The notes beneath the pieces were generated by a model. The model worked only from the letters and a program-made list of their open reading frames with translations, ran no database searches and was not told the origin of the DNA. From positions 95,077-159,076 of the forward strand of contig CAYFFQ010000004.1 of the NCBI GenBank assembly GCA_964342465.1: DNA of 64,000 nucleotides, read 5' to 3'. Both the position numbers and the translations under genes were made by a program. The DNA comes from an uncultured Candidatus Poseidoniales archaeon (GTDB lineage: Archaea > Thermoplasmatota > Poseidoniia > Poseidoniales > Thalassarchaeaceae). Below are positions 1-64,000 of the stretch, one piece after another. How positions within the stretch are numbered: the stretch's first letter is position 1; each line of letters begins with the position of its first letter.

Positions 1-485
1 TGAGGAATGATTCCACTGGCTCGGACATTTCTGAAGAATATCTCAGCATAACTGCCGAGACTCGCAACTCCCTCCTGTATTCGCGCACCGCCGCTATCAT
101 TGAGGCCAATAACAGGTGCGCCGGTTTTCATCGCCATGTCGAGGACTTTGCAGATTTTCAGACCATGCATTTCACCAAGACTACCGCCATAGACTGTGAA
201 ATCCTGAGCAAAACAGTATATTGGCCGTCCATCGATTGTTCCATGACCTGTCACCACACCGTCGCCGGGGATGACATTCTGGTCCATCCCGAAATCCCGA
301 CATCGGTGTTCAACGAGAGAATCGTACTCCTGAAACGAGCCTTCGTCAAGCAGCAGTTCGAGGCGCTCGCGCGCCGTCATCTTGCCTTTGTTGTGCTGCG
401 CATCAACTCTCTGAGTGCCGCCGCCTGCTGCGGCAACAGCCTTTCGGCGGCGCAAGTCACCCAACCTCTCCTCAGTCGAATCCAT
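1..485 (-). CDS. pccB: Acyl-CoA carboxylase carboxyltransferase (beta) subunit, propionyl-CoA carboxylase / methylmalonyl-CoA decarboxylase type; N-terminal ~161 aa only, gene continues past the window start
   Basis: Not in the ORF track (no stop in window). My translation of the minus strand from ATG at 485 reads [67 protein letters not shown]...[79 protein letters not shown]. This is the canonical carboxyltransferase N-domain signature. The + strand ORF 165..677 is its shadow. Confidence 0.85.
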
Positions 486-840
486 CCGGCCCAATCCTTT
501 CCGGACATGACTCGCCAATTAACTATGGGGGTCAAATCGCAGAATAACTCCATTCGGACTTTGGGAATGGACTTGGGTTTCTTCCTTGGCAAAGTTCTAT
601 CAAAAAATATGATGATGCGTATTCTCTATAATTGGGGCTACGAAAAAACCACACATATCGGGTGGTGCCCTCTATGAATCGAGGGTTCACTAACACACAA
701 ACCATTTATTCCTCTTGGATTTGATAGCGGCCATTCAGTGCTCCCTCTTCTCCGTCGATGTCTGCGGTCAATAATTCTGAATCGCAATCCCAACGATGTT
801 TGTCTGCGCTCAATTCAAGTGGAAGCCACATCTCGACGGG

Positions 841-1290
841 ATGGAGATAGGCATGCGTATCGTGATTGCCAAACCGGGCCTTGATGGTCACGACAGGGGT
901 GCGAAGGTCGTCGCCCGCGCCCTCAGGGATGCCGGTCATGAGGTGATTTACACTGGCCTCAGACGAACCCCTGAACAGATAGTGAGATGCGTCCTCGATG
1001 AAGATGCGCAGATGTTAGGTCTCTCATCTCTCTCCGGCGCACACCTCTTCCTCTTTCCAAGAGTATGTCAACTGTTGAAGGAAGCTGGATTGGGAGATGT
1101 CGTGGTCTTTGGTGGGGGTATCATTCCACAGGAAGACCGCGCCTGTTTGAGTGATGCCGGCATCAGAGCCATTTTCGGACCTGGGACGAGAATGGATGAA
1201 TTGTGCGAGTTCGTTGAGGAAGCAGCGAGTCGCATCGATTCTGGGCAGAATGTTGGAGTTGGTTTTGACAGCGATTGGAAGTGGGCCTGA
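841..1290 (+). CDS. Methylmalonyl-CoA mutase, small B12-binding subunit/domain
   Basis: MRIVIAKPGLDGHDRGAKVVARALRDAGHEVIYTGLRRTPEQIV... contains the DxHxxG cobalamin-binding motif (DGHDRG) and a Rossmann-like B12 domain. Start chosen at ATG 841 (MEIGMRIV; ATG 853 also possible); the track start at 796 is probably too long. Confidence 0.85.
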   Translation: MEIGMRIVIAKPGLDGHDRGAKVVARALRDAGHEVIYTGLRRTPEQIVRCVLDEDAQMLGLSSLSGAHLFLFPRVCQLLKEAGLGDVVVFGGGIIPQEDRACLSDAGIRAIFGPGTRMDELCEFVEEAASRIDSGQNVGVGFDSDWKWA

Positions 1291-1300
1291 GGGTATCTTG

Positions 1301-2173
1301 ATGTCCGAAGAACTGATTCAGAAGGCCATCGCCGGAGAGCGCAGAGCACTAGCCAAACTTCTCACCGCCTGTGAGAAGGGAGAAGTGACCAGCCAATCAT
1401 TGGAGAACTACGAAATCCCGATTGAGTCGGTCACAATCGGAGTAACTGGTGCGCCGGGTGTCGGTAAGAGTAGTCTCATTGAAGCACTTCTCGCTTACTG
1501 GTCACAAGAGCAGAGGATGGTTGCAGTTATTGCAGTTGACCCATCATCTCCCATAACTGGAGGTGCTTTGCTCGGCGACCGAGTGAGGATGGATACAGCA
1601 GATGATGATGACAATGTATTCGTCCGGTCTATAGCATCAAAGAACCAACCGGGCGGCCTCCCCCAAGCGGTCGCTATCTCAGCCGATGTGCTGAAGTTAT
1701 GCGGCTACAATCCAGTCCTGATAGAGACAGTCGGAGCCGGCCAGTCAGAGGTGAGAATAGTCGCAATGGCTGAAAGAATAGTGTTGGTCGAAGCACCTAA
1801 TGCTGGTGATGAGGTGCAAGCAGCCAAAGCGGGAGTGATTGAACTTGCAGACCTGCTGGTAGTCAACAAGGCAGACTTGGATGGGGCAGAACAGACCGCC
1901 ACTCGCCTCATATCCTCATTGTCCTATTCCGAGTCCCCACCTGAAGTATTGCTCACCTCAACGACAACTCACCAAGGAATCAAGAAACTAGGAGAAGTGC
2001 TAGTCAATCTCCCTCAGAGGGAGGGAGCGGAAATCGCCCGCCATAGGGAACGTCTGTTGGCTGCGTGGGACCAAGCACTACTGGAAAGACCAGACCTTGA
2101 TGATGTTCTTCAGGCATTGACCTCTGGAGAGGAATCTGCATCGTCATGGGTCGGAGATACTCTTGGGTGGTAG
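1301..2173 (+). CDS. meaB: MeaB/ArgK-type G3E GTPase (methylmalonyl-CoA mutase chaperone)
   Basis: P-loop GVTGAPGVGKSS, then AVDPSSPITGGALLGDRVRM, ETVGAGQSE and VVNKADL motifs. In-frame ATG at 1301 (MSEELIQKAIAGERRALAKLLT) lies 11 nt after the mutase stop. The track start at 1151 overlaps the previous gene. Confidence 0.85.
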   Translation: MSEELIQKAIAGERRALAKLLTACEKGEVTSQSLENYEIPIESVTIGVTGAPGVGKSSLIEALLAYWSQEQRMVAVIAVDPSSPITGGALLGDRVRMDTADDDDNVFVRSIASKNQPGGLPQAVAISADVLKLCGYNPVLIETVGAGQSEVRIVAMAERIVLVEAPNAGDEVQAAKAGVIELADLLVVNKADLDGAEQTATRLISSLSYSESPPEVLLTSTTTHQGIKKLGEVLVNLPQREGAEIARHRERLLAAWDQALLERPDLDDVLQALTSGEESASSWVGDTLGW

Positions 2174-2174
2174 A

Positions 2175-2822
2175 ATGGAGGAGAGCGTGCTTCTCGATGA
2201 GGGCTCGTACGAGCCAGACCATGTAAAACACAGTGTCGGTGGAATCGCCGGCCACAGCCTCAGAAGAATGGTACATCTTTCGATGGCGGGATTCCCATAC
2301 CTATACTATTGGCACGGCGACTCTGTGGGGGGGGTAGTCTCACTCTCATCGAGCCAACTCGTTTGGTTAATTATTGGAATAATCGCAGTGGCAGAAGCAG
2401 TTCGCTTGAAGTTGGGATTCACGATAATCGGTCAGAGGGAATATGAGGCGAGGCAACTTAGTGCGCTTTTCTGGGGGGCTACTGGGCTCGCTCTCACTTT
2501 TTTGCTCGCACCCCCTGTCGGTCTTCGTAGTGCGGCGCTCGGCACTCCTCTTGTGTGGGGGCTCGCATTTGGTGACCCGGTAATGGGTGAATCGCGCCGC
2601 GCCGGCCTCTCCAAGAACCAAGTTTTCTTTGTCGGGCTAGGGGTGGTAACTGTGTGTTGGGTATTGGCTTGGTATTTTTTGGCCACTCCTCTCATTTTCG
2701 TTCTGTTGATGCCGCTAGTGCAAACAGCATCAGAATTGCCTCGGCTTCGTTGGATTGATGACAACGGCACGATGATTCTATTCCCTCTATTGGCGATTTT
2801 GATTCTATCTATGATTGTCTGA
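2175..2822 (+). CDS. Polytopic membrane protein, possibly dolichol/polyprenol kinase-like (CTP-dependent kinase family)
   Basis: Six or so hydrophobic segments. The motifs AFGDPVMGESRRAG and WIDDNGTMILFP resemble the GD..A..G..G and DDN motifs of the dolichol/phytol kinase family. Family assignment is by eye only. ATG at 2175 is in frame with the TTG track start at 2163. Confidence 0.35.
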   Translation: MEESVLLDEGSYEPDHVKHSVGGIAGHSLRRMVHLSMAGFPYLYYWHGDSVGGVVSLSSSQLVWLIIGIIAVAEAVRLKLGFTIIGQREYEARQLSALFWGATGLALTFLLAPPVGLRSAALGTPLVWGLAFGDPVMGESRRAGLSKNQVFFVGLGVVTVCWVLAWYFLATPLIFVLLMPLVQTASELPRLRWIDDNGTMILFPLLAILILSMIV

Positions 2823-3179
2823 ATCTAGTGTGCGTTCAATCGCTATGGTTAAAATCCAATTTCCTCTGGCGTAGGTCGTATGAGCGAAGAGGCACTTCAG
2901 GACGACGCCCCATCACAGAGCCTCTATCTACTCGCTTGGTCAGTTTCACTGATTTTGACCTTCATCATCGGCGTCACTTATTGGTGAGATGTACACATCA
3001 TCTCTTCACTTCTGTGGGGTGTGTCATCCGTTGGGTTTTACCACCACATTTTGAGGAAATGGTCAATTCTAGGATGGGTTAGACCCATCATCAATCGACG
3101 CTCGCCGTCACTAGCATCCCCTCGGTTGAATTGTTCCTTCCACACGCGTTGATAGGTGATGAGTGGTGCGCAGGAGTGG

Positions 3180-5048
3180 ATGTGTGGTATCGGGGTGCTC
3201 CTTGGGAGGGGTGATGCACCGTTTGCTCGTCGGATGGCAGGGGCACTATCACACCGCGGCCCTGATGGAATTGGCGTCTGGAATGATGATGTTTGCACCT
3301 TTTCTCACTCCCGCCTCTCCATCGTCGACCTACTCGGCTCCGACCAACCCATCGGCTCAGAACATGGCTGTTGGCTGGTTCAGAATGGTGAAATCTACAA
3401 TTATCAGGAATTGAGGCGGGAGTTCTCAGCATACGATTGGAGAACCAAGGGTGACGGAGAGACTATTCTTGCCGCCCACAAAACCGTCGCGAGAGGTGGT
3501 GGCGCCTCCACGCCACAACAACCTGTTCGCTCAGTCATCGTCGGGGATGTGAGACGGACTGCGGCTGCTGACGACGATGCCAATGTGGCACAGAGGCATG
3601 TTGAATGGGTGAGGAAACTCGATGGGATTTGGGGTTTCGCTCTTTGGGATTCGGTTGAAGAGGAACTTATCCTCTGCCGCGACCCCTTAGGAGTCAAACC
3701 ACTCCTCAGAACACTCACCGATAGTGGAGAGTTGATGGTTGCTTCGGAAGCGAAGGCATTCAGAGTTCATTCGGAATACACACCTCGTATCGATGAGAAT
3801 GCCCTATTGGCCCGATTGGCATTTGAATATCCGCTCGATGAGACCACCTTGTTCGAGGGTGTGTCTCAAGTGGCGCCGGGCACAATCGAGACTTGGGCTC
3901 TTGATGAAATGGGCAGAGCCACCTTGACGGGAGTGGCGCGATACATTTCCGATAGGGTGGCGCCGGCGCAATCGTGGAATCCTGCTACTGACGCTGCCCC
4001 CCTTCTTGATTCGCTCTGCTCTTCAGTTGAACAGAGGCTGATGGCGGATGTTCCTGTCGGAATCATTCTCTCAGGTGGCCTTGATTCGAGCATGGTCGCT
4101 GGCCTTGCTCATCGTGCTGCCAAAAATGCCGGAAAACCGGTGCCAGAGTGCTGGACGGTGGCGGAGAGCGAGGACAATCCGGATTTCATCGCCGCCGAGG
4201 AGGTATGTTCGGTACTTGACCTCTCTCACCATACATCTACGCTTGAGGAAGGGGCCTTCTGGAACCACTTGCCTGCTCTCAGTTGGTTCGGAGAAGACCT
4301 TGACATCTCTGTCCTCTTCTTCCAACCCCTATTCGCAAAGATGGCAGAGGAGTTGTCCGTCGGGTTGTGTGGGCAAGGTGCTGATGAATTGCATGGCGGT
4401 TATCCACGATACCGCGAACTCTCTCGCCACCGTCAATCGATTGCTGACCGTCTCACCGCCAGCCGCCACCCCTTCGCTCCCCATCTGCTCACCGACATCT
4501 CCACAGTCACGCCCGTCGGGGCCGGCCAACCTTGGCGGAAGAAGGCACATAATCCCCATTCTGACTTCCGTGACCTCGCATCGACTCTCCAATACGAACT
4601 TGACCACGGCCAACTGACCAATTTCCAACTCCGCTTGGTGGACAGGCACAGCATGGCTCATGGCTTGGAGGTGAGGGTGCCGTTCCTCGGCTCTTCACAT
4701 CGCAAGGCATCACACACCATACCTATGGATTGGCGAGTTCGAGGGAGTGAGGAGAAACTTGCTCTTCGCTCTGCGGCTGCATTGACCGACCTCCCTTCTT
4801 CAATAGTGAAGAGGCCGAAACTACCCGCAGGTACGGCAACCACTCCGACAATGTTGGCTGAAATACTTGCAGAACTTCGCCCTCATACTGAGGATTGGCG
4901 AAGGCGATATCCAACCCTTCAACGGGTATTGAAAGGTCAACCGGATATGACTATCGGTCTGCGTCTCTTCGAGTCGTTGCATATCACTGACGGTGGAGTT
5001 GGACGGGAGAAGAAGGAACTTTGGGACCTGCTGAATGATGTCGAGTAA
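3180..5048 (+). CDS. asnB: Asparagine synthetase (glutamine-hydrolysing), AsnB family
   Basis: N-terminal MCGI (catalytic Cys2 requires the start at ATG 3180, not 3156), a class-II GATase domain, the SGGLDSS PP-loop and a C-terminal synthetase domain. Contains a ~45 aa low-complexity insertion before the GIWGFALWD motif. Confidence 0.85.
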   Translation: MCGIGVLLGRGDAPFARRMAGALSHRGPDGIGVWNDDVCTFSHSRLSIVDLLGSDQPIGSEHGCWLVQNGEIYNYQELRREFSAYDWRTKGDGETILAAHKTVARGGGASTPQQPVRSVIVGDVRRTAAADDDANVAQRHVEWVRKLDGIWGFALWDSVEEELILCRDPLGVKPLLRTLTDSGELMVASEAKAFRVHSEYTPRIDENALLARLAFEYPLDETTLFEGVSQVAPGTIETWALDEMGRATLTGVARYISDRVAPAQSWNPATDAAPLLDSLCSSVEQRLMADVPVGIILSGGLDSSMVAGLAHRAAKNAGKPVPECWTVAESEDNPDFIAAEEVCSVLDLSHHTSTLEEGAFWNHLPALSWFGEDLDISVLFFQPLFAKMAEELSVGLCGQGADELHGGYPRYRELSRHRQSIADRLTASRHPFAPHLLTDISTVTPVGAGQPWRKKAHNPHSDFRDLASTLQYELDHGQLTNFQLRLVDRHSMAHGLEVRVPFLGSSHRKASHTIPMDWRVRGSEEKLALRSAAALTDLPSSIVKRPKLPAGTATTPTMLAEILAELRPHTEDWRRRYPTLQRVLKGQPDMTIGLRLFESLHITDGGVGREKKELWDLLNDVE

Positions 5049-5127
5049 GGTGTGGAAAATGCTGGGGTGTAGTGTATCTTTCGTTTCCATCGAAATGCTT
5101 GATTCAAACAAGAATGGGGTGTGAAAT

Positions 5128-6360
5128 ATGGTGGAGTACAGTGGACCCGACCTTCTCGCCGATCTGTCTCAGAGAGTGGAGGAGAAGCGGGAGGAGTTGA
5201 TTCATTTCTTCAAGGCTGAGAGAGAGCGATTGCCTATGCCTCTGTATGCCTCTGTGGACATCAGGGATGCTGGGTGGAAGGTGGCAGCGGTTGATGCCAA
5301 CGCCTATCCGGCAGGATTCAACAATGTCGGAGAGAGTCAACGTGGCGTTATTTCAGAGAACCTTGGAAAATGGTTGCAAAGACACCACCCCAACGCCAAG
5401 AGATTGCATATCTGGCCGGAGGCGCATACTCGCAACATCGCTTATGTGGATAATCTCCTCACTCTGAAATCTCTTTTTGAGAACATAGGAGCCGATGTGA
5501 CTGTAGGTCTTCGAGAACTGAACGATGTCGGGAGAATCAGAGGTGAAAGTGGTGAACTGGAACTCTCCCATGTTGAGATTGGCGAATCAATTCTCGTTGA
5601 CGGAGAGAGGCCTGACCTCATAATCTTAAACAATGACCTCTCGGACGGCCCATCGGAAATCCTCTCAGCAAATGCAGTCGCTCCTCCGCCGGAGATGGGC
5701 TGGTATCAGCGACGCAAGTCGAACCATTTTCGCCATGTACAACCATTCTTAGATGGGGTCGCTGAGATTCTCGGAATCGACCCGTGGTTGATAGGTACTC
5801 ACTGGTTCGTAAGTGAGGACAAATGTCTCGAAAAAGTGGCCTGTCGAGTTGAATTGGCAGCTCAGGTAGATTCCTGCCTCGCATTTCTGAAAGGAAAGTA
5901 TGAGCAGTACGGTATATCTGGTGAACCCGTCCTGTTTGTAAAAAACGACTCGGGAACCTATGGTCTGGGCATCATAGAAATTCGCAGTGGGGAGGAGTTG
6001 TTGAATCTCTCCAACCGAAAGGTCAACCGTCTCACCTATGGCAAAGGGGGTTCTCAAGTGGCAGATTTTCTGCTTCAGGAAGGTGTACCCACTACCCTAA
6101 GAGCGGAGGGTTATGTCGTTGAACCTTGCACTTATGGAGCCGGTGGGGAGAGTTGCGCGACATTCTATAGAGTGAATGACAAAAAGGGGGAAATGTCAAA
6201 TCTGAATACACCATCAACGCAATTTTTCGGGCCGCAAAAGATGATGCAGTTGGAAGGTGGTCCTGAGATTCTCAAGAAACAGTCCAGTTGGCACGCCTTG
6301 GTTGCAGAACTCGCAATGCTGGCAATGGCCGCGGAACTAGAAGAATTGCAAGCGAGTTGA
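5128..6360 (+). CDS. Putative glutamate--cysteine ligase (GshA, 'ferrooxidans-type' family) / ATP-grasp-like ligase
   Basis: The N-terminus PLYASVDIRDAGWKVAAVDANAYPAGFNNV and the later FVKNDSGTYGLGI match my recollection of the small bacterial GshA family (Pfam GshA / TIGR02049). Not verified by search. Confidence 0.5.
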   Translation: MVEYSGPDLLADLSQRVEEKREELIHFFKAERERLPMPLYASVDIRDAGWKVAAVDANAYPAGFNNVGESQRGVISENLGKWLQRHHPNAKRLHIWPEAHTRNIAYVDNLLTLKSLFENIGADVTVGLRELNDVGRIRGESGELELSHVEIGESILVDGERPDLIILNNDLSDGPSEILSANAVAPPPEMGWYQRRKSNHFRHVQPFLDGVAEILGIDPWLIGTHWFVSEDKCLEKVACRVELAAQVDSCLAFLKGKYEQYGISGEPVLFVKNDSGTYGLGIIEIRSGEELLNLSNRKVNRLTYGKGGSQVADFLLQEGVPTTLRAEGYVVEPCTYGAGGESCATFYRVNDKKGEMSNLNTPSTQFFGPQKMMQLEGGPEILKKQSSWHALVAELAMLAMAAELEELQAS

Positions 6361-6371
6361 CTTCTCGATAT

Positions 6372-6809
6372 TCATGAGAAAATGTGAACTAATTGGGAGA
6401 TGTCTCTACTAATCCCCTTGTTGAGATGGCGGCGAATCAACGGAGTCATCAATCTCATCATCAATCCCTTCGGTTTCCAGCGACATTCGATGGTGACCAG
6501 CGAGCCGAGCAGACTGCTGTCAAATATGTGCTCGCTGACCCAAGTGACACCACCCTCTTCACACTCCACAGTGAACGACTCACCATGTCGGCAGGTAGTC
6601 AATTCAAATTCCATGGTCGCCTCCCTCTTTCCCATTTTCCGAATCTCCCGCCATCGCATGCCGGGTTCCCTCGTCGTTTCGGTCAGCATCTCTATGGCCA
6701 AGATATCTGTGAACATGGTATGGTTGTTGGCATCTATCAAGAAGTCATAGACGGAATGGCATGATGCGGGGACTTCGGCGGAAACTCTGACACTAACCTC
6801 TGCCATCAT
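6372..6809 (-). CDS. SRPBCC (START/polyketide-cyclase-like) superfamily protein
   Basis: 145 aa. The VRVSAEVPASCHSVYDFLIDANNHTMF... pattern is typical of the N-terminal beta-strand/helix of SRPBCC ligand-binding proteins. Confidence 0.45.
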   Translation of the reverse strand: MMAEVSVRVSAEVPASCHSVYDFLIDANNHTMFTDILAIEMLTETTREPGMRWREIRKMGKREATMEFELTTCRHGESFTVECEEGGVTWVSEHIFDSSLLGSLVTIECRWKPKGLMMRLMTPLIRRHLNKGISRDISQLVHIFS

Positions 6810-6955
6810 CGTAAAGGTGTCTGTCGTCTTGTTTAGTAGTGTCTGCTTGCTAGCCTTGCAATTACAGGTTCCTATTACTTGATGAACATTTGAGTATATT
6901 CTTCATACTTCTCTGCTATGGGAGTTGAGAAACTTGGTTCATAATAATTGATGGG

Positions 6956-7480
6956 TCACCATTCCGATTCATGGGTCAGCAGCCACTGCTTTGTCTCAGC
7001 ACCATCAGCAGCAGAATAGCGCCCCAATCCTCCACATGATTTTAGAACTCTATGACAAGGTATGACCAAGGAAATAGGGTTATTCGCCATGACGGTGCCA
7101 ACGGCGCGGGGGGCCCCTTCATGCCCAGATGCGGAAGCGAGGGCCGCGTACGAAATCGTCTCACCGAGTTGTACCTGCCTGACGAGTGTCATTGAGACAC
7201 TTTTTGCAAATGATGATAATTGATTGAGATCTAACTTCGGAGTCTCTCTCATCTCTTTTGAAAAATAGCCAGTGACCCACGCCTCGGTGTGGTCAAGGTG
7301 CACATTCCCCTCTTCACACTCTGGTCTGTCCGACAACTGACCCCAGTAGAGGCGAGTTAGACCGACATCTGATGCTTCTGCTACCATTTCTCCATGTGGT
7401 GTTCTGATGGTTCGCCATGCGGATTCTACAGTCAAGAACATCAGCCTCTTTCTGAGTTCTCGATTGTCAAGAACCTTCAT
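6956..7480 (-). CDS. ogt: Methylated-DNA--protein-cysteine methyltransferase
   Basis: Active-site motif IPCHRV followed by LGRYSAADGAETKQWLLTHE. Size 174 aa. Confidence 0.85.
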   Translation of the reverse strand: MKVLDNRELRKRLMFLTVESAWRTIRTPHGEMVAEASDVGLTRLYWGQLSDRPECEEGNVHLDHTEAWVTGYFSKEMRETPKLDLNQLSSFAKSVSMTLVRQVQLGETISYAALASASGHEGAPRAVGTVMANNPISLVIPCHRVLKSCGGLGRYSAADGAETKQWLLTHESEW

Positions 7481-7796
7481 CTGCTCCCTGCATCGGTGAA
7501 TCCTCTAGCTCACCCGTGGATGAATCCGGCTGTTCCATGCCTACAATTTCATAATTGGATGGAAAAAGCGCGATTGCAATGCCAGCGATGAGGGCTGCAA
7601 GCCCAAGATAGAATCTCTGTTGTGTGATCATCAATTCAAGCGCCACAACAACCAGTAGTAGCCCACCTACATTGGACACCCAAACTAAGGTCTTGAATGT
7701 TGAAAGAGAAACTCCACTGTTGTGTTTTGAGCGATATGGGCCGAATTCGGCACCGAATCTGACGGGTTCCTTCTCTTCTTCACTCATCATAATCAC
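7467..7796 (-). CDS. Small membrane protein (2 TM), last gene of the respiratory operon
   Basis: 109 aa with two hydrophobic helices (VGGLLLVVVALELMI, LGLAALIAGIAIALF). The start overlaps the ferredoxin stop by 4 nt (7793-7796) and the end overlaps the ogt start. Confidence 0.5.
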   Translation of the reverse strand: MIMMSEEEKEPVRFGAEFGPYRSKHNSGVSLSTFKTLVWVSNVGGLLLVVVALELMITQQRFYLGLAALIAGIAIALFPSNYEIVGMEQPDSSTGELEDSPMQGADEGS

Positions 7797-8125
7797 CGGT
7801 CAATCATGGAAATGGCATTGGTCGGGCAGGCGAGGACACAGAGTCTGCAACCTGTGCAATCATCACGCAATATCTCGGCCTTTTTGTTGACTTCAATCCC
7901 ATCAATCTCGCTCCTGAGCGGTGCGTCATAAAGGCGAATCGCCTTGTCATCACAGACGAGAATGCATTGGTCACAACCGATACAGGCGTCAATGGCAACG
8001 AAAGCGACGACAGTGGCACCCTCTTCTATTTCAGCAGCAATGTTATCCCGTGCATTGGAAAATGCCGTCAGAATGTGTTCAGCGTGGGCTGCACGCCTAC
8101 TCTCCACCTCATCACCTCTGCTCAT
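7793..8125 (-). CDS. 2x[4Fe-4S] ferredoxin-domain protein
   Basis: Two cluster motifs, CIGCDQCILVCD and CTGCRLCVLACP. Lies 40 nt downstream of the cytochrome b-HdrD-like fusion gene on the same strand. Confidence 0.8.
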   Translation of the reverse strand: MSRGDEVESRRAAHAEHILTAFSNARDNIAAEIEEGATVVAFVAIDACIGCDQCILVCDDKAIRLYDAPLRSEIDGIEVNKKAEILRDDCTGCRLCVLACPTNAISMIDR

Positions 8126-8165
8126 CCTGATACCTTAGGCGAGGCCATCGGCTATCATTCCTTGC

Positions 8166-11066
8166 TCAAGCGGCTACTTCTTCTGCTTTGATGCTGGCGA
8201 CCGCATCAGCGAGATTATCTCCCGCATTTTTCTCTTCCAATTGTCTAGCGAGGAAGGTGACTACATCTGTGATCTCGAAGTCATAGGCGGGGTCGCCTTC
8301 GAACTTGAGGCACTCGAAGTGAGCAACACACTTGGGGCAGGAAGTGACCATCATCTCTGCTCCGCTGTCGATTACTTCCTTGAATCTCTGGACACGGATG
8401 GTTCGGCTGTCCTCATTACATGACATCATGGATGAGACTCCGCAGCAGAGAGCATCTTCCCGGGAATGTACCATCTCGACGAGGTCAACACCACCTACGG
8501 CTGAAATCAATTCTCTCGGTTCATCATAGATGTTCATCTGTCGCCCCAGTCTGCATGGGTCGTGGAATGTGACCTTCTTCGGGCAGGAGGTGTTGAGTTC
8601 AACATCGAAGCCGGCTTCTTTGAGGTATTCGGTGGTGTGCATGACCTTGATGCCCTCAAGGCCGTAGTCCATGGCGAATGTTCGGAAACATTCGGCACAA
8701 CTGCTGACCAGTGTATCAATTCCACTCGCTTCAAGTTTCGCCTTGTTGTGGGCCTTCAGTTTGTCAAAGACATCATCCAATCCCTGCCATTTCTGGTCAT
8801 GCCCACAACATTTCAGGAAATCTCGTCCGAGGTAGGAGACATCGACACCCATTTCATCGAACAGGGTGAAGGCGGCGGTAGTCGTCTCTCCTAGATTCAT
8901 CTCGCCCCTGTTGAGATGACTGAAGACCATGTCTTGGTCGAGATAGTCTACACATCCGGGGTAGTAGCCTACATTGGATGATATCGGGTATTCATCCACT
9001 GTCATGAACTCTTCGTCGGCATCACTTTCCGCCTCAGCGTTGATAATCGCCTGCAGAACTGTGTGCGGAATGTTGGCGGCTGGTGGGCCACCGACAATCA
9101 GATTGCGCCTGATATCCACATACGAATCGTAGTCGACCAACTGTGGGCAGGCATTGGTACACGCTGAACAGGTCAGACATGAGAAGAGTGGCACACCATC
9201 GTCTTCGTTGTTCCAAGTGTTGTAGATGATGTTCAGTTTGTCTCCACCGGTGAAGAGACGAACCGGACAGGCGTCATCACAGAGGTCACAACCGTAACAC
9301 TTGTTCATCTCGTATTCGTAGCCACGAGCCATGCTCCGGAGGAGGACATAGACCATCGCACCCAAGCCCAATGGGGGAATGAAAAGTGAGTAGGTAAGTT
9401 TAGCGTCCAGCGCCTTCGGATTCTTGTGGAATGTAGGGTTGGTCATCACCAATCCGGCGAGGTCATCGTCTGACACACCTGCAAGGGTCATCTCAGTGAC
9501 ATTACCGCGGTCGAGTGCCATTCCGGTATCTGGATTGAGGATAAGTGGCTGGAATACTGAGACTGCGGTGGTAGCATCTACCACAACACTGCTGTTTCCT
9601 GAGTCGAACTCGGAATCGAATGTCATCATCACCGTGTAATCTCCTGGCGAAGCGTCGAATGTCTTAGTCGTGCAGGTCATGCCTTCCTCGAGGTCACCAG
9701 CCAATGAGGCGACTACGACTCCTGCTGCATCCTTCACCGTCATCGATATGGAGTGGTCGCCAGCCTTGCGAGTTGATGTTCGGAATGTGCATCCAAGGTC
9801 CATTGACAATTCTTCCACTCCGAGGTCTTCTACACTCATCGTATAGGTGTTGGAAATGGAATTGTCACCGGAGAAGGAGAGGACATCACTGTACCCATTG
9901 ACACCTCCGGTGACGACCCCCTCGCTGCTGTGTGTCTCGATATGGTTGTTAGCATCATTGAAGTCGATTAAAGTCGCTTGAACGGGTTGGTATATTCCCC
10001 AATTCATCCAGTGGACAGCGGGAAGAAGGCAGTATTCACCTCTGTCGGCGGCATCAGCGCCACTGAACTTGGAATCCTGCCAAAGAACACTTCCCGAACT
10101 CGCTCCATAGGAGAGACAGTTGCCACTCATGCTATCCCAATCATGCCCCTCACCATACACGACAAGCGTATCCTGAGGTTGATTTCTGAGCGTCGCAAGT
10201 TCATCGACTTCGTCCATCGCACCCAATCCACCCATGTCCCAAAACCCGCCTTCGTAGATAGGCCAAGAGACGACAGATAGCAGCACCGCGATGATTAGTG
10301 CCCCCAATCCGACCATCCTGCCGATTCGGGGGGTGGCTCGCGAACCAGCCGCCTTGATGAGATATGACTTGGCTAGGAAAAAGAGAACTATCCAGATGAG
10401 GATTCCAGTCAGAATCCATGGAATGGCGTTGAAGAGGTCGGCAATCCACGGCTCCCTGACACCGCAACTTAGTCCTGCATGGGAATTTAGTAGACAGAAA
10501 TCTGAACGATTCTTCCCATACAGGAGCAAAAATATGTTTATCGAAAAGACGGAGATGAACCAGATGTGAGCGAGGTAAATCACTCCAGCCGCTGCGAACC
10601 ACGGGTCTTCCACACCTCTCTTGGCACGCCCACCGAGGAAAGGGGGAAGCGCGAGTATTCCGACTGGGAAACCGGTTAGGAATGCACCCCACCATCCAGC
10701 ATTCCAAGAGATGACAGGACTTCCGAAGAAGTCAGCGATTATCTGTGGGAGAGGGATGTCAAACTGCGGAAGGTATTCCCCCCATCGGAGATATCCATAG
10801 GAGAAGAGCACATACCAGTCTGGAAAGACGAACCCCGCCTGAGCGAATGGGTCTGCGGCGCTGTGGAGAGGTGGTGGAATCAACCACGAATAAAAGCATA
10901 ACACAGCCGTCATAGCGGCAAGAACGATTGTATCGCGCAGAACTTCATGCGGCCACAATGGATGGCCGACGAATGTTCTCTGCCGCCCCACCTCTGCATC
11001 TAGGAGTTTGTCCTTTTCCTGCATATAGACATCGGCAATGCGGCCAAAATTATCGAACATACCCAT
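8166..11066 (-). CDS. Fusion protein: cytochrome b C-terminal (subunit IV-like) domain + ~290 aa extracytoplasmic domain + TM + HdrD/GlpC-like Fe-S/CCG domain
   Basis: aa 1-270 are polytopic with the Qo-site-like motif FPDWYVLFSYGYL (PEWY equivalent). aa ~270-555 are hydrophilic with NxS/T sequons. A TM helix follows (LFIPPLGLGAMVYVLL). After it come CYGCDLCDDACP and CLTCSACTNACP (two 4Fe-4S motifs, nt ~9141-9300) and two CCG-type Cys-rich repeats (FLKCCGHD ~8799-8820, ALCCGVSS ~8441-8456, plus HDPC and SCPKC). Confidence 0.8.
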   Translation of the reverse strand: MGMFDNFGRIADVYMQEKDKLLDAEVGRQRTFVGHPLWPHEVLRDTIVLAAMTAVLCFYSWLIPPPLHSAADPFAQAGFVFPDWYVLFSYGYLRWGEYLPQFDIPLPQIIADFFGSPVISWNAGWWGAFLTGFPVGILALPPFLGGRAKRGVEDPWFAAAGVIYLAHIWFISVFSINIFLLLYGKNRSDFCLLNSHAGLSCGVREPWIADLFNAIPWILTGILIWIVLFFLAKSYLIKAAGSRATPRIGRMVGLGALIIAVLLSVVSWPIYEGGFWDMGGLGAMDEVDELATLRNQPQDTLVVYGEGHDWDSMSGNCLSYGASSGSVLWQDSKFSGADAADRGEYCLLPAVHWMNWGIYQPVQATLIDFNDANNHIETHSSEGVVTGGVNGYSDVLSFSGDNSISNTYTMSVEDLGVEELSMDLGCTFRTSTRKAGDHSISMTVKDAAGVVVASLAGDLEEGMTCTTKTFDASPGDYTVMMTFDSEFDSGNSSVVVDATTAVSVFQPLILNPDTGMALDRGNVTEMTLAGVSDDDLAGLVMTNPTFHKNPKALDAKLTYSLFIPPLGLGAMVYVLLRSMARGYEYEMNKCYGCDLCDDACPVRLFTGGDKLNIIYNTWNNEDDGVPLFSCLTCSACTNACPQLVDYDSYVDIRRNLIVGGPPAANIPHTVLQAIINAEAESDADEEFMTVDEYPISSNVGYYPGCVDYLDQDMVFSHLNRGEMNLGETTTAAFTLFDEMGVDVSYLGRDFLKCCGHDQKWQGLDDVFDKLKAHNKAKLEASGIDTLVSSCAECFRTFAMDYGLEGIKVMHTTEYLKEAGFDVELNTSCPKKVTFHDPCRLGRQMNIYDEPRELISAVGGVDLVEMVHSREDALCCGVSSMMSCNEDSRTIRVQRFKEVIDSGAEMMVTSCPKCVAHFECLKFEGDPAYDFEITDVVTFLARQLEEKNAGDNLADAVASIKAEEVAA

Positions 11067-11081
11067 TCAGATGACCCCCTC

Positions 11082-11951
11082 TCAATGCGGCTCCGCAATA
11101 CCTTGCACCCAAACGATGAACAGGTGAATGATGATGAGTGTGGTGACGATGACGGGCAGAATGAATACATGTAGGAAGTACATCCTCGTCACTGTGGCGC
11201 CTGAGAGTGAGGTCCCACCGAATAGCATGATTGCTGCCCAATTACCTATCAGTGGGGTGGATTTCGCCATGGCGATACCGATGGTCGCTGCCCCGAAAGC
11301 GAGAGCATCCCACGGGAGCAGATATCCGGAATATCCGAAGACGATTGTCAGCAGCATTAGTCCAACTCCGATTAGCCAGTTCAACTCACGTGGGTTTCGG
11401 TAGGCGCCGGTGAAGTAGACGCGGCACATGTGGAGGAAGACCGAAGCCACCATGAAGTGTGTCCCCCAGTGGTGGATGCTTCTGATGATGTAGCCGAACG
11501 GAAGTGAGGTCATGATGAACTCCATACTTGCGTAGGCGGGGGTTGTATCGCCTTCACCCCCCGGCACATAGTAGATGCCGAGAATGGTGCCGGTGATGAC
11601 TAGGATGATGAAGGCGAGAAAAGATATTCCACCTAGACAGTAGAGTGGATACCAATACCAAATTATTCGAAGTTTGTACTTCTCAGAGTGGGTCAGAGGC
11701 ATCTGTCGATGCACCGAGTAGTATGCGTCGCGGCTCATCGCCCAATAGTCCTGAATACGGAAACGTGTGTCAAGCCAAGAAAAGGTCCACAGAAACAACT
11801 TCTCAGCCATCCCCATTTTACCGACCGATTCGACGGCGCGGAGTATCTCCTTGCGAGGCACATCCTCACCTTCTTTTCTCAGAGTGAGAGCCACCAAGAC
11901 CGTGACGATGATGATAAAGAGCCACAGAAACCAGAATTGTAGTAACATCAT
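11082..11951 (-). CDS. Cytochrome b, N-terminal (b6-like, di-haem) subunit
   Basis: SIHHWGTHFMVASVFLHMCRVYFTGAYRNPRELNWLIGVGLMLLTIVFGYSGYLLPWD is the classic cytochrome b/b6 helix B-D region with paired haem-ligand His residues. Confidence 0.9.
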   Translation of the reverse strand: MMLLQFWFLWLFIIIVTVLVALTLRKEGEDVPRKEILRAVESVGKMGMAEKLFLWTFSWLDTRFRIQDYWAMSRDAYYSVHRQMPLTHSEKYKLRIIWYWYPLYCLGGISFLAFIILVITGTILGIYYVPGGEGDTTPAYASMEFIMTSLPFGYIIRSIHHWGTHFMVASVFLHMCRVYFTGAYRNPRELNWLIGVGLMLLTIVFGYSGYLLPWDALAFGAATIGIAMAKSTPLIGNWAAIMLFGGTSLSGATVTRMYFLHVFILPVIVTTLIIIHLFIVWVQGIAEPH

Positions 11952-11959
11952 CTCATCTC

Positions 11960-12835
11960 CTAATTGCAGAATGTGTACCAGTCGAGAATCTCGACCACAC
12001 CCTCCGCTTCAAAATCGATCGCTTCCATTACATCGTTATTGACAACGAATGGAATCAGAGGCATGCCCACCGGTGCAGGGCCGCCCGTTCGTTTGACACC
12101 GAAATACTCGAAGGATGAACCGGTGTCCTTGTTGATGTTGGTGTTCTTTTCAATGACAGTGGGGTCGAACCGTGATGAATGACAAATGCAGAATAGTTTG
12201 TTTCCGCCAGAATCGAGGCCGCCGGGAATCCAGTTGTCAGCGGTGAAATCGTTGGCAACGAGTTGCCAGCCGGGGATGCAACAGAGGTGCGGGCAGCGAG
12301 ACATGATGATGATGATGTTGTCGTGAATCTTGAGGACAGACAATTTCTCATCCTCTTCTATTTCACCGCCATAACCGATGACAGCTCCGGTCTGGTCGAC
12401 ACCATCCATGAATTGGAATCTAACTCCACCCGATGAAGTCGGTGAATTCTTGTTTTCATCGTGTGGGACATAGACGACAGTGACCGGCATCCCACCCCAA
12501 ACGCCCTGTGCTCCAGCCATGCCAGTGGCGCTCTTCGCCGCTTCGCCCTCGAAGTCAGACTTCTTCATCGGCTCTTGGTGCTTCGAGCCATACCAAACGA
12601 CATCTTCCTGTCCCTTCGGCACCCAGAAGAGGATGGCGTTGTTGCCACCATCTCCATCCTGCGTTCCCATCAGGAGTGAGGCGAATCCGATTGAGCCGAG
12701 ACTTGCCATCGTTATCACGCCGGCTGCGGAATTGAAAGAATAGCGCATGAACTTCCGCCTGTCGAGGCTGTATCCGGGTGTTGGTGTAGGCTCGCCTGCT
12801 GCTGGAGAGGGCCGCAGTCTGAATTCTCTAGCCAT
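11960..12835 (-). CDS. Rieske [2Fe-2S] protein with Tat-like signal
   Basis: Rieske box I CPHLCC and box II CICHSSRF. The N-terminus has RRKFMRYS followed by a hydrophobic stretch (twin-arginine-like signal/anchor). Confidence 0.9.
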   Translation of the reverse strand: MAREFRLRPSPAAGEPTPTPGYSLDRRKFMRYSFNSAAGVITMASLGSIGFASLLMGTQDGDGGNNAILFWVPKGQEDVVWYGSKHQEPMKKSDFEGEAAKSATGMAGAQGVWGGMPVTVVYVPHDENKNSPTSSGGVRFQFMDGVDQTGAVIGYGGEIEEDEKLSVLKIHDNIIIIMSRCPHLCCIPGWQLVANDFTADNWIPGGLDSGGNKLFCICHSSRFDPTVIEKNTNINKDTGSSFEYFGVKRTGGPAPVGMPLIPFVVNNDVMEAIDFEAEGVVEILDWYTFCN

Positions 12836-12838
12836 CCT

Positions 12839-13291
12839 TCACACCTCATATTTCTGCCAACTCTCGGGGTCCTTGGGAGCGACGAACTTGCCCCGCCTGT
12901 GTTTGACAATGACGAGGTCTGGAGCCACCCACTTCAGGTAGACAATGCCCATTATGATTAGTGTCACCATGGTCATGCCGAGATGGAATGAGAGTTGCTG
13001 CTGGTCCCATCCGTGGTAGAGTCCGTATGAGAGTGAGCCAGCCCAATAGAGGGTCCAGGCCACCCCCCAGAGAAAGACAAGAATAACCAGTGCAGAGGTT
13101 CCTGAAGGTGCCAGTGAAGCGCGCACTACAGTGCCCGGTTCGACCCTGTTGAATACTCCGTGGTCGATGGCCGCTTCGTAGGTTTCCTCGTCGAGGTCGA
13201 AATCACTCAGGGCAGTTCGCGCGTCGGCGACACTCACCTTGCCGGAGGCGACATCCCTGAGCATCTGGGTGATGACATCCTTCTCCATCAT
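12839..13291 (-). CDS. Membrane protein (2 TM) of unknown function in the respiratory operon
   Basis: 150 aa. Soluble acidic N-terminal ~60 aa, then two hydrophobic helices (ALVILVFLWGVAWTLYWAG, LGMTMVTLIIMGIVYL). Ends 3 nt before the Rieske gene start. Confidence 0.5.
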   Translation of the reverse strand: MMEKDVITQMLRDVASGKVSVADARTALSDFDLDEETYEAAIDHGVFNRVEPGTVVRASLAPSGTSALVILVFLWGVAWTLYWAGSLSYGLYHGWDQQQLSFHLGMTMVTLIIMGIVYLKWVAPDLVIVKHRRGKFVAPKDPESWQKYEV

Positions 13292-13362
13292 CGACCACCC
13301 CTCTTGGCTAGGTAATCGTCAAGGGCGTCCTTCCAGACTTGCAAGTTCAGAGGATTGCTCAT
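13288..13362 (-). CDS. Speculative 24-aa micro-ORF bridging two operon genes
   Basis: My translation is ATG(13362) MSNPLNLQVWKDALDDYLAKRGGR TGA(13288). Its ATG overlaps the upstream stop as ATGA (13359-13362), and its TGA overlaps the downstream ATG (13288-13291). Too short for the ORF track, and there is no homology evidence. Confidence 0.2.
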   Translation of the reverse strand: MSNPLNLQVWKDALDDYLAKRGGR

Positions 13363-14186
13363 AGTTGGTCACCTCTCCTCAGATGTCTGATTCGCAGTTG
13401 CAGCAGATTGGTGCGGCCGGTGTAGTGGCGGCTGAAACCGTAACGTAGGAAGAAACCACAGAAGATGATGACAGAGATGACAGCGCCGAATCCGAGTAAG
13501 CCGAGCCAGTGGGCGCGGAAGGGTGCGCCCATGCTGTGCAAGTCGATGTGGCCGCTGTCGACGGCCGGCGGTTGGATATTGCCATCGCCGGCCATTATAG
13601 TCCGAGTGTCGCCGTTGTCGCTACCTTCTTTGAGAGTTACAGAGAGGCGGTTGTAGGCGTCAGGAGCCATTGGCGCGCCATTGCCATCAACGGCGTTTCC
13701 AGACAACCACACGGTCACATCACCACTCCCAGTGGCGGGTGCTGTCCATGTCACCACCCACAGTCTGTCAGCCACCTGAGAGCCATCAGACGAGTGTGTC
13801 ATCGTCTGTTCTGAGCCATCATTGTCAACAAGAGTCTCAAAGCCAGCAGCGGCCGCGAGCATGCCACTGGAAACCCGCATCGAGAATCCACCCGTGGGTG
13901 AGTGGCCGCCAGCGATATCAGGCCCACCGATGAGTTGGATGGTGAAGGTGTAGGTTGTTCCTTCCATCCATGCGTAGGGTACGCCGTCGAGAATGAGGGT
14001 CACACTGTCAGAGGGGGCGATTTCGTTGTTGGTGTGGCAGGTACAACCGTTCTTGGCGACATCTGTTCCACCCTCTGCGACATCTCCGGTTATTCCGTCC
14101 GATTCTGCAATCGAGGCGCCAGCAAGCAGGAGTGCGGATAGGAGCAGAACCACCGCCAGTTTGAGGTCGTTGATTTTACCACCCAT
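13359..14186 (-). CDS. Secreted, C-terminally membrane-anchored protein, Reeler/DOMON-like pattern; first gene of the respiratory operon
   Basis: Signal peptide (LKLAVVLLLSALLLAGASIA). It has NGCTCH, TYTFTIQLIGG, GGFSMRV, MTHSS and WVVTWTAPATGSGDVTVWLSGNAVDGNG, an order of motifs resembling Reeler-type domains. A C-terminal TM (LGLLGFGAVISVIIFCGFFL) is followed by a basic tail. Confidence 0.6.
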   Translation of the reverse strand: MGGKINDLKLAVVLLLSALLLAGASIAESDGITGDVAEGGTDVAKNGCTCHTNNEIAPSDSVTLILDGVPYAWMEGTTYTFTIQLIGGPDIAGGHSPTGGFSMRVSSGMLAAAAGFETLVDNDGSEQTMTHSSDGSQVADRLWVVTWTAPATGSGDVTVWLSGNAVDGNGAPMAPDAYNRLSVTLKEGSDNGDTRTIMAGDGNIQPPAVDSGHIDLHSMGAPFRAHWLGLLGFGAVISVIIFCGFFLRYGFSRHYTGRTNLLQLRIRHLRRGDQL

Positions 14187-14391
14187 GCTACCCTCAACCT
14201 AAGTTGAATCGGCGGAATTGTATAGGTCTAATAATCGTTTGCTGACCACTAGGTGCAAGAGGGATTGCAGTAGTCCGTTCACAGTCACTCAATGATGCCG
14301 TCTAGTAGTACTGGCTGAACCACTTCTCAGAAGAGAGTGGTTGGAACGCCCAACATACAATCTCACACTTTGGGTGGATAAGGGTGATTGA

Positions 14392-14500
14392 AGGTCGAAG
14401 TTGCGCTCCACACCCCAAGATGGGCAGACCTACCAACAAATCGGCTACCTATGTGGGAGGGTGTCGTAGTTGCGCTCCACACCCCCATCTGGGCAGACCT
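14392..14500. repeat. Two-copy direct repeat, 32-40 bp core, 69 bp period
   Basis: GTTGCGCTCCACACCCCAAGATGGGCAGACCT (14400-14431) versus GTTGCGCTCCACACCCCCATCTGGGCAGACCT (14469-14500). The copies differ only in the central AAGAT/CATCT. Intergenic, upstream of the TPR gene. Confidence 0.8.
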
Positions 14501-14617
14501 TTCAGTTCACGGACATCAAATGGACCACTCACCCCGTGGTGCAGGTTTCTACAATCGGCCGACCATATTTCAGAAGAGATGAAAGGGAGAAGTTCTCTCC
14601 ATCAATCAGTGGTGAGA

Positions 14618-14920
14618 ATGGCGGAGAAGGGTTGGGCCAACATCTACAATCTATCCGATAGTCAGATATCTGACCTCGATGAAGCTGAGAGAAGGATGGA
14701 GATGCATGACTTGACCGGTTCGGAGGAATTGTTGTTGACGATGTTGGAGCAGGATGCGGAGTGCATCCCAGTTCTGAGCAATCTTGGACACCTGTATGGG
14801 AAATACTTCACCGATTTCGAAAAGGCGATTGAGTACTATAGGAGAGTGCTTGAATTGGAGCCGGACAATGCTTGGGCGCGTGATGAGCGCCGCCGATACG
14901 AACGCTACGCCTCCTACTGA
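14618..14920 (+). CDS. Small TPR-repeat protein
   Basis: The C-terminal LSNLGHLYGKYFTDFEKAIEYYRRVLELEPDNAWA is a textbook TPR unit. Start set at ATG 14618 (MAEKGW; ATG 14579 also possible). The track's longer N-terminus (from 14384) is translated from the intergenic repeat. Confidence 0.6.
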   Translation: MAEKGWANIYNLSDSQISDLDEAERRMEMHDLTGSEELLLTMLEQDAECIPVLSNLGHLYGKYFTDFEKAIEYYRRVLELEPDNAWARDERRRYERYASY

Positions 14921-15126
14921 CGCTCTCTCTCCTGCAAACAGTGCCCACACCACATGCCTTGCGACCATTTTTCCGAGAAGCGCGGCTCAACCAGCCATTT
15001 CTCCTTGGCAGTAGAAAGGTGGGAGATAATCCTCTCCCCTCTCGGGGTGGATGGTCAACCTCTCATCTGTTGTCGTGGTGGTCACTGGTCAGCGCGCTGA
15101 GATTCACATACCCTTCACGACACTCG

Positions 15127-15366
15127 TCTGCTGTAGTAGGGTGACAACCACAAAACTACAACTTCCGGCAGAAAGGGGAGAAATCAGCGAGATACTCTGC
15201 TGAGATAGGGTGACAAACACAAACTACAACTTCCGGCAGAAAGGGGAGACATCAGTGAGATACTCTACTGAGATAGGGTGACAAACACAAACTACAACTT
15301 CCGGCAGAAAGGGGAGACATCAGCGAGATACTCTACTGAGATAGGGTGACAAACACAAACTACAAC
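15127..15366. repeat. Tandem repeat, 68 bp unit x ~3.5
   Basis: The unit GGGTGACAAACACAAACTACAACTTCCGGCAGAAAGGGGAGACATCAGCGAGATACTCTACTGAGATA recurs at 15139, 15208, 15276 and 15344 with few substitutions. It ends 26 nt before the ftsZ-like start. Confidence 0.9.
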
Positions 15367-15391
15367 CGCCTTCCACCCTCTCGGTTGGAAT

Positions 15392-16294
15392 GTGCATGAC
15401 GGAAGCATCCTAATCGCCGGTGTCGGTGGTCTTGGCTGTCAATGGGCGAAGAGGGCACACGCTCGTTGCCTGGATTCATGCGACCTGCTTTTGGTCGATG
15501 GCGACGACGAGTCATTCGAAGATTCTAGGCACGCACACTGCCTACCACTTGGGGAAGTTAGTGGGGCTGGGTGCGCCGGCCTTCCCGAACTCGCCTCTTC
15601 GCACTTCAAACGAGCGACGGCAATCATGGACAAGATTCTCGCTCCTGTTGAACTTTTGATACTACTGACCGGCCTCGGCGGTGGAGTAGGCAGCGGAGTA
15701 TCGGCAGCCTTGGCAGCGCAAGGCAAGGAGTCAGGGGCGCTGGTGATTTCAATTGCATCAATTCCATTCGAAGACCATCCGACGAGGAGGGAGATTGCGC
15801 AACCGGCATTCAACAGATTGGCTCGCTCATCCGATGTCTGTGCCGAGTTATCCTTAGACAGATTGGCTTGGCAGGCGCGCAGCCGCGGTACAGACTGGGC
15901 CACTCACCCTTCTTGGGTCGAAGAATTGGTCGAGGGTCTTGTACTCACTCTAGGGCAGGTGGGAATAATCAATCTCGACTTGATGGACCTACGCTCGGTG
16001 GTTCGCCACGGTGGGTCTGCGACGATGGTCGTGGCTGAAGGTGATGCGAATGACCCCGACACCCTCTTCCTCAAGGCGCTCGCCGCCCCACTGGCATCGA
16101 TGGATGTGTTGGGAGCGAAGGGCTGCCTGCTGCAATTGGAGGGTGGCCGTCAGATGACCATCTATCAGATGGAGCAGGTGGCGAATACATTCACCCGTGG
16201 CCTTGCTGAGGATGCGCAGGTGATTCTCGGCTCTCGACATAGCGAAGGCTTGGAAGGGCGAATGAGAGTCGTTGCTGTTATGAGCGGCCTGTAG
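15392..16294 (+). CDS. FtsZ/tubulin-superfamily GTPase, short divergent FtsZ homologue (no C-terminal tail)
   Basis: ILIAGVGGLGCQWA (G1 region), GLGGGVGSG (tubulin signature variant of GGGTGSG), IPFEDHPTRR, GIINLDLMDLRSVV (T7-loop region) and GAKGCLLQLEGG...VVAVMSGL follow the FtsZ domain order. GTG start. Confidence 0.7.
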   Translation: MHDGSILIAGVGGLGCQWAKRAHARCLDSCDLLLVDGDDESFEDSRHAHCLPLGEVSGAGCAGLPELASSHFKRATAIMDKILAPVELLILLTGLGGGVGSGVSAALAAQGKESGALVISIASIPFEDHPTRREIAQPAFNRLARSSDVCAELSLDRLAWQARSRGTDWATHPSWVEELVEGLVLTLGQVGIINLDLMDLRSVVRHGGSATMVVAEGDANDPDTLFLKALAAPLASMDVLGAKGCLLQLEGGRQMTIYQMEQVANTFTRGLAEDAQVILGSRHSEGLEGRMRVVAVMSGL

Positions 16295-16297
16295 TTT

Positions 16298-17779
16298 TCA
16301 CCCGCCCGATGCACTAACCGCTTCATCTGTCGATGCAGCGCCGAGATGTTCACTGAAACTTTTCCTTCTTATCCGCACAGCGTGGGTGCTGAGAACACGT
16401 CGATGAAGAACCAGCACAGTGACAGCAGTCAAAGAATGACCGAACGCCATCGTCGTAGCTAGATTTCCTTCTCCAAGAGAACTCGTCAAGTGGGTGAGCA
16501 TGGCGATGCTGCCGGCATAGCCGAAACCGAATGAGAGCCCCCAGAACAGGGCGTTCTCAGAGGTGAACAAGCGCCCGCCTCCAGCAACATTTCGGCTGGC
16601 GAGAGACCAGATTGCCATCAGCACAGTCATCACCATCAGCACGAACTCCTCGATGAGCATTCCGAACGGCTCACCATCCCCGAAGAGGCGACGCCATGCC
16701 GAGGCGATGTGCCAAGTGACAAACAGTTGCGAAATCACAACCCATCTAGTAGCGAAGACCTTCCCTCCCGCAGTGCTGCTCAACTCGTTCATGTGTGATA
16801 GTGAATATCGAACCAACCCCACTTGGATGGCGAGGGAGATAATGATGAACACAACCCACTTTACTGTCACACTCACCCCCGCCTCGAACCCAGAACTGAA
16901 CCCATATCCTAGGAGCGTGGCGAGTATGCCGACGGCGACTAGTTGAGAAAAAATGGTAGATTTGTTTCCAGAAACTCTTTCCTGTGGATTCAAAGTTGAT
17001 TCCGCCTTGGACAGCCAAGAAGAAGTGCCGATGTTGAATGAAACACCTTGGCCTATAGACCAAGCAACGAAAAGGGTGGCCAACGCCAAGATGAGTGTTT
17101 CACCGATGCTTGGATTATCGCTTGATACTTTTACTATGAGATAACCGATTCCGAGGGTGAGGAGAAGAGGTATGCTCCACGACCTGACTGAATGGATAAT
17201 GACGGATTTCAACTTCGAGCCTGTATGTCTCTCCCCGATTCTGACCCATCTGTTGATGAATTGCCATCTTGCCATCACCGCTGTCACGGCATATCCAACG
17301 GAGAGTGAGATGAATCCGATGGCTGAGAAAGTAGCAAGAGAAGAACTGATTCGAGGTAACGAATAGAGAATTGATGAGAAGACCAACAGCAGAACGATGT
17401 GAGGAGCAGTCTTGAGGTCGAGCATCAATGCGAGTAATTCACCTAATCCGAATCGAGGCTCAGGTTCAATTTCGGTGGCCTCATCATCGGAAAGATTCGC
17501 TTCGGTTGATTCAGAATACTCTTCGTCTGAGGGAGAGTACTCCTCATCTCCACCAATTTCAATGACTGGCTCAGGCGATGTACCCTGCTCGTCGCCGCTT
17601 CCCTCTGCCCCGCTTGTAAGTGACACCTCACTTGATATCCCCTCACGCTCTGTTGAGGTGAAATCCACAGTATCTCCTGAATCTTCATCAGTATGAGATT
17701 TCTTGGCGACGGACTCGTCAAAAGGAGAATCCAATTCGCCGACGAGTTCAACATCATCGTCACCACTTTCTGATTGCAC
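16298..17779 (-). CDS. Polytopic membrane protein with long acidic N-terminal region, unknown function
   Basis: 493 aa. The first ~110 aa are D/E/S-rich, followed by about 10 hydrophobic segments. No motif recognised. Confidence 0.5.
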   Translation of the reverse strand: MQSESGDDDVELVGELDSPFDESVAKKSHTDEDSGDTVDFTSTEREGISSEVSLTSGAEGSGDEQGTSPEPVIEIGGDEEYSPSDEEYSESTEANLSDDEATEIEPEPRFGLGELLALMLDLKTAPHIVLLLVFSSILYSLPRISSSLATFSAIGFISLSVGYAVTAVMARWQFINRWVRIGERHTGSKLKSVIIHSVRSWSIPLLLTLGIGYLIVKVSSDNPSIGETLILALATLFVAWSIGQGVSFNIGTSSWLSKAESTLNPQERVSGNKSTIFSQLVAVGILATLLGYGFSSGFEAGVSVTVKWVVFIIISLAIQVGLVRYSLSHMNELSSTAGGKVFATRWVVISQLFVTWHIASAWRRLFGDGEPFGMLIEEFVLMVMTVLMAIWSLASRNVAGGGRLFTSENALFWGLSFGFGYAGSIAMLTHLTSSLGEGNLATTMAFGHSLTAVTVLVLHRRVLSTHAVRIRRKSFSEHLGAASTDEAVSASGG

Positions 17780-18136
17780 GAACCGGTGAGGTGGGTCATC
17801 ACCATTAAGTCCGATGGGCCGTCGGCAGATGTGGCTCGGTTATCTAAGGCGAAGCGTGGGAAGCGGCGCTGGGTCGGCCTCTCGATTCCGGATTCAATCT
17901 CAACCCGCGCCGACCTCAGAAAAGCATTGTCTCATTCCGAACTCTTCGGAGACGATTGGAAACTCGCAGATTTTTCACAAGGGAAAGCGATAGTCAGGAT
18001 ATCACTTTCGGCCTACAATACTCAGAAAGAGGAATTGATGCGAGGATTCGACGGCATCAAATCCCTTACAGCCTCAGGAAAAATCAGGTTGGTCAGGGAG
18101 AGACTGGGGTTGGAGAAACCACCACGCAGGAAGTAA
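17774..18136 (+). CDS. Probable RNase P protein component 2 (Pop5/Rpp14 family)
   Basis: AKRGKRRWVGLSI (matches the R..KRYI.F pattern of Pop5 N-termini), and the C-terminal IKSLTASGKIRLVRERLG resembles the SGTI+.a+ ending. ORF bounds are from the track (TTG). A GTG at 17786 or 17831 is a more likely true start. Confidence 0.5.
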   Translation: MHEPVRWVITIKSDGPSADVARLSKAKRGKRRWVGLSIPDSISTRADLRKALSHSELFGDDWKLADFSQGKAIVRISLSAYNTQKEELMRGFDGIKSLTASGKIRLVRERLGLEKPPRRK

Positions 18137-18254
18137 TTCGTCGCCCGAAGACGGACTTCACACTGGCGAAGTAGTCGGGGAAGGGGAAACCACGACGATG
18201 GAAGTACTTCGAGGAGAGGCAGAGAAATCAGTATAGACTGATTTAGCAATCGGC

Positions 18255-20828
18255 TCAATGTTTGCCAGCCCAAGAATCTTCGACTGATAGAGCTCTGTTC
18301 TTCAGAGGGATAATCTTGCGATATACTTCAGAAGGCTCGCATACCCTACCGCTGACAGTCAGTAGACGCTTCAGTGGTATGCCGAAATGTGCCTCGTTTT
18401 CCAACAAGAGAGGTTCGATAACGCGCCAATCTGCCTCACTCAATCCGACAAACTCTGCACCATTGAGTTGTGACTCCGAGAGTATCTCGTAGGGGTCACG
18501 AACATAGATGGCTCCACCACTCGAAAGCGAGAAGAGGTTGCCGCCTGGATATGGTGTGGAAAGTTCCTCCAATTGGCCATCTCTCGTGTATCTCATGCCG
18601 TTGATGATGACAAACCCACCCCCCTCTAGAGGGTTGCCGGCCATGAACGACTCGGCGAGATAGTCAAGAGCGGTGCCGTTGATAACCAGTTTCGGACTCC
18701 CCACCGAGTTTATCATCGGCCTTCCCGCAGCGTTTCCCAAAACGAAGAGGTGCCCCCCCTTCGCCCCATAACCATAACACTGCCCTACATCGCCGTGGAC
18801 CACTAGTGTCCCTCGCTTGTGGATCTGCCCGATTTGGTCCTGTCCGTTGCCATGCATGTGTATGGTCATTCCGTCGCTGCCACTACCGAGGTAGTCGCCG
18901 ACGCTGCCGTAGACATCTATTCGCACAGATTCACTTTCCATTCCAAATCCGTTCCCGATGAATCTGTGGCCGCGACAATGAATCACGGTGAACTTCTTCC
19001 AGCCGGCACGATAGAGGGCTACCAACTCTCTTGCTAGTGACTCGGTTCCTTCGATGGGGAATAGCCGCGCATCCACGATGATGCTTTGCCCAAGGTTTTC
19101 GGGGGTTGGCAAATGGCCTGTGGACTTCTGCCTATGGAAATGTTCACACTCACGCTGTCCCACATGCCCAAAGATGGACATGATGCTGTCTTCGACAAGG
19201 TCGTCCCAACGGCTTCGCCGCTTGTCACCGATGTCGTAGTGGCGGTCGAGCAGAAGTGTAAGGAGTTCGACCGCCTCCTTTCGGGATTTTTCCGCCCCAT
19301 AGGTAGATATTTCACTCAACAGGCATCTCGCTGCAGCCCAATCAAGATTGGAGATGGTGTCGCTGACGCTACTGAACATCTCCTCGGCGGACCACGATTG
19401 AGGCCAGTAAAATCCAGATGTCATGGCCGCATCTACTATTCTGAAATCACCCTCTGGATGTGTGTCCACAACATCGCCGAATTTGTTGGTCATCTCCAAT
19501 TGATAGGAACCATCGCCCTCTGGTGCGACATTGAAGATGAACGAACCACCATCGGTGTATGAACCACCCCGTGCGTTCCAATACTCGTCGCATCGTCGCC
19601 AGAATCGTTTGTCCTCAGAACTGAGGCTTTCAAGAACTGCATCGATGACCTGCTTCTCAGAACCGCAGAAAGCGATGCCAACCTCTCCCCTCTGGTAGGA
19701 GAAAACCTGCGGCCTGAGCATGCTCGTATCGGTGATGCCAATGAGTTGGTGCGCAGGTCCATCGGATTTTGCGATGATGAAAAACCAAGGTCCGTCAGGG
19801 GAGCCGTGGATGTGGGTCTTCTGAATCGCCTCATAGATTTCCTGTTTCTCGTCGGAAAGCATGACGAAATCCAACTCGCCCGTCGGTGCCAGTGATTCAA
19901 TGACGTATTCAATCGGATAACCATAGACGCGAGAGTGCAGGTCGAATCCGAGAGCGGCGACCTCGGTGTCTGTGAAGAAGAGAGGTTCCATGTTTCTCTG
20001 GGCGAGATAATCCTTCACCGAGACGTAGTTGGAGAAGTCCCCATTGTGTACCAGTGCGACATCCACACCCTGTCCAAATGGGTGCGCCCCGCCGGGGTGA
20101 GTAACCCTCCCACGTGTGGGGTAGCGATGGTGGCCTATCCAGACATGTGCAGTCAAGTCATCCATTCTATAGTATCTGATGACATCTTCAGCGTAGCCGA
20201 CTATCTTGAGAATGAGCATATCCATGCCGTGGCTGAGGACGAATGCATCCGCACGCTGATTCTCGGCATAGAACTCGACATTGAGTCGATGCGTATTTTG
20301 AAAGACCATCTCATCCCACATTGCCTTCTTGTCGGCGAAGTCGGATTCCACCAAGCCACCTGCGGCGAGAAACTCTGCCACTGCGGCCGGTTTAGGGCGG
20401 ATGAAATAACAGACAACATTCGGTGGCCTCACCTCGAGATTAGGCAATGACTTCCAATCATCGAGAATCGGAACTTCGTGGATATGGTCTACATCGAAGT
20501 TACATTGAATGTACTTCTCCTCGACATCACCTCTGACCGAGTCGTCCAAGTAAGCAATTGCATACAAGTAATCATTCTTCAGTGTTTCAGGACTCACTCC
20601 GAACTGAGTTTCATCCAGCCCGACGAGAGCTACGCCGCCCCCTTTTCCGTTTCCACGGTTCCTCATCTGCTCGAGGGATTTTATCAGGTGTCGGCCGGCG
20701 ATGGGGACTTCCGATGCCAATCCGACGACGCCACAGCCGCCCTCAGCGGCATCGTCGTCATTCATCTTAACCGAAGCAAGAGTTTCGTTCATCATTCGCC
20801 GTGAATTCAGAATCGCATTTGGGTCCAT
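18255..20828 (-). CDS. Glutamate-synthase-like protein: class-II glutamine amidotransferase domain + unknown middle region + GXGXG (GltB C-terminal) domain
   Basis: N-terminal ...AAEGGCGVVGLAS (Ntn Cys after a ~31 aa propeptide) with RGNGKGGGVAL. The C-terminus has IGNGFGMES...VYGSVGDYLGSGSDGMTIHMHGNGQDQIG...VVHGDVGQCYGYGAKGGHLFVLGNAAGRPMI, the repeated GXGXG beta-helix. Confidence 0.7.
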   Translation of the reverse strand: MDPNAILNSRRMMNETLASVKMNDDDAAEGGCGVVGLASEVPIAGRHLIKSLEQMRNRGNGKGGGVALVGLDETQFGVSPETLKNDYLYAIAYLDDSVRGDVEEKYIQCNFDVDHIHEVPILDDWKSLPNLEVRPPNVVCYFIRPKPAAVAEFLAAGGLVESDFADKKAMWDEMVFQNTHRLNVEFYAENQRADAFVLSHGMDMLILKIVGYAEDVIRYYRMDDLTAHVWIGHHRYPTRGRVTHPGGAHPFGQGVDVALVHNGDFSNYVSVKDYLAQRNMEPLFFTDTEVAALGFDLHSRVYGYPIEYVIESLAPTGELDFVMLSDEKQEIYEAIQKTHIHGSPDGPWFFIIAKSDGPAHQLIGITDTSMLRPQVFSYQRGEVGIAFCGSEKQVIDAVLESLSSEDKRFWRRCDEYWNARGGSYTDGGSFIFNVAPEGDGSYQLEMTNKFGDVVDTHPEGDFRIVDAAMTSGFYWPQSWSAEEMFSSVSDTISNLDWAAARCLLSEISTYGAEKSRKEAVELLTLLLDRHYDIGDKRRSRWDDLVEDSIMSIFGHVGQRECEHFHRQKSTGHLPTPENLGQSIIVDARLFPIEGTESLARELVALYRAGWKKFTVIHCRGHRFIGNGFGMESESVRIDVYGSVGDYLGSGSDGMTIHMHGNGQDQIGQIHKRGTLVVHGDVGQCYGYGAKGGHLFVLGNAAGRPMINSVGSPKLVINGTALDYLAESFMAGNPLEGGGFVIINGMRYTRDGQLEELSTPYPGGNLFSLSSGGAIYVRDPYEILSESQLNGAEFVGLSEADWRVIEPLLLENEAHFGIPLKRLLTVSGRVCEPSEVYRKIIPLKNRALSVEDSWAGKH

Positions 20829-22154
20829 TCATTCACCTCCCCCGTAATAAAGAAGGTCAGTTCTTCCCACCAACTCCTTGACATTCTTGAGACCGAGTTT
20901 TCTGAGGATCTCTCGCAACCTTGATTGAACCGCCGTGTAGTAGTTGTCCAACCGCTTCACGGCCCACTCCAATTGCACCCACTCCTGCAGTTCGATGTCA
21001 GTCGTAGTCAGTCCCCAAGGGCACCCCCTACCTGATGGGCCGCCCTCGCAGTTGGAGCAGCGCGTACATCCAAGTGCCACCAAGTCACTGGTGCCAAGAA
21101 CCACTCCGTCCGCCCCGAGGGCAATCGCCTTGGCGATATCATCAGCGGTCCTGATTCCACCAGAAGCGATGAGGGTAACCTCGTCACGGACGCCCTCACT
21201 GATGAGGAACTTGTGAACTTTCGGAATCGCCAATTCTATTGGCATGGCTATATTCTTCTTCGCTATCTCTGGGGCGGCACCGGTCCCACCGAATCCACCA
21301 TCGAGATGAATGATGTGAGCGCCGGCATAATAGGAACCGACTGCCACCATGTCGACATCGTGCGGTGTTGATACCTTGACTGCAATCAGTGCATTCGGAT
21401 TGACCGTCTGAATCCAATCAATGTGCTTTGAGTGGTCTTCCACAGAATAGGTGGAATGGAATGGAAATGGGCTGAACAGACTGACAAAGGGAACCGAGCC
21501 GCGCATCTTGGCGACCTCTTCTCCAGCCTTGCTGGCGAGCAGGTGGCCTCCCAATCCCGGTTTGGCGCCCTGTGCGTACTTGAACTCCACAATCGGTGCT
21601 GCCTGAATGGCCCTCTCCTCGACACCGAAGTAGCCGGTAGCGACCTGAGTAATGACATGCTCCTTGCATTCATAGAGCTGTTCGGGATAACCCCCTTCAC
21701 CTGTTGACATGTAGGTGCCCCAATTCTTGGCGTGGCGAGCACGGGCTAACATGATGTTCACCGAGACAGAGCCGTACGACATTCCTCCTCCGTAGATGGG
21801 TATGGGTATTTCGAGTGTTTTCCTCTCATCACCTCGGCGGTTGAGTGTGATGCTGGTGTCAATGGTCTCATCTTCAGGTACCCAATTGACCTCATCGCTC
21901 ATCTTGAATGAGAGCCTGTCAAAGCCGCCGTCGCTATCTCCCGTCTTGAAATTGAGATGGTCGGGCATTTTTCCAGTGGATGCCATGTACCAGGTTGAAA
22001 GAATCAATTCGTCCGTCCAGCGAGCATCTCCGAGTGCGGGCGGTATCTCGAATTTCCCGAATGCACGAGCATCCATGCCACCATGCATCAGGTGGGTTGT
22101 GCTTTCAATCAGAGTCGCACTCGGTCTGACAGGTTCCTTGTTCATCGCCATCAT
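20829..22154 (-). CDS. Glutamate synthase FMN-binding (GltB domain 3-like) protein
   Basis: PIYGGGMSYGSVS, MSTGEGGYP, KYAQGAKPGLGGHLL, SPFPFHSTYSVEDH and LDGGFGGTGAAP are the hallmark motifs of the Glu_synthase FMN domain. A C-terminal Cys cluster CTRCSNCEGG...GCPWG is present. Confidence 0.8.
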   Translation of the reverse strand: MMAMNKEPVRPSATLIESTTHLMHGGMDARAFGKFEIPPALGDARWTDELILSTWYMASTGKMPDHLNFKTGDSDGGFDRLSFKMSDEVNWVPEDETIDTSITLNRRGDERKTLEIPIPIYGGGMSYGSVSVNIMLARARHAKNWGTYMSTGEGGYPEQLYECKEHVITQVATGYFGVEERAIQAAPIVEFKYAQGAKPGLGGHLLASKAGEEVAKMRGSVPFVSLFSPFPFHSTYSVEDHSKHIDWIQTVNPNALIAVKVSTPHDVDMVAVGSYYAGAHIIHLDGGFGGTGAAPEIAKKNIAMPIELAIPKVHKFLISEGVRDEVTLIASGGIRTADDIAKAIALGADGVVLGTSDLVALGCTRCSNCEGGPSGRGCPWGLTTTDIELQEWVQLEWAVKRLDNYYTAVQSRLREILRKLGLKNVKELVGRTDLLYYGGGE

Positions 22155-23692
22155 TCACCACTCCTCTGATATCCTTCGATGTCACCGAAAGCTTCTGCTT
22201 CGAGATGTGAACACCACATGGCTCGTCCGGTTTCTCCGCGGAGGCGACGCACTTCACGGATGCCCATGGCACCGAGAATTTCCAACAATTGGTCTCGCCA
22301 CGAACAAGAGAGATTGACCATTCTCTGCGTCGCCCAATCGCTCTCCATGTTTCTCGGCAACTTGGCTTTGTATCCCTGCCTTGATGAGATGTCTCCAGAC
22401 AGTCTCGCTTGTATCGCTACCAGTAGAGGGAGGTCAAGGGCCACCGCGTCCAATCCGCAGATGATGGCCTTAGGCAAGTGGTCGGCGGCGACAACGCCGC
22501 CGCTGTTCATCAGAGTGATTTTATCCCTCACACCGGCATCCAAGAGTGATTGGTGCGCTTCGAGCATGTTCTCCATCACGAATTTGCCACCGGCCATGCC
22601 GTGATTGTCAGAGATGAAGTGAATGACTGGTACACCAACTTCCACCATCTCTTGTAGACTGCTTCGCCAATTGGAATCAAAAGAGATGCGGACTCCTACT
22701 AGCAGGTCTGCGTCGCCACTCGCAGCGGCATCGTAGGCTGCTCGCTCCCAGCCATCGATTTCAACCATCCTTGTGCCGTTTCCGAATCGTCCGGCTGATG
22801 CCGCCTCGCCGAGCGGTAGAACAGGCACGACCGACGGGCCGGCCAATCGCTGTTTCCGTACCATCTCCGCCGGCAGCAGCGCTAGCGAGTCGATACGCTT
22901 CGCACAATCCGCCCACACCTCTGCCAATTGTGGGGTGAAGGCGGTCAGAGCGGGTGTATCAAGAATAAAAGGCACCTGAATCGTCATCATTTTCGGCCCT
23001 TGGCTGACGAGACCGCCTTCGCTGTCGAACCTAAGCGACATCGGTTTGCTACCGATGTCAACGACAGTGCTTATCAATTCGCGGCCATGTATTCCATCTC
23101 GGCTCGGCCGAACGATCTCCGACATGTCGGTAAACATTCCATCCCACCCACTGCCGCCGAAACGGCCGCGGTAACCTTGGCCTCGTACGGGCACACAACC
23201 CTTGCGCGCTTCTTCGTCGATGGTCGAGATAATCTTCTGGTTCATGTACGAATCACCGAGCGATAGTCTGGCAGGATTGGGGGTTATCTTGACGAACTCT
23301 GGGTGTTGAATGGTGCACCTCAGACACCCTACACACTTCTCTGGTTGGGGGGCGAATCCCCCGACTGGTCCAGAGAAGACACCGTATGTGCAGGGGCGTG
23401 AGAAAACGACATCCCATTGGCCGAAGTAGGTGAATGACTCCTTGAGAATCAATTTTGCGAGGCCGAATTTCCCGACCTTGACTAGGTAGCGGTTGGGGAG
23501 TGGTTGCTTGTCAGCGACCTCAAATGCATCGATGTGGTATCTGTGGTATTCTGAGGCCCTCTCTCGCGACTGCCGAGCAAACTCAGAGAAATCCAAGGAA
23601 TTCTTCTTTCCGCTCATCACCTCTTCCCCTTCAGATTCGCTCAGCAGTTGCATTGACCGCCCCCCATAGGGGGCGCTGGGAGCGCGCCCCAT
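22151..23692 (-). CDS. Glutamate-synthase-related protein (degenerate FMN/TIM-barrel-like paralogue with N-terminal Cys motif)
   Basis: CVGCLRC motif. GSGWDGMFTDMSEIVRPSRDGIHGRELISTVVDIGSKP resembles the entry region of the Glu_synthase domain, but the GEGG motif is absent. The stop overlaps the next gene start (ATGA at 22151-22154). The true start may be an internal Met (MQLLSE or MSGKKN). Confidence 0.5.
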   Translation of the reverse strand: MGRAPSAPYGGRSMQLLSESEGEEVMSGKKNSLDFSEFARQSRERASEYHRYHIDAFEVADKQPLPNRYLVKVGKFGLAKLILKESFTYFGQWDVVFSRPCTYGVFSGPVGGFAPQPEKCVGCLRCTIQHPEFVKITPNPARLSLGDSYMNQKIISTIDEEARKGCVPVRGQGYRGRFGGSGWDGMFTDMSEIVRPSRDGIHGRELISTVVDIGSKPMSLRFDSEGGLVSQGPKMMTIQVPFILDTPALTAFTPQLAEVWADCAKRIDSLALLPAEMVRKQRLAGPSVVPVLPLGEAASAGRFGNGTRMVEIDGWERAAYDAAASGDADLLVGVRISFDSNWRSSLQEMVEVGVPVIHFISDNHGMAGGKFVMENMLEAHQSLLDAGVRDKITLMNSGGVVAADHLPKAIICGLDAVALDLPLLVAIQARLSGDISSRQGYKAKLPRNMESDWATQRMVNLSCSWRDQLLEILGAMGIREVRRLRGETGRAMWCSHLEAEAFGDIEGYQRSGE

Positions 23693-23918
23693 CTTTAATC
23701 ATTGAGTAAGGGGCGTTCAATAATTTAACTCAACTTTGCTCAAACGAGCATTTATTGTGGGTTTGACCATTCATCCGTTCAAAAAACTGCTATTTCGCCT
23801 ATACATTGAGAGAAGTCCGAGCCAGCCTTGAAAACGCTTCTCCGCAGTTGGATATTTGCTTTCTGAGGGGGCGGCTCCAAGGGCGATATTCATGACATGA
23901 ACACTTCTCGGGTTAGTT

Positions 23919-24452
23919 ATGGCGGGTGGCGGCGAGGGTGCGAAGGTGGAGATTCACGACCTCGCCATCATCGTCGGGGCGATAGGTCTGATTGGAGCCA
24001 TCATCATCGCCTTCTTCGCATTACCTCTGACGGTCGACCTCGGTTCTTCTTCCTCGACAGAGGAGGTGAGGACTCTTTCTCTCGGTCAATTGGGTTCCAA
24101 TGACGAGGTGGTGGTCGCTGCCACCCCTCTCTGTGTGGATAACCAAACCTGCCACATTTCCAATCTCAGACTGATTGACGAGAGCGGCGGAGAGGTGGTT
24201 TCGCAGAGTGATCTCGAGGTTGCCGAGGATGGCTCACTCTCTACCACGCTCTCGGCTCAGGATGGTGGTGCAGTCACGGTCGAGGTGTCGGGTGTTGGCG
24301 TTTGGGAGTTGTCCATCACGGCGCAGAGGCAGATACCCATCCACTTCCTGCCTTCACTCTTCTCCCTACTCATACTTGTTTGGGGTGTTTGGCGCAAAAC
24401 GCAGGAAACCGCTGACCGAGATATTGATGATGTTGTCGATTCGGCAGATTGA
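23919..24452 (+). CDS. N-terminally anchored exported protein, unknown function
   Basis: 177 aa with an N-terminal TM (LAIIVGAIGLIGAIIIAFFALPL), a hydrophilic S/T/V-rich middle and a second C-terminal hydrophobic helix (LPSLFSLLILVWGVW). Confidence 0.45.
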   Translation: MAGGGEGAKVEIHDLAIIVGAIGLIGAIIIAFFALPLTVDLGSSSSTEEVRTLSLGQLGSNDEVVVAATPLCVDNQTCHISNLRLIDESGGEVVSQSDLEVAEDGSLSTTLSAQDGGAVTVEVSGVGVWELSITAQRQIPIHFLPSLFSLLILVWGVWRKTQETADRDIDDVVDSAD

Positions 24453-24631
24453 CTTCTGCACAGAAGGGATAGGTTCGGAGTTCAAGGGCAGATTGTCGGG
24501 TTGGGGAGGTTCGCTTGCCCAGTGGACAACTCGGATGCCTTCCCTGCCGGCACTTCCATCGTCGCGCTGAGATTAACTCCTGCCGAGGATAATCGGCTCC
24601 GTTCAGAGTTGTGGAAGTTAGAGCCCCCCTC

Positions 24632-26104
24632 TCACCGCCAAGTCAACTCGAAACTGTCGGTCACATATTCCACCAACCTATCGTCGGTGATGACGGCCAC
24701 CCCGCCTTCTGCCAACCCGCATTGTCTATGGGGGGTGCCATCTCTCAGAATTGACAATCCATTTGATAGACTGTTGGCCATCAACTGCCAAAGTAGAGGG
24801 ATTTGGTCGCGGCTTGCTGGCAGCAATGGGCCACTCTCGAATAGGCTGGAAACCGAGGTGTCGAGGATGCGAGAATACTCTTCCATCGTAATATCCATGT
24901 TGACAATCTGGGGGATTGAGATGGCGGGGAAGTTGACCCCCGTTTTCTCCACCAGATTGACCCCAATTCCGAGTACGACCTTTTGGTGCGAACCCGTCTG
25001 ACGACCCTCGACGAGACATCCTGATAATTTTCCCCCCCCCACCCAAACATCGTTCGGCCAGCGAATCGCTACAGATTTCTCACTGCTGTCACCAGCCTCT
25101 GCCCAATGTACGCTGGCCAGACTTCTATCTTGCAGCAGCCTGACTGAGTCCACCACTGCGAGTGCAGCGCGCACTTGGGTCAGGGTGGCGGAAGCGAGGA
25201 CATTTTCTTCGTCCAAGAGCCAACTGCCGGTGAAATCCCCTGTTTCCGAGTACCAACTTCTCCCTCGCTGACCTCGGCCTGCCGCCTGGTTGACGGCTAC
25301 TAGACAGTCACCGATTACCGACTCTGCATCGAGGAGTGCCCTGTTGGTGGAATCGACTTCCCCTACTACGGTCATTTTCCTCCCTTGCCAAGGCCTCCAA
25401 GCAGAGACGCATGTTAACACCTCGCCGTCACCGAGGGTCATCTGTTCTGCGATTCGAGTTGCGAACCCTCCTTTTCGCCATCGGTTCTGTAGCATCCTCC
25501 CCCTTTTGGATGATGTGTGGATTAGGTGGACCGTACCGCCATCGGCCAACAGTTCTGGAATATCACCGAGAACTCGCAAGAGTTTGTCGGACCAACCCTC
25601 CTCGCCTTTCAAATCAACCAGTCCCGCATCTTCGAGTGGCCCAAGCCTCGCCTCCCCTACAGATGGGGGGTCGAGATATGGTAGGTTCCAGACAATGAGG
25701 TGATAAGGTGCTAAGGAAACTAATTCCGGGGTCATCCTCACCTCCCCTGAATCATTCAAATCAATGCCACCCTCGACTGTGGTTATCTCGATGTTGTACT
25801 CTATTGCATTACCTTTGGTAGCGGCTACTGCTAGTGGATTGACATCACAAGCCGTCACCTGCCACCCTCGTTGGGCGGCTGCAATCGAGATGGCTCCGGA
25901 GCCACAGCCGATCTCAAGCATCCGCCGCCCGCCCCCTCCGCCTATTCTTCCTATACATCTGTCCAATAGCGTAGTATCAATCCTAGGTGGGTAGACAGTA
26001 GGCGGTACCCGAAGGTGCATTCGGCGCAGTCCGGCCGCTCTCCACTCGTACATGACGGCGGGAGTGGATGAGATGGCGACTTCGCGGCTGATGAGTTCAT
26101 CCAC
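24632..26104 (-). CDS. birA: Fusion: HemK/Mtq2-like SAM-dependent methyltransferase (N) + biotin--[acetyl-CoA-carboxylase] ligase BirA (C)
   Basis: The N-terminal half has VYPPRIDTTLL, LEIGCGSGAISIAAA (SAM motif I) and IVWNLPYL (NPPY-type motif). The C-terminal half has QAAGRGQRGRSWYSETG (BirA GRGRxGRxW motif), IRWPNDVWVGGGKLSGCLVE and VVLGIGVN. Confidence 0.8.
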   Translation of the reverse strand: MDELISREVAISSTPAVMYEWRAAGLRRMHLRVPPTVYPPRIDTTLLDRCIGRIGGGGGRRMLEIGCGSGAISIAAAQRGWQVTACDVNPLAVAATKGNAIEYNIEITTVEGGIDLNDSGEVRMTPELVSLAPYHLIVWNLPYLDPPSVGEARLGPLEDAGLVDLKGEEGWSDKLLRVLGDIPELLADGGTVHLIHTSSKRGRMLQNRWRKGGFATRIAEQMTLGDGEVLTCVSAWRPWQGRKMTVVGEVDSTNRALLDAESVIGDCLVAVNQAAGRGQRGRSWYSETGDFTGSWLLDEENVLASATLTQVRAALAVVDSVRLLQDRSLASVHWAEAGDSSEKSVAIRWPNDVWVGGGKLSGCLVEGRQTGSHQKVVLGIGVNLVEKTGVNFPAISIPQIVNMDITMEEYSRILDTSVSSLFESGPLLPASRDQIPLLWQLMANSLSNGLSILRDGTPHRQCGLAEGGVAVITDDRLVEYVTDSFELTWR

Positions 26105-26295
26105 ATCTCTCGGAGAAGGTGGCTAATATCAAGCGTTTTCTCTCGGATTAGAGGATACCTTTATTTCAAACCCCTCTGAATGGAGTACCGGAGGAGCCAA
26201 CTCCACCACTGACTGGGCGGTCAGCATGGTTAGCGTATGCCATGCGGTAGGTTTTTGAATAGTACCCAAGTCCGAGGTTAGCCCACTACAGCCAT

Positions 26296-26369
26296 GGGCC
26301 TGTAGCTCAGTCAGGTAGAGCGACGGACTTTTAATCCGTTGGTCGCGGGTTCGAACCCCGTCGGGCCCG
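26296..26369 (+). tRNA. tRNA-Lys (anticodon UUU)
   Basis: Folded by hand. Acceptor GGGCCTG/CGGGCCC (one G-U pair), D arm GCTC-AGTCAGGTA-GAGC, anticodon arm ACGGA-CTTTTAA-TCCGT, variable TGGTC, T arm GCGGG-TTCGAAC-CCCGT, discriminator G. 74 nt, no encoded CCA. Confidence 0.9.
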
Positions 26370-26420
26370 CTCGCCGCTGGGACGCAGTACTGTGGTTGTG
26401 AAGGGTTACGGGGTGTTGGC

Positions 26421-27011
26421 ATGGCGGTAAAATCATCAACGAAGAAGAGGCTGATGGAACTTGGAGTCAAGGAAGAACTGGCCCACAAACTCGCCGACGA
26501 CGCCAACATGGATACCATCAAGAAGATGAGTACGAACGATGTCGCAACCAAACTCGGACTCAAGATTGGCGACAACGAACTCGAATCCATCATGGACATC
26601 ATTCGTAAGCAGACCGCATCGAAGAGAAGCCAGCCGACTCGCAGAGTCGAGATGAAGGCGAGGCTCAGAAAACTGGAAACCAACATCCCGTTAGGTGAAC
26701 GCAGATTCAACGTTCTCAACCATGAACTCGTCCCCATGCATGAACTCGTTCCTCTTGAGGAGGAGGTGGGCGAATTAGCACCTTGGGAACTTATGGGAGA
26801 GGGTTTCGATGGCGAACCCCGCCTCCGCCGTGAACTTCTCCCCAAGATTCTAATTTCAGACCCAGCGATTCAGTCACTCAAAGAGGCCTCGGAAGCGGCA
26901 GACCCGGAGTTGCGAGCAGGGTGGTTGAAGAACCGCATCGTGAGGATCACGAGAAGGAGTCCTTCGGCCGGCTCCCACATCGCATACAGACTAGTGGTAG
27001 AGGGTATCTGA
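26421..27011 (+). CDS. rpoH: DNA-directed RNA polymerase subunit H (Rpb5 homologue) with ~95 aa N-terminal extension
   Basis: The C-terminal ~100 aa (FNVLNHELVPMHELV...LPKILISDPAIQSL...IVRITRRSPSAGSHIAYRLVV) is canonical RpoH. At 196 aa it is over twice the usual ~80 aa. Position immediately upstream of rpoB. Confidence 0.85.
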   Translation: MAVKSSTKKRLMELGVKEELAHKLADDANMDTIKKMSTNDVATKLGLKIGDNELESIMDIIRKQTASKRSQPTRRVEMKARLRKLETNIPLGERRFNVLNHELVPMHELVPLEEEVGELAPWELMGEGFDGEPRLRRELLPKILISDPAIQSLKEASEAADPELRAGWLKNRIVRITRRSPSAGSHIAYRLVVEGI

Positions 27012-27025
27012 GGGGGGTTGAAAAC

Positions 27026-30000
27026 ATGCGAGAGATCATTGAGACATATTTCAGAGAGAGAAGCCTAGTGAACCATCAGATTGCATCTTACGATGACTGC
27101 CTCCCCAAGGGTGATGGCAGTGAATGCCGGTTCGAGAAGATAATCCAGAACATCCGAATCGGGACCGACGAGATCATCAACGATGACGAAGGTGGATTGG
27201 TCAAACTAGACGTGCTTGATAATGAGATTTCCGTCAGAATGAAGAATCTCACTCTCGGCCCACCTACAATCCGCGAAGCGAACGGAGCCAACAACGAGAA
27301 TGCTACTCCCCTCGAGTGTCGCTTGAGGAAACTCACTTACGGTTCACCGATCTATCTCGACTTCACCATCAACAGGGAAGACCTCCCCACCCCTATCAAG
27401 GAGGACAGAGTGCAGGTGGGTACCATGCCCATCATGGTCCGCTCAGAGCGATGCAACCTCCACCCGAGCCATGTAGACAGAGACAGAAACCTCAACCCGA
27501 GTATGAGTGAGGAGGACAAGGCATACTACGAGAACCTCCTCGCAAAGATGGGTGAGGACCCCAACGACCCAGGTGGGTATTTTATCATCAACGGAACAGA
27601 GCGCGTCCTCATTTCGATGGAGGACCTCGCCCCCAACCGAGTGACGGTTGAGATGAACAAGAGATACAGTAGAAAGACAGAGGTTGCCAAGATTTTCTCC
27701 CAGAAGGATGGTGTGAGGAAACCTTTGACCGTCGAGAAGAGGAAGGATGGAATGCTGATGGTGAAAATCAGTTCCGCAGGAGCACAGGTCATTCCCGCAG
27801 TTCTGCTGATGCGCGCTCTTGGAATTGATTCAGACGAGGAGATTTTCGCCTCTATCGCCGGCCAGAAAGAGGCATTCAAGTATGTCGTGGCCAATATCAA
27901 TCATGTCCGCGACCCACATACGAAGGACGCCTACGGGGTCGAGACCCATGAGGAGGCAATCGGTTGGCTGGAGAAGAAATTTGCCGCCGGCCAGCAGAAG
28001 GACTACCGAGAACAGCGTGTCACCAATCTGATGGACAAGGAACTTCTCCCTCATCTTGGCGACCAACCCGAACACCGAATGAAGAAGGCGGTATTCTTGG
28101 GGAGAATAGTCAGACAGGTTCTCGAGATGGCCATCTCCGAAGACCAGAAACCGAATGACAAGGACCACTACGCCAACAAGCGTGTCCGTCTCGCTGGTGA
28201 CCTCATTGAAGACCTGTTCAGGGTCAGCATGAGCCAACTCGCACGCGACCTGAAGTACCAGTTGGAGCGTCATCACAACCGCAAGCGCGAGTTGAAAATA
28301 GGCAGTTGTCTGAGGCCAGATGTCCTGACCTCCAAGATAATGCACGCCCTCGCTACTGGCAACTGGGTAGGTGGCCGCACCGGTGTCAGTCAACTGCTGG
28401 ACCGCACGACATTCATCTCCGCCCTCTCCCACATGCGCAGGGTGACAAGCCCTCTCGTTCGCAGCCAACCTCATTTTGAGGCGCGAGACCTGCACCCTAC
28501 TCAATGGGGCAGATTGTGCCCCAATGAGACTCCTGAAGGTCAGAACTGCGGTTTGGTGAAGAATGCGGCCCACATGATTGATGTTTCTGAGGCAGTCCGC
28601 GAAGACGATGTCAAGGCACTCCTGCTAGAGGCCGGCGTCATCGAGCCGGAAGACTGGTCGGAAGGCTCCCGTGTTCACGTCAATGGCGACATTTTCGGAC
28701 TGCATAAGAATCCACACCGACTCGTCCAGCACTTCAAGAGGAGACGCAGAAACGGCAGAATCCGTCCAGAGGTCTCAATCCGCCACGATTCCGTCAACCG
28801 CGACATCTTCATCAACACCGACAAGGGTAGAATCTTGCGGCCCCTGTTGGTACTTGAGTCTGGCAACATCGTCCTCTCCAAGGAGCACCTCACAAACCTC
28901 AGAAACAGAGAGGTGACCTTCACCGACCTCATCAACGAGGGTGTAGTCGAGTGGGTGGATGCTGAGGAAGAAGAGGACCTACTCATCGCACCGCGGCCGT
29001 TCGACCTGCCACACTTCTCACCGAAGTTCAACCGACCCATCAATCCAGCCAAGGTGACATGGACCAACCTCGGTGAATTCGAAATCGACAGTGCGAACCT
29101 CGAAGTTGAAGTCCAACTCCCCAACGGTAAATGGGAGACTGAGCGGTTTCAGGTTCCATTGAACTACCATCAAGACGATGTCGATGCACTTCGCCGCAAG
29201 GAGAGAAGGTCCGGAGAGGTTTTGGTCTACACCCATGTTGAGATAGACCCACAGTTGATTCTCGGTGTCTGCGCTTCCCTTGTGCCATATCCTGAGCACA
29301 ACTCCACGCCTAGAGTCACAGGTGGTACGGCGATGGTGAAACAATCCCTCGGATTGCCATCAAGTAATCACCGAGTAAGGCCAGACACCCGCATGCATGT
29401 TCTGGACTACCCGCAGCGTTCTATAGTTCAAACTGAGGCGATGAAGCACACCCGATTCGTTGAACGGCCGGGCGGCCAGAATTACATCGTCGCCGTCCTC
29501 AGCCACCACGGCTACAACATGCAGGACGCGGTCATCATGAACCGAGCCTCGGTAGAACGCGCCCTCGGCCGCTCCAGTTTCACTCGCACATACAATGCAG
29601 AGAGAAAGAGATTTCCGGGCGGACAGGAAGAGGAGATCCAAATCCCAGGCGTTGGCCAAGATGAGGTCAAAGGTCGCAAGGATGGGACCGAGTATGAACA
29701 TCTTGAATTCGATGGACTCCCTCACCCTGAGACCTTCCTTTCGGGAAAGAACGATGAGAACAAGGCGGTGTTGGTTGGGAAAACCAGTCCACCACGCTTC
29801 TTGGAAGAGGGCCATGGTGCATTCATGATGGGCCAATACCGTCAGGAATCGAGCATGCATGTACGGCACGGTGAGTCAGGTCATCTCGACCACCTCTTCG
29901 TCACAGAGAGTCTGGACGCTGGAAGATTGGTTAGAATCACCCTGCGTCAACACAGAATTCCCGAATTGGGAGACAAGTTCTCCTCCCGCCACGGACAGAA

Positions 30001-30702
30001 AGGTGTGATCGGCCGGCTTGTCGATCAGGAAGACATGCCCTTCACCGTCGATGGTGTGGTCCCTGACCTCATAATCAACCCGCACGCTATCCCAAGCCGC
30101 ATGACCGTCGCCCACATCCTCGAGATGATCGGTGGCAAGACCGGAGCGATGGAAGGGAGATTTATCGATGCGACTGCCTTCTCTGGTGAGAAGGAAGCTG
30201 CCATCAGGGAAGGACTGCTGAGAAACGGATACCAGCATACCGGTCGTGAGCGAATGGTGAACGGTGAGACCGGTGAAGAATATCCAGCCAATGTCTTCGT
30301 AGGCTGCATCTACTACCAGAAACTGCATCACATGGTATCGAGCAAGATTCACGCCCGCGCTAGAGGTCGTGTCCAGATTCTCACCCATCAGCCGACAGAG
30401 GGTCGTGCCCGACAAGGCGGATTGAGATTCGGTGAGATGGAGAGAGACTGCCTCATCGCCCACGGTGCGTCGATGGTCATTAAGGACAGATTGCTCGATG
30501 AATCCGACGGCGTGACACTGGCTGTCTGTGCAGAGAGCGGCCATGTGGCATATTGGGACAACCGCCGTCGTTGTCATATCAGCCCGGTTCACGGAGAGGG
30601 TGCTGAAGTTCATCTCGTGGAGACCTCGTACGCATTCAAACTGCTCCTCGATGAGATGAAATCGCTTGGAGTCGCTATGCGGCTCCAATTGGAGGACAGG
30701 AG

Positions 30703-30706
<4 letters not shown>
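27026..30706 (+). CDS. rpoB: DNA-directed RNA polymerase subunit B (unsplit)
   Basis: 1226 aa from ATG 27026 (MREIIETYFRERSLVNHQIASYD). Conserved blocks include GYFIINGTERV, FEARDLHPTQWGRLCPNETPEGQNCGLVKN, SSRHGQKGV and GGLRFGEMERDCLIAHGA. The track start at 26921 overlaps rpoH. Confidence 0.95.
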
Positions 30707-35342
<4,636 letters not shown>

Positions 35343-35387
35343 AAATCCCACCATGAGATACAAATGTGGAGTATGGAGGAATAAAGA

Positions 35388-35687
35388 ATGGATATTGTAA
35401 AACAATTGCGAAATGCGATGAAGAGTGGCAGCCTGCTGTTTGGTCAGAATCAGGCTGAGGCTGCCTGTGCGAAAGGGGAAGCGAAGTTGGTGATAGTTGC
35501 TGCTAACTGTCCGCGAGATTATGTGGAAAACCTGCACACCTCCCACCCTGATGTACCTCTTCATCAGGTGCCGCTCGTCAACAGAGAACTCGGTGCGGCT
35601 TGTGCAAAGCCATTCCATGTGAGTTCCATCTGTGTGCTTGACGCCGGTAACAGCGACCTGCTCTCATTGGACACCAATGTCGAATGA
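35388..35687 (+). CDS. rpl30e: Ribosomal protein eL30 (L30e)
   Basis: 99 aa. LLFGQNQAEAACAKGEAKLVIVAANCP is typical of L30e/L7Ae-fold eL30. Conserved position after rpoA''. Confidence 0.85.
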   Translation: MDIVKQLRNAMKSGSLLFGQNQAEAACAKGEAKLVIVAANCPRDYVENLHTSHPDVPLHQVPLVNRELGAACAKPFHVSSICVLDAGNSDLLSLDTNVE

Positions 35688-35688
35688 A

Positions 35689-35700
35689 CTCTCTTTTCTG
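35689..35700 (+). terminator. Possible archaeal oligo-T terminator after rpl30e
   Basis: CTCTCTTTTCTG lies immediately after the TGA at 35685-35687. Pyrimidine/T-rich tracts are the usual archaeal termination signal. Weak. Confidence 0.3.
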
Positions 35701-35849
35701 CTCAAATTAGGCGGTCTCCGACCGAGGGATAGCCAATACTGCTCTTAGGCTCACGCCGCTCGCGGCTACACCTTGAAGTAGAAGATAACCCCTCTTCATG
35801 CTTATCAGAGATGAGAGGTTTCATTTGCTGACAGGGGGGCGCCGGTCTG

Positions 35850-36812
35850 ATGGCCTTCTCTCTATCTTCAGTCCTTAGTGAACTGGGAATAGAAATTGAA
35901 GAGGTGGGGATGGTCAGCAGGACCCCTGGAATCACCTGCCTCGGCACAATTTCATCACTGTATGATGATACGGTGCGCTGTCCTCTACCAATTGGCTCAT
36001 TCGTTTGGCACGCCGAGGCTGGGTGGGCGGCGATTGACAGGATGGAGATGGAGCGCTGGATGGTTGACGCTCCGGCAGGAAATCACTGGATGATATCGGA
36101 GAGAAAGTTGGTTGAACTGAACCGACTCCCCTCCCGCGAGGGGGTCGTATTGACCCTCTGGTCGTCAGAAACACTCAGCGCTTGGCTGGGCAGGGCCGTG
36201 TTGGAAGGCAAACTACACCTCTCCTGCTCACATGTCGCAGCAACATCGACATTCACATCGATACAGGACCGTGCCGAGTCGTTGAGCACACCGGAACCGA
36301 AAGCCATTGCCCTCAAACCGAGCGTCAACCTTACCGATTGGTTACGGGATATGGGATACGAGTCCCTACCCGTAAAACCACTCCTTCTCGAGGGTAGGAG
36401 ATGGGATGTGTGTGGGGAGTTGGTGGGCCCGGAAGATACTCGTGAGAGCCATTCGTGGTCACTCTTGGATGACCCGTTCCTGAACTCCCTGTCACCCGCA
36501 GAAGATGCTCAGGAGTTGCCATTCGTGCCGCAGTTGGAGCGGTTGCAGCCGCCATTTTGGCGAAGTCAGGGAACTATCCGCTCTGAACTGACGACGGTCT
36601 GTGAGGAGAGGCGCCACTGGAGGGTCAATCAAACATCTGCTGATGGTCTTGTGCAGGGAAGTATTCTGCACTGGTGGCGAATTGACGAAAAAACCGCAGA
36701 GATGACTCACTCGCCCGTACTGATTCCTGCTTGGCAGGTGGAATTTCCCGACAGTGGGGCCATGGTTGTGCATGGACTATGCGGAAAACTTGTCAATCTG
36801 CCCAAATTGTAG
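35850..36812 (+). CDS. Hypothetical protein, Trp-rich, no recognisable motif
   Basis: 320 aa ORF with coding-like composition. Unusually Trp-rich by eye (more than a dozen W). Occupies the position where nusA/rps12/rps7 normally follow rpl30e. Confidence 0.5.
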   Translation: MAFSLSSVLSELGIEIEEVGMVSRTPGITCLGTISSLYDDTVRCPLPIGSFVWHAEAGWAAIDRMEMERWMVDAPAGNHWMISERKLVELNRLPSREGVVLTLWSSETLSAWLGRAVLEGKLHLSCSHVAATSTFTSIQDRAESLSTPEPKAIALKPSVNLTDWLRDMGYESLPVKPLLLEGRRWDVCGELVGPEDTRESHSWSLLDDPFLNSLSPAEDAQELPFVPQLERLQPPFWRSQGTIRSELTTVCEERRHWRVNQTSADGLVQGSILHWWRIDEKTAEMTHSPVLIPAWQVEFPDSGAMVVHGLCGKLVNLPKL

Positions 36813-36864
36813 GGTAGGTGAGAATAGGGATAGACTCAGAGGTCGTCTATTGTTGGGGTGACTG

Positions 36865-37548
36865 TCAGTCGAACAGAGGTCCCATGACCGTGACACCACC
36901 AGGGCTGATGTCGATGGCTTGTTTTTCCATTGAGTGTCTGATGTGTCGCATCTTTTCAATCTGCATCGTTCTGACGATCTTACCATTTCTTCTGTCCAAG
37001 CCGAGATTGAAAATTGAATCTGCGATGAATCCCTCATTTCCCTCCAACTCTGCGAACTCTCCCGTCTGACGCTCGGTGATGATGAATGAGAAAAGCCCCT
37101 GAGAGCGCAGGAAATCAAAGAAGCCGAACATCTTCTTTCGCATCTCTTCATCGACCTTAGTCAGACTGTAAATGGCACCGAGACTGTCTAGGATGAAGAC
37201 TGTGAACTGCTCACCCCTCTCTTGCTTGAAATGTTGAATCATCCGGCGGGTGAATTTGAGATAGTCCATGGCCTCATTCTCCTTCCTAAGTTCAGTGAGG
37301 TCGGTGATTTGTAGGTTTGGTGGAAGTTCGAGTCCCATGGAATTGCAGGTCTTCAGTAGACTGCCAACCGATTCTTCCACGGTGCAGTAAAGTCCGAACT
37401 CACCTGTTCGCCGCAGATAGTTGGAAATCAGCGACAGAGCGAAACTCGTCTTCATGGAGCCCGGCGGGCCGGTTATCAAACTCAAATATGGTGGCGAAAC
37501 ATCGCTACTCATGACTCGCTCCATGCCTGCAATGCCGCCTATGAACAT
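36865..37548 (-). CDS. KaiC/RecA-superfamily single-domain ATPase (COG0467-like)
   Basis: Walker A ITGPPGSMKTSFAL, Walker B-like FTVFILDSLGAI, and a KaiC-like tail RTMQIEKMRHIRHSMEKQAIDISPGG. 227 aa. Confidence 0.7.
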   Translation of the reverse strand: MFIGGIAGMERVMSSDVSPPYLSLITGPPGSMKTSFALSLISNYLRRTGEFGLYCTVEESVGSLLKTCNSMGLELPPNLQITDLTELRKENEAMDYLKFTRRMIQHFKQERGEQFTVFILDSLGAIYSLTKVDEEMRKKMFGFFDFLRSQGLFSFIITERQTGEFAELEGNEGFIADSIFNLGLDRRNGKIVRTMQIEKMRHIRHSMEKQAIDISPGGVTVMGPLFD

Positions 37549-37737
37549 CCGAATCGGGCCGCCATCTTGGCCGCTGTATTAATCGTTGTCGTAGTCAGTG
37601 AGTGGCAGGAGTTGCAAATCGCCAGATTTCCAATTCAACGAAATTAAATCATAGTGGTTAAATGCCCTCCCCAACTCGAAGTGCTACGCAGTAGCACACC
37701 GTGGGTACCTTCGGCGTTGATTTCAGAGGGTGGCGAG

Positions 37738-38577
37738 ATGAAGAACACCTTGCAACAGATAGTTTCAACTGCAGATTCTCTGACTTCTCAGCACCAGAAA
37801 ACACGCGATGAATGGAACAAAATCTCAGTTGACCACCGCAACAGAAGAGAACACCTCAACAGTCAGAAGAGAGAGGTCTTCGACGAGATTGAGAGGCAGC
37901 GAAATGTTCGTGACAAGGAGAACGCCAATGTTCGTAAAGCCAAGAAACTGCGCGAGTTCGTCAAGGACAAGTTCCACGCCAAGAGAGACGAGGTCAACCC
38001 CAATAGACAATGGGGGGGGCGCTCGAGGAGGGAGGAATCCCTTCCCGAACTTAAGGAGAAGATTCGTCGTCTTGAAATGGATCACCAGATTGGAAAACTC
38101 AAGGAGAAGGAATTCAACGAGCGTGCAGACAAACTGCGCCGGCGGGTGAGAGAATTGGAAGAGGGAGCCAGCAATTCCTCCAGCGACAGCGACCATCCGG
38201 AGTTGGCAAAACTTGAGGCCGCCTTCGAGGAAGCACACCGCCGAGTCTTGGATGCAGCAGATTCAGCGCAGGCGGCACACGACCTGATGGGTAAACTTCA
38301 GGACGAAACGCGCCGACTCTCAGATGAACATGAGCGCGCTCATGTAGCCTTCATGCGTGCGCGCGATGAATCTGATAAGGAGCACCGCAGATACATCGTC
38401 GCCATGAGATTGGCTTTCAGCGGCAAGAATCTGATACGAGCCATCAAGGAGAGAAGTGATGGAGTGCAACCTGCCAAAGCGGCTGCGACAGCGGAGAGCG
38501 TTGACCTGATGAGTGCGCTACTGTCCGGACAAGCACTCTCAACTGAACAGTTGATGGCGATGCAAAGGCGTGACTGA
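37738..38577 (+). CDS. Archaeal coiled-coil protein (COG1340-like), paralogue 1
   Basis: 279 aa from ATG 37738, preceded by GAGGGTGG. K/R/E-rich heptad-like sequence throughout. It has a central LPELKEKIRRLEMDHQIGKLKEKE block and a C-terminal LLSGQALSTEQLMAM motif shared with the paralogues. Confidence 0.6.
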   Translation: MKNTLQQIVSTADSLTSQHQKTRDEWNKISVDHRNRREHLNSQKREVFDEIERQRNVRDKENANVRKAKKLREFVKDKFHAKRDEVNPNRQWGGRSRREESLPELKEKIRRLEMDHQIGKLKEKEFNERADKLRRRVRELEEGASNSSSDSDHPELAKLEAAFEEAHRRVLDAADSAQAAHDLMGKLQDETRRLSDEHERAHVAFMRARDESDKEHRRYIVAMRLAFSGKNLIRAIKERSDGVQPAKAAATAESVDLMSALLSGQALSTEQLMAMQRRD

Positions 38578-38591
38578 GGTCGGTGTGAGGA

Positions 38592-39749
38592 ATGATTAAC
38601 TCTTCTGATATCGCCGAAATCCTCAATGATTACGACAGGATGAAGTTGAGAATCGGAATGACGGCCAGCCACTCCGCCCTTGACATCTGCGACGGGGCCA
38701 TCGAAGAGGGTTTTCCAACCGTGGCGTATTGCCAAAAGGGTAGAGAAAAGACTTACTCCGAGTACTTCAAGACTGCTCGGAACCAATCTGGAAGAGTGGT
38801 ACGAGGGATGGTTGATAAAGCGATAATTCTTGAAAGATTCGACGATGTTCTTAATCCTGACTTTCAGCAGGGGATGCGGGAGAGAAACGTCGTCTACATC
38901 CCAAATCGCTCATTCACATCCTATTGTGGAATCCAAGCTATCGAGGATGATTTTCGAGTCCCTATGTTCGGCAGTCGCAACATGCTGAGGATGGAAGAGA
39001 GAACGGAGGAGCAGGATTACTACTGGATATTGGACAGAGCAGGACTGCCATATCCCGAAGCCATTGAGAACCCCGAGGACATCGATTGCCTTGTGATAGT
39101 CAAACTTCACCACGCTGAAAAGAAGTTGGAGAGAGGTTTCTTCACCTGCGCTACTAGGGAGGAGTATGAGGAGAAATCACAGTCACTTCTATCTCAAGGT
39201 GTAATCGACCAAGAGAGTCTTGCTGGAGCACGAATCGAGCGATATGTCATCGGGCCGGTCTTCAATCTCAACTTCTTTTACAGCCCTCTCGCAGAGGATA
39301 TGCCCAAACTAGAACTGCTCGGTGTGGATTGGCGATTTGAATCAAGTCTTGATGGTCATGTCAGACTACCGGCACCACAGCAGATGACGATGCCCTTGCA
39401 TCAACAGATTCCTGAAATGACCGTGGTGGGTCACAATACTGCGACCATTCGTGAGAGTCTTCTCGAGAGCGCCTTCGAACTGGGTGAGAAGTTCATCACC
39501 GCCAGTAAGGAACACTATGACCCTGGTATCGTCGGACCGTTTTGCCTCCAGACCTGTATAGACAAGGACATGAACTACTCCATCTATGATGTTGCACCTC
39601 GTGTGGGCGGGGGCACGAATGTCCATGTCAGTGTCGGCCACCCATACGGAAACGCTACATGGCGAAAGCCGATGAGCAGCGGCCGAAGAATCGCCATGGA
39701 GTTGAGAAAGGCGGTTGAACAGGACCGCCTCGATGAAGTCCTGACCTGA
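38592..39749 (+). CDS. purP: 5-formaminoimidazole-4-carboxamide ribonucleotide (FAICAR) synthetase PurP (ATP-grasp)
   Basis: LRIGMTASHSALDICDGAIEEGFPTVAYCQKGREKTYSEYF matches the PurP N-terminal domain. The C-terminal ATP-grasp half ends with GGTNVHVSVGHPYGNATW. Confidence 0.75.
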   Translation: MINSSDIAEILNDYDRMKLRIGMTASHSALDICDGAIEEGFPTVAYCQKGREKTYSEYFKTARNQSGRVVRGMVDKAIILERFDDVLNPDFQQGMRERNVVYIPNRSFTSYCGIQAIEDDFRVPMFGSRNMLRMEERTEEQDYYWILDRAGLPYPEAIENPEDIDCLVIVKLHHAEKKLERGFFTCATREEYEEKSQSLLSQGVIDQESLAGARIERYVIGPVFNLNFFYSPLAEDMPKLELLGVDWRFESSLDGHVRLPAPQQMTMPLHQQIPEMTVVGHNTATIRESLLESAFELGEKFITASKEHYDPGIVGPFCLQTCIDKDMNYSIYDVAPRVGGGTNVHVSVGHPYGNATWRKPMSSGRRIAMELRKAVEQDRLDEVLT

Positions 39750-39840
39750 GCACCTTCTCGCCGCAGCCTTCATGACGGCCCCTGCACCGAATTGGGTGAC
39801 CCTCGGAAGTGGAGGTAGGAAGAAGTCCTATCCCGTCTTT

Positions 39841-40296
39841 TCATCCAAGCCTGTTCAGACGCTCTGTGCAATCAACCATCATAGCCCTCACCAACCCTAG
39901 ATTAGCCCCCGTTTCCAGTTTCAGGATGAGGAAATGAGAGTCGTCGACCACCCTCGCAGTTATCACGCCTCCAGTGGCCAAAATCGTCGCAGAATCAACC
40001 CCCTCTATGGAAAGTTCCTCCATCAATGATTCTCCTCTGCCGATGAGTGAAGGTAGAAGGGATGCTTCTCCCTCAACATATTTGGGTGACCCACCCACGA
40101 TTTCTTCCATGAACCCCTCGCTCGTGGAAAGGGCTACCCACTCGACCCCTTCGACCTGCAACAGTTCGCTGAGGATGGCCCGCTTCACAGAATGATGCGA
40201 GGAAATGAGGTCAATAAACACAATCCCCAAGGGCCACCCAGACATCGTGCTTGCCGTAAGTAGTAATGAGGCACAATACTCAAAGCCGTTAGGCAT
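39841..40296 (-). CDS. Roadblock/LC7 (MglB-like) domain protein
   Basis: LLQVEGVEWVALSTSEGFMEEIVGG...ESLMEELSIEGVDSATILATGGVITARVVDDSHFLILKLETGANLGLVRAMMVDCTERL follows the Roadblock/LC7 consensus, including the ...ANLGLVR... motif. The true start may be the internal MSGW (40245). Confidence 0.6.
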   Translation of the reverse strand: MPNGFEYCASLLLTASTMSGWPLGIVFIDLISSHHSVKRAILSELLQVEGVEWVALSTSEGFMEEIVGGSPKYVEGEASLLPSLIGRGESLMEELSIEGVDSATILATGGVITARVVDDSHFLILKLETGANLGLVRAMMVDCTERLNRLG

Positions 40297-40305
40297 GAAA
40301 ATGGC

Positions 40306-41535
40306 TCAATCATCTCGCTTCTTGTAGGCGCGAGCAGTCCCTCGCCTGACATTGATTCTCAGATTCACACTCCTACGACCCTTCCTTTTCTTCGTCTTCT
40401 TCTCAGGGGTGTCTGCGGCATCCGGCTGATTGAGATGTTCGAGTCCACCAGAATCAAGGATTCTTGAAAGGTCGTCAAGCGTTAGCGCACCGCCGGTGGC
40501 AGCGTGTTTGCGTAATGTAGAGATGCGGATGCGAACTTTCCGCCCTCGTTTCTCATCACCTCTCCTGATGTTCAGGTATGCCTCAAGGCGACCGATCTCT
40601 CGCTTGTGATTCCGCCGCCGTTTGTGTTGTCTGTCCATCGTGGATGCCAATTTAGCAATGCTGTCATTCAGTTTTTCAACTTCCTTGAAATTGATGTCTA
40701 CACCCTCAAGTCGAGTAGATTTTGCGGCGGTGGTCTCTGCCATGTCCTGTTGTTCATCCTTTAGTTCATCCAACTTCTTCACGATTTCCTTCTGTGAGCG
40801 ATAGAGTTCAACCAATGTCTTGTGCAATTGTTCAGATTGTTTCTTCAATTTGTGCATTTCAATTAGTTCAAAGAAGAAAGAAAACCGCTGGATTTCAATC
40901 GGAAGGTGAGGTGCTGAAGTCGGCGGGTCTGGAACCTGAGTCAACTCATGGTAGGTTTTTCGCATCCTCTCTTCAATGACGAAAAGTGGTGGGGAAATCC
41001 GCTCGTTGATGCTGTCCCTTTCCCTCTTTATAGAGCCAATTTGGGAAGAACGTTCTCTCATCTCCCTGAACAGTTTTGTGCGTTCCTTGGACATGCCATG
41101 TGTCATGTTGAGGGCATTCCTCAACGCTTGGACTGTGGAAATCTGATTGCTCCTCTCCTGTTTGTTTGATTCTATCTGACTATCTAGCGCCCGCAGGTCA
41201 GATTTGTGTTCCTTGAGCATCTCTTCGATTTTGTGACTCTCTAATTCTCTGATGTCCGCGAACAGGTCTGCTTTGGACGAATCACGCCCCTGCTGAGGAT
41301 GTGAACCACCATCTCGCCGTTGGCGACCGCCGCCACCACTGCCGCGGCCACCACTCTGCCCACGGCCTCCGCCTCGCTGTTGGCGACCGCCGCGACCACT
41401 GCCGCGGCCACCACTCTGCCCACGGCCTCGACCGCCGCCACCACTCTGCCCACGGCCTCCGCCTCGCTGTTGGCGACCGCCGCCACCGTGACGGCGCCCG
41501 CCTCTCTCGGCCGGTGAATCGGAATCGTCACTCAT
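40306..41535 (-). CDS. Coiled-coil protein (COG1340-like), paralogue 2, with N-terminal RGG/GAR-like repeat region and basic C-terminal tail
   Basis: aa ~10-77 read GGRRHGGGGRQQRGGGRGQSGGGGRGRGQSGGRGSGRGGRQQRGGGRGQSGGRGSGGGGRQRRDGG, followed by ~300 aa of coiled coil. C-terminal GGALTLDDLSRILDSGGL motif and a KKTKKRKGRR tail. The start overlaps the upstream gene stop (41532-41535). Confidence 0.65.
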   Translation of the reverse strand: MSDDSDSPAERGGRRHGGGGRQQRGGGRGQSGGGGRGRGQSGGRGSGRGGRQQRGGGRGQSGGRGSGGGGRQRRDGGSHPQQGRDSSKADLFADIRELESHKIEEMLKEHKSDLRALDSQIESNKQERSNQISTVQALRNALNMTHGMSKERTKLFREMRERSSQIGSIKRERDSINERISPPLFVIEERMRKTYHELTQVPDPPTSAPHLPIEIQRFSFFFELIEMHKLKKQSEQLHKTLVELYRSQKEIVKKLDELKDEQQDMAETTAAKSTRLEGVDINFKEVEKLNDSIAKLASTMDRQHKRRRNHKREIGRLEAYLNIRRGDEKRGRKVRIRISTLRKHAATGGALTLDDLSRILDSGGLEHLNQPDAADTPEKKTKKRKGRRSVNLRINVRRGTARAYKKRDD

Positions 41536-42350
41536 TCCTTCACCTCGGTGTCATCGTCATCTTGCGCCTTGCGCGACATGCTCGATGGTCCGCCGTCTGC
41601 GACTACCCTAGCTGCGGCAAGCAGGTCTCCTGTGCCATCCTTCAGGTCATCGAATCCATTTTCAATGCGATGATTCCAATACTTCAGTATGTTGTCAGAT
41701 ACCTCGAGGAGTGACCGCGCTTTGTTGTATTGGCCCTTGACAACTCTACGCACCTCTTTGTGGTCCTGATATTTCTGGTCCTGACTCTCACTCTCAGTTG
41801 CCAGTTTAATCAAATCGCCATGATGTCTGTCCGCTTCATCAAGCAGTTGCCGATGCTTCGCCCACCCCTCCCGATACTCCTTCAGTTGAGGGTCGTTGTC
41901 CAACCGGTTTGCCACCCATTCCTCATGTTTGCGGGTGAGTTGTTTCATCTCACGAAGCAATTTTCTCTCTTGGTTCAAAGAGTGTGCAGAGGTTTGGATT
42001 CTCGATTCAACATCTGAAATCTTGTTGGCAAGTTTCTCCTTGGCCCAGGCGGGGTTGGGATTCTTCAGGCGTCCTTCGGATATGAGGGTCTCGCGCAGGG
42101 CCGTGAGGCGAGTTCTCAACTCTCGCGCTTCAGTCTGCAAGGCATCCCTCAACTTCTTCAATTCAGCGACTTCCGCAGTCGCTCTGTTGCGAGAAGCGAG
42201 TTCCTGTTCGACTAGAGGTTCAACCGTATCCAATTCGCTTTTTCGCTCTCGGATAATCTCAGGCAGTACCGCATTCAGGTCATGTCTTCTCTCAATTATC
42301 GCTCTCGCGAGAGTCTCCGGCGTCATGACCAGCAGTTTGTCGACTTTCAT
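41532..42350 (-). CDS. Coiled-coil protein (COG1340-like), paralogue 3
   Basis: 272 aa, heptad-rich (ELKKLRDALQTEARELRTRLTALRETL...). Has a central KISDVESRIQTSAHSLNQERKLLREMKQL block. Translationally coupled to paralogue 2. Confidence 0.6.
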   Translation of the reverse strand: MKVDKLLVMTPETLARAIIERRHDLNAVLPEIIRERKSELDTVEPLVEQELASRNRATAEVAELKKLRDALQTEARELRTRLTALRETLISEGRLKNPNPAWAKEKLANKISDVESRIQTSAHSLNQERKLLREMKQLTRKHEEWVANRLDNDPQLKEYREGWAKHRQLLDEADRHHGDLIKLATESESQDQKYQDHKEVRRVVKGQYNKARSLLEVSDNILKYWNHRIENGFDDLKDGTGDLLAAARVVADGGPSSMSRKAQDDDDTEVKE

Positions 42351-42447
42351 GGGTGTTATTGTCCACCAGCCGACTACTCATAAAGCCTGCCTCAAGACAG
42401 TGATTCAACAGTAAAGGTCATTCAACCAATGTGGCTGAGGTGAAGTC

Positions 42448-45168
42448 ATGCGAGGCGGTAGGCGACCATCCCACCCCTCCCTCCACAACCAAGGTATTGG
42501 GATATTCATTCCATTCACCATCCTTTGCATGACCCTTCTCTCGCCACTGGTTAGCCTAGCTGAGGCGTCTGGCGGGGGATTGCTCTTTGATTCTTCGACT
42601 CTCAGCATCCAAGGAAACATGGGTGTTGGTGCTGGCGATGTGAATATCTCAGTCGAGGTAAAATCACACGACATCGGTACGAATGGAAGCATCAATATCT
42701 CTCTGATTGCGGGCGAGAGCGAAGTTGTATCATTCCAGAACAGTAGTCTGAACATGACATTCAACGAGATTTCCGTAATTCACTTCAACATCACTTCACT
42801 CCCAGTGGGCCAATACACCCTCACTGTGCTGTTGTTCGGGGATGTGGGGATTCCGTTTGGCAACAATATGAGTCAGTTGAATCAATTTGTCAAGAGGCTA
42901 GCGCCAGCGGACCCGACACTCCTCGCTTCTTCAACTTGGTCAGCGACTCCAGTGGATGGCGAATCTGCAGAGGCTAGCGGAAATGCTACTTTCAGGGATG
43001 GAGATGCGGGTTGGCTCTTGGTTCCGGTGGAAAACCGCGGCGAGGTGAATTGGTCCGGTCAGATTTCCCTCTCGGTTGATAGCGGCCAACCGATGGGACT
43101 GAACATCACTGTTTCAGCCCTGGCAACATCACAAGCCAATTTCTCCCTTCCACAATTAACGGAATCCACCGCTGTCTCTCTTGAAGTCAATCTCTCTGGA
43201 CAGGTCGCCACACTCAACATCTCTGTAGGGCCACCTCCTCTCCCCACTCTCGTGTTGAGCGGTGACGCCGACTTCTCCTCCCCCTCTCTCGGCGATGAAG
43301 TGAATTGGACCATGAACATCTCAAACAGTGGTGAGAAAGATTGGGACGGCTCTCTTGTCTGCACATTTTCAGGCTCACAAATCGCAGATGAACAGTTCTT
43401 GGTGGGGGTTGGGCAGACACTATCGCATTCCTTCACCCTATCAGTCCGGCCCGGTGAGTTGAGTTGCTGGTTGGCTGCGGGTCAGCGAGTGGCTGCTGAA
43501 TCTCAGTTGTCCCTCAATTATTCCTACGACATGGATGCCGCACACTTTACGCCGGCGAGTTCCATCGGATTGGTGTTTGATGGTGGTGGATTGCATGTTG
43601 GTGACACCTTACATGCATCACTTATCGTCCATAACGGTGGAGATTTGGCTGGAAACGCAAAGTTGGTCATTACAGATTCTGCACAGGTTTCACAAGGAAT
43701 TAGTAGGACATACCAGGTAGGTGAAAGCCTTCAAGTAGAGGCTGAACATCAACTCATCGGTAGCGCTGGAAACAGAACCATACAATGGGCATTGGTGAGT
43801 GAGGATGGATTGGTGGCGGAAAATCTGTCGGGTGAATTGAGCATTGATGTACTCTCACCACAACGATGTGATGTCACAATTTCTAAGGCCGATTGGACGA
43901 ATTCAGGTGGAATCGTTCAAACAGTTGACATCTCACTCTCCGAGGGCGGCCCGAGAGTAGTAAGGGTTCAGTCAGGGATTGTCATATCCGGCGAGAAGAG
44001 CACCGTATTCGATTTCTCGGTGAGCATCCAACCCGGAATCCGCTCTCTCTCTCTGAATCTCGGTCATATTCGAGGGGCTGAGTCGGTATGGGTCAACATC
44101 TCAGAGGATGGTTGGCTAGCGGCGGGAGCCTCAGAATTGAGTGATTCACGCACAATCACGGAACCGACCATCATTCCTTCTGTTGTTCTCGGTGTGGCCA
44201 ACCCGCCTGTTCCGATGAACGGAGAGCCGGTGCGAATCGCCTACACCATCTCCAATGCCGGTAGTGGTACAGCGCAAGTCGGAGTCCTTGTCCTGACCAT
44301 GACTTCCTCAGGAGAAGTTCTTTGGGAAGGTTCAGCACCACTCGTTGAGGCCGACTCCAGTGAGTCGGGGATGATAGAGTTGAGTGAATGGCCTTCTGGA
44401 ACAGTGGTGGATGTTGAACTCGAATGGCGAGTGAACGGTGAGGAAACCGTAGCGATGAAGTCATTCCCATCCAAGAATCAAGACGAAGAAGGGGGGTGGG
44501 ACATCGCTTGGGCCTCTCTTCTCTATGGCGCCGTCGCAGGTATTGTCGTCTCAGCCATCGCTCGATTCGTCTTCGTTTGGAGAGACCAAGACCCAGAGGA
44601 GAAGGCACGGTTCAAGGATGAGAGGAGAGCAGCGAGAGAAGCAGCCAAGAAGAAGGCAGAGGAGCGGATGAATCAGAAACGTGCTTCAACTGAGAAAAGG
44701 GAGGTCGCCTGCCCCGATTGTGAGATGACCCTGCGCGTACCGTCAGATTACTCCGGCCAAGCGAGATGCCCAGCCTGTACGACGGTCTTCGCCGTCGAAG
44801 CGGAGACTGCACCAGAGGCGGTGCAGACAGCGGATTCAAGAGTATCAGCAGGAGATGCGGCGGAAGTTGCGGCCGAGGAAGTCACGGCGCACTCAGATGC
44901 AGAAGAGGATACATCTTCTGCCCCGCAGGGTGAGAGGATGAGACAATCAGAATCTCTTTCCCCTGAGCAGAGCGATGAGAACAAGTCCTATCCCAAGCCG
45001 AGAAAAGAAAGTGCCGGCGACGCAGAGATTCAAAAAAGAGCATTCTCATCGAACGATGAAATACGCTGCCCAGATTGCGGCCAACGGTTAAGAGTGCCCT
45101 ATGAACGGCGACCTATTACAGCAAAATGTGCGAGGTGTGAATGCAAATTCAGCGCAGAGAAGAAATGA
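42448..45168 (+). CDS. Large surface (S-layer-like?) glycoprotein candidate with single TM and cytoplasmic tail carrying two zinc ribbons
   Basis: Signal/anchor (IFIPFTILCMTLLSPLVSLAEA) followed by a ~640 aa ectodomain with at least 18 NxS/T sequons. TM helix (AWASLLYGAVAGIVVSAIARFVFVW), then CPDCEMTLRVP...CPACTTVF and CPDCGQRLRVP...CARCECKF (MJ0042-type zinc-ribbon pattern). Confidence 0.65.
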   Translation: MRGGRRPSHPSLHNQGIGIFIPFTILCMTLLSPLVSLAEASGGGLLFDSSTLSIQGNMGVGAGDVNISVEVKSHDIGTNGSINISLIAGESEVVSFQNSSLNMTFNEISVIHFNITSLPVGQYTLTVLLFGDVGIPFGNNMSQLNQFVKRLAPADPTLLASSTWSATPVDGESAEASGNATFRDGDAGWLLVPVENRGEVNWSGQISLSVDSGQPMGLNITVSALATSQANFSLPQLTESTAVSLEVNLSGQVATLNISVGPPPLPTLVLSGDADFSSPSLGDEVNWTMNISNSGEKDWDGSLVCTFSGSQIADEQFLVGVGQTLSHSFTLSVRPGELSCWLAAGQRVAAESQLSLNYSYDMDAAHFTPASSIGLVFDGGGLHVGDTLHASLIVHNGGDLAGNAKLVITDSAQVSQGISRTYQVGESLQVEAEHQLIGSAGNRTIQWALVSEDGLVAENLSGELSIDVLSPQRCDVTISKADWTNSGGIVQTVDISLSEGGPRVVRVQSGIVISGEKSTVFDFSVSIQPGIRSLSLNLGHIRGAESVWVNISEDGWLAAGASELSDSRTITEPTIIPSVVLGVANPPVPMNGEPVRIAYTISNAGSGTAQVGVLVLTMTSSGEVLWEGSAPLVEADSSESGMIELSEWPSGTVVDVELEWRVNGEETVAMKSFPSKNQDEEGGWDIAWASLLYGAVAGIVVSAIARFVFVWRDQDPEEKARFKDERRAAREAAKKKAEERMNQKRASTEKREVACPDCEMTLRVPSDYSGQARCPACTTVFAVEAETAPEAVQTADSRVSAGDAAEVAAEEVTAHSDAEEDTSSAPQGERMRQSESLSPEQSDENKSYPKPRKESAGDAEIQKRAFSSNDEIRCPDCGQRLRVPYERRPITAKCARCECKFSAEKK

Positions 45169-45177
45169 GGTTTTCAG

Positions 45178-45828
45178 ATGACTGGCCCGATAAGAGAAGA
45201 CCAGGAGATGTACCTCAAGATTCTCTACGAGGCTCACAAACGCGACTCTACACGCCCCATCCGCACTTCCGAGGTGGCTGAGGCGATGGGTGTGACGGCG
45301 GCGAGTGCCAGTGAGATGCTCAAACGATTAGGGGTCAAGGGTTTTGTGGACCATGTTCCCTACAAAGGGGTCACCCTCAATGCACAGGGAGTGGTGGCAG
45401 CAAGCCGGGTGAAGAGACGAGAGGCTCTTCTAGAGATTTTCCTTGAGAGGGTACTTCATTTCCAAGGCGATATCAATGATGCTGCGTGCAGGTTGGAACA
45501 CGCCTTGACAGATGACCTTGAATTGGCTATAGACCGTATTCTTGGATTCCCTGACCAGGCGCTTGACGGTTCCCCCTTCCCCCCTCGCACCCACAATGCA
45601 TCTAGCCGAAGTGGGATTCGCTTGATGGCATTGGAAATGCTTCCCGAGGGGACTGTCGGCATTGTGGAACTGATAGCCCTCGATGGGGCCGGTCGTGATT
45701 CACTCTCCCAACTTGGGTTAGAGGTTGGTGCGAGGATTCTACGAACGGCTGATGGGTTGTTGATAGATGGGAGTCACCATCTCGTCTCGCAATCACTTCT
45801 CGAACATATCCTAGTTCAGCCCCAGTGA
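45178..45828 (+). CDS. DtxR/MntR-family metal-dependent transcriptional repressor with C-terminal FeoA/SH3-like domain
   Basis: EMYLKILYEAH...IRTSEVAEAMGVTAASASEMLKRLGVKGFV (wHTH), a RREALLEIFLERVL dimerisation helix, and C-terminal LPEGTVGIVELIA. Confidence 0.8.
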   Translation: MTGPIREDQEMYLKILYEAHKRDSTRPIRTSEVAEAMGVTAASASEMLKRLGVKGFVDHVPYKGVTLNAQGVVAASRVKRREALLEIFLERVLHFQGDINDAACRLEHALTDDLELAIDRILGFPDQALDGSPFPPRTHNASSRSGIRLMALEMLPEGTVGIVELIALDGAGRDSLSQLGLEVGARILRTADGLLIDGSHHLVSQSLLEHILVQPQ

Positions 45829-45868
45829 GGGGGTGTGGGTCGGTTGTCGGCCATCAGAGCGACCATAC

Positions 45869-45985
45869 TCGCAAGCAATCTTGGCGAATGGAAACCGAGT
45901 TCGCCAGCAATCTTGTCGACGGGAAACTGAGTTCGCCAGCAATCTTGTCGACGGGAAACCGAGTTCGCCAGCAATCTTGTCGACG
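45869..45985. repeat. Tandem repeat, 32 bp unit x ~3.7
   Basis: TCGCCAGCAATCTTGTCGACGGGAAACCGAGT at 45901 and 45933, a diverged copy at 45869 and a truncated copy at 45965. Each unit contains a SalI-like GTCGAC palindrome. Confidence 0.9.
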
Positions 45986-46039
45986 ACTGCGAAATGCGGT
46001 GATAGGACCGTGAGTGACGGACTCACTCGTCTCAATACC

Positions 46040-46305
46040 GATTGTTTGCGGCCAGTGAGGTGGAGTGCGTTATTCTTGCAGCGGACGACAGCGAGGGTGC
46101 GATTGTTTGTGGCCTCAGAGGTGGAGTGCGTTATTCTTGCAGCGGAAGACAGCGAGGGTGCGATTGTTTGTGTCCTCAGAGGTGGAGTGCGTAATTCTTA
46201 CAGCGGACGACAGCGAGGGTGCGATTGTTTGCGGCCTCAGAGGTGGAGTGCGTAATTCTTACAGCGGACGACAGCGAGGGTGCGATGGTTCACCCGCAGT
46301 GAGGT
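46040..46305. repeat. Tandem repeat, 61 bp unit x ~4.3
   Basis: GATTGTTTGCGGCC(A/T)(G/C)(T/A)GAGGTGGAGTGCGT(T/A)ATTCTT(G/A)CAGCGGACGACAGCGAGGGTGC starts at 46040, 46101, 46162 and 46223, with a degenerate copy at 46284. Ends ~50 nt before the paralogue-4 start. Confidence 0.9.
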
Positions 46306-46354
46306 GCAATTCCATAAGTCGCCTTGATATGGGGGGGGTGGCTCGGCGTGTGCG

Positions 46355-47368
46355 ATGGCAACGGTGGATGAGCAGCGAGACCCAGTTGCGGAGGCGGTGA
46401 GAGAGCGACTTTCGTCGATGGAAGCGAAGATGCGGAAATTGAGCGACCAACGCAGAGCCCACAACGATTCTGCTCGTGCCAACGCCGATAAGCGCAACGC
46501 GATTCAAGCGCAGTACAACGAACTGAAGGATGTCATCAAAGAGATACTGGAGTCTCAGAAAGAGGTCCGTCTTAGGGCGAAAGTGCACCAAGCGCGAAGA
46601 GATGCCATTCAGGAGCAATTGCGCGGCATGTTCGCGAGGTCAAAGGAAGCAAAGGGAAACCGCAAGAAGTCGGTGGTTTTGCAACTTTCTGAAAACCGAG
46701 CCGAAGTAGAAAGGCTGGAAAACAGATTGGAGCGTGATGGAAATGTCTCCCTCGATGCAGAGAAGGGAATTCACCGCCGCCTCAAGACTCTAAGGTCTGA
46801 GATAGCGGTTCTTGAACCTCAAGTGGAGGAAGAGGTCAGAATCAAAATTGACCTTGATGACATGGAGGGCTCGATTGAACTTCTGAGGGTCGAGGCTGAT
46901 GCAGAACATAAACTGATGGTGGAAGCACACGCTGAAGCGGACAAAATCTGGGAAGAAATCAAACCCAAGTTCGATGAGAGGGATTTTCTTAAGGCGGAGG
47001 GGGACAGGCTTCACAACCTCTTCGTTAAACACAGAGAAGAGGCCAATTCCGTCCATCAACAGATTCAGGAGTTGGCCGACCAAGTGACCGAGGCTCGCAA
47101 CGAACTGCAGGCGATGAGAGAGGAGAGAGAATCGTGGATAGTTGAACACAACAAGTCGGTTGAGGAATCCACTTCTACACCTAAGGATGATGAAGAACTC
47201 GCAGAAAATCTGGTCCATGGACTTCTCGGGTCAGGTAGTCTATCGCTGGGGGGGTCTACTCTTTCCTCAAATACTGTCCGTGCCACCAAGAAAAAGCGGC
47301 GCAGAACCCAATACAAACCGACTGGTCCTCGCCGTGGTGGCAGAGCGGCGAGAGAGAATAACGAATAG
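46355..47368 (+). CDS. Coiled-coil protein (COG1340-like), paralogue 4, basic C-terminal tail
   Basis: 337 aa. LSENRAEVERLENRLERDGNVSLDAEKGIHRRLKTLRSEI central block, long heptad regions, C-terminal LLGSGSLSLGG motif and a KKKRRRTQYKPTGPRRGGR tail. Confidence 0.65.
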   Translation: MATVDEQRDPVAEAVRERLSSMEAKMRKLSDQRRAHNDSARANADKRNAIQAQYNELKDVIKEILESQKEVRLRAKVHQARRDAIQEQLRGMFARSKEAKGNRKKSVVLQLSENRAEVERLENRLERDGNVSLDAEKGIHRRLKTLRSEIAVLEPQVEEEVRIKIDLDDMEGSIELLRVEADAEHKLMVEAHAEADKIWEEIKPKFDERDFLKAEGDRLHNLFVKHREEANSVHQQIQELADQVTEARNELQAMREERESWIVEHNKSVEESTSTPKDDEELAENLVHGLLGSGSLSLGGSTLSSNTVRATKKKRRRTQYKPTGPRRGGRAARENNE

Positions 47369-47507
47369 AACCGCTCCTCCCTCGGCTGGTAGTGCGGAGG
47401 TGACGAGGCTGTGGCACACATTCGCCCGAGGCATCTATCCCTCCGCAGCAGTTTGAAGGCCGCCCATCGCCCTGTTGCCTAGTCATCATCGGTTGCACAG
47501 AACCCTC

Positions 47508-48728
47508 TCAAGTCCACTGCTCAATTCTCGTCTGGCGGCTCCTTGTATTGAACCAGCAACCCCTAAGTTTGTTCGGCTGAGAAATCTTCGGAGCGACATG
47601 GTCTATGGCTGAAGAAAGGTTATCGAAAACCAAAGGCTTCTGTTTCATCGCTTCACGCATCGTCTCCCTGATGAGCCAGACACCGACAGGAGCCCAATAT
47701 CCTTCACCTATATCGCGCCAGACAAGGGCAGCCGCTGAACGTCTCCTTCTTTCGAGATTTTCCAGTACGGCGAGTCGTGCAGAATAGTAGGCGCCGGTGA
47801 TGTTGCTCGCGTACGAAGACCTCGGTACATCTTCCTCCCAATCCTCCAAGACCCTCTCATCCTTGCTCCACAGAGAGCCCCCCATCCACACTTCCAACAT
47901 CTGAAACGCCCAGTATTCCGGTGTCAGAATCACTTGGAAATGGTTGTCGAGATAGTCCGCTTGGTAGACCTCAACCTTGTCTATGGTGGGGAAGTCTCGC
48001 ACTTTACTCCAGATTTGTTTTCCGAGCATATCATCCACAGCAGTGATTGACCACCTCGTTGGAACCATACGTCGGCGACTTCTCTGCCCTAACAATCCAG
48101 CCGACAAGAGGCGACTGATATGGGTTTCACCGATGTTAGAGGTGGACAATTCTGAGATGGCAGTGGTGGCGAGAAGATGGGTTTCATCGACAACTCTGTC
48201 CACTTTTTTCGGGATGAATGGGTTGCTGGTGATGTCGGCTCGGACGACCTCACCGCTCGCTGCGTGTGGCCTTGCTAGCGAATCAAAGGTCGGTGTGCCG
48301 GTGAGTCGCAGCGGTTGTGAGAATTGCATTTCCACATCGACATCCTTGGCAGCCATCGCAATTTCCTGAGTGGTGGCCACTACTCGGGAAGGTGACGAAG
48401 CATCCTTCACTGAAACTTCGCTTCGTCCACGCACCAGATTGGCATGGCGGGCTGCGACAACCTCCAATGGTTGTCCGAACAAATCGGCGGGGTCTGCAGG
48501 CGACACCCCCTCCTCTCCCTGCATGGGGGGGTTGGCCTGAGGTCCGATGGAAACCTTGGGGTAGCCATATCTTCCCACGAAAAGAGACGGTGGGCTTGTG
48601 CCGTGAAAGGATTCAATCTGTAGGGCCGAGGAATTCGGCAACTGCCTTCTGACTTCAGCAAGGAGTGGGCACGGCTGAATACCACACATCGACCGCACAC
48701 CGCGACAGTCGAGACACTCGGGGAACAT
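47508..48728 (-). CDS. nreA: Archaeal DNA repair protein NreA (Nre family)
   Basis: The N-terminal Cys-rich MFPECLDCRGVRSMCGIQPCPLL is typical of Nre proteins. 406 aa, with C-terminal GYWAPVGVWLIRE. Confidence 0.65.
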   Translation of the reverse strand: MFPECLDCRGVRSMCGIQPCPLLAEVRRQLPNSSALQIESFHGTSPPSLFVGRYGYPKVSIGPQANPPMQGEEGVSPADPADLFGQPLEVVAARHANLVRGRSEVSVKDASSPSRVVATTQEIAMAAKDVDVEMQFSQPLRLTGTPTFDSLARPHAASGEVVRADITSNPFIPKKVDRVVDETHLLATTAISELSTSNIGETHISRLLSAGLLGQRSRRRMVPTRWSITAVDDMLGKQIWSKVRDFPTIDKVEVYQADYLDNHFQVILTPEYWAFQMLEVWMGGSLWSKDERVLEDWEEDVPRSSYASNITGAYYSARLAVLENLERRRRSAAALVWRDIGEGYWAPVGVWLIRETMREAMKQKPLVFDNLSSAIDHVAPKISQPNKLRGCWFNTRSRQTRIEQWT

Positions 48729-48877
48729 CGCAGTAAACAGTGGTGCGAGAGTTCAAAGCAATATCCCTTCTTCTAGGAGGGGTGAGCCGTGTTCCGGAGG
48801 GGATGGGTTCCTCTCAGGAGTTGACCTCGGCCAGTCCGGCATCACCCTCAAATATGTGATTTGTAGGGGGGGCGGCA

Positions 48878-49120
48878 ATGGTCAGGAAGATGGGAAAGCC
48901 TCGACGCTCCTACGACAGGCAGTGGGACGAGATTGAAGAGATGCTCAGACTTGCCGAGGAGCGGGTGGCCGAGTGGAAGGAGTGGTTCGAGGAGTGCCGC
49001 GACAACGCCGATAAAGAGGGAATGAAGGAAGCAGCGCGGAACTACAAAGCTCTTCAAGGGGTCGTCAAATGTCTCAAGTGGGTGCTCGGCGAAGAAGGGG
49101 TGGACCATCCCCTAGAATGA
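48878..49120 (+). CDS. Small helical hypothetical protein
   Basis: 80 aa, charged and helical (WDEIEEMLRLAEERVAEWKEWFEECRDNADKEGMKEAARNYKAL). No motif recognised. Confidence 0.4.
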   Translation: MVRKMGKPRRSYDRQWDEIEEMLRLAEERVAEWKEWFEECRDNADKEGMKEAARNYKALQGVVKCLKWVLGEEGVDHPLE

Positions 49121-49137
49121 CTCTTCACTCTGCTGTC

Positions 49138-49312
49138 AGTCTCGCAACATGAAGGGGAATGGTCAGCGAGGCTGCTACTCTGTTCAGCGCTCCCGCCCGT
49201 CATCCGATATGACGGTGAAAGGTCCGCGAGGCGGCCACTCTGTTCAGCGCTCCCGCCCGTCACCCGATATGACGGTGAAAGGTCAGCGAGGCGGCCACTC
49301 TGTTCAGCCCTC
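49138..49312. repeat. Tandem repeat, 60 bp unit x ~2.9, each unit with a short hairpin
   Basis: The unit GGTCAGCGAGGCGGCCACTCTGTTCAGCGCTCCCGCCCGTCACCCGATATGACGGTGAAA occurs at 49151, 49211 and 49271 (truncated). The inverted repeat CCGTCAT-CCGAT-ATGACGG lies at 49187-49205. Confidence 0.9.
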
Positions 49313-49447
49313 CCGCCCGTCGCCCTATTATTGGGGGAAAAGTATTTTCAGGTCAGATGGTAATTGGTCACGATAGTCTCCGTGAAATGAACCTGGGCGC
49401 ACCGCCAACATTGATGAAAGGGAGTCATCTCGGCCGCTCTGATTGCG

Positions 49448-50431
49448 ATGGCGATTGACCTCAATGAGATGAGATACGGCACTGAACTGCTGAAGCGTGG
49501 CTTCGCCACGATGCAAGAAGGAGGCGTGATAATGGATGTTGTCACTCCCGAACAGGCGGCTGTTGCGGAGGATGCCGGAGCTAGTGCCGTGATGGCCCTT
49601 GAGAGAGTTCCTGCCGACATCCGAGCAGACGGAGGCGTCGCTCGAATGAGCCATCCGGACCTCATCAATGGAATCATGGAGACGACCAGCATTCCACTCA
49701 TGGCGAAAGCGAGAATCGGACATTCAGAGGAGGCGCGAGTCCTTGAATCCCTCGGTGTGGACATGGTGGATGAATCGGAGGTTCTCACCCCCGCAGACCC
49801 GTTTTTCCACATTCCAAAAAGGGATTTCACTATTCCGTTTGTCTGTGGCTGCACAAACCTTTGGGAGGCTGTGCGGAGAATCCACGAGGGCGCGGCGATG
49901 ATTAGAACCAAGGGGGAAGCCGGCACCGGCAATGTGGTCAGCGCAGTTCAACACGCAAGATTGGTGGCGCAAGAGATTGAGTGGTTGCAATCCTCAGATG
50001 AAGAGGAGTTCACGGATGCTGTCAGCGCCACGATGTCAGCATTCCTTCGCCTTGAGCAATCAAGTGAGGTTGAAATCGAAATGGTTCGGACTCCGTTCGG
50101 TACGGTTGATGAGTGCATCTCCGGAGTCGAGGAGATTCTGAACGACATTGTTCAGAGAGGGAGACTTCCCGTTGTCACCTTCTCAGCTGGCGGTATCGCC
50201 ACCCCTGCTGATGCAGCATTGATGATGAACCATGGAATGGATGGCATATTCGTCGGTTCTGGAATCTTCAAGTCGGAAGACCCCGAGACCACAGCGAGGG
50301 CGATAGTCCACGCCACCCAGCACTTCAGCGATCCTGATGCGATTGCTGAGGCGTGCGCCATGATGGCGGCACCGATGGTGGGTCTAGAGATAGATACCCT
50401 CGAAGTCAGGATGGAAGAGAGGGGTCACTGA
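49448..50431 (+). CDS. pdxS: Pyridoxal 5'-phosphate synthase, synthase subunit PdxS
   Basis: [76 protein letters not shown] and [13 protein letters not shown] form the full PdxS/SNZ signature set. Confidence 0.9.
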
Positions 50432-50581
50432 ATTCAGACGGAGACATCGTTCACTTCGTTGAATTTGAGTCGCCTGACAATCGTGACCCGTTCTTTTTCT
50501 CATTTCCCATCGCCACATCAAACGTTTCAGTTAGGTGAGTCCGACTGACCTGCCAATTTGAGCCGACTGAGGATAGGACAT

Positions 50582-51364
50582 TCATTCTTCCAGTAGGGCA
50601 GCGAAGCACTGCCAAATCACTCCACGCATGTCTGAGGCCATCGACTCTATAGCGAAGTGGTCGATTTCGGCATCGGCATCGAGGGGATTTTTTCCCGCCG
50701 CCCAGTTGCTGGAGGCTATCAATCCGATGTGAGGGATACCAGTCTCTGCGACGAGTCTTGCTTCTGGCGAAATCGTCATGCTCGCAGCAGTAGCCCCGAG
50801 CCGATGGAAAGCATCGATTTCTGCTGGTGTCTCGAATTGTGGCCCATTCACATGGGAAACGACATGGTCAAGGGACAATTCTTCATCACGTTGCAGCAGT
50901 AGTACATCCCGCAAAAGGTCTCGCAGGTGAGCAGGATAGTGGTTGGTCATATCGGCATGATGAGCATTCTCCTCTGAGAAGGTCACAGGGTTGCTCACAA
51001 GGTCGAGTGTGTGCATCGCCATACCGACGATACCGGGGGGAAATAGTGGGTCCATCGAACCCACCGACTGTATTGAAACGATGGCATCCGGCTGAGTAGC
51101 CTGCGCCGCTTTGACATTGGCGTGGTAGTTGATGAGATGAGGTGGAGTGATTGCCCCCTCCTCTCCGTGGTGGCGATGGATGATGAAAATCTTGGCTTCC
51201 TCATCGCCATTGTCGAGAGAGATGATTTCGACGGGAACATCGCCGTAATCGGTCTCAGCAACTGTCGAATCGGTGTTGGTGATGGAAAATGATGAGCCTG
51301 AGAGGTCGGCTTCAGCGACGAGTTGCTTCATGCCGGTGCCGCCGATGACGGCAACCCGACGCAT
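50582..51364 (-). CDS. MTAP-family purine nucleoside / 5'-methylthioadenosine phosphorylase
   Basis: VAVIGGTGM, IIHRHHGEEGAITPPHLINYHANV, SVGSMDP, NGPQFETPAEI and ASMTISPEARLVAETGIP follow the MTAP/PNP (PNP_UDP_1, trimeric type) motif order. Confidence 0.65.
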   Translation of the reverse strand: MRRVAVIGGTGMKQLVAEADLSGSSFSITNTDSTVAETDYGDVPVEIISLDNGDEEAKIFIIHRHHGEEGAITPPHLINYHANVKAAQATQPDAIVSIQSVGSMDPLFPPGIVGMAMHTLDLVSNPVTFSEENAHHADMTNHYPAHLRDLLRDVLLLQRDEELSLDHVVSHVNGPQFETPAEIDAFHRLGATAASMTISPEARLVAETGIPHIGLIASSNWAAGKNPLDADAEIDHFAIESMASDMRGVIWQCFAALLEE

Positions 51365-51376
51365 CCCCTCATCACC

Positions 51377-52354
51377 TCACTCGCCGAGACGGGCGATGAG
51401 GTCGGCTTTCTTTCCGCTGACCGGCTTGCCAGCCTCTCTGCACATCTCCTTGAGTTGAGCGACAGTCTTGCCACTGAGGTCAACAGCGGCATCTCCTGCC
51501 TCTGCGACTTCAGCCTCGGCCTCTTCGCTCTCTTCCTCAATAACCACATCAGATGCCTCGGTTGAACCGTCAGCCTCCACATCGGAGTTGGAATCATCCG
51601 CTTCCTCTGCTTCATCTAACTCCGATTCTGCCGCTGCTTCTTCAGCCATCGCCTTCTCAAGAGCGGCGGCCTTCTTTGCCGCCATCTCTGCGTTAGCCCG
51701 TTTTTCATCCTCAAAGACTTCCTCGAGGGTTGGACCATCATCGGCGACAACACCAGATTGAATCAACTGAACCTTTCGCATCATCACCGACTTGGTCGGA
51801 TTAACGTTTTTGATTGCATCGATGATCAACTGCTCCATAGAAGTGCCGAGAAGCCCTTTCTGAACGTCGAGCCAAGTGTGGCTGGCGGTGTGTTGGAGGA
51901 TGGAATCGCGCATCAATTTGCGAATCTGACTCTTCTGGGAAGTCTTCAATCGAGCTGATGCGATGACAGTCGGTTTCATACGGATGTAGTATCCATCGGC
52001 AGTGACACAATCAATCACATCATCGACTCTTCCACGGTGGCGACGAATCTGCCGGCGCACATGGTCGTTGCCGATGGCCGAACCGATGAATTCGGTGAGG
52101 GCATCCTCACCGCGCGTCTCCGTGACGCGGAATCGCAACTTGACATTCATCTTGGAGAAGTCTCCATCGACTTCATTCTGTGTCGTTTCGTAGATTCTTC
52201 CCAACAGGTGTTCCGCCGTCTCACCAAGAGTCTCCCCAATAACCTTGTATTGCCACGGTAGTCGAGGTGCGCGGATGGTGTACCATCTCTTGGCCTTCCA
52301 TTTGTCCCTCTGCTTTCTCGCTGCTGCTCTCGCCTTTGCTCCTTTCGCGGCCAT
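51377..52354 (-). CDS. rps3ae: Ribosomal protein eS1 (S3Ae) with ~120 aa acidic + SAP-like C-terminal extension
   Basis: The N-terminal 200 aa (KDKWKAKRWYTIRAP...IGETLG...GRIYETTQNEV...KLRFRV) is canonical S3Ae. It is followed by an E/D/A-rich linker and the terminal LSGKTVAQLKEMCREAGKPVSGKKADLIARLGE. Confidence 0.9.
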   Translation of the reverse strand: MAAKGAKARAAARKQRDKWKAKRWYTIRAPRLPWQYKVIGETLGETAEHLLGRIYETTQNEVDGDFSKMNVKLRFRVTETRGEDALTEFIGSAIGNDHVRRQIRRHRGRVDDVIDCVTADGYYIRMKPTVIASARLKTSQKSQIRKLMRDSILQHTASHTWLDVQKGLLGTSMEQLIIDAIKNVNPTKSVMMRKVQLIQSGVVADDGPTLEEVFEDEKRANAEMAAKKAAALEKAMAEEAAAESELDEAEEADDSNSDVEADGSTEASDVVIEEESEEAEAEVAEAGDAAVDLSGKTVAQLKEMCREAGKPVSGKKADLIARLGE

Positions 52355-52527
52355 GTCTGAACACCTGTGGTCTTTCGGGGGCTACCCCATCAGCACCCCG
52401 CCGACCTACCCTCACTATTTGAACTAAACCTCAATGAAAAGGCACTAACCGTAGAGCGAGAAGAGTGCTATTGACATCCACCCACAAGTCTTGTCAGACA
52501 GTCGTCTTTCATTTTTCCCTCGGCATC

Positions 52528-52535
52528 ATAAATTA
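52528..52535 (+). promoter_or_regulatory. Candidate TATA box for the downstream (probably leaderless) gene
   Basis: ATAAATTA is centred ~27 nt upstream of the ATG at 52558. The spacing fits an archaeal TATA-to-TSS distance with a leaderless mRNA. Confidence 0.35.
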
Positions 52536-52557
52536 GGGAGAACCCGTCCACGCGCCC

Positions 52558-53088
52558 ATGCCCCTCCCCCTGCACAGGTTGGAGTATGTCGTTCACGCAT
52601 CTGGTCTCGCTGAAATCAACATAATATGCGATGCACTGGCTTGGCTGGTCGGTGACGAGAGACTGGTTGCGGTTGAAGAGACCAAATCATTTCACAACTC
52701 TCCACTCTACATCATTACCGCCACAAGCGCCAAGAAAGGAGATGCGAGAAGAGCCCTCCCACGCCTCGGGGAGAGAACTCTATCTCTTCTGGCCGGAGGA
52801 CTCGAATTGAGGTTGGATGAGGAGAACAACCTCCACTTTCGTCTAAGTCTCGATGAACTGGTGGCCGGCGAGATTGTTCTCATCAGCGCCACACACCCGA
52901 TGACTCCAGTGAAGGCAAAGTGCAAGTTGGAAGTCTATCCTCGGGATACGCCATTAGAGGTGGCGGCAACAATGCTTGCAGATGCGGCAGAGGTGGCACG
53001 GCGGAGAAATCTCCCCGAGAAACCTCCCCTGTATAGGATAACAGATGAGGAGCCCATTTCACATGAAAAAAATGAGAGCCCCACCTGA
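52558..53088 (+). CDS. DUF54/COG1931-like predicted RNA-binding protein
   Basis: LEYVVHASGLAE..ICDALAWLVG...EETKSFHNSPLYIITATSAKK...LELRLDEENNLHFRLSLDELVAGEIVL matches the ...RIDEE..LYLRLDKQ.A..G pattern I recall for this archaeal family. Unverified. Confidence 0.45.
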   Translation: MPLPLHRLEYVVHASGLAEINIICDALAWLVGDERLVAVEETKSFHNSPLYIITATSAKKGDARRALPRLGERTLSLLAGGLELRLDEENNLHFRLSLDELVAGEIVLISATHPMTPVKAKCKLEVYPRDTPLEVAATMLADAAEVARRRNLPEKPPLYRITDEEPISHEKNESPT

Positions 53089-53170
53089 TGACCCACTCCG
53101 CATGAAAACTCACCTGATGACCCACTTCACATCAACATGTGCGAGCACACCACCTGATGGCTCACTCCGC
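53082..53170. repeat. Three copies of a ~20 bp motif that includes the stop codon of the upstream gene
   Basis: CACCTGATGACCCACTCCGC (53082), CACCTGATGACCCACTTCAC (53111) and CACCTGATGGCTCACTCCGC (53151). The first copy contains the gene's TGA (53086-53088). Confidence 0.8.
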
Positions 53171-53335
53171 AGTATCATTCGCCTGAGACCCCTCTGGGAT
53201 AAACCAACTTAGGAAGCCAAATTGGTGAGAGGTTCCCCCCCTCTCCACACAACCATTCCGAGACTGGATTGCGCTACGGAGAAGATGAGTAAGTTCATAG
53301 ATGAGTGAGGGGCAGGGTCGCATTGAGGAATTGGA

Positions 53336-53608
53336 ATGCCCCACATAGTGACATCAGGATGCGTTGACAAGAAGTACCAGGAATGCGTGGCTGTCTGCCC
53401 GGTTGAGGCCTTCAGGGAGGCGGCCACATATCTGGTGATTGACCCCGATGAGTGCATTGATTGTGCTGCCTGTGTCGCCGAGTGCCCTGAAGAGGCGATA
53501 TTCGCAGATACCGATGTCCCTAGTGATGAAGAGGAGTGGATTGAGAGAAATGAGAAGGAAGCAATCCAACTACCCGTCGCGGAAGGCGATTCACCGGTTC
53601 TCGCTTGA
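53336..53608 (+). CDS. fdxA: 7Fe-type ([3Fe-4S][4Fe-4S]) ferredoxin, FdxA-like
   Basis: [56 protein letters not shown] is near-identical in pattern to Azotobacter-type FdxA (C..KY..CV.VCPV.CF...L.I.PDECIDC..C..ECP). Confidence 0.85.
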
Positions 53609-53704
53609 GACGAATCACCTTCACCCCCACCCTTTCGCAGACAGTCATTCGTGACTTGCGTTCCATCGGCAATTATTTTCACCTCTCTGATAGACCCCCC
53701 CGTC

Positions 53705-54115
53705 ATGAGTGAGAGGGCGCGCGATGTGAGTGAGTGGATGGCTCATCCGAGACAAGCAGAGGTGGGGGATGCCCCTCGCCCCGATGGTTCATGGGAGACG
53801 ATGATGTGCCGAGTGGCGAGATTCCATGCGAAACACGATTTCGCTTCTCCTGACAACAATGGGCATGACATGGGCTACAGACTCGCTCTAATGATTGAGG
53901 AGTTGGGTGAGTTGTCGGCCGCCATCACCAAGCGCAAGCCGGCCGAAGAGGCTGCTGAGGAGTTGGCTGATGTATTCATTCTCACGCTCGGGAATGCTCT
54001 GGCGATGGAAGTCGATTTGGAAGCGGTTTTTCACCAGAAGATGGACCGCATCATGCAGCGCAAGGCGAGGCGAGGAAATCTCGGCATTCGCGTCACCGAA
54101 TACACCGATGAATAA
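53705..54115 (+). CDS. MazG-like nucleotide pyrophosphohydrolase
   Basis: LALMIEELGELSAAI...AAEELADVFILTLGNA...FHQKMDRIMQR shows the EExxE/ExxD helix pair of all-alpha NTP pyrophosphatases. Start at ATG 53705 (MSERARD). Confidence 0.65.
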   Translation: MSERARDVSEWMAHPRQAEVGDAPRPDGSWETMMCRVARFHAKHDFASPDNNGHDMGYRLALMIEELGELSAAITKRKPAEEAAEELADVFILTLGNALAMEVDLEAVFHQKMDRIMQRKARRGNLGIRVTEYTDE

Positions 54116-54173
54116 TGATGATGCGGCAACCCATCCAAAAAGGATGGCTGCTAGACGGGGCAGGCCGACTCGG

Positions 54174-54677
54174 TCAGGACTTTGGCTCATAGGTGGCGAA
54201 TGCCATGTCATACTGGTTGTGTTCGTTTGCCCTTAAAGTTTCACGGCGGATCTCATCCCAATCATCCCAGTTGATGTATGGGAACCAAGTATCCCCTCCA
54301 CCAACCTTTGCCTTCACATGAGTCACCAGCAATCTGTCACAATGGGGAAGAAGCGTGGCATAGATGGCTCCTCCGCCGATGACCCAAGCCCACCCATCCA
54401 TTCCAGCATCGATTCCAGCGACATCCAAGGCATCGTCAATCGAATGAACGATTGTCACTCCGCCGACATACCACTCCATATCTCTAGTGAGGACAATATT
54501 CAATCGCCCCGGTAGGGCGCGGCCAATCGCCTCGTATGTCTTCCGCCCCATGATTATCGGGCAACCCAATGTGCTTCGCTTGAAGTGAGCGAGGTCGGCA
54601 GGCAAGTGCCACGGCATCACTCCATCTCTGCCTATGACTCCATCCTCGTCCATGGCGACTATCATTCCGAGTTTCAC
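54174..54677 (-). CDS. folA: Dihydrofolate reductase
   Basis: MIVAMDEDGVIGRDGVMPWHLPADLAHFKRSTLGCPIIMGRKTYEAIGRALPGRLNIVLTR is the classic DHFR N-terminal signature. Confidence 0.9.
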   Translation of the reverse strand: MKLGMIVAMDEDGVIGRDGVMPWHLPADLAHFKRSTLGCPIIMGRKTYEAIGRALPGRLNIVLTRDMEWYVGGVTIVHSIDDALDVAGIDAGMDGWAWVIGGGAIYATLLPHCDRLLVTHVKAKVGGGDTWFPYINWDDWDEIRRETLRANEHNQYDMAFATYEPKS

Positions 54678-54721
54678 GATTCATCGCCTCCTGCTGGTCG
54701 CTGTCGCTACGGTTTGAAGAA

Positions 54722-55516
54722 TCACACACTTATAGGTGCAGCGATATGTGGATGGTGGTTATAGTCAATAATCTTAATGTCGTCGTAAGAGAAGTCGTCT
54801 ATCTCACTACACTCGGGGTTGAGCCATAGTTCCGGCAGTTTGAGAGGGGTCCTTCCGACCTGTTCCCTCGCTTGGTCTAGGTGGTTGAGATAGAGATGAG
54901 CATCTCCAATGGTGTGGACAAATTCTCCCGGTTTCAAACCGCATACCTGTGCCATCATGCAAGTCAACAGACTATATGATGAGATGTTGAATGGGACGCC
55001 GAGAAAAACATCGGCACTTCTCTGATAGAGTTGGCATGATAACTCGCCGTTGGCGACATAGAATTGGAAGAACGCATGACATGGCATCAGTGCCATCTCA
55101 TCTAGTTCACCAACATTCCATGCAGAAATGATGATTCTACGCGACTGCGGATTTTCACGCAGAGTCCGAACCGCTCTTCTCACTTGGTCGACCACTCGGC
55201 CATCTTTGCCCTCCCAGGCGCGCCACTGTTTCCCGTAGACGGGTCCCAGTTCACCACCCTCGTCCGCCCATTCATCCCATATTCTGACCCCGTTGTTCTG
55301 GAGGTAGTGCACATTCGTGTCTCCGGAGAGGAACCACAGTAGTTCGTGAATGACGCTCGGCCAGTGAACCCGTTTGGTGGTTATAGCGGGAAATCCCCTT
55401 CTCAGGTCATACCTTGTCTGGTGACCGAAAATCGAGAGGGTCCCCGTGCCGGTGCGGTCGTCCCTCTCCACTCCCTCGGAGAGGATGCCTCGCAGGAGTT
55501 GCAGATACTGTTCCAT
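54722..55516 (-). CDS. thyA: Thymidylate synthase (ThyA type)
   Basis: [41 protein letters not shown] (catalytic Cys), [13 protein letters not shown]. 264 aa. Confidence 0.95.
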
Positions 55517-55588
55517 ACCGACGCCGAACCTCCCGCGTGTGAGCCGGCACTAAGAACAATGCGCTTCGCTCGCCGATTGCGTGAAGCC

Positions 55589-56368
55589 TCAAGGGGCTCC
55601 GAGTGCTTGAATAGTGGCGATGCTCTGATTGGTGAATTTTCGAAAGAGATTGCGCAGTTTCTCTCTTCTTTCCTCGTCGGCCATCGCTTCGAGTTCATCA
55701 ACATCAGATTCGGATAATCCACCCCCGCGTGCATGACCGACCCAATCATTCCAGGTGATTGAACTGGAGAACCTCAACTCGGTTCGTTTCCAGGTGCGGG
55801 GGAGGAATGGTTCCCCTGGGGCGAGGATGTCCCTCGCTCCATCGATGCCACAGAAGATTACTGGTGTGTCCGGAAATGCCGCGGCTATGCGGGCAATTCC
55901 AGTCTTACCCCTAGCTAGGAATGGTGGTGTGGTTCGGCGAGAGCGAGTTCCTTCAGGGAAGATTCCCAACGGCATACCGGCTGAAAGGACATCCGCCGCT
56001 CTCGCCAGCGCATCGTCACCCCCCCTCTCGCGATTCGTCTCGACTTGGCCTGTGGACAGCATCAACTGCTTCCAGCCATGTTTGCGGAAGTGTTCGTCCT
56101 TGGCGAGATAGAAGAGTTTGCGGCGGGAGGAGAAAATCGCCAACACCGGGTCGAGGTGGGAGAGATGATTGGCGGCGACGATGGCTGCTCCTCTTCTCGG
56201 AATGTGTTCACTGCCGTAGACTCTGAGTCTGGTGACGATGTTGATGAGTGGAACAGCAAAATTAAGCAGGCCGGAGTAGATGGGTGTTGGTGGGAGCGGC
56301 CTGCCTGCAGGTGCGACAGAAGTCATTCGGGCGAGGCGAGCTTTTGCGTCGTCACTGAGGCTACTCAT
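55589..56368 (-). CDS. PlsC-family (lysophospholipid / 1-acyl-sn-glycerol-3-phosphate) acyltransferase
   Basis: HX4D catalytic motif in VAANHLSHLDPV, plus GIFPEGTRS and PVIFCGIDG blocks. Start placed at ATG 56368 (MSSLSDD). The ORF extends to an ATG at 56500. Confidence 0.75.
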   Translation of the reverse strand: MSSLSDDAKARLARMTSVAPAGRPLPPTPIYSGLLNFAVPLINIVTRLRVYGSEHIPRRGAAIVAANHLSHLDPVLAIFSSRRKLFYLAKDEHFRKHGWKQLMLSTGQVETNRERGGDDALARAADVLSAGMPLGIFPEGTRSRRTTPPFLARGKTGIARIAAAFPDTPVIFCGIDGARDILAPGEPFLPRTWKRTELRFSSSITWNDWVGHARGGGLSESDVDELEAMADEERREKLRNLFRKFTNQSIATIQALGAP

Positions 56369-56527
56369 CGCTTCGTTGCGATACCTTCTCGGTATTGACG
56401 ATTGCTCCGTAGTGACATTCTGATGACTGGTTTCAACATCCGAACGGGAAAGTCCACTATAACCAACACACGACCTGTTGGTGGCTGAAAAAATCGCCAC
56501 TTTTCACTCTTTCATGGAGTGTTGACA

Positions 56528-56636
56528 GTATACGATTCCGAGAGTGTGTTGCATGTCGTTCCACGTGAGGGAACGGTGTGCCTTGTGGCGCGACCAGCGG
56601 TATACGATTCCGATAGTGTGTTGCATGTCGTTCCAC
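56528..56636. repeat. Two-copy direct repeat, 37 bp core, 72 bp period
   Basis: GTATACGATTCCGAGAGTGTGTTGCATGTCGTTCCAC (56528-56564) and GTATACGATTCCGATAGTGTGTTGCATGTCGTTCCAC (56600-56636), with 1 mismatch. The intervening 35 bp is unique. Confidence 0.85.
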
Positions 56637-56744
56637 CGCTCCCTTGATGGGGGGTTCTCGCTTCGCCATCTTGTGAATGGTCATTTCACCAGCGCAGTGC
56701 AACTGCGACGGCACAACAATACGCCCCTTCCCGTATCCGCCCTC

Positions 56745-57890
56745 ATGCTTTCCCTCATCCTGCTATCCCCTCTCATCTCTCCTGTCGCTGGTGAGTGGGA
56801 GGAGGATTCATGGTTGTCCAACATCATCGGTCCTGAGAGGTTGGAAGCAGGCGACGAGTTTGGTTGCCATGGCATGGTGGGTGAACATTTCCCCACGTAT
56901 TTAGATGAAATCAAGGCATGTAGGGATTACCTTATCGCGAGGGCTCCAGCATCGAGGTGGGGTTCAAATCCAATTTCACTCGGTCTTGATGAGGCCAGGG
57001 TGGCGCAGGTTGATGCTGCTGAGATGGCGGCTGCCGGTTTTCGCGTCGTTGACAATTTCGAGAAATCCTCTCACCTCTCTTCCATCGTCTACAACGGTGG
57101 TTCGTTGGAAAAGAATGTAGGCTCGCTGGCAGATTACGACGCTCTTCTCAATACGGATGTGGAGTTAATCAACTTCTATTGGATGGGCCGTGACCACGAT
57201 GTTGTTGTCCGACCACAATCAGACTTGGTTGCCGCTATAGAATCAACCCCTGCATGGCTGACGACATGGGGTGAACATTATTCATATCAAGCAACCTCAC
57301 GGAGATTCAACACTTCCAACCCTATTTCGGATGTGTGGAATGTCTCCCTTTCCTATGTCGCAGATACAGGAGCAGACGGCGATGCATGGCTGCTACCGAT
57401 ATCCAACCGATTCAGAGGGATTCCCGCAGATGTTGTCCATGTGAAATCGAGCGGCGAGATGCTTCCTGAATTATCATCAGACACACAGCATCTGCAAACC
57501 GGTTGGTACCAAGTCGGCTCTGACCTGATTCTCACTCTCGCCCCTAGGATGGAAGTGGAGATACAGTTTGAATCCTCTGCAATCGCACCTCGAGACCAAG
57601 TGTCCTGCCCTCTCTTCAATTGCCACAAGGTGGCCATCACCGTCGCTGGCCATCACACATCTGACCTCTTTGACTGGTCACGCCGTTGGGATGATTCGCC
57701 ACTCCGATTCACTTGGCTGGTTGAGCCGAGAGAGGTCGGACAATTCAGTTGGATTCTACCGACAGCGGCCCTCATCATCGCCATTGCCGCGCCTGTTGCG
57801 ATAATCTGGTTGGTGAAGAAGGACCATAGGGCTCAGAGGGCGGCAGCACTCCTCTACAGGTTGGATGAGATGTCCGGTGAACAGGAATGA
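56745..57890 (+). CDS. Secreted protein with C-terminal membrane anchor, unknown function
   Basis: Starts at ATG 56745 with a signal peptide (MLSLILLSPLISPVAGE). ~330 aa hydrophilic domain, then a C-terminal TM (WILPTAALIIAIAAPVAIIWLV) and a charged tail. The track N-terminus (from 56544) is translated repeat DNA. Confidence 0.55.
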   Translation: MLSLILLSPLISPVAGEWEEDSWLSNIIGPERLEAGDEFGCHGMVGEHFPTYLDEIKACRDYLIARAPASRWGSNPISLGLDEARVAQVDAAEMAAAGFRVVDNFEKSSHLSSIVYNGGSLEKNVGSLADYDALLNTDVELINFYWMGRDHDVVVRPQSDLVAAIESTPAWLTTWGEHYSYQATSRRFNTSNPISDVWNVSLSYVADTGADGDAWLLPISNRFRGIPADVVHVKSSGEMLPELSSDTQHLQTGWYQVGSDLILTLAPRMEVEIQFESSAIAPRDQVSCPLFNCHKVAITVAGHHTSDLFDWSRRWDDSPLRFTWLVEPREVGQFSWILPTAALIIAIAAPVAIIWLVKKDHRAQRAAALLYRLDEMSGEQE

Positions 57891-58082
57891 GCACGATTAC
57901 AGTTTGATTCGATATGGTCAAATTTCCCGCACCGACTGGTTGCCACCCGAGTCATACGCTGATTTATCGTCGTGGGTGGTGAAGGAGAGCCGTGGATAGG
58001 AGTCAGGTGCATTTCGCGCTAAGGAGCGGTTGCGGGTTGAGGTGCACGGTCTGGCTGCGGGGTGCATGCAGATATCGTGCAT

Positions 58083-58220
58083 GGGTGATGGTGCCTCGCC
58101 CAAGAGAAGAAATGGTGGTTCGCCAAAGAGCGGGTGACGGTGGCTCGGTTAGGAGCGGGTGATGGTGATTCTCCCAAGAGCAGGAGATGTTGGCTCGGTT
58201 AGGAGCGGGTGATGGTGGCT
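58083..58220. repeat. ~25 bp degenerate tandem array reiterating the 3' end (including stop codon) of the adjacent minus-strand gene
   Basis: GCTCGGTTAGGAGCGGGTGATGGTG occurs exactly at 58143-58167 and 58193-58217. The latter copy contains the gene's TAA (58199-58201). Diverged ~25 bp copies lie between and beyond, back to ~58083. Confidence 0.8.
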
Positions 58221-59269
58221 CCCGCAGCCGTCAGTCGCTCGATGATGACACCCAGCCCACCGATGTACTCATCGGGTGAGACGACCCCCGAGATTTCACC
58301 CCTAATCAGTGCCTCACAGGCGACGATGAACGGAATCCCCGTGGCAATTGCCATCGACGGCCAGAGGCGGCCGGCCTCCCGGTCAATTCCAGGGATGTCA
58401 AACTCCCATCGTATCACTTCTCCAGCAATATCGGTGAAGGTGATATCCATGTAGGTGAATTCACCAATGCAGGTCTCCCATGCCCATTGCTGAACGAGGT
58501 CATCCGCACTGATACCGCCGTTATCTCGGAGTCGGATGAATTTCTCGATATGGCCCGGCCAGCGCACTGTATATTCGGTCAGTGATTGAGCTGTCACCTT
58601 CCGATTCTGCAAGAGTGACCGTAATCCATCAGTCAGGAACGCCTCCATTCTTCCGCGACAGCCAGCCTCGAAGAGATGTCTGTCGCTGAGAGCAGGAACT
58701 TCTCTGGTTTCCCCATCCACCCGAATCCGTGCCGGTCGCCTGTATTCGGCGAGCACATCCGTTGGAGAAAATGGAGCACAGTACGACCACCCGTCGTCGG
58801 GATGAACAGGATTGCCGCCGACCCTGATTCTAATCGAACGCATCGGCGCCCTTCCCGCCTGCTCACTCACAACAATCATGTTGGAGACACCCGGAGCGAT
58901 TCCACAGTCGTGAATCATCGCTGCGCCCCTCTCCTCTGCGAGAGGGGCGAATCGCTCAGCCCTCTCGCCGCTGAAGGCGAGGTCGCAAACCGTAGCACCA
59001 GCAGAAATCAACGGTTCTCTGAGCGAATCCCCGATATCCCCCGGTAACAGATTGAGAATCAAGTCGTATGATTCCAAATCACATTGTTCAAGGAAAATGA
59101 AGGCATCCTTCTCTACGATTTTGAATGTGAGTCCATCCCTCACCTCCCGAAGAAGCGGCACCGCCTGATGGTTCAAGGCAACGGCAGTGACGGTATGTCC
59201 GGCTTCTTGCAATTGCTGACAGATGTATGTGCCGACCAGTCCTGCTCCGAAGGAGAGTATGTCGGCCAT
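58199..59269 (-). CDS. Saccharopine dehydrogenase-like NAD(P)-binding oxidoreductase
   Basis: From ATG 59269: MADILSFGAGLVGTYICQQLQEAGHTVTAV (Rossmann GxGxxG), DLILNLLPG, and HDCGIAPGVSNMIV, typical of the Sacchrp_dh family. The ORF extends to 59347. Confidence 0.6.
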   Translation of the reverse strand: MADILSFGAGLVGTYICQQLQEAGHTVTAVALNHQAVPLLREVRDGLTFKIVEKDAFIFLEQCDLESYDLILNLLPGDIGDSLREPLISAGATVCDLAFSGERAERFAPLAEERGAAMIHDCGIAPGVSNMIVVSEQAGRAPMRSIRIRVGGNPVHPDDGWSYCAPFSPTDVLAEYRRPARIRVDGETREVPALSDRHLFEAGCRGRMEAFLTDGLRSLLQNRKVTAQSLTEYTVRWPGHIEKFIRLRDNGGISADDLVQQWAWETCIGEFTYMDITFTDIAGEVIRWEFDIPGIDREAGRLWPSMAIATGIPFIVACEALIRGEISGVVSPDEYIGGLGVIIERLTAAGATITRS

Positions 59270-59609
59270 GAGTTGGGCGATACAGCCCCTTCTTAATAAT
59301 GCGACTTTTACCTCCTGAGCGATAACCTTCGGTTCTGGTGATACCACCCCCTCAATTCCCTCCTAACGGTCTGACCAACAAGGTCTTGTGAGAGATAAAC
59401 ACGATACCTCTCTCTCAGAGCGCGCCGCGATTTGTTGGGTGAAACCCCCAAGGGTCTGCTCTGACGACCCTCCACCCGTGTGGGGAATAGGTGGGTGAGA
59501 GGCGGAATTTGCCAACTAGCACCCTCCAACTGTTTGGCGAATTGGTCGTGTTGAAGTTCTTGAGCCGTAGCATTCATGCGACTGGTGCCTACGAGACCGT
59601 ATCGGGGAT

Positions 59610-60998
59610 ATGATGGGAGAGGACGTTTCAATCGACCCGTGGTCATCCGATGTCTCGACGGACTATGCAAAGATGATAGCACAATTCGGGCTGGAAGCCA
59701 TTGACCCCTCTCTGCTCCCGAGCCCCTCGATGCTGCACAGAAGAGGAATCGTTTTCGCCCACAGGGACCTGAATCTTGTATTGGATGCCCATGCGGGGAG
59801 CGACCCTTTTGGAGTACTTACCGGACTGATGCCTTCTGGCAGGATGCACCTCGGTCACAAGATGGTCATAGACCAAGTAAAGTGGTTTCAGGAGCGCGGC
59901 GGGGATGTGACTATCGCGGTGGCGGACCTCGAAGCACATGCGACGCGAGGACTTTCACTGACCGAGTGTAGAAGAACAGCACTTGATGAGTATGTGACGA
60001 ACTACGCTGCACTCGGCCTTGATGTCGAGAAAACCTCGGTATATTTCCAATCCATGCGGCCGATAGTTCAGAGACTCGGTTTTACTCTCGGCAAGAGAAC
60101 AAACCTATCGGAATTTGAAGCTATCTATGGGTTCAGAGGAGATACAAATCTCGCCCATGTTCAGGCTCCTCTGGTTCAAGCTGGAGACATTCTACATCCA
60201 CAATTAGACGAGTATGGCGGACTCAGGCCGATAGTTGTACCTGTTGGGGTGGACCAAGACCCACACCTGCGGCTGACGCGGGGGCTGGCGGCAAAGACGA
60301 ACTGGTTCAACATCAAATCAAGAAAATCCGGTGGGCTGTCCATCGGCCTCTCCATTCAGGACGAAAATGCATCTGCCTTGGGGGTGGTTGAAGGTGGGCG
60401 GATAGACAAGAGTATCCGTCAATCCGTTTTCGCGAAATTGACCAACGCACTTCAGCGGCTGGGATTTAGCGACATCAACTCCAATCCGAAGCATGGATTG
60501 ATTGAGATTCCTGCGGCCACAGGTCGCGACCGCGACCTGATAAGGCCGGAACTTCTTCGATTGGAACGGCAAATGGGTGGACTCGGTCTGCTTCAGCCGT
60601 CGTCCACATACCACCAGTTTGCCATCGGGATGACAGGTGACAAGATGTCATCGAGCAGACCGGAGACCACAATCTTCCTGACCGAGGATGTCGCAAAAAT
60701 GGAGAAGAAGGTGAAATCCTCATTCTCTGGTGGTCAGCCGACCCTAGAAGAACACAGGAGATTGGGGGGGGACCCTGAAATCGATGTCGCTTTCCAATAT
60801 CTTAGATATTTCTTTGAGGACGATGACAAAGCCCTCACTGAGGTGGAATCTGGTTACCGAAGCGGCGAGATTCTCACCGGACAGATGAAACAACTTTGCA
60901 TCGACAAGGCCGCTGATTACCTGACCAATCTCAAGGAGATGAGGGACCAGACGGCGCACATCGTGGAAGAATTTCTCGCCGATGATGCTAGCCTCTGA
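59610..60998 (+). CDS. trpS: Tryptophan--tRNA ligase (archaeal/eukaryotic type) with ~95 aa insertion
   Basis: DPWSSDVSTDYAKMIAQFG (TrpRS N-terminal pattern), the HIGH-type motif PSGRMHLGH and the KMSKS-type motif DKMSSS. 462 aa versus the usual ~370-390. Confidence 0.8.
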   Translation: MMGEDVSIDPWSSDVSTDYAKMIAQFGLEAIDPSLLPSPSMLHRRGIVFAHRDLNLVLDAHAGSDPFGVLTGLMPSGRMHLGHKMVIDQVKWFQERGGDVTIAVADLEAHATRGLSLTECRRTALDEYVTNYAALGLDVEKTSVYFQSMRPIVQRLGFTLGKRTNLSEFEAIYGFRGDTNLAHVQAPLVQAGDILHPQLDEYGGLRPIVVPVGVDQDPHLRLTRGLAAKTNWFNIKSRKSGGLSIGLSIQDENASALGVVEGGRIDKSIRQSVFAKLTNALQRLGFSDINSNPKHGLIEIPAATGRDRDLIRPELLRLERQMGGLGLLQPSSTYHQFAIGMTGDKMSSSRPETTIFLTEDVAKMEKKVKSSFSGGQPTLEEHRRLGGDPEIDVAFQYLRYFFEDDDKALTEVESGYRSGEILTGQMKQLCIDKAADYLTNLKEMRDQTAHIVEEFLADDASL

Positions 60999-61025
60999 AA
61001 TCCCTCACCGTATTGGCGGTTCATG

Positions 61026-61191
61026 GCCAGGCGGGGCTTTCGGGGTCGCCTCCGGTTGAGGGTCGAACGGGGGTTTTGAGGCCGCTTAGGGGGAGAGGCC
61101 ACCTCGGATTGGTAGGTCGAACGGTGGTTTTGAGGCCAGACGGGACTTTCGGGGTCGCCTCGGGTTGAGAGGACAAACAGGCTATTTGGAA
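61026..61191. repeat. Degenerate tandem repeat, ~55 bp unit x 3
   Basis: GGCCAGGCGGGGCTTTCGGGGTCGCCTCCGGTTGAGGGTCGAACGGGGGTTTTGA (61026), a diverged middle copy (61081) and GGCCAGACGGGACTTTCGGGGTCGCCTCGGGTTGAGAGGAC... (61135). Confidence 0.75.
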
Positions 61192-61347
61192 GGAAGACAG
61201 ACAAGCCATCGAGGGACATGGGGACTGTGCGGTGGTGAAGATGATGCCGTCTAGTGCTTGAATTCCTGCATCCTTTATCAACGGTGCCATCCCATTACTG
61301 TTTATGGTAGGATGGGGAATAATCGTCAATCCACCACTGCTGGGGAG

Positions 61348-61866
61348 ATGAAACAGATGGACAGAATAGAAGAGATATTTGACAGAAATGAAATCAGAGC
61401 GGAGTTCAAGGATGGCGGTATTTATAACAACAAATATTCGTTATTCACTTATATTATGGAAAATTGCAATGTGGGTTGCCAATTGCACTACGATGAAGAG
61501 GGGAGCAAAACGACTTTGTTTTCATCCCCTGTAGGGTTGAAACTACCCGATAAAAGAAGGATTGAAGTCGTGATGTTGGCCAACGAATTCAACAGACATC
61601 CATATCCAGCTGTTGCGATGGTGGTTGAATCGGTTGGGGATCTAGTGTATTGGATGAAGGCAACGAGTCCCGGGGTGGAAGAACTCTCTGAAGTTGAGGT
61701 CTTGGAATGGATAAATGAATCAACACTAGCCCATAATTTTGTCTATCCAGCGGTGATGAAGGTCGTCCATGGTGAAATGTCAGCACTTGAGGCGTGGAAA
61801 TCCATCATGGGTGGTCCTGAACAGAGCGAGACAGACACAGACACTTCGAACCCGATGTTCGGCTGA
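61348..61866 (+). CDS. Hypothetical protein (possibly YbjN/T3SS-chaperone-like fold), AT-rich 5' half
   Basis: 172 aa from ATG 61348, preceded by GGGGAG. No diagnostic motif. The fold guess rests only on size and the pattern LANEFNRHPYPAVAMVV. Confidence 0.4.
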   Translation: MKQMDRIEEIFDRNEIRAEFKDGGIYNNKYSLFTYIMENCNVGCQLHYDEEGSKTTLFSSPVGLKLPDKRRIEVVMLANEFNRHPYPAVAMVVESVGDLVYWMKATSPGVEELSEVEVLEWINESTLAHNFVYPAVMKVVHGEMSALEAWKSIMGGPEQSETDTDTSNPMFG

Positions 61867-61885
61867 GTCACTAGAACGGAGTGTA

Positions 61886-62524
61886 TCAATCGCCCTCGAA
61901 GACGAGAGATTTCGGTCCCGGCTCCAGTTCACCGATTTCCTCGTCTGTCAGTTCCCTCTCCTCGACATCAGCGTGAGCGATGATGCTGTGACCCTTGGGG
62001 TCAAGAATCTCTACGGTGAGGTCCCCCATGAGTGAGCCATCTCGTAGGGCCGTCAGTGCCAACTCCAACTGGATGAGCATACCCAATCGCTGCTCACCTT
62101 CTCCACTCTCATCACCGTCATGCAGTTCTTCCGCCAGTTGTCGCATCATCATCTGGATGATGTCAATGAACCGCTTGACCACACCCTCGACATTACTCAC
62201 ATAACCGGTTGCTTGAGTTCCCGGAGCAACTTCAAGGTCGAGTTCAGGAATCCTGATGGTGCCCGAAGCACCTCTCACAACTCTGGCAAGTAGGTGTTCT
62301 TCCTTGTCAACTAGCAGCGAGTGAGCGAGAGCCCCTCGCTCTTCAGCCGGAATGAAATCGGTCTGCCGCATTCCGCAAGAATTGCAACTCAGTGTGATTT
62401 GCGTGTGTTCGCCGAAATATGGGATTTCAGATGAATGAGACAGCAGTTTCAGAACTCCTTCCTCCTGACAGGTGGGACAGGGAAAATCGATATCACTCTC
62501 CACTCGCTCACCCGCCATGTTCAT
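61886..62524 (-). CDS. ZPR1-type zinc-finger protein
   Basis: CPTCQEEGVLKLLSHSSEIPYFGEHTQITLSCNSCGMRQTD (C4 ZPR1 finger) followed by VRGASGTIRIPELDLEVAPGTQATGYVSNVEGV, the ZPR1 A-domain pattern. Start at ATG 62524 or 62518. The ORF extends to 62587. Confidence 0.75.
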   Translation of the reverse strand: MNMAGERVESDIDFPCPTCQEEGVLKLLSHSSEIPYFGEHTQITLSCNSCGMRQTDFIPAEERGALAHSLLVDKEEHLLARVVRGASGTIRIPELDLEVAPGTQATGYVSNVEGVVKRFIDIIQMMMRQLAEELHDGDESGEGEQRLGMLIQLELALTALRDGSLMGDLTVEILDPKGHSIIAHADVEERELTDEEIGELEPGPKSLVFEGD

Positions 62525-62981
62525 GGACTTCGCGGTCCAAACCCTCAAGTCCGACCACAGTTGGAGGGAGGATGAGCACTCGTTCATCCCCTAGTTGAAG
62601 AAGCGAGCCGCCCAAATCGCCTTTGACAAATTTAGTGATGTGTTCTATAGCAGTATTCAACTCGAAATTGCGGTCAATGATATTCCCCAATTCGACGATC
62701 ACCACACTACCATCAGCGGCCCAATCCAGTATTGATTCCAGTCCGTTCACATCGTGCAGAACCGCCCTTTGAACAACGGTTTCCCCGATTTTCCTTGGCA
62801 CTGGCGCGTGAGGATATAGTTGTGCTAGGTCGTGGTAGACCTGACCTGGTGCTGGGCGTGGCATTTCTCCGTCGTGTTGGCTTGGAATGTCCAGCCATTT
62901 CGGCCCCTCACTTCGCTCTTCGTCCATCTTCATCTCGCTGGGGGGTCGCCATATCCCATAACCAATTGCATCCGACCACAC
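62508..62981 (-). CDS. sepF: SepF-like cell division protein (DUF552)
   Basis: The C-terminal VQRAVLHDVNGLESILDWAADGSVVIVELGNIIDRNFELNTAIEHITKFVKGDLGGSLLQLGDERVLILPPTV fits the SepF core (..D...i.d.l..g..Vi.nL...). The start is uncertain (62981, 62933 or 62927). Confidence 0.6.
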   Translation of the reverse strand: MWSDAIGYGIWRPPSEMKMDEERSEGPKWLDIPSQHDGEMPRPAPGQVYHDLAQLYPHAPVPRKIGETVVQRAVLHDVNGLESILDWAADGSVVIVELGNIIDRNFELNTAIEHITKFVKGDLGGSLLQLGDERVLILPPTVVGLEGLDREVHEHGG

Positions 62982-63002
62982 TATCGGGAAGCCATTTCTA
63001 TT

Positions 63003-63107
63003 GCTGAATCAGAATGGCAGGTTGGTGCTGTGTGGTGGGTCAGAGTAGGGGCAGGTATCGGCGGAGTAGCCGCTGAATCAGAATGGCAGGTTGGTGCTGT
63101 GTGGTGG
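63003..63107. repeat. Two-copy perfect direct repeat, 36 bp core, 69 bp period
   Basis: GCTGAATCAGAATGGCAGGTTGGTGCTGTGTGGTGG occurs at 63003-63038 and again at 63072-63107, separated by a unique 33 bp. It lies between the divergent sepF and psmB genes. Confidence 0.9.
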
Positions 63108-63210
63108 CCTATCAATGCTGTTCGAGGGTGAGAAACCACCACTACTCAGCGGCTGTGAAAGGCGCAACACTCGCGGGGTTGATAAGGGGCCGACTTCCCG
63201 GCAGTTCAGC

Positions 63211-63230
63211 CGAAGCGGCGCTCCGCTTCG
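63211..63230. promoter_or_regulatory. Perfect 8 bp-stem palindrome just upstream of psmB
   Basis: CGAAGCGG-CGCT-CCGCTTCG ends 6 nt before the psmB ATG (63236). It could be a protein operator or a 5'-proximal RNA hairpin. Confidence 0.35.
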
Positions 63231-63235
63231 TGCGA

Positions 63236-63895
63236 ATGTTCAAAGAGAGGAGATTCGGGGGTGGGGTCATGGATGCAGAGATGAAGGCGATGAAGACCGG
63301 AACCAGTACTGTTGGGATTTGTTTTGACGGTGGTGTGGTAGTCGGTGCTGACCACCGCGCTACTATGGGTCACTTCGTAGCCAACAAGAATGTGCAGAAA
63401 CTATTTTCCATAGCAGACAATATCGCTCTCACCACCGCTGGGTTGGTGGGTCACGCACAGGTTCTCTCCCGTGTTCTCGCTGCTGAGATAGCCATTTTTG
63501 AGATGAAGCGTGGTGGCCAGATGAAAGTTGAGGCAGCGGCCACCATGACTGCCAACATCCTCGGTGGCAGACCGTATTGGGTGCAACTGTTAATCGCTGG
63601 TGTCGACGAAGATGGCAGCCATGTCTTCTCCATAGATTCGGCTGGTGGTTCCATCAGTGACACATACTGTGCCACCGGGTCAGGCTCTCCCTACATGTAT
63701 GGTGTATTGGAAGACCAATTTGAAGAGGGGATGAACGAGAAACAGGCTCTCGGCTGCGCTGCCAAGGCTCTTCTCGCTTCGGCTCAGAGGGATGCCGCCA
63801 GCGGCAACGGCATGGACCTCTGTGTCATCACGCCCGAAAATGGCTTCAAACTTCTTTCTCAGGCGGAGAAGACCCGCCTCATCAAATCGCTGTGA
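63236..63895 (+). CDS. psmB: Proteasome subunit beta
   Basis: Propeptide MFKERRFGGGVMDAEMKAMK, then the TGTSTVGICFDGGVVVGADHRATMG mature N-terminus (catalytic Thr), then ALTTAGLVGHAQ and YCATGSGSPY. The track start at 63083 lies inside the upstream repeat. Confidence 0.9.
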   Translation: MFKERRFGGGVMDAEMKAMKTGTSTVGICFDGGVVVGADHRATMGHFVANKNVQKLFSIADNIALTTAGLVGHAQVLSRVLAAEIAIFEMKRGGQMKVEAAATMTANILGGRPYWVQLLIAGVDEDGSHVFSIDSAGGSISDTYCATGSGSPYMYGVLEDQFEEGMNEKQALGCAAKALLASAQRDAASGNGMDLCVITPENGFKLLSQAEKTRLIKSL

Positions 63896-64000
63896 GCGAT
63901 TTACATATTCCCGGCATTCAGACTGCCATGTGCCCCTACCCGAACGGTAGTAGGCAGTTTTGACCCGGGCGAACATCAGCGTGAGGTTTTGAGATGAGAC

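Follow-up and report, generated by a model that had tools for sequence, protein, structure and literature searches.

Paralogous N-terminal modules on the RNA polymerase subunits RpoH and RpoA'' of Poseidoniales and their recurrence at the head of mobile-element-like proteins

The RNA polymerase subunits RpoH and RpoA'' of a Poseidoniales archaeon begin with paralogous copies of one small module, predicted to be helical, which a basic tether separates from the remainder of each subunit. Both extensions are kept across Poseidoniales, in MGIIa and in MGIIb, and the same module heads about 20-25 unrelated protein families, nearly always at residue 1. It is tentatively proposed, with a probability of about 0.4, that the module is a flexibly tethered adaptor for one conserved target at the transcribing polymerase, in the manner of the carboxyl-terminal domain of the bacterial alpha subunit (alpha-CTD), and that mobile elements copied it. 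The module is an undescribed domain family. A passage of PMC3906176 states that archaeal RpoH has no N-terminal extension, and no account of the RpoH and RpoA'' extensions described here was found in the literature searched.

Gene organization and extent of the extensions

The window, a stretch of 64,000 nucleotides, carries the polymerase genes in the order rpoH-rpoB-rpoA'-rpoA''. Their coordinates, and those of the segments distinguished within RpoH and RpoA'', are collected in Table 1.

Table 1. Coordinates of the polymerase genes, of their neighbour and of the segments of RpoH and RpoA'' in the window
Feature	Position	Strand	Description and basis
tRNA-Lys(UUU)	26296..26370	+	50 nt upstream of rpoH; ARAGORN
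rpoH gene	26421..27011	+	196 aa plus stop codon; ORF list, Pfam PF01191 (56.6 bits)
H-type module	26421..26618	+	RpoH residues 1-66; predicted five-helix bundle (AlphaFold2), paralogy to RpoA'', conserved in RpoH homologues
Basic tether, predicted disordered	26619..26699	+	RpoH residues 67-93; pLDDT, charge
Canonical RpoH/Rpb5 assembly domain	26700..27008	+	RpoH residues 94-196, internal insertion of ~22 aa; NF007129, Pfam
rpoB	27026..30706	+	begins 15 nt past the rpoH stop; named from gene order, size (~1225 aa) and reading of the translation
rpoA'	30703..33807	+	1034 aa; insertion of ~170 aa at ~nt 31888-32400; NCBIfam A' models skip residues ~400-565
rpoA'' gene	33807..35342	+	511 aa plus stop codon; start overlaps the rpoA' stop by 1 nt; TIGR02389
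A''-type module	33807..34001	+	RpoA'' residues 1-65; predicted five-helix bundle (AlphaFold2), (HhH)2 neighbours (Foldseek), conservation
Basic low-confidence tether	34002..34100	+	RpoA'' residues 66-98; AlphaFold2, charge
Further lineage-specific helices	34101..34193	+	RpoA'' residues 99-129; AlphaFold2 helices 99-106 and 114-126; upstream of the TIGR02389 match
Canonical RpoA'' including trigger-loop motif	34194..35339	+	RpoA'' residues 130-511; TIGR02389

The product of rpoH is 100% identical to the database protein P0001. Pfam RNA_pol_Rpb5_C (PF01191) spans only its residues 96-192 (model positions 1-73; cut-off 23.5 bits), and the NCBIfam RpoH model NF007129, which has 80 positions, aligns its positions 3-79 to residues 94-194 with 52.2 bits against a cut-off of 83, a low score that is probably due in part to the internal insertion. 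As the canonical domain begins only at residue ~94, the N-terminal extension is ~93 aa long. The preliminary description had given RpoH 196 aa with an extension of ~95 aa (nt 26421-26705 code for residues 1-95), and this stands: homologues share the extension. A database search found 897 homologues of RpoH; among the matches listed (n=120) the length is 184-222 aa and the extension aligns at 59-89% identity. The RpoH of MGIIa (Ca. Poseidoniaceae) has 216 aa and also bears the module. The 93 codons upstream of the canonical domain are coding sequence, conserved in relatives. Homologues have no conserved Met between residue 66 and the canonical domain, so that a conserved internal start cannot yield an RpoH of canonical length.

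In Foldseek the RpoH model matches chain H of archaeal RNA polymerases (7oqy, 8cro, 4qiw and 2waq; E=6e-6 to 5e-4). Its alignments to Rpb5 chains comprise only ~97 columns, corresponding to the C-terminal domain, and the eukaryotic jaw family Rpb5_N (PF03871) gave no match in the whole-protein Pfam scan (E<=1). Chains of 2waq other than H were absent among the Foldseek matches of both the RpoH and the RpoA'' model.

RpoA'' scores 429 bits with TIGR02389 (cut-off 420.65), its residues 130-505 corresponding to positions 2-365 of the 367 in the model. Full-length RpoA'' proteins from 72 species-level genomes have 511-531 aa. The helices between tether and canonical part of RpoA'' are not common to RpoH. 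The insertion in RpoA' has no Pfam match.

Paralogy of the two modules

BLASTP aligns RpoH and RpoA'' with 29 identities in 84 positions and one gap of 2 residues (E=8e-12). The Smith-Waterman score of the pair is 126, against 29+/-5 in 5000 shuffles whose maximum was 61 (z=18.5). The similarity is thus significant by both measures, and they uphold the earlier proposal that the first ~65 aa of the RpoH extension are paralogous to the start of RpoA''; its count by eye of about 20 identities in the first 46 ungapped positions was 20 on recounting. The window holds exactly two copies of the module, those of RpoH and RpoA'' (tblastn). The extensions had also been called a lineage-specific decoration of the polymerase, with which their presence in both Poseidoniales families, MGIIa and MGIIb, agrees.

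Predicted fold and charge

In both subunits AlphaFold2 predicts a bundle of five helices of (HhH)2 / SAM-like type. The helix pattern is the same in the two models (pLDDT 75-82), with helices at residues 2-13, 18-25, 30-34, 38-45 and 52-66 of RpoH (pLDDT 75-80) and 6-13, 18-25, 30-34, 38-45 and 49-65 of RpoA''. The best Foldseek neighbours are the (HhH)2 domains of the RadA/Rad51 N-terminal domain, FANCM/FAAP24, NusA and Topo V, at a probability of 0.9-1.0 and an rmsd of 2.2-2.7 A over 54-68 columns, with weak E-values of 0.1-2 and none below 0.001.

The fold suggested in the preliminary description, HeH/SAP or Rho-N, does not agree with this bundle of ~65 residues in both proteins. A module of the SAP/HeH/LEM or Rho-N kind would be a two-helix motif of ~35 residues. 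Pfam returned no SAP or Rho_N match, whether run on whole proteins (E<=1) or on isolated modules (E<=10), and SAP and Rho-N structures are not among the top Foldseek matches of the module.

The (HhH)2 assignment has no support from sequence profiles. The isolated modules match no HhH family in Pfam at E<=10, Pfam and NCBIfam scans with the module gave nothing meaningful, and sequence and profile searches of the PDB gave no match. With approximate sequences of the Rad51/RadA N-terminal domain, hhalign gave the module profile a non-significant alignment (16% probability), which moreover had another register. In the viral structure library BFVD, Foldseek found only noise.

The putative hairpin 1 has a single conserved glycine, G15 (94%). 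In hairpin 2, 69% of 80 species-level genomes have Gly at position 46, and 15 of the 28 aligned RpoA'' sequences have the motif C-E-T-D-S there, without Gly.

The folded module is slightly acidic (net charge -1 to -2), and the tethers of 30-40 residues are strongly basic. Net charge is +2 to +7 for residues 65-95 of RpoH (mean +4.4; 28 homologues) and +5 to +12 for residues 61-98 of RpoA'' (mean +7.9; 72 genomes). In the RpoH model pLDDT is below 50 at residues 68-102, and the module is not docked on the canonical domain of its own subunit (pTM 0.43). Residues 66-98 of RpoA'' have no predicted helix or strand; mean pLDDT is 51-64 for the blocks of residues 61-90 and below 50 at 68-75.

Conservation and selection

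Residues 1-13 of RpoA'' are 99% invariant in 80 genomes. Conservation of its residues 1-15 is 0.97 compared to 1.00 in the trigger loop, while mean pairwise identity over the whole protein is 0.69 (72 genomes). Synonymous variation is extensive in the same stretch: Ser5 is encoded by both AGY and TCN, and Leu and Arg by all six of their codons. The free variation of synonymous sites led to the rejection of an RNA or translation-initiation element as an explanation for the conserved 5' end. To judge from these substitution patterns, selection on the protein is very strong in the modules of RpoH and RpoA''. Copies at non-polymerase loci differ at synonymous sites too and, by the same kind of evidence, are likewise under purifying selection.

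The module beyond the polymerase

A search with the module gave 212 representative matches, 142 of them at E<=1e-10 and nearly all from residue 1. The tails behind the module fall into 28 clusters, of which ~20-25 are non-polymerase. Among the families headed by the module are a TFIIB-cyclin protein and an OLD-like ATPase, and zinc ribbons are found as fusion partners. In the first of these the module is followed by a TFIIB cyclin repeat that scores above Pfam's threshold; the search for further proteins of this composition found one relative only, on short contigs. Most families carry an A''-type module, P0266, P0298 and P0309 an H-type one, and the type found in MGIIa RpoH occurs outside the polymerase as well.

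One family continues with an acidic stretch and ends in (F/W)DGLGSLFG-COOH, in which GLGSLFG is the tail motif of the ribosomal stalk. The tail of the stalk protein aP1 (L103-S104-A105-L106-F107-G108) binds aEF1A and aEF2, and the resemblance would link these module proteins to the translation machinery. The stalk protein aP1 was not found within the window or the module loci that were fetched.

The readable contexts of non-polymerase module genes are rich in ORFans and resemble mobile elements; one locus carries two adjacent module genes. PHROG scans of the element loci identified only DNA methyltransferases, an HNH endonuclease, a ParA-like ATPase, a weak spanin-like match and families of unknown function. 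They gave no capsid, portal or terminase, which is why the elements are termed here virus- or plasmid-like and not viruses. Their host is assigned from the module itself only. Scans of IMG/VR with peptide patterns and with a degenerate DNA pattern yielded no confirmed match to the module. GenBank phage records gave no match to a module protein or to the module alone (tblastn), hence the elements are not published magroviruses in that collection. A bioRxiv paper on the Charybdis elements of Poseidoniales contains nothing related.

So many unrelated families headed by the module, several of them in contexts like those of mobile elements, suggest a specific target common to all and not a generic nucleic-acid clamp. 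With copies on two polymerase subunits and on at least 20 unrelated proteins, several of these on mobile elements, the module has the look of an address tag that directs proteins to the transcription machinery and that mobile elements copied.

A proposed tethered adaptor at the polymerase

In the proposed arrangement each enzyme would have two flexibly tethered copies of the module, extending from the lower-jaw side where RpoH sits. The first helix, rich in Lys (K4, K8-K10), and the basic tether would contact DNA, and the conserved acidic face (D13, E18, D26, D27, D31, D32) would bind a basic protein surface, for which the positively charged groove that separates RpoH from the clamp head is a candidate. 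Mobile elements would have acquired copies of the module as a means of bringing their own proteins to the same place; in the TFIIB-cyclin protein it would occupy the normal place of the zinc ribbon by which TFB docks on the polymerase.

A passage of PMC2847245 places RpoH in the lower jaw near downstream DNA. The absence of the Rpb5 jaw from archaeal Rpo5 leaves a positively charged groove exposed, in which Rpo13 docks (PMC2675907). In Sulfolobales the groove is filled by Rpo13, in eukaryotes partly by the Rpb5 jaw. Against the adaptor reading, the (HhH)2 assignment comes from predicted structure and Foldseek matches of weak E-value, the usual Gly is missing from hairpin 2 in many RpoA'' sequences, and the RpoH model leaves the module undocked. 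Docking in the groove is disfavoured by the long disordered tethers, which would be better suited to catching a partner in trans than to a fixed position.

Comparison with known systems

The bacterial alpha-CTD offers one analogy: in both cases a flexible linker joins a polymerase subunit to a small domain whose helical fold, for the module a predicted one, is of (HhH)2/SAM-like type, and each enzyme has two copies. The alpha-CTD is an adaptor for DNA and for protein factors, a function to which that proposed for the module is likened. However, the alpha-CTD is C-terminal and its two copies come from one homodimeric subunit, while the module stands at the N-terminus of two separate subunits, H and A''. 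The two showed no relationship in sequence, the alpha-CTD family PF03118 being absent from the Pfam output for whole proteins and isolated modules.

Like the module, the jaw of eukaryotic Rpb5 is an extra domain placed N-terminal to an RpoH-like assembly domain, and it lies on the lower jaw at downstream DNA (PMC2675907), but its fold is different and it is rigid instead of tethered. Rpo13 of Sulfolobales and Desulfurococcales, a small lineage-specific helical addition with a Lys-rich part, adjoins RpoH and the clamp head and has a proposed contact with downstream DNA (PMC2675907; PMC13257274). It is a separate subunit with a helix-turn-helix, in contrast to the fused module with its five predicted helices, and it is neither duplicated onto a second subunit nor known from mobile-element proteins, both of which apply to the module.

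Nearest in predicted structure are the RadA/Rad51 N-terminal domain, FANCM-FAAP24, ERCC1-XPF, the acidic repeats of NusA and the repeats of Topo V. None of these (HhH)2 domains has significant sequence or profile similarity to the module, in which the hairpin signatures are only partly present. Some (HhH)2 domains are acidic protein-protein modules, as the NusA repeats, and those of FANCM and FAAP24 form heterodimers.

Phage tail-fibre anchors and the trafficking domains of polymorphic toxins combine a conserved N-terminal delivery domain with a variable C-terminal cargo. The module may be compared with these, as one conserved N-terminal domain that precedes many unrelated C-terminal regions on mobile elements; it differs from them in being also integral to two subunits of the host polymerase.

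Alternative explanations

It is possible, if on balance unlikely, that the module is purely a DNA clamp: non-specific (HhH)2 domains that bind double-stranded DNA, like those of Topo V, RuvA and Rpo13, would keep hold of downstream DNA, with a gain in processivity or salt tolerance, and other proteins would use the same general domain. The fold class typically binds the DNA backbone, helix 1 is rich in Lys and the tethers are basic, the same passage of PMC2847245 has RpoH near downstream DNA, and the fusion partners (OLD-like ATPase, TFIIB cyclin repeat, zinc ribbons) are DNA-related. Nevertheless the folded module carries a net negative charge and an acidic patch that is invariant, and the second hairpin is the Gly-less C-E-T-D-S in about half of the 28 aligned RpoA'' sequences. 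Moreover, general DNA-binding domains diverge widely among paralogues, while here 13 N-terminal residues including Met1 are near-identical in ~20-25 families whose synonymous sites are saturated, and the module almost always starts at residue 1.

A polymerase-specific docking tag is an unlikely version of the address-tag idea. The H-type and A''-type copies would form or occupy a landing site at the lower jaw and clamp head, and Poseidoniales mobile elements would have captured the module to attach ~20 effector families to the host polymerase, among them the TFB-like cyclin protein, the OLD-like ATPase and stalk-tail mimics that might bring aEF1A and aEF2 to the polymerase.

Pairing of the modules is quite unlikely. 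The H-type and A''-type copies would form an (HhH)2 heterodimer on the polymerase, like ERCC1-XPF and FANCM-FAAP24, and mobile-element proteins would pair with one of the resident modules. This would accommodate the FANCM-FAAP24 domain among the best structural matches, the two distinct and individually well conserved subtypes, the occurrence of A''-type, H-type and MGIIa RpoH-type modules on other proteins, and the bipolar character of a domain in which helix 1 is basic and an acidic patch is present. Yet a fixed dimer has no need of long tethers, and the two modules are too invariant for a test of covariation.

Decidedly unlikely is a partner in the cell, conserved but distinct from both DNA and polymerase, to which polymerase and mobile-element proteins would both be recruited. 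It might for instance be a chromatin protein or, in a coupling of transcription to translation, the ribosome or one of the translation factors. Extreme conservation and the tether architecture fit the capture of such a partner in trans, and one module family has the aP1-stalk-like tail, but the other fusion partners (TFIIB cyclin, ATPase) indicate DNA and transcription.

An artefact, be it a miscalled start codon, fusion with an ORF upstream or the decay of a leader without function, would agree with the choice of Met12 as RpoH start by some gene callers, from which database entries of 184-185 aa result, but is refuted for practical purposes by the order-wide conservation at the protein level, the lack of a conserved internal start codon, a GGGGTG motif 7-12 nt upstream of the ATG at 26421, the overlap of the RpoA'' ATG with the rpoA' stop codon, and the low-complexity, Ser/Arg/Pro-rich product of the antisense ORF at 26129-26845.

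Significance for Poseidoniales

Poseidoniales (Marine Group II) are abundant marine archaea whose transcription machinery has been assumed to be standard euryarchaeal. If the tethered-adaptor reading is true, their two paralogous adaptors would show the RpoH side of the polymerase elaborated independently for a fourth time, the other cases being the Rpb5 jaw of eukaryotes, Rpo13 of Sulfolobales and the beta' insertion of Thermus at the RpoH/clamp-head groove, and in logic the adaptors would correspond, in archaea, to the bacterial alpha-CTD. Should the docking-tag version hold, the elements would possess a modular system of takeover that works by mimicry of polymerase subunit domains. The module at the head of many mobile-element proteins provides a testable handle on the way in which such elements engage the transcription machinery, and possibly the translation machinery, of an uncultivated host, and its N-terminal sequence tag of 13 residues could serve to assign orphan marine contigs to Poseidoniales hosts.

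The polymerase gene cluster and its N-terminal extensions

The RNA polymerase genes of the window lie between a tRNA-Lys gene and rpl30e, rpoB being named from its position, size and translation (Table). In RpoH, Pfam RNA_pol_Rpb5_C matches residues 96-192 only and the NCBIfam RpoH model (80 positions) residues 94-194, while in RpoA'' the match to TIGR02389, a model of 367 positions, does not begin before residue 130. The two subunits thus have N-terminal extensions of ~93 and ~129 aa, respectively. The unusual length of RpoH had been attributed to such an extension in the preliminary description, and the model boundaries bear this out.

Table. Features of the polymerase gene cluster and its surroundings (window positions)
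Feature	Position	Strand	Size	Remark
ORF	24632-26104	-	490 aa	methyltransferase and ligase family domains
ORF	26129-26845	-	238 aa	across 5' half of rpoH
tRNA-Lys	26296-26370	+		
rpoH	26421-27011	+	196 aa	
RpoH residues 1-95	26421-26705	+		
RpoH internal insertion	~26750-26830	+	~22 aa	residues ~110-136
rpoB	27026-30706	+		
rpoA'	30703-33807	+	1034 aa	
RpoA' insertion	31888-32400	+	~170 aa	residues ~396-566
rpoA''	33807-35342	+	511 aa	
rpl30e	35388-35687	+		
ORF	35850-36812	+	320 aa	immediately 3' of rpl30e; no Pfam match

Two internal insertions were also observed. RpoA' owes its length to a segment placed directly before the NRQPSLH motif, which holds a split CxxC...CxxC pair (CLNPEC ... CPHC), is skipped by the NCBIfam A' models, has no Pfam match and is kept in all 13 other extractable Poseidoniales rpoA' genes (57-66% identity). 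In the canonical domain of RpoH, 101 residues align with 77 model positions, and the insertion is predicted by AlphaFold2 as a beta-hairpin (residues 125-135). Upstream of the cluster, an ORF product combines two domains, a class-I methyltransferase (residues ~58-113) and one of the biotin/lipoate ligase family (265-383). The position after rpl30e, frequently occupied by nusA in archaeal polymerase operons, holds an ORF with no Pfam match. The antisense ORF codes a low-complexity product rich in Ser, Arg and Pro and is regarded as a shadow ORF opposite the conserved plus-strand gene.

Paralogy and conservation of the two extensions

The extensions of RpoH and RpoA'' are paralogous. BLASTP aligns RpoH 1-84 to RpoA'' 1-82 with 29 identities (E=8e-12), and the Smith-Waterman score of 126 compares to 29+/-5 for 5000 shuffles (maximum 61; z=18.5). 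The gapless alignment of the first 46 positions has 20 identities, in agreement with the count of about 20 made by eye in the preliminary description. The shared ~65-residue domain, hereafter the module, is found by tblastn in these two proteins only within the 64-kb window.

Whole-RpoH searches gave 897 homologues. The 120 listed are 184-222 aa long, align along the extension at 59-89% identity and, where the organism is named, belong to Poseidoniales (e.g. Ca. Thalassarchaeum betae). Among homologues, the stretch from residue 66 to the canonical domain has no conserved methionine, so that no conserved internal start could give rise to an RpoH of canonical length. In species-representative genomes M[VA]VKS[AS]TKK is encoded at least 598 times (586 confirmed), and the best 80 of these stretches are all rpoA'' genes. 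Most record titles name a Poseidoniales, Thalassarchaeaceae or Marine Group II assembly, and about one third are only generic (Euryarchaeota, Methanobacteriota, Thermoplasmatota/Thermoplasmata archaeon). In these best 80 genomes RpoA'' residues 1-13, 18, 22, 24-26, 28-34, 36, 41-42, 45 and 49 are 95-99% invariant, yet both AGY and TCN encode Ser5, and all six codons occur for Leu and for Arg. This free synonymous variation under invariant residues shows that selection acts on the protein and not on an RNA element. Across 72 full-length RpoA'' proteins (511-531 aa; mean pairwise identity 0.69) the conservation score is 0.97 for residues 1-15 and 1.00 for the trigger-loop block.

The RpoH of MGIIa (Ca. 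Poseidoniaceae) also has the module (P0267 / MBL6891026.1, 216 aa; contig locus L091 94-744). It is a third subtype (...LATDRNM), which stands between the window's H-type and A''-type copies, and its presence indicates that the arrangement is older than the split between MGIIa and MGIIb, the other Poseidoniales family. The proposal of a lineage-specific polymerase decoration duplicated on two subunits holds for both families.

Predicted fold of the module

AlphaFold2 models of the two proteins have a common helix pattern, with predicted helices at residues 2-13, 18-25, 30-34, 38-45 and 52-66 in RpoH and 6-13, 18-25, 30-34, 38-45 and 49-65 in RpoA''. In RpoH, residues 68-102 (pLDDT below 50) precede the Rpb5-like domain. 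RpoA'' has no predicted secondary structure from the module up to residue 98 (pLDDT 51-64, below 50 for 68-75), followed by three further predicted helices. The folded part bears a slightly negative net charge (mean -1.6 in RpoA'' and -1.2 in RpoH), with an invariant Lys-rich helix 1 and an invariant acidic patch, and the tethers are basic (mean +7.9 and +4.4, respectively).

Among the high-probability Foldseek neighbours of the RpoA'' N-terminus is a consistent set, all of them (HhH)2 domains: NusA (4mtn), FANCM-FAAP24 (4bxo, 9hjo), Topo V and the N-terminal domains of RadA/Rad51 (2zuc, 1pzn, 8bsc, 8xbw). They align over 54-68 columns with probability 0.9-1.0 and rmsd 2.2-2.7 A, at E-values of only 0.1-2. 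With the whole RpoH model as query, matches are confined to subunit H / Rpb5 C-terminal domains. Searches for the module in Pfam (E<=10), NCBIfam and PDB sequences and profiles gave nothing, and hhalign to Rad51/RadA N-terminal domains reached 16% probability. As the structural matches lack support from sequence methods, the module is regarded as a family not described before, for which a five-helix fold of (HhH)2 / SAM-like type is predicted. The SAP/HeH or Rho-N identity suggested from sequence is unsupported, given this five-helix prediction, its (HhH)2 neighbours and the lack of any sequence-method match.

The module in other protein families

Among 1.84 billion representative proteins, a profile of the module has 212 matches at E<=0.001 (142 at E<=1e-10), almost all starting at residue 1. 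After removal of RpoA''/RpoH and fragments, the C-terminal tails form 28 clusters, ~20-25 of them unrelated to polymerase. They include families of ~190 aa (P0218-P0226), 210-225 aa (alignment A5: P0216 at L004 3965-4600, P0279, P0280, P0305, P0329, P0331), 284-295 aa and 316-337 aa, a protein of 1292 aa (P0291) and zinc-ribbon-rich proteins (P0266, P0309). An exception to the residue-1 rule is P0326 (L086 1012-3567; 851 aa), in which zinc fingers precede the module (93-149) and an AAA_15/AAA_21 ATPase of OLD/PtuA type follows; this ATPase weakly matches the defence ATPases PtuA and MADS3 and the effector of retron Eco8. In only two cluster representatives, both on short contigs (P0306, L087 314-895; P0408, L098 291-908), the module precedes one TFIIB cyclin repeat (25.9 bits in Pfam, cut-off 23.6), in the place where the TFB zinc ribbon normally is. 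Most families have the A''-type (..DRKW..), three the H-type (..DANM/L..) and several the MGIIa RpoH-type signature (..TDRNM..). The first 13 residues of these copies are near-identical while their codons differ, which reveals purifying selection on non-polymerase copies too.

Readable contexts are same-strand ORF runs, nearly all without Pfam or PHROG match, accompanied by genes for DNA methyltransferases, HNH endonuclease, ParA-like ATPase, 5'-3' exonuclease and ERCC4-like nuclease. The GC content of module loci is 39-46%, versus 53% in the window. Related contigs are as long as 118-155 kb, and one cluster member was recovered from the 0.1-0.22 um fraction of Tara. Genes for capsid, portal or terminase were not found in module loci, and neither IMG/VR nor GenBank phage records yielded the module; the carriers are hence termed virus- or plasmid-like mobile elements. 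The families of P0306, P0318, P0279 and P0295 are known only from 1-3 kb contigs, too short to classify. Locus L094 has two adjacent module genes (9968-10531 and 10563-11099). Together with L095, L096, L001 and L003 it represents an abundant marine element made almost entirely of same-strand ORFans, besides genes for DNA methyltransferases, HNH endonuclease and ParA-like ATPase.

Possible role at the polymerase

RpoH is placed in the lower jaw near downstream DNA (PMC2847245). Archaeal Rpo5 lacks the Rpb5 jaw, leaving exposed beside the clamp head a positively charged groove where Rpo13 docks in Sulfolobus, and which is partly filled by the Rpb5 jaw in eukaryotes and filled by a beta' insertion in Thermus (PMC2675907). 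We infer that the module serves as an adaptor by which a single conserved target at the polymerase is recognized. Each enzyme would display two flexibly tethered copies, after the manner of the bacterial alpha-CTD; the basic face and tether could touch DNA and the acidic face would serve for a basic protein surface.

An alternative is that the module binds a third-party hub, for example the translation machinery. The C-terminus of the 210-225-aa family bears on this idea: an acidic stretch is followed by (F/W)DGLGSLFG-COOH, and a second GFRGLGSLF is internal. In the archaeal stalk protein aP1, whose last residues are L103-S104-A105-L106-F107-G108, contacts with aEF1A are made by L103, L106 and F107 and by the C-terminal carboxylate (G108), and L103, L106 and F107 are required for aEF2 as well (PMC4267659). 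Judged by sequence, the family may join a polymerase-type tag to a mimic of the stalk tail. H-type and A''-type modules might alternatively pair with each other, as in FANCM-FAAP24. A pure DNA clamp is disfavoured relative to the adaptor with a specific target because the tag is near-identical across unrelated proteins, the fold is slightly acidic and, in the TFIIB-cyclin fusion, the module replaces the polymerase-docking zinc ribbon.

Archaeal RpoH was said to have no N-terminal extension (PMC3906176). A 2026 survey of archaeal polymerase subunit variation centres on Rpo6 and Rpo8, and a term search of its text turned up neither Poseidoniales or Thermoplasmatota nor an N-terminal extension of Rpo5 (PMC13257274). 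No description of the extension was found in the searched literature on Poseidoniales/Marine Group II and polymerase subunits. The observation in the preliminary description is confirmed and its interpretation partly supported, paralogy and decoration holding, the proposed fold not, and nucleic-acid contact being a conjecture. The polymerase carries two paralogous tethered modules under strong protein-level selection, reused at the N-terminus of many other proteins. Lineage-specific polymerase decorations are an already known kind of feature; what is new is the domain family itself, which had no description, together with its duplication on two polymerase subunits and its spread among proteins of mobile elements.

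Follow-up and report, generated by a model that had tools for sequence, protein, structure and literature searches.

The closest described relatives of the proteins analysed here probably belong to arCOG01159 (representative TK2157), a pan-archaeal coiled-coil protein of ~300 aa that is often mislabelled phosphoserine phosphatase and has been ranked as the top-priority uncharacterised protein, present in 492/524 genomes (PMC6393860). By this shared description and by JGI names, it is very probably the same as the family known as DUF7121 in Pfam (PF23435, gathering cut-off 29 bits) and as COG1340. In T. kodakarensis, TK2157 has been seen in preparations of isolated chromosomes, which also contained abundant RNA polymerase and ribosomal proteins (PMC7325993); mass spectrometry of such a chromosome fraction is unspecific. 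Most archaea sampled carry 1-3 unlinked DUF7121/COG1340 copies, in contrast to the genome studied here, in which four are clustered and one lies elsewhere. The four (paralogues A to D) lie in a window of 64,000 nucleotides from an uncultured Candidatus Poseidoniales archaeon of Marine Group II (GCA_964342465.1 CAYFFQ010000004.1:95077-159076), the window being the whole stretch analysed, and they represent a known but unstudied family in a new arrangement (Table 1).

Table 1. Features of the paralogue cluster, in window coordinates
Feature	Coordinates	Strand	Length	Description
KaiC-like ATPase	36865..37548	-		PF06745
Paralogue A	37738..38577	+	279 aa	canonical DUF7121/COG1340 orthologue (assigned by sequence)
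Roadblock/LC7-like protein	39841..40296	-		Robl_LC7 in orthologues
Paralogue B	40306..41535	-	409 aa	RGG-like head, hairpin core, motif, basic tail
ATGA overlap, C stop / B start	41532..41535	-		read from sequence
Paralogue C	41532..42350	-	272 aa	most diverged copy; coupled to B
906-aa membrane protein	42448..45168	+	906 aa	weak CARDB, DUF11 and zinc-ribbon Pfam matches; TM and CxxC from translation
DtxR/iron-dependent repressor family regulator	45178..45828	+		PF01325, PF02742
Two tandem arrays upstream of D	45869..46290	no strand		32 bp x 3.7 and 61 bp x 4.1
Paralogue D	46355..47368	+	337 aa	hairpin core, LLGSGSLSLGG motif, basic tail

All four ORFs listed in the earlier note were present, their starts backed by orthologue alignments, and the ATGA-type overlap claimed for C and B was read in the sequence as 4 nt, with the same junction in 9 of 14 diverse genomes. 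Each of A to D occurs as a near single copy in 52-59 of the 61 Poseidoniales genomes, and in three families of the order (f1, f2 and f3) the genes lie no more than ~6-15 kb apart; an orthologue of D was found in 59/61 genomes, 6-13 kb away from A. The order membrane protein-DtxR-D was likewise conserved in the Poseidoniales synteny comparison. The paralogue cluster is dense, as had been claimed, and it is syntenic order-wide rather than scattered in relatives: a divergent cluster, C-B-(Roadblock)-(KaiC)-A facing membrane protein-DtxR-D, that has been together since the ancestor of the order.

The gene of the 906-aa protein is divergent from C and keeps this arrangement order-wide. The protein combines an Ig/CARDB-like ectodomain with a single transmembrane segment late in the chain and a cytoplasmic tail that bears two zinc ribbons; it had been described as a giant surface protein, and is large yet not giant. 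Between it and D lies the DtxR-family regulator (PF01325 58 bits, PF02742 52.5 bits). The spacer upstream of D measures 526 bp and is filled by both tandem arrays, compared with a DtxR-D gap of ~58 bp in same-genus relatives. The KaiC-like ATPase was correctly named (PF06745 at 103.7 bits; single-domain, RecA-superfamily). Its gene is divergent from A, adjoins A in most f1 genomes and one f3 genome, and is missing from the cluster in several genera. The Roadblock/LC7 label found no Pfam match in the window copy and holds through orthologues, 8 of 9 of which have Robl_LC7 as top or only Pfam match over the full domain (3-89 of 91 positions), one of them at the cut-off (best 23.1 bits, cut-off 23 bits). 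Since these orthologues are only about 115 aa long, the Roadblock-like protein probably starts downstream of the listed ATG; its gene is found between B and KaiC/A in many Poseidoniales genomes. Taken by themselves, the conserved membrane protein, DtxR, KaiC and Roadblock neighbours give no pointer to RNA.

Paralogue A matched PF23435 at 50.4 bits, above the gathering cut-off, and a full-length orthologue was found with the A profile in 120/121 Thermoplasmatota genomes (positions 1-286 of 287, in ORFs of ~290 aa); members of the A cluster carry the JGI name 'uncharacterized coiled-coil DUF342 family protein'. By its sequence, A is assigned as the canonical DUF7121/COG1340 orthologue, pan-phylum in Thermoplasmatota. 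Pfam misses the window copies of B, C and D because of their strong divergence. The window copy of D reached 21.5 bits against DUF7121, under the 29-bit cut-off, and 8/10 D orthologues matched at E <= 0.01 (best 6.4e-7). For C, 5/14 orthologues matched DUF7121, the window copy did not, and one of the 14 gave a Rod_CreS match (E 0.0099). No DUF7121 match was obtained among 15 B orthologues. C and D are diverged copies, traced so far within Poseidoniales only; these two and the fifth copy are detectable DUF7121 relatives, and A is a bona fide member.

The four had been called paralogous COG1340-like proteins, and this was borne out by Pfam DUF7121, by the COG1340 label at JGI and by profile-profile tests with controls. 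BLASTP between pairs detected no similarity (best E 0.25), and this result, the missing DUF7121 match of B and a weak B-C profile match (30%, z 2.9 against heptad-block shuffles) are what could be expected of unrelated genes that are alike through generic coiled-coil composition. The remaining hhalign comparisons contradict such an origin. A-D reached 98.4% (E 4e-15, 259 columns, z 18 against heptad-block shuffles), A-C 96.7% (z 12), B-D 94-96% (z 13), C-D 94% and A-B 91.8% (z 4.7 against heptad-block shuffles). The likeness is not merely compositional, because the scores in this all-vs-all comparison far exceed those of the controls, which were reversed profiles (P >= 0.12) and heptad-block shuffles. 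The matches were collinear, N-helix with N-helix, tip block with tip block and return helix with return helix, and the C-terminal motifs of A and D aligned with each other. Among all 9,727 ORFs of the genome, a family-A HMM retrieved just four, namely A itself, the fifth copy, C at E 7e-7 and D at E 2e-6; the best of the rest was noise (E 0.76), and SMC and Rad50 were not picked up. A further bridge was provided by the B profile, which among 1.84 billion proteins searched reached ~300-aa archaeal proteins that match B at 99.3% (E 2e-20), D at 97.3% and A at 96.7%. By these profile matches, B is placed closest to this second ~300-aa subtype of other archaea, and the tie of B to DUF7121 runs through profile-profile links only. 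Profile methods are prone to error with coiled coils; here the controls argue against an artefact. A purely compositional origin of the likeness is considered extremely improbable and is largely refuted already for A, C and D; A to D are paralogues of ancient origin and strong divergence within a single archaeal coiled-coil superfamily, DUF7121/COG1340.

Features shared with that family are a length of ~280-340 aa, the hairpin plan and a C-terminal G-x-x-LS-x-(D/E)(D/E)-L motif, which is conserved in the A, B and D families, appears as 'GEKLSTEDLMTLQK' in other Thermoplasmatota orthologues and is degenerate in C. A is a helical hairpin that ends in the family hallmark DLMSALLSGQALSTEQLMAMQR. 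In B the hairpin core is followed by the motif GGALTLDDLSRILDSGGL and a very basic tail (net charge +10 over the last 30 residues); the tail of D has a net charge of +8.6 over the same span. A C-terminal G..LS/T motif followed by a basic tail had been ascribed to three of the proteins: the motif is present in three (A, B and D), the tail in B and D only, with the G..LS..L motif of A ending the protein. Near its N-terminus C bears a conserved LLxxTPExLA motif, and the protein ends in an acidic tip (net -2.8) that reads GEEE in most orthologues.

That all four share one architecture was supported by the collinear hhalign blocks and by AF2 monomer models of A and B with the same order of elements. 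The model of A (pLDDT 81.7) has helices H2-86, H102-117, H123-145 and H154-240; in that of B, residues 1-88 and 372-409 are disordered and helices H100-179, H184-199, H211-272 and H283-329 are followed by three short C-terminal helices. As modelled, both would form a rod of ~12 nm in which two ~80-residue helices run antiparallel, joined by a short helical tip at one end and followed by the small motif G-x-x-L-S/T-x-D/E-D/E-L at the C-terminus, and profile alignment suggests the same hairpin plan for C and D. Foldseek returned no match with E <= 0.001 for either model; both retrieved identical analogues, the best being the antiparallel two-helix arms of SMC/Rad50/MukB and the hairpin adaptors SH3BP5 and CT398. 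The likeness to SMC/Rad50/MukB is one of analogy, not membership, as A to D have no ATPase head, hinge or zinc hook. Membership in SMC/Rad50 was rejected: matches covered coiled-coil parts only (14-29 bits against cut-offs of 300-1087), and the proteins, at 272-409 aa, have neither Walker motifs nor flanking ABC-ATPase heads. A role in anti-phage defence was likewise set aside; PADLOC gave weak matches only (E 1.7e-6 to 0.009), all of them to coiled-coil segments of JetC, LmuB and DruC, and A to D are core genes, syntenic order-wide.

B differs from the other paralogues in its N-terminal head, which in the window is G/R-rich, RGG-like and disordered (~residues 10-85, window 41281-41508); its coding DNA is made up of 30/60-bp repeats. 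In the sister family f3, B orthologues are 690-733 aa long and carry MTPAP-like_central (100-120 bits) and PAP_assoc domains, the pair typical of Cid1/TUTase/mitochondrial poly(A) polymerase-type enzymes (PF22600 + PF03828), at the N-terminus. Neither the window genome nor any other genome of its family has this pair, and in the window B the RGG-like segment stands in its place; the fusion belongs to the sister family only. MTPAP-like_central exceeded the Pfam cut-off in 18/22 f3 genomes, in each case in the 690-733-aa ORF or, once, in a contig-end fragment, and no full match was found elsewhere in those genomes or in f1 and f2. Most of the fusions keep an intact catalytic GS...DxD motif, which is degenerate in some lineages. 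The seryl-tRNA synthetase N-terminal arm (PF02403) was rejected for B, at 20.3 bits against a cut-off of 28.2 (other members <=17-22).

The fifth copy, on another contig, joins DUF7121 (48.7 bits) to an NYN/Zc3h12a-like RNase domain. Its contig is 3 kb long, and the RNase domain scores just under the Pfam cut-off. The NYN fusion is unique to this assembly, and no full-length orthologue of it was found in 60 relatives.

The earlier note had proposed a filament- or scaffold-forming system of cytoskeletal, chromatin or ribosome-associated nature. A cytoskeletal filament, in which the paralogues would co-polymerise into intermediate-filament-like fibres, could draw on the heptad-rich sequences, on the several co-conserved paralogues and on weak matches to crescentin, lamin and tropomyosin profiles. 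All filament-family matches are generic and far under cut-offs, however, and crescentin/lamin-type proteins form long parallel dimeric rods, whereas the AF2 models are intramolecular antiparallel hairpins of ~80 residues per arm. The conserved polar His/Arg/Asp positions and terminal motifs are also unlike those of filament rods. Nothing tested points to polymerisation, and a filament is judged very unlikely. The nucleic-acid-linked options fit better on account of the RGG head, the basic tails, the f3 tailing-enzyme fusion, the NYN-RNase-like fusion and the presence of TK2157 in the chromosome/ribosome fraction, all of them indirect evidence.

Two further readings start from the neighbouring genes. 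The cytoplasmic zinc-ribbon tail of the 906-aa protein might be a docking site for the rods, which would form a membrane scaffold under DtxR-type control, as the arrangement of membrane protein-DtxR-D facing C-B-A is kept in all three families and the tail is K/R/E-rich with two zinc ribbons. Synteny alone does not show interaction, however; A to D have no membrane-binding or transmembrane element, the A-type gene occurs in other Thermoplasmatota without such a neighbour, and zinc ribbons and basic tails suit nucleic-acid binding equally. Docking at the membrane is rated as unlikely. Alternatively, the rods could be the output or substrate of the KaiC-like ATPase (by assembly, remodelling or phosphorylation) with Roadblock as adaptor, both genes being part of the cluster in this genome as in many relatives. 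Against this, C-B-A are directly adjacent with no KaiC or Roadblock at the locus in several genera (L042, L046, L047, L054), tblastn with the window KaiC gave no match beside A-type genes of other Thermoplasmatota, and no small GTPase was seen that could partner Roadblock; a link of this kind seems quite improbable. At one locus of other Thermoplasmatota (L167), a KaiC/RecA-like Walker-A ORF was read by eye two genes from the A-type gene.

The preferred reading, to which we give a probability of about 0.5, is that the clustered rods of A to D act together, probably as hetero-oligomers, and bind nucleic acid, most likely RNA, as an adaptor or scaffold. The adaptor would bring enzymes or other partners to RNA or ribonucleoprotein substrates. 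The C-B pair would be the best candidate for a hetero-oligomer because of its translational coupling, the acidic tip of C and the basic tail of B. Contact with RNA may be made by B through its RGG head and basic tail, with the Cid1/TUTase-type RNA 3'-tailing domain taking the place of the head in f3.

More tentatively, and as a possibility that we consider on the unlikely side, DUF7121/COG1340 rods may organise an unrecognised archaeal RNA-processing or 3'-tailing/decay assembly, much as a degradosome or TRAMP scaffold does. The Poseidoniales version would have diversified into a four-subunit hetero-oligomer in which B carries a eukaryote-type Cid1/TUTase tailing enzyme (f3) or recruits RNA by its RGG head. 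If true, this RNA assembly would provide a function for the most conserved uncharacterised protein family of the archaea.

The four coiled-coil ORFs of the cluster, here designated A to D, and the associated features of the window and of other genomes are listed in the table below. The four ORFs reported in the earlier note were confirmed to be present, the start codons chosen for A–D being those at which the alignments of their orthologues begin. An ATGA is common to the stop codon of C and the start codon of B, and by coordinates the same junction was found in 9 of 14 diverse relatives. A PADLOC search of the cluster returned generic matches only and no defence-system signature, and a bacterial-type promoter and terminator scan found fewer sites than in shuffled sequence, the models being bacterial and uninformative for an archaeon.

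Coordinates of the coiled-coil ORFs, related copies and neighbouring features (window positions unless a locus or contig is named)
Feature	Location	Strand	Length	Remarks
A	37738-38577	+	279 aa	
B	40306-41535	-	409 aa	
C	41532-42350	-	272 aa	
D	46355-47368	+	337 aa	
Repeats in B head	41313-41487			60-bp and 30-bp tandem DNA repeats, 96% matches
Fifth copy	C43:1535-2965	-	476 aa	Loci L003/L173, outside window
Nucleotidyltransferase-B fusion, sister family f3 (example)	L040 (G038:C1) 17162-~19000			Also proteins P0060/P0063/P0090
Trp-rich protein	35850-36812	+	320 aa	No Pfam or PADLOC match
PurP	38592-39749	+		Adjoins A
Roadblock/LC7-like ORF	39841-40296	-	151 aa (as listed)	
DtxR-D spacer	45829-46354		526 bp	Almost all two tandem arrays (32 bp x 3.7, 61 bp x 4.1)
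NreA-like DNA repair gene	47508-48728	-		NF041387, 260 bits
ORF with PurB-like N-terminus (by eye), distant Thermoplasmatota	L161 8173-9537			Adjoins A-type gene
ORF with PurB-like N-terminus (by eye), distant Thermoplasmatota	L167 10498-11844			Adjoins A-type gene

By Pfam, A was assigned to DUF7121 (50.4 bits, cut-off 29), D fell below threshold (21.5 bits), and the window copies of B and C gave generic coiled-coil matches only; when orthologues were scanned singly, DUF7121 was matched by 8/10 for D, 5/14 for C and 0/15 for B. BLASTP of all pairs of A–D found no significant match, the best being a collinear 219-aa alignment of A with D (E 0.25), so profiles were needed. One profile was built for each gene from orthologues in 60 relatives and pairs were compared with hhalign against two controls that preserve composition and heptad periodicity, reversed profiles and 40 heptad-block shuffles per pair. 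Five pairs gave collinear alignments, given here by probability, E-value and number of columns and then by the distance above the heptad-shuffle mean: A-D (98.4%, E 4e-15, 259 columns; 18 SD), A-C (96.7%, E 3e-10, 158 columns; 12 SD), B-D (94.4%, E 9e-8, 277 columns; 13 SD), C-D (94.0%, E 1e-7, 177 columns; 9.9 SD) and A-B (91.8%, E 7e-7, 236 columns; 4.7 SD). The B-C comparison gave 30% (E 6e-4, 193 columns; 2.9 SD), and the best value reached by a reversed profile was P = 0.12. The elements paired by hhalign were an N-terminal helix with repeated 'RD..N' positions, a tip block and a His-rich return helix, and the C-terminal motif of A was aligned with that of D. An unfiltered search of all 9,727 ORFs of the genome with the family-A HMM retrieved A itself, C (7e-7), D (2e-6) and, on contig C43, a further, fifth copy (1e-20). 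The match after these was noise (E 0.76), and the HMM passed over SMC, Rad50 and other coiled-coil proteins.

By these comparisons B is the outlier of the four, and its profile was therefore searched against 1.84 billion representative proteins. Only 156 matches were obtained in all, and the B family is therefore narrow. At the end of the match list stood ~300-aa proteins of a Thermoplasmata archaeon, an Altiarchaeales archaeon and an uncultured archaeon, whose alignments with the profile run almost from one end to the other; in 3 of nine such proteins DUF7121 was the best or second-best Pfam match, below cut-off. A profile of these nine proteins, the subtype closest to B, matched B at 99.3% (E 2e-20), D at 97.3%, A at 96.7% and C at 78%, and the reversed controls again failed. 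It was concluded that A–D constitute one superfamily; the evidence is strong for A, C and D, and for B it is good but comes from profiles only. The reading of the cluster as paralogous and COG1340-like is supported.

With the A profile, 120 of the 121 Thermoplasmatota genomes yielded a full-length orthologue of ~290 aa, which spans model positions 1-286 of 287, C-terminal motif included. These orthologues end in '...GEKLSTEDLMTLQK..', matching 'SGQALSTEQLMAMQR' of A, and on the basis of this phylum-wide, full-length conservation with a matching C-terminal end A is the canonical copy. The subtype most closely related to B was strong in some families of the phylum only, and C and D were traced within Poseidoniales only. 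Outside the order most genomes carry 1-3 copies, those compared by position lying on different contigs. Members of the A cluster are labelled by JGI as 'uncharacterized coiled-coil DUF342 family protein', which is the COG1340 name, or, wrongly, as 'phosphoserine phosphatase'. Makarova, Wolf and Koonin ranked arCOG01159, represented by TK2157 of T. kodakarensis, first among uncharacterised archaeal proteins (492 of 524 genomes) and described it as a coiled-coil protein linked to the phosphoserine phosphatase SerB (PMC6393860). From the likeness of these descriptions and labels we infer that the family of A is arCOG01159/TK2157. A literature search on COG1340, DUF7121, arCOG01159, TK2157 and DUF342 with archaea found no functional study and no assigned function. 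In other Thermoplasmatota, A-type genes with long open frames were examined for fused domains that could inform on function, and only low-complexity acidic or PAKE-rich N-terminal extensions were found. The cluster represents a pan-archaeal family, known but unstudied, that has expanded and diversified specifically in this lineage.

In 61 genomes of 3 families and 19 genera each of the four genes is close to single-copy, A and D being present in 59 genomes each, B in 58 and C in 52. The core order was kept in twenty loci of 15-20 kb, in which C and B share a strand and face the genes of a 906-aa membrane protein and of a DtxR-type regulator, with A near this core and the rpoA''-L30e genes close by. 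D follows DtxR, and in nearly all genomes its coordinates place it 6-13 kb from A. The genes are thus not scattered in relatives; scattering was the outcome that the earlier note had named as refuting the cluster. C, B and A are directly adjacent in some genera (L042, L046, L047, L054), and in others, including that of the window, a Roadblock-like gene, the KaiC-like ATPase and PurP are interleaved with the cluster. In part of one genus of the sister family f3 (g16; loci L038 and L039) C is missing, only ~600 bp separate B from the membrane-protein gene, and B is short (274-285 aa), very diverged and without the nucleotidyltransferase head described below. C and B look to have decayed in a correlated way, which hints slightly at a coupling of the two. 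Beyond Poseidoniales, a tblastn search with proteins of the window found no KaiC, Roadblock, B, C or D beside the A-type gene.

As to the neighbours, the KaiC-like ATPase was confirmed by Pfam. The Roadblock assignment was borne out by the orthologues, 8 of 9 of which matched the full Robl_LC7 domain, and not by the window copy, which had no Pfam match. Orthologues of the Roadblock-like gene, at ~115 aa, begin to align only near residue 37 of the listed protein; judged by this alignment the gene probably encodes ~115 aa, with the annotated ATG too far upstream. The 906-aa protein gave weak CARDB/Ig-like matches, and its late hydrophobic segment is followed by two zinc ribbons at the C-terminus. 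The gap between DtxR and D is ~58 bp in same-genus relatives, so the spacer arrays of the window are a recent insertion, which may have uncoupled D from the upstream genes. The NreA-like gene lies between D and an 80-aa ORF that directly follows D in 5 of 5 same-genus loci examined; an NreA match was found in 0 of 20 loci, and the gene looks like a lineage-specific insertion. PurP adjoins the canonical A-type gene across the order, and the ORF adjoining the A-type gene at L161 and L167 has an N-terminus that by eye resembles adenylosuccinate lyase (PurB); the two different purine-pathway neighbours may reflect chance or a remnant of an old gene order. The Trp-rich protein is conserved, at 25-55% identity, between L30e and the cluster in most genomes of family f1.

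Structures of A and B were modelled with AF2 using the family alignments. The A model (pLDDT 81.7) has helices at 2-86 and 154-240 with two short helices between them (102-117, 123-145), and the terminal motif forms short helices of low confidence. The B model (pLDDT 73.8 overall, >90 in the core) has helices at 100-179, 184-199, 211-272 and 283-329 followed by three short C-terminal ones, with predicted disorder in the G/R-rich residues 1-88 and in the basic tail, 372-409. Foldseek searches of the PDB returned the same analogues for both models, namely SMC and Smc5/6 arm fragments, SH3BP5, CT398 and chemoreceptors, all generic antiparallel coiled coils and none at E <= 0.001. A PDB sequence search with the A-family and nine-protein profiles found generic helical proteins only (TatB, ApoA-I, chemoreceptors) and no relative with a solved structure. 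Judging the packing from the models and their analogues, the plan of A and B would be a hairpin rod, not a long parallel dimer, and the suggestion in the earlier note of a filament-forming system is not supported.

Several clues, all of them indirect, bear on function. The head of B is RGG-like and repeat-encoded; its length and sequence are highly variable among same-genus orthologues, and heads rich in G/R or K/R recur across the B family. In f3 the syntenic B orthologue is a protein of 690-733 aa with N-terminal MTPAP-like_central (PF22600, 100-120 bits) and PAP_assoc (PF03828) domains, the RNA 3'-tailing fold of Cid1/TUTase/mtPAP type. Of 22 f3 genomes sampled, 18 had an MTPAP-like_central match above the Pfam cut-off, in every case within a 690-733-aa ORF or a contig-end fragment; no full match to the nucleotidyltransferase domain was found elsewhere in those genomes, and the domain was absent from f1 and f2, the window's own family included. 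The GS...DxD catalytic motif is intact in most of these fusions and degenerate in P0056, P0059 and P0062. The last 30 residues carry a family-average net charge of +10 in B and +8.6 in D; the tip of C is acidic, most orthologues having GEEE there, and A has no charged tail. In the fifth copy an acidic linker joins an NYN/Zc3h12a-like RNase domain to a DUF7121 coiled coil (48.7 bits) that is most like that of A; the NYN part, which has stand-alone relatives of ~300 aa, scored 16.6 bits in the fifth copy and 22 bits in those relatives against a cut-off of 23. Because no full-length orthologue was found in 60 relatives, this fusion was treated as a weak, lineage-specific lead. TK2157 was detected with RNA polymerase and ribosomal proteins in isolated T. 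kodakarensis chromosomes (PMC7325993), and a transposon insertion in it was viable (PMC6393311). Taken together, the clues favour a putative nucleic-acid-linked adaptor or scaffold, probably acting with RNA, over a cytoskeletal element.

The archaea of Marine Group II (Poseidoniales), to which the organism of the window belongs, are still uncultured although they rank with the most abundant archaea in surface ocean waters. The four-paralogue cluster provides testable handles on the role of DUF7121/COG1340: the translational coupling of two genes whose products have complementary charged ends, the RGG head, and the fusions, found in nature, with an RNA-tailing enzyme and with an RNase-like domain. 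Together these shift the prior from 'cytoskeleton' to 'RNA-linked adaptor', and the presence of the canonical A-type copy in tractable archaea leaves the family open to experiment.
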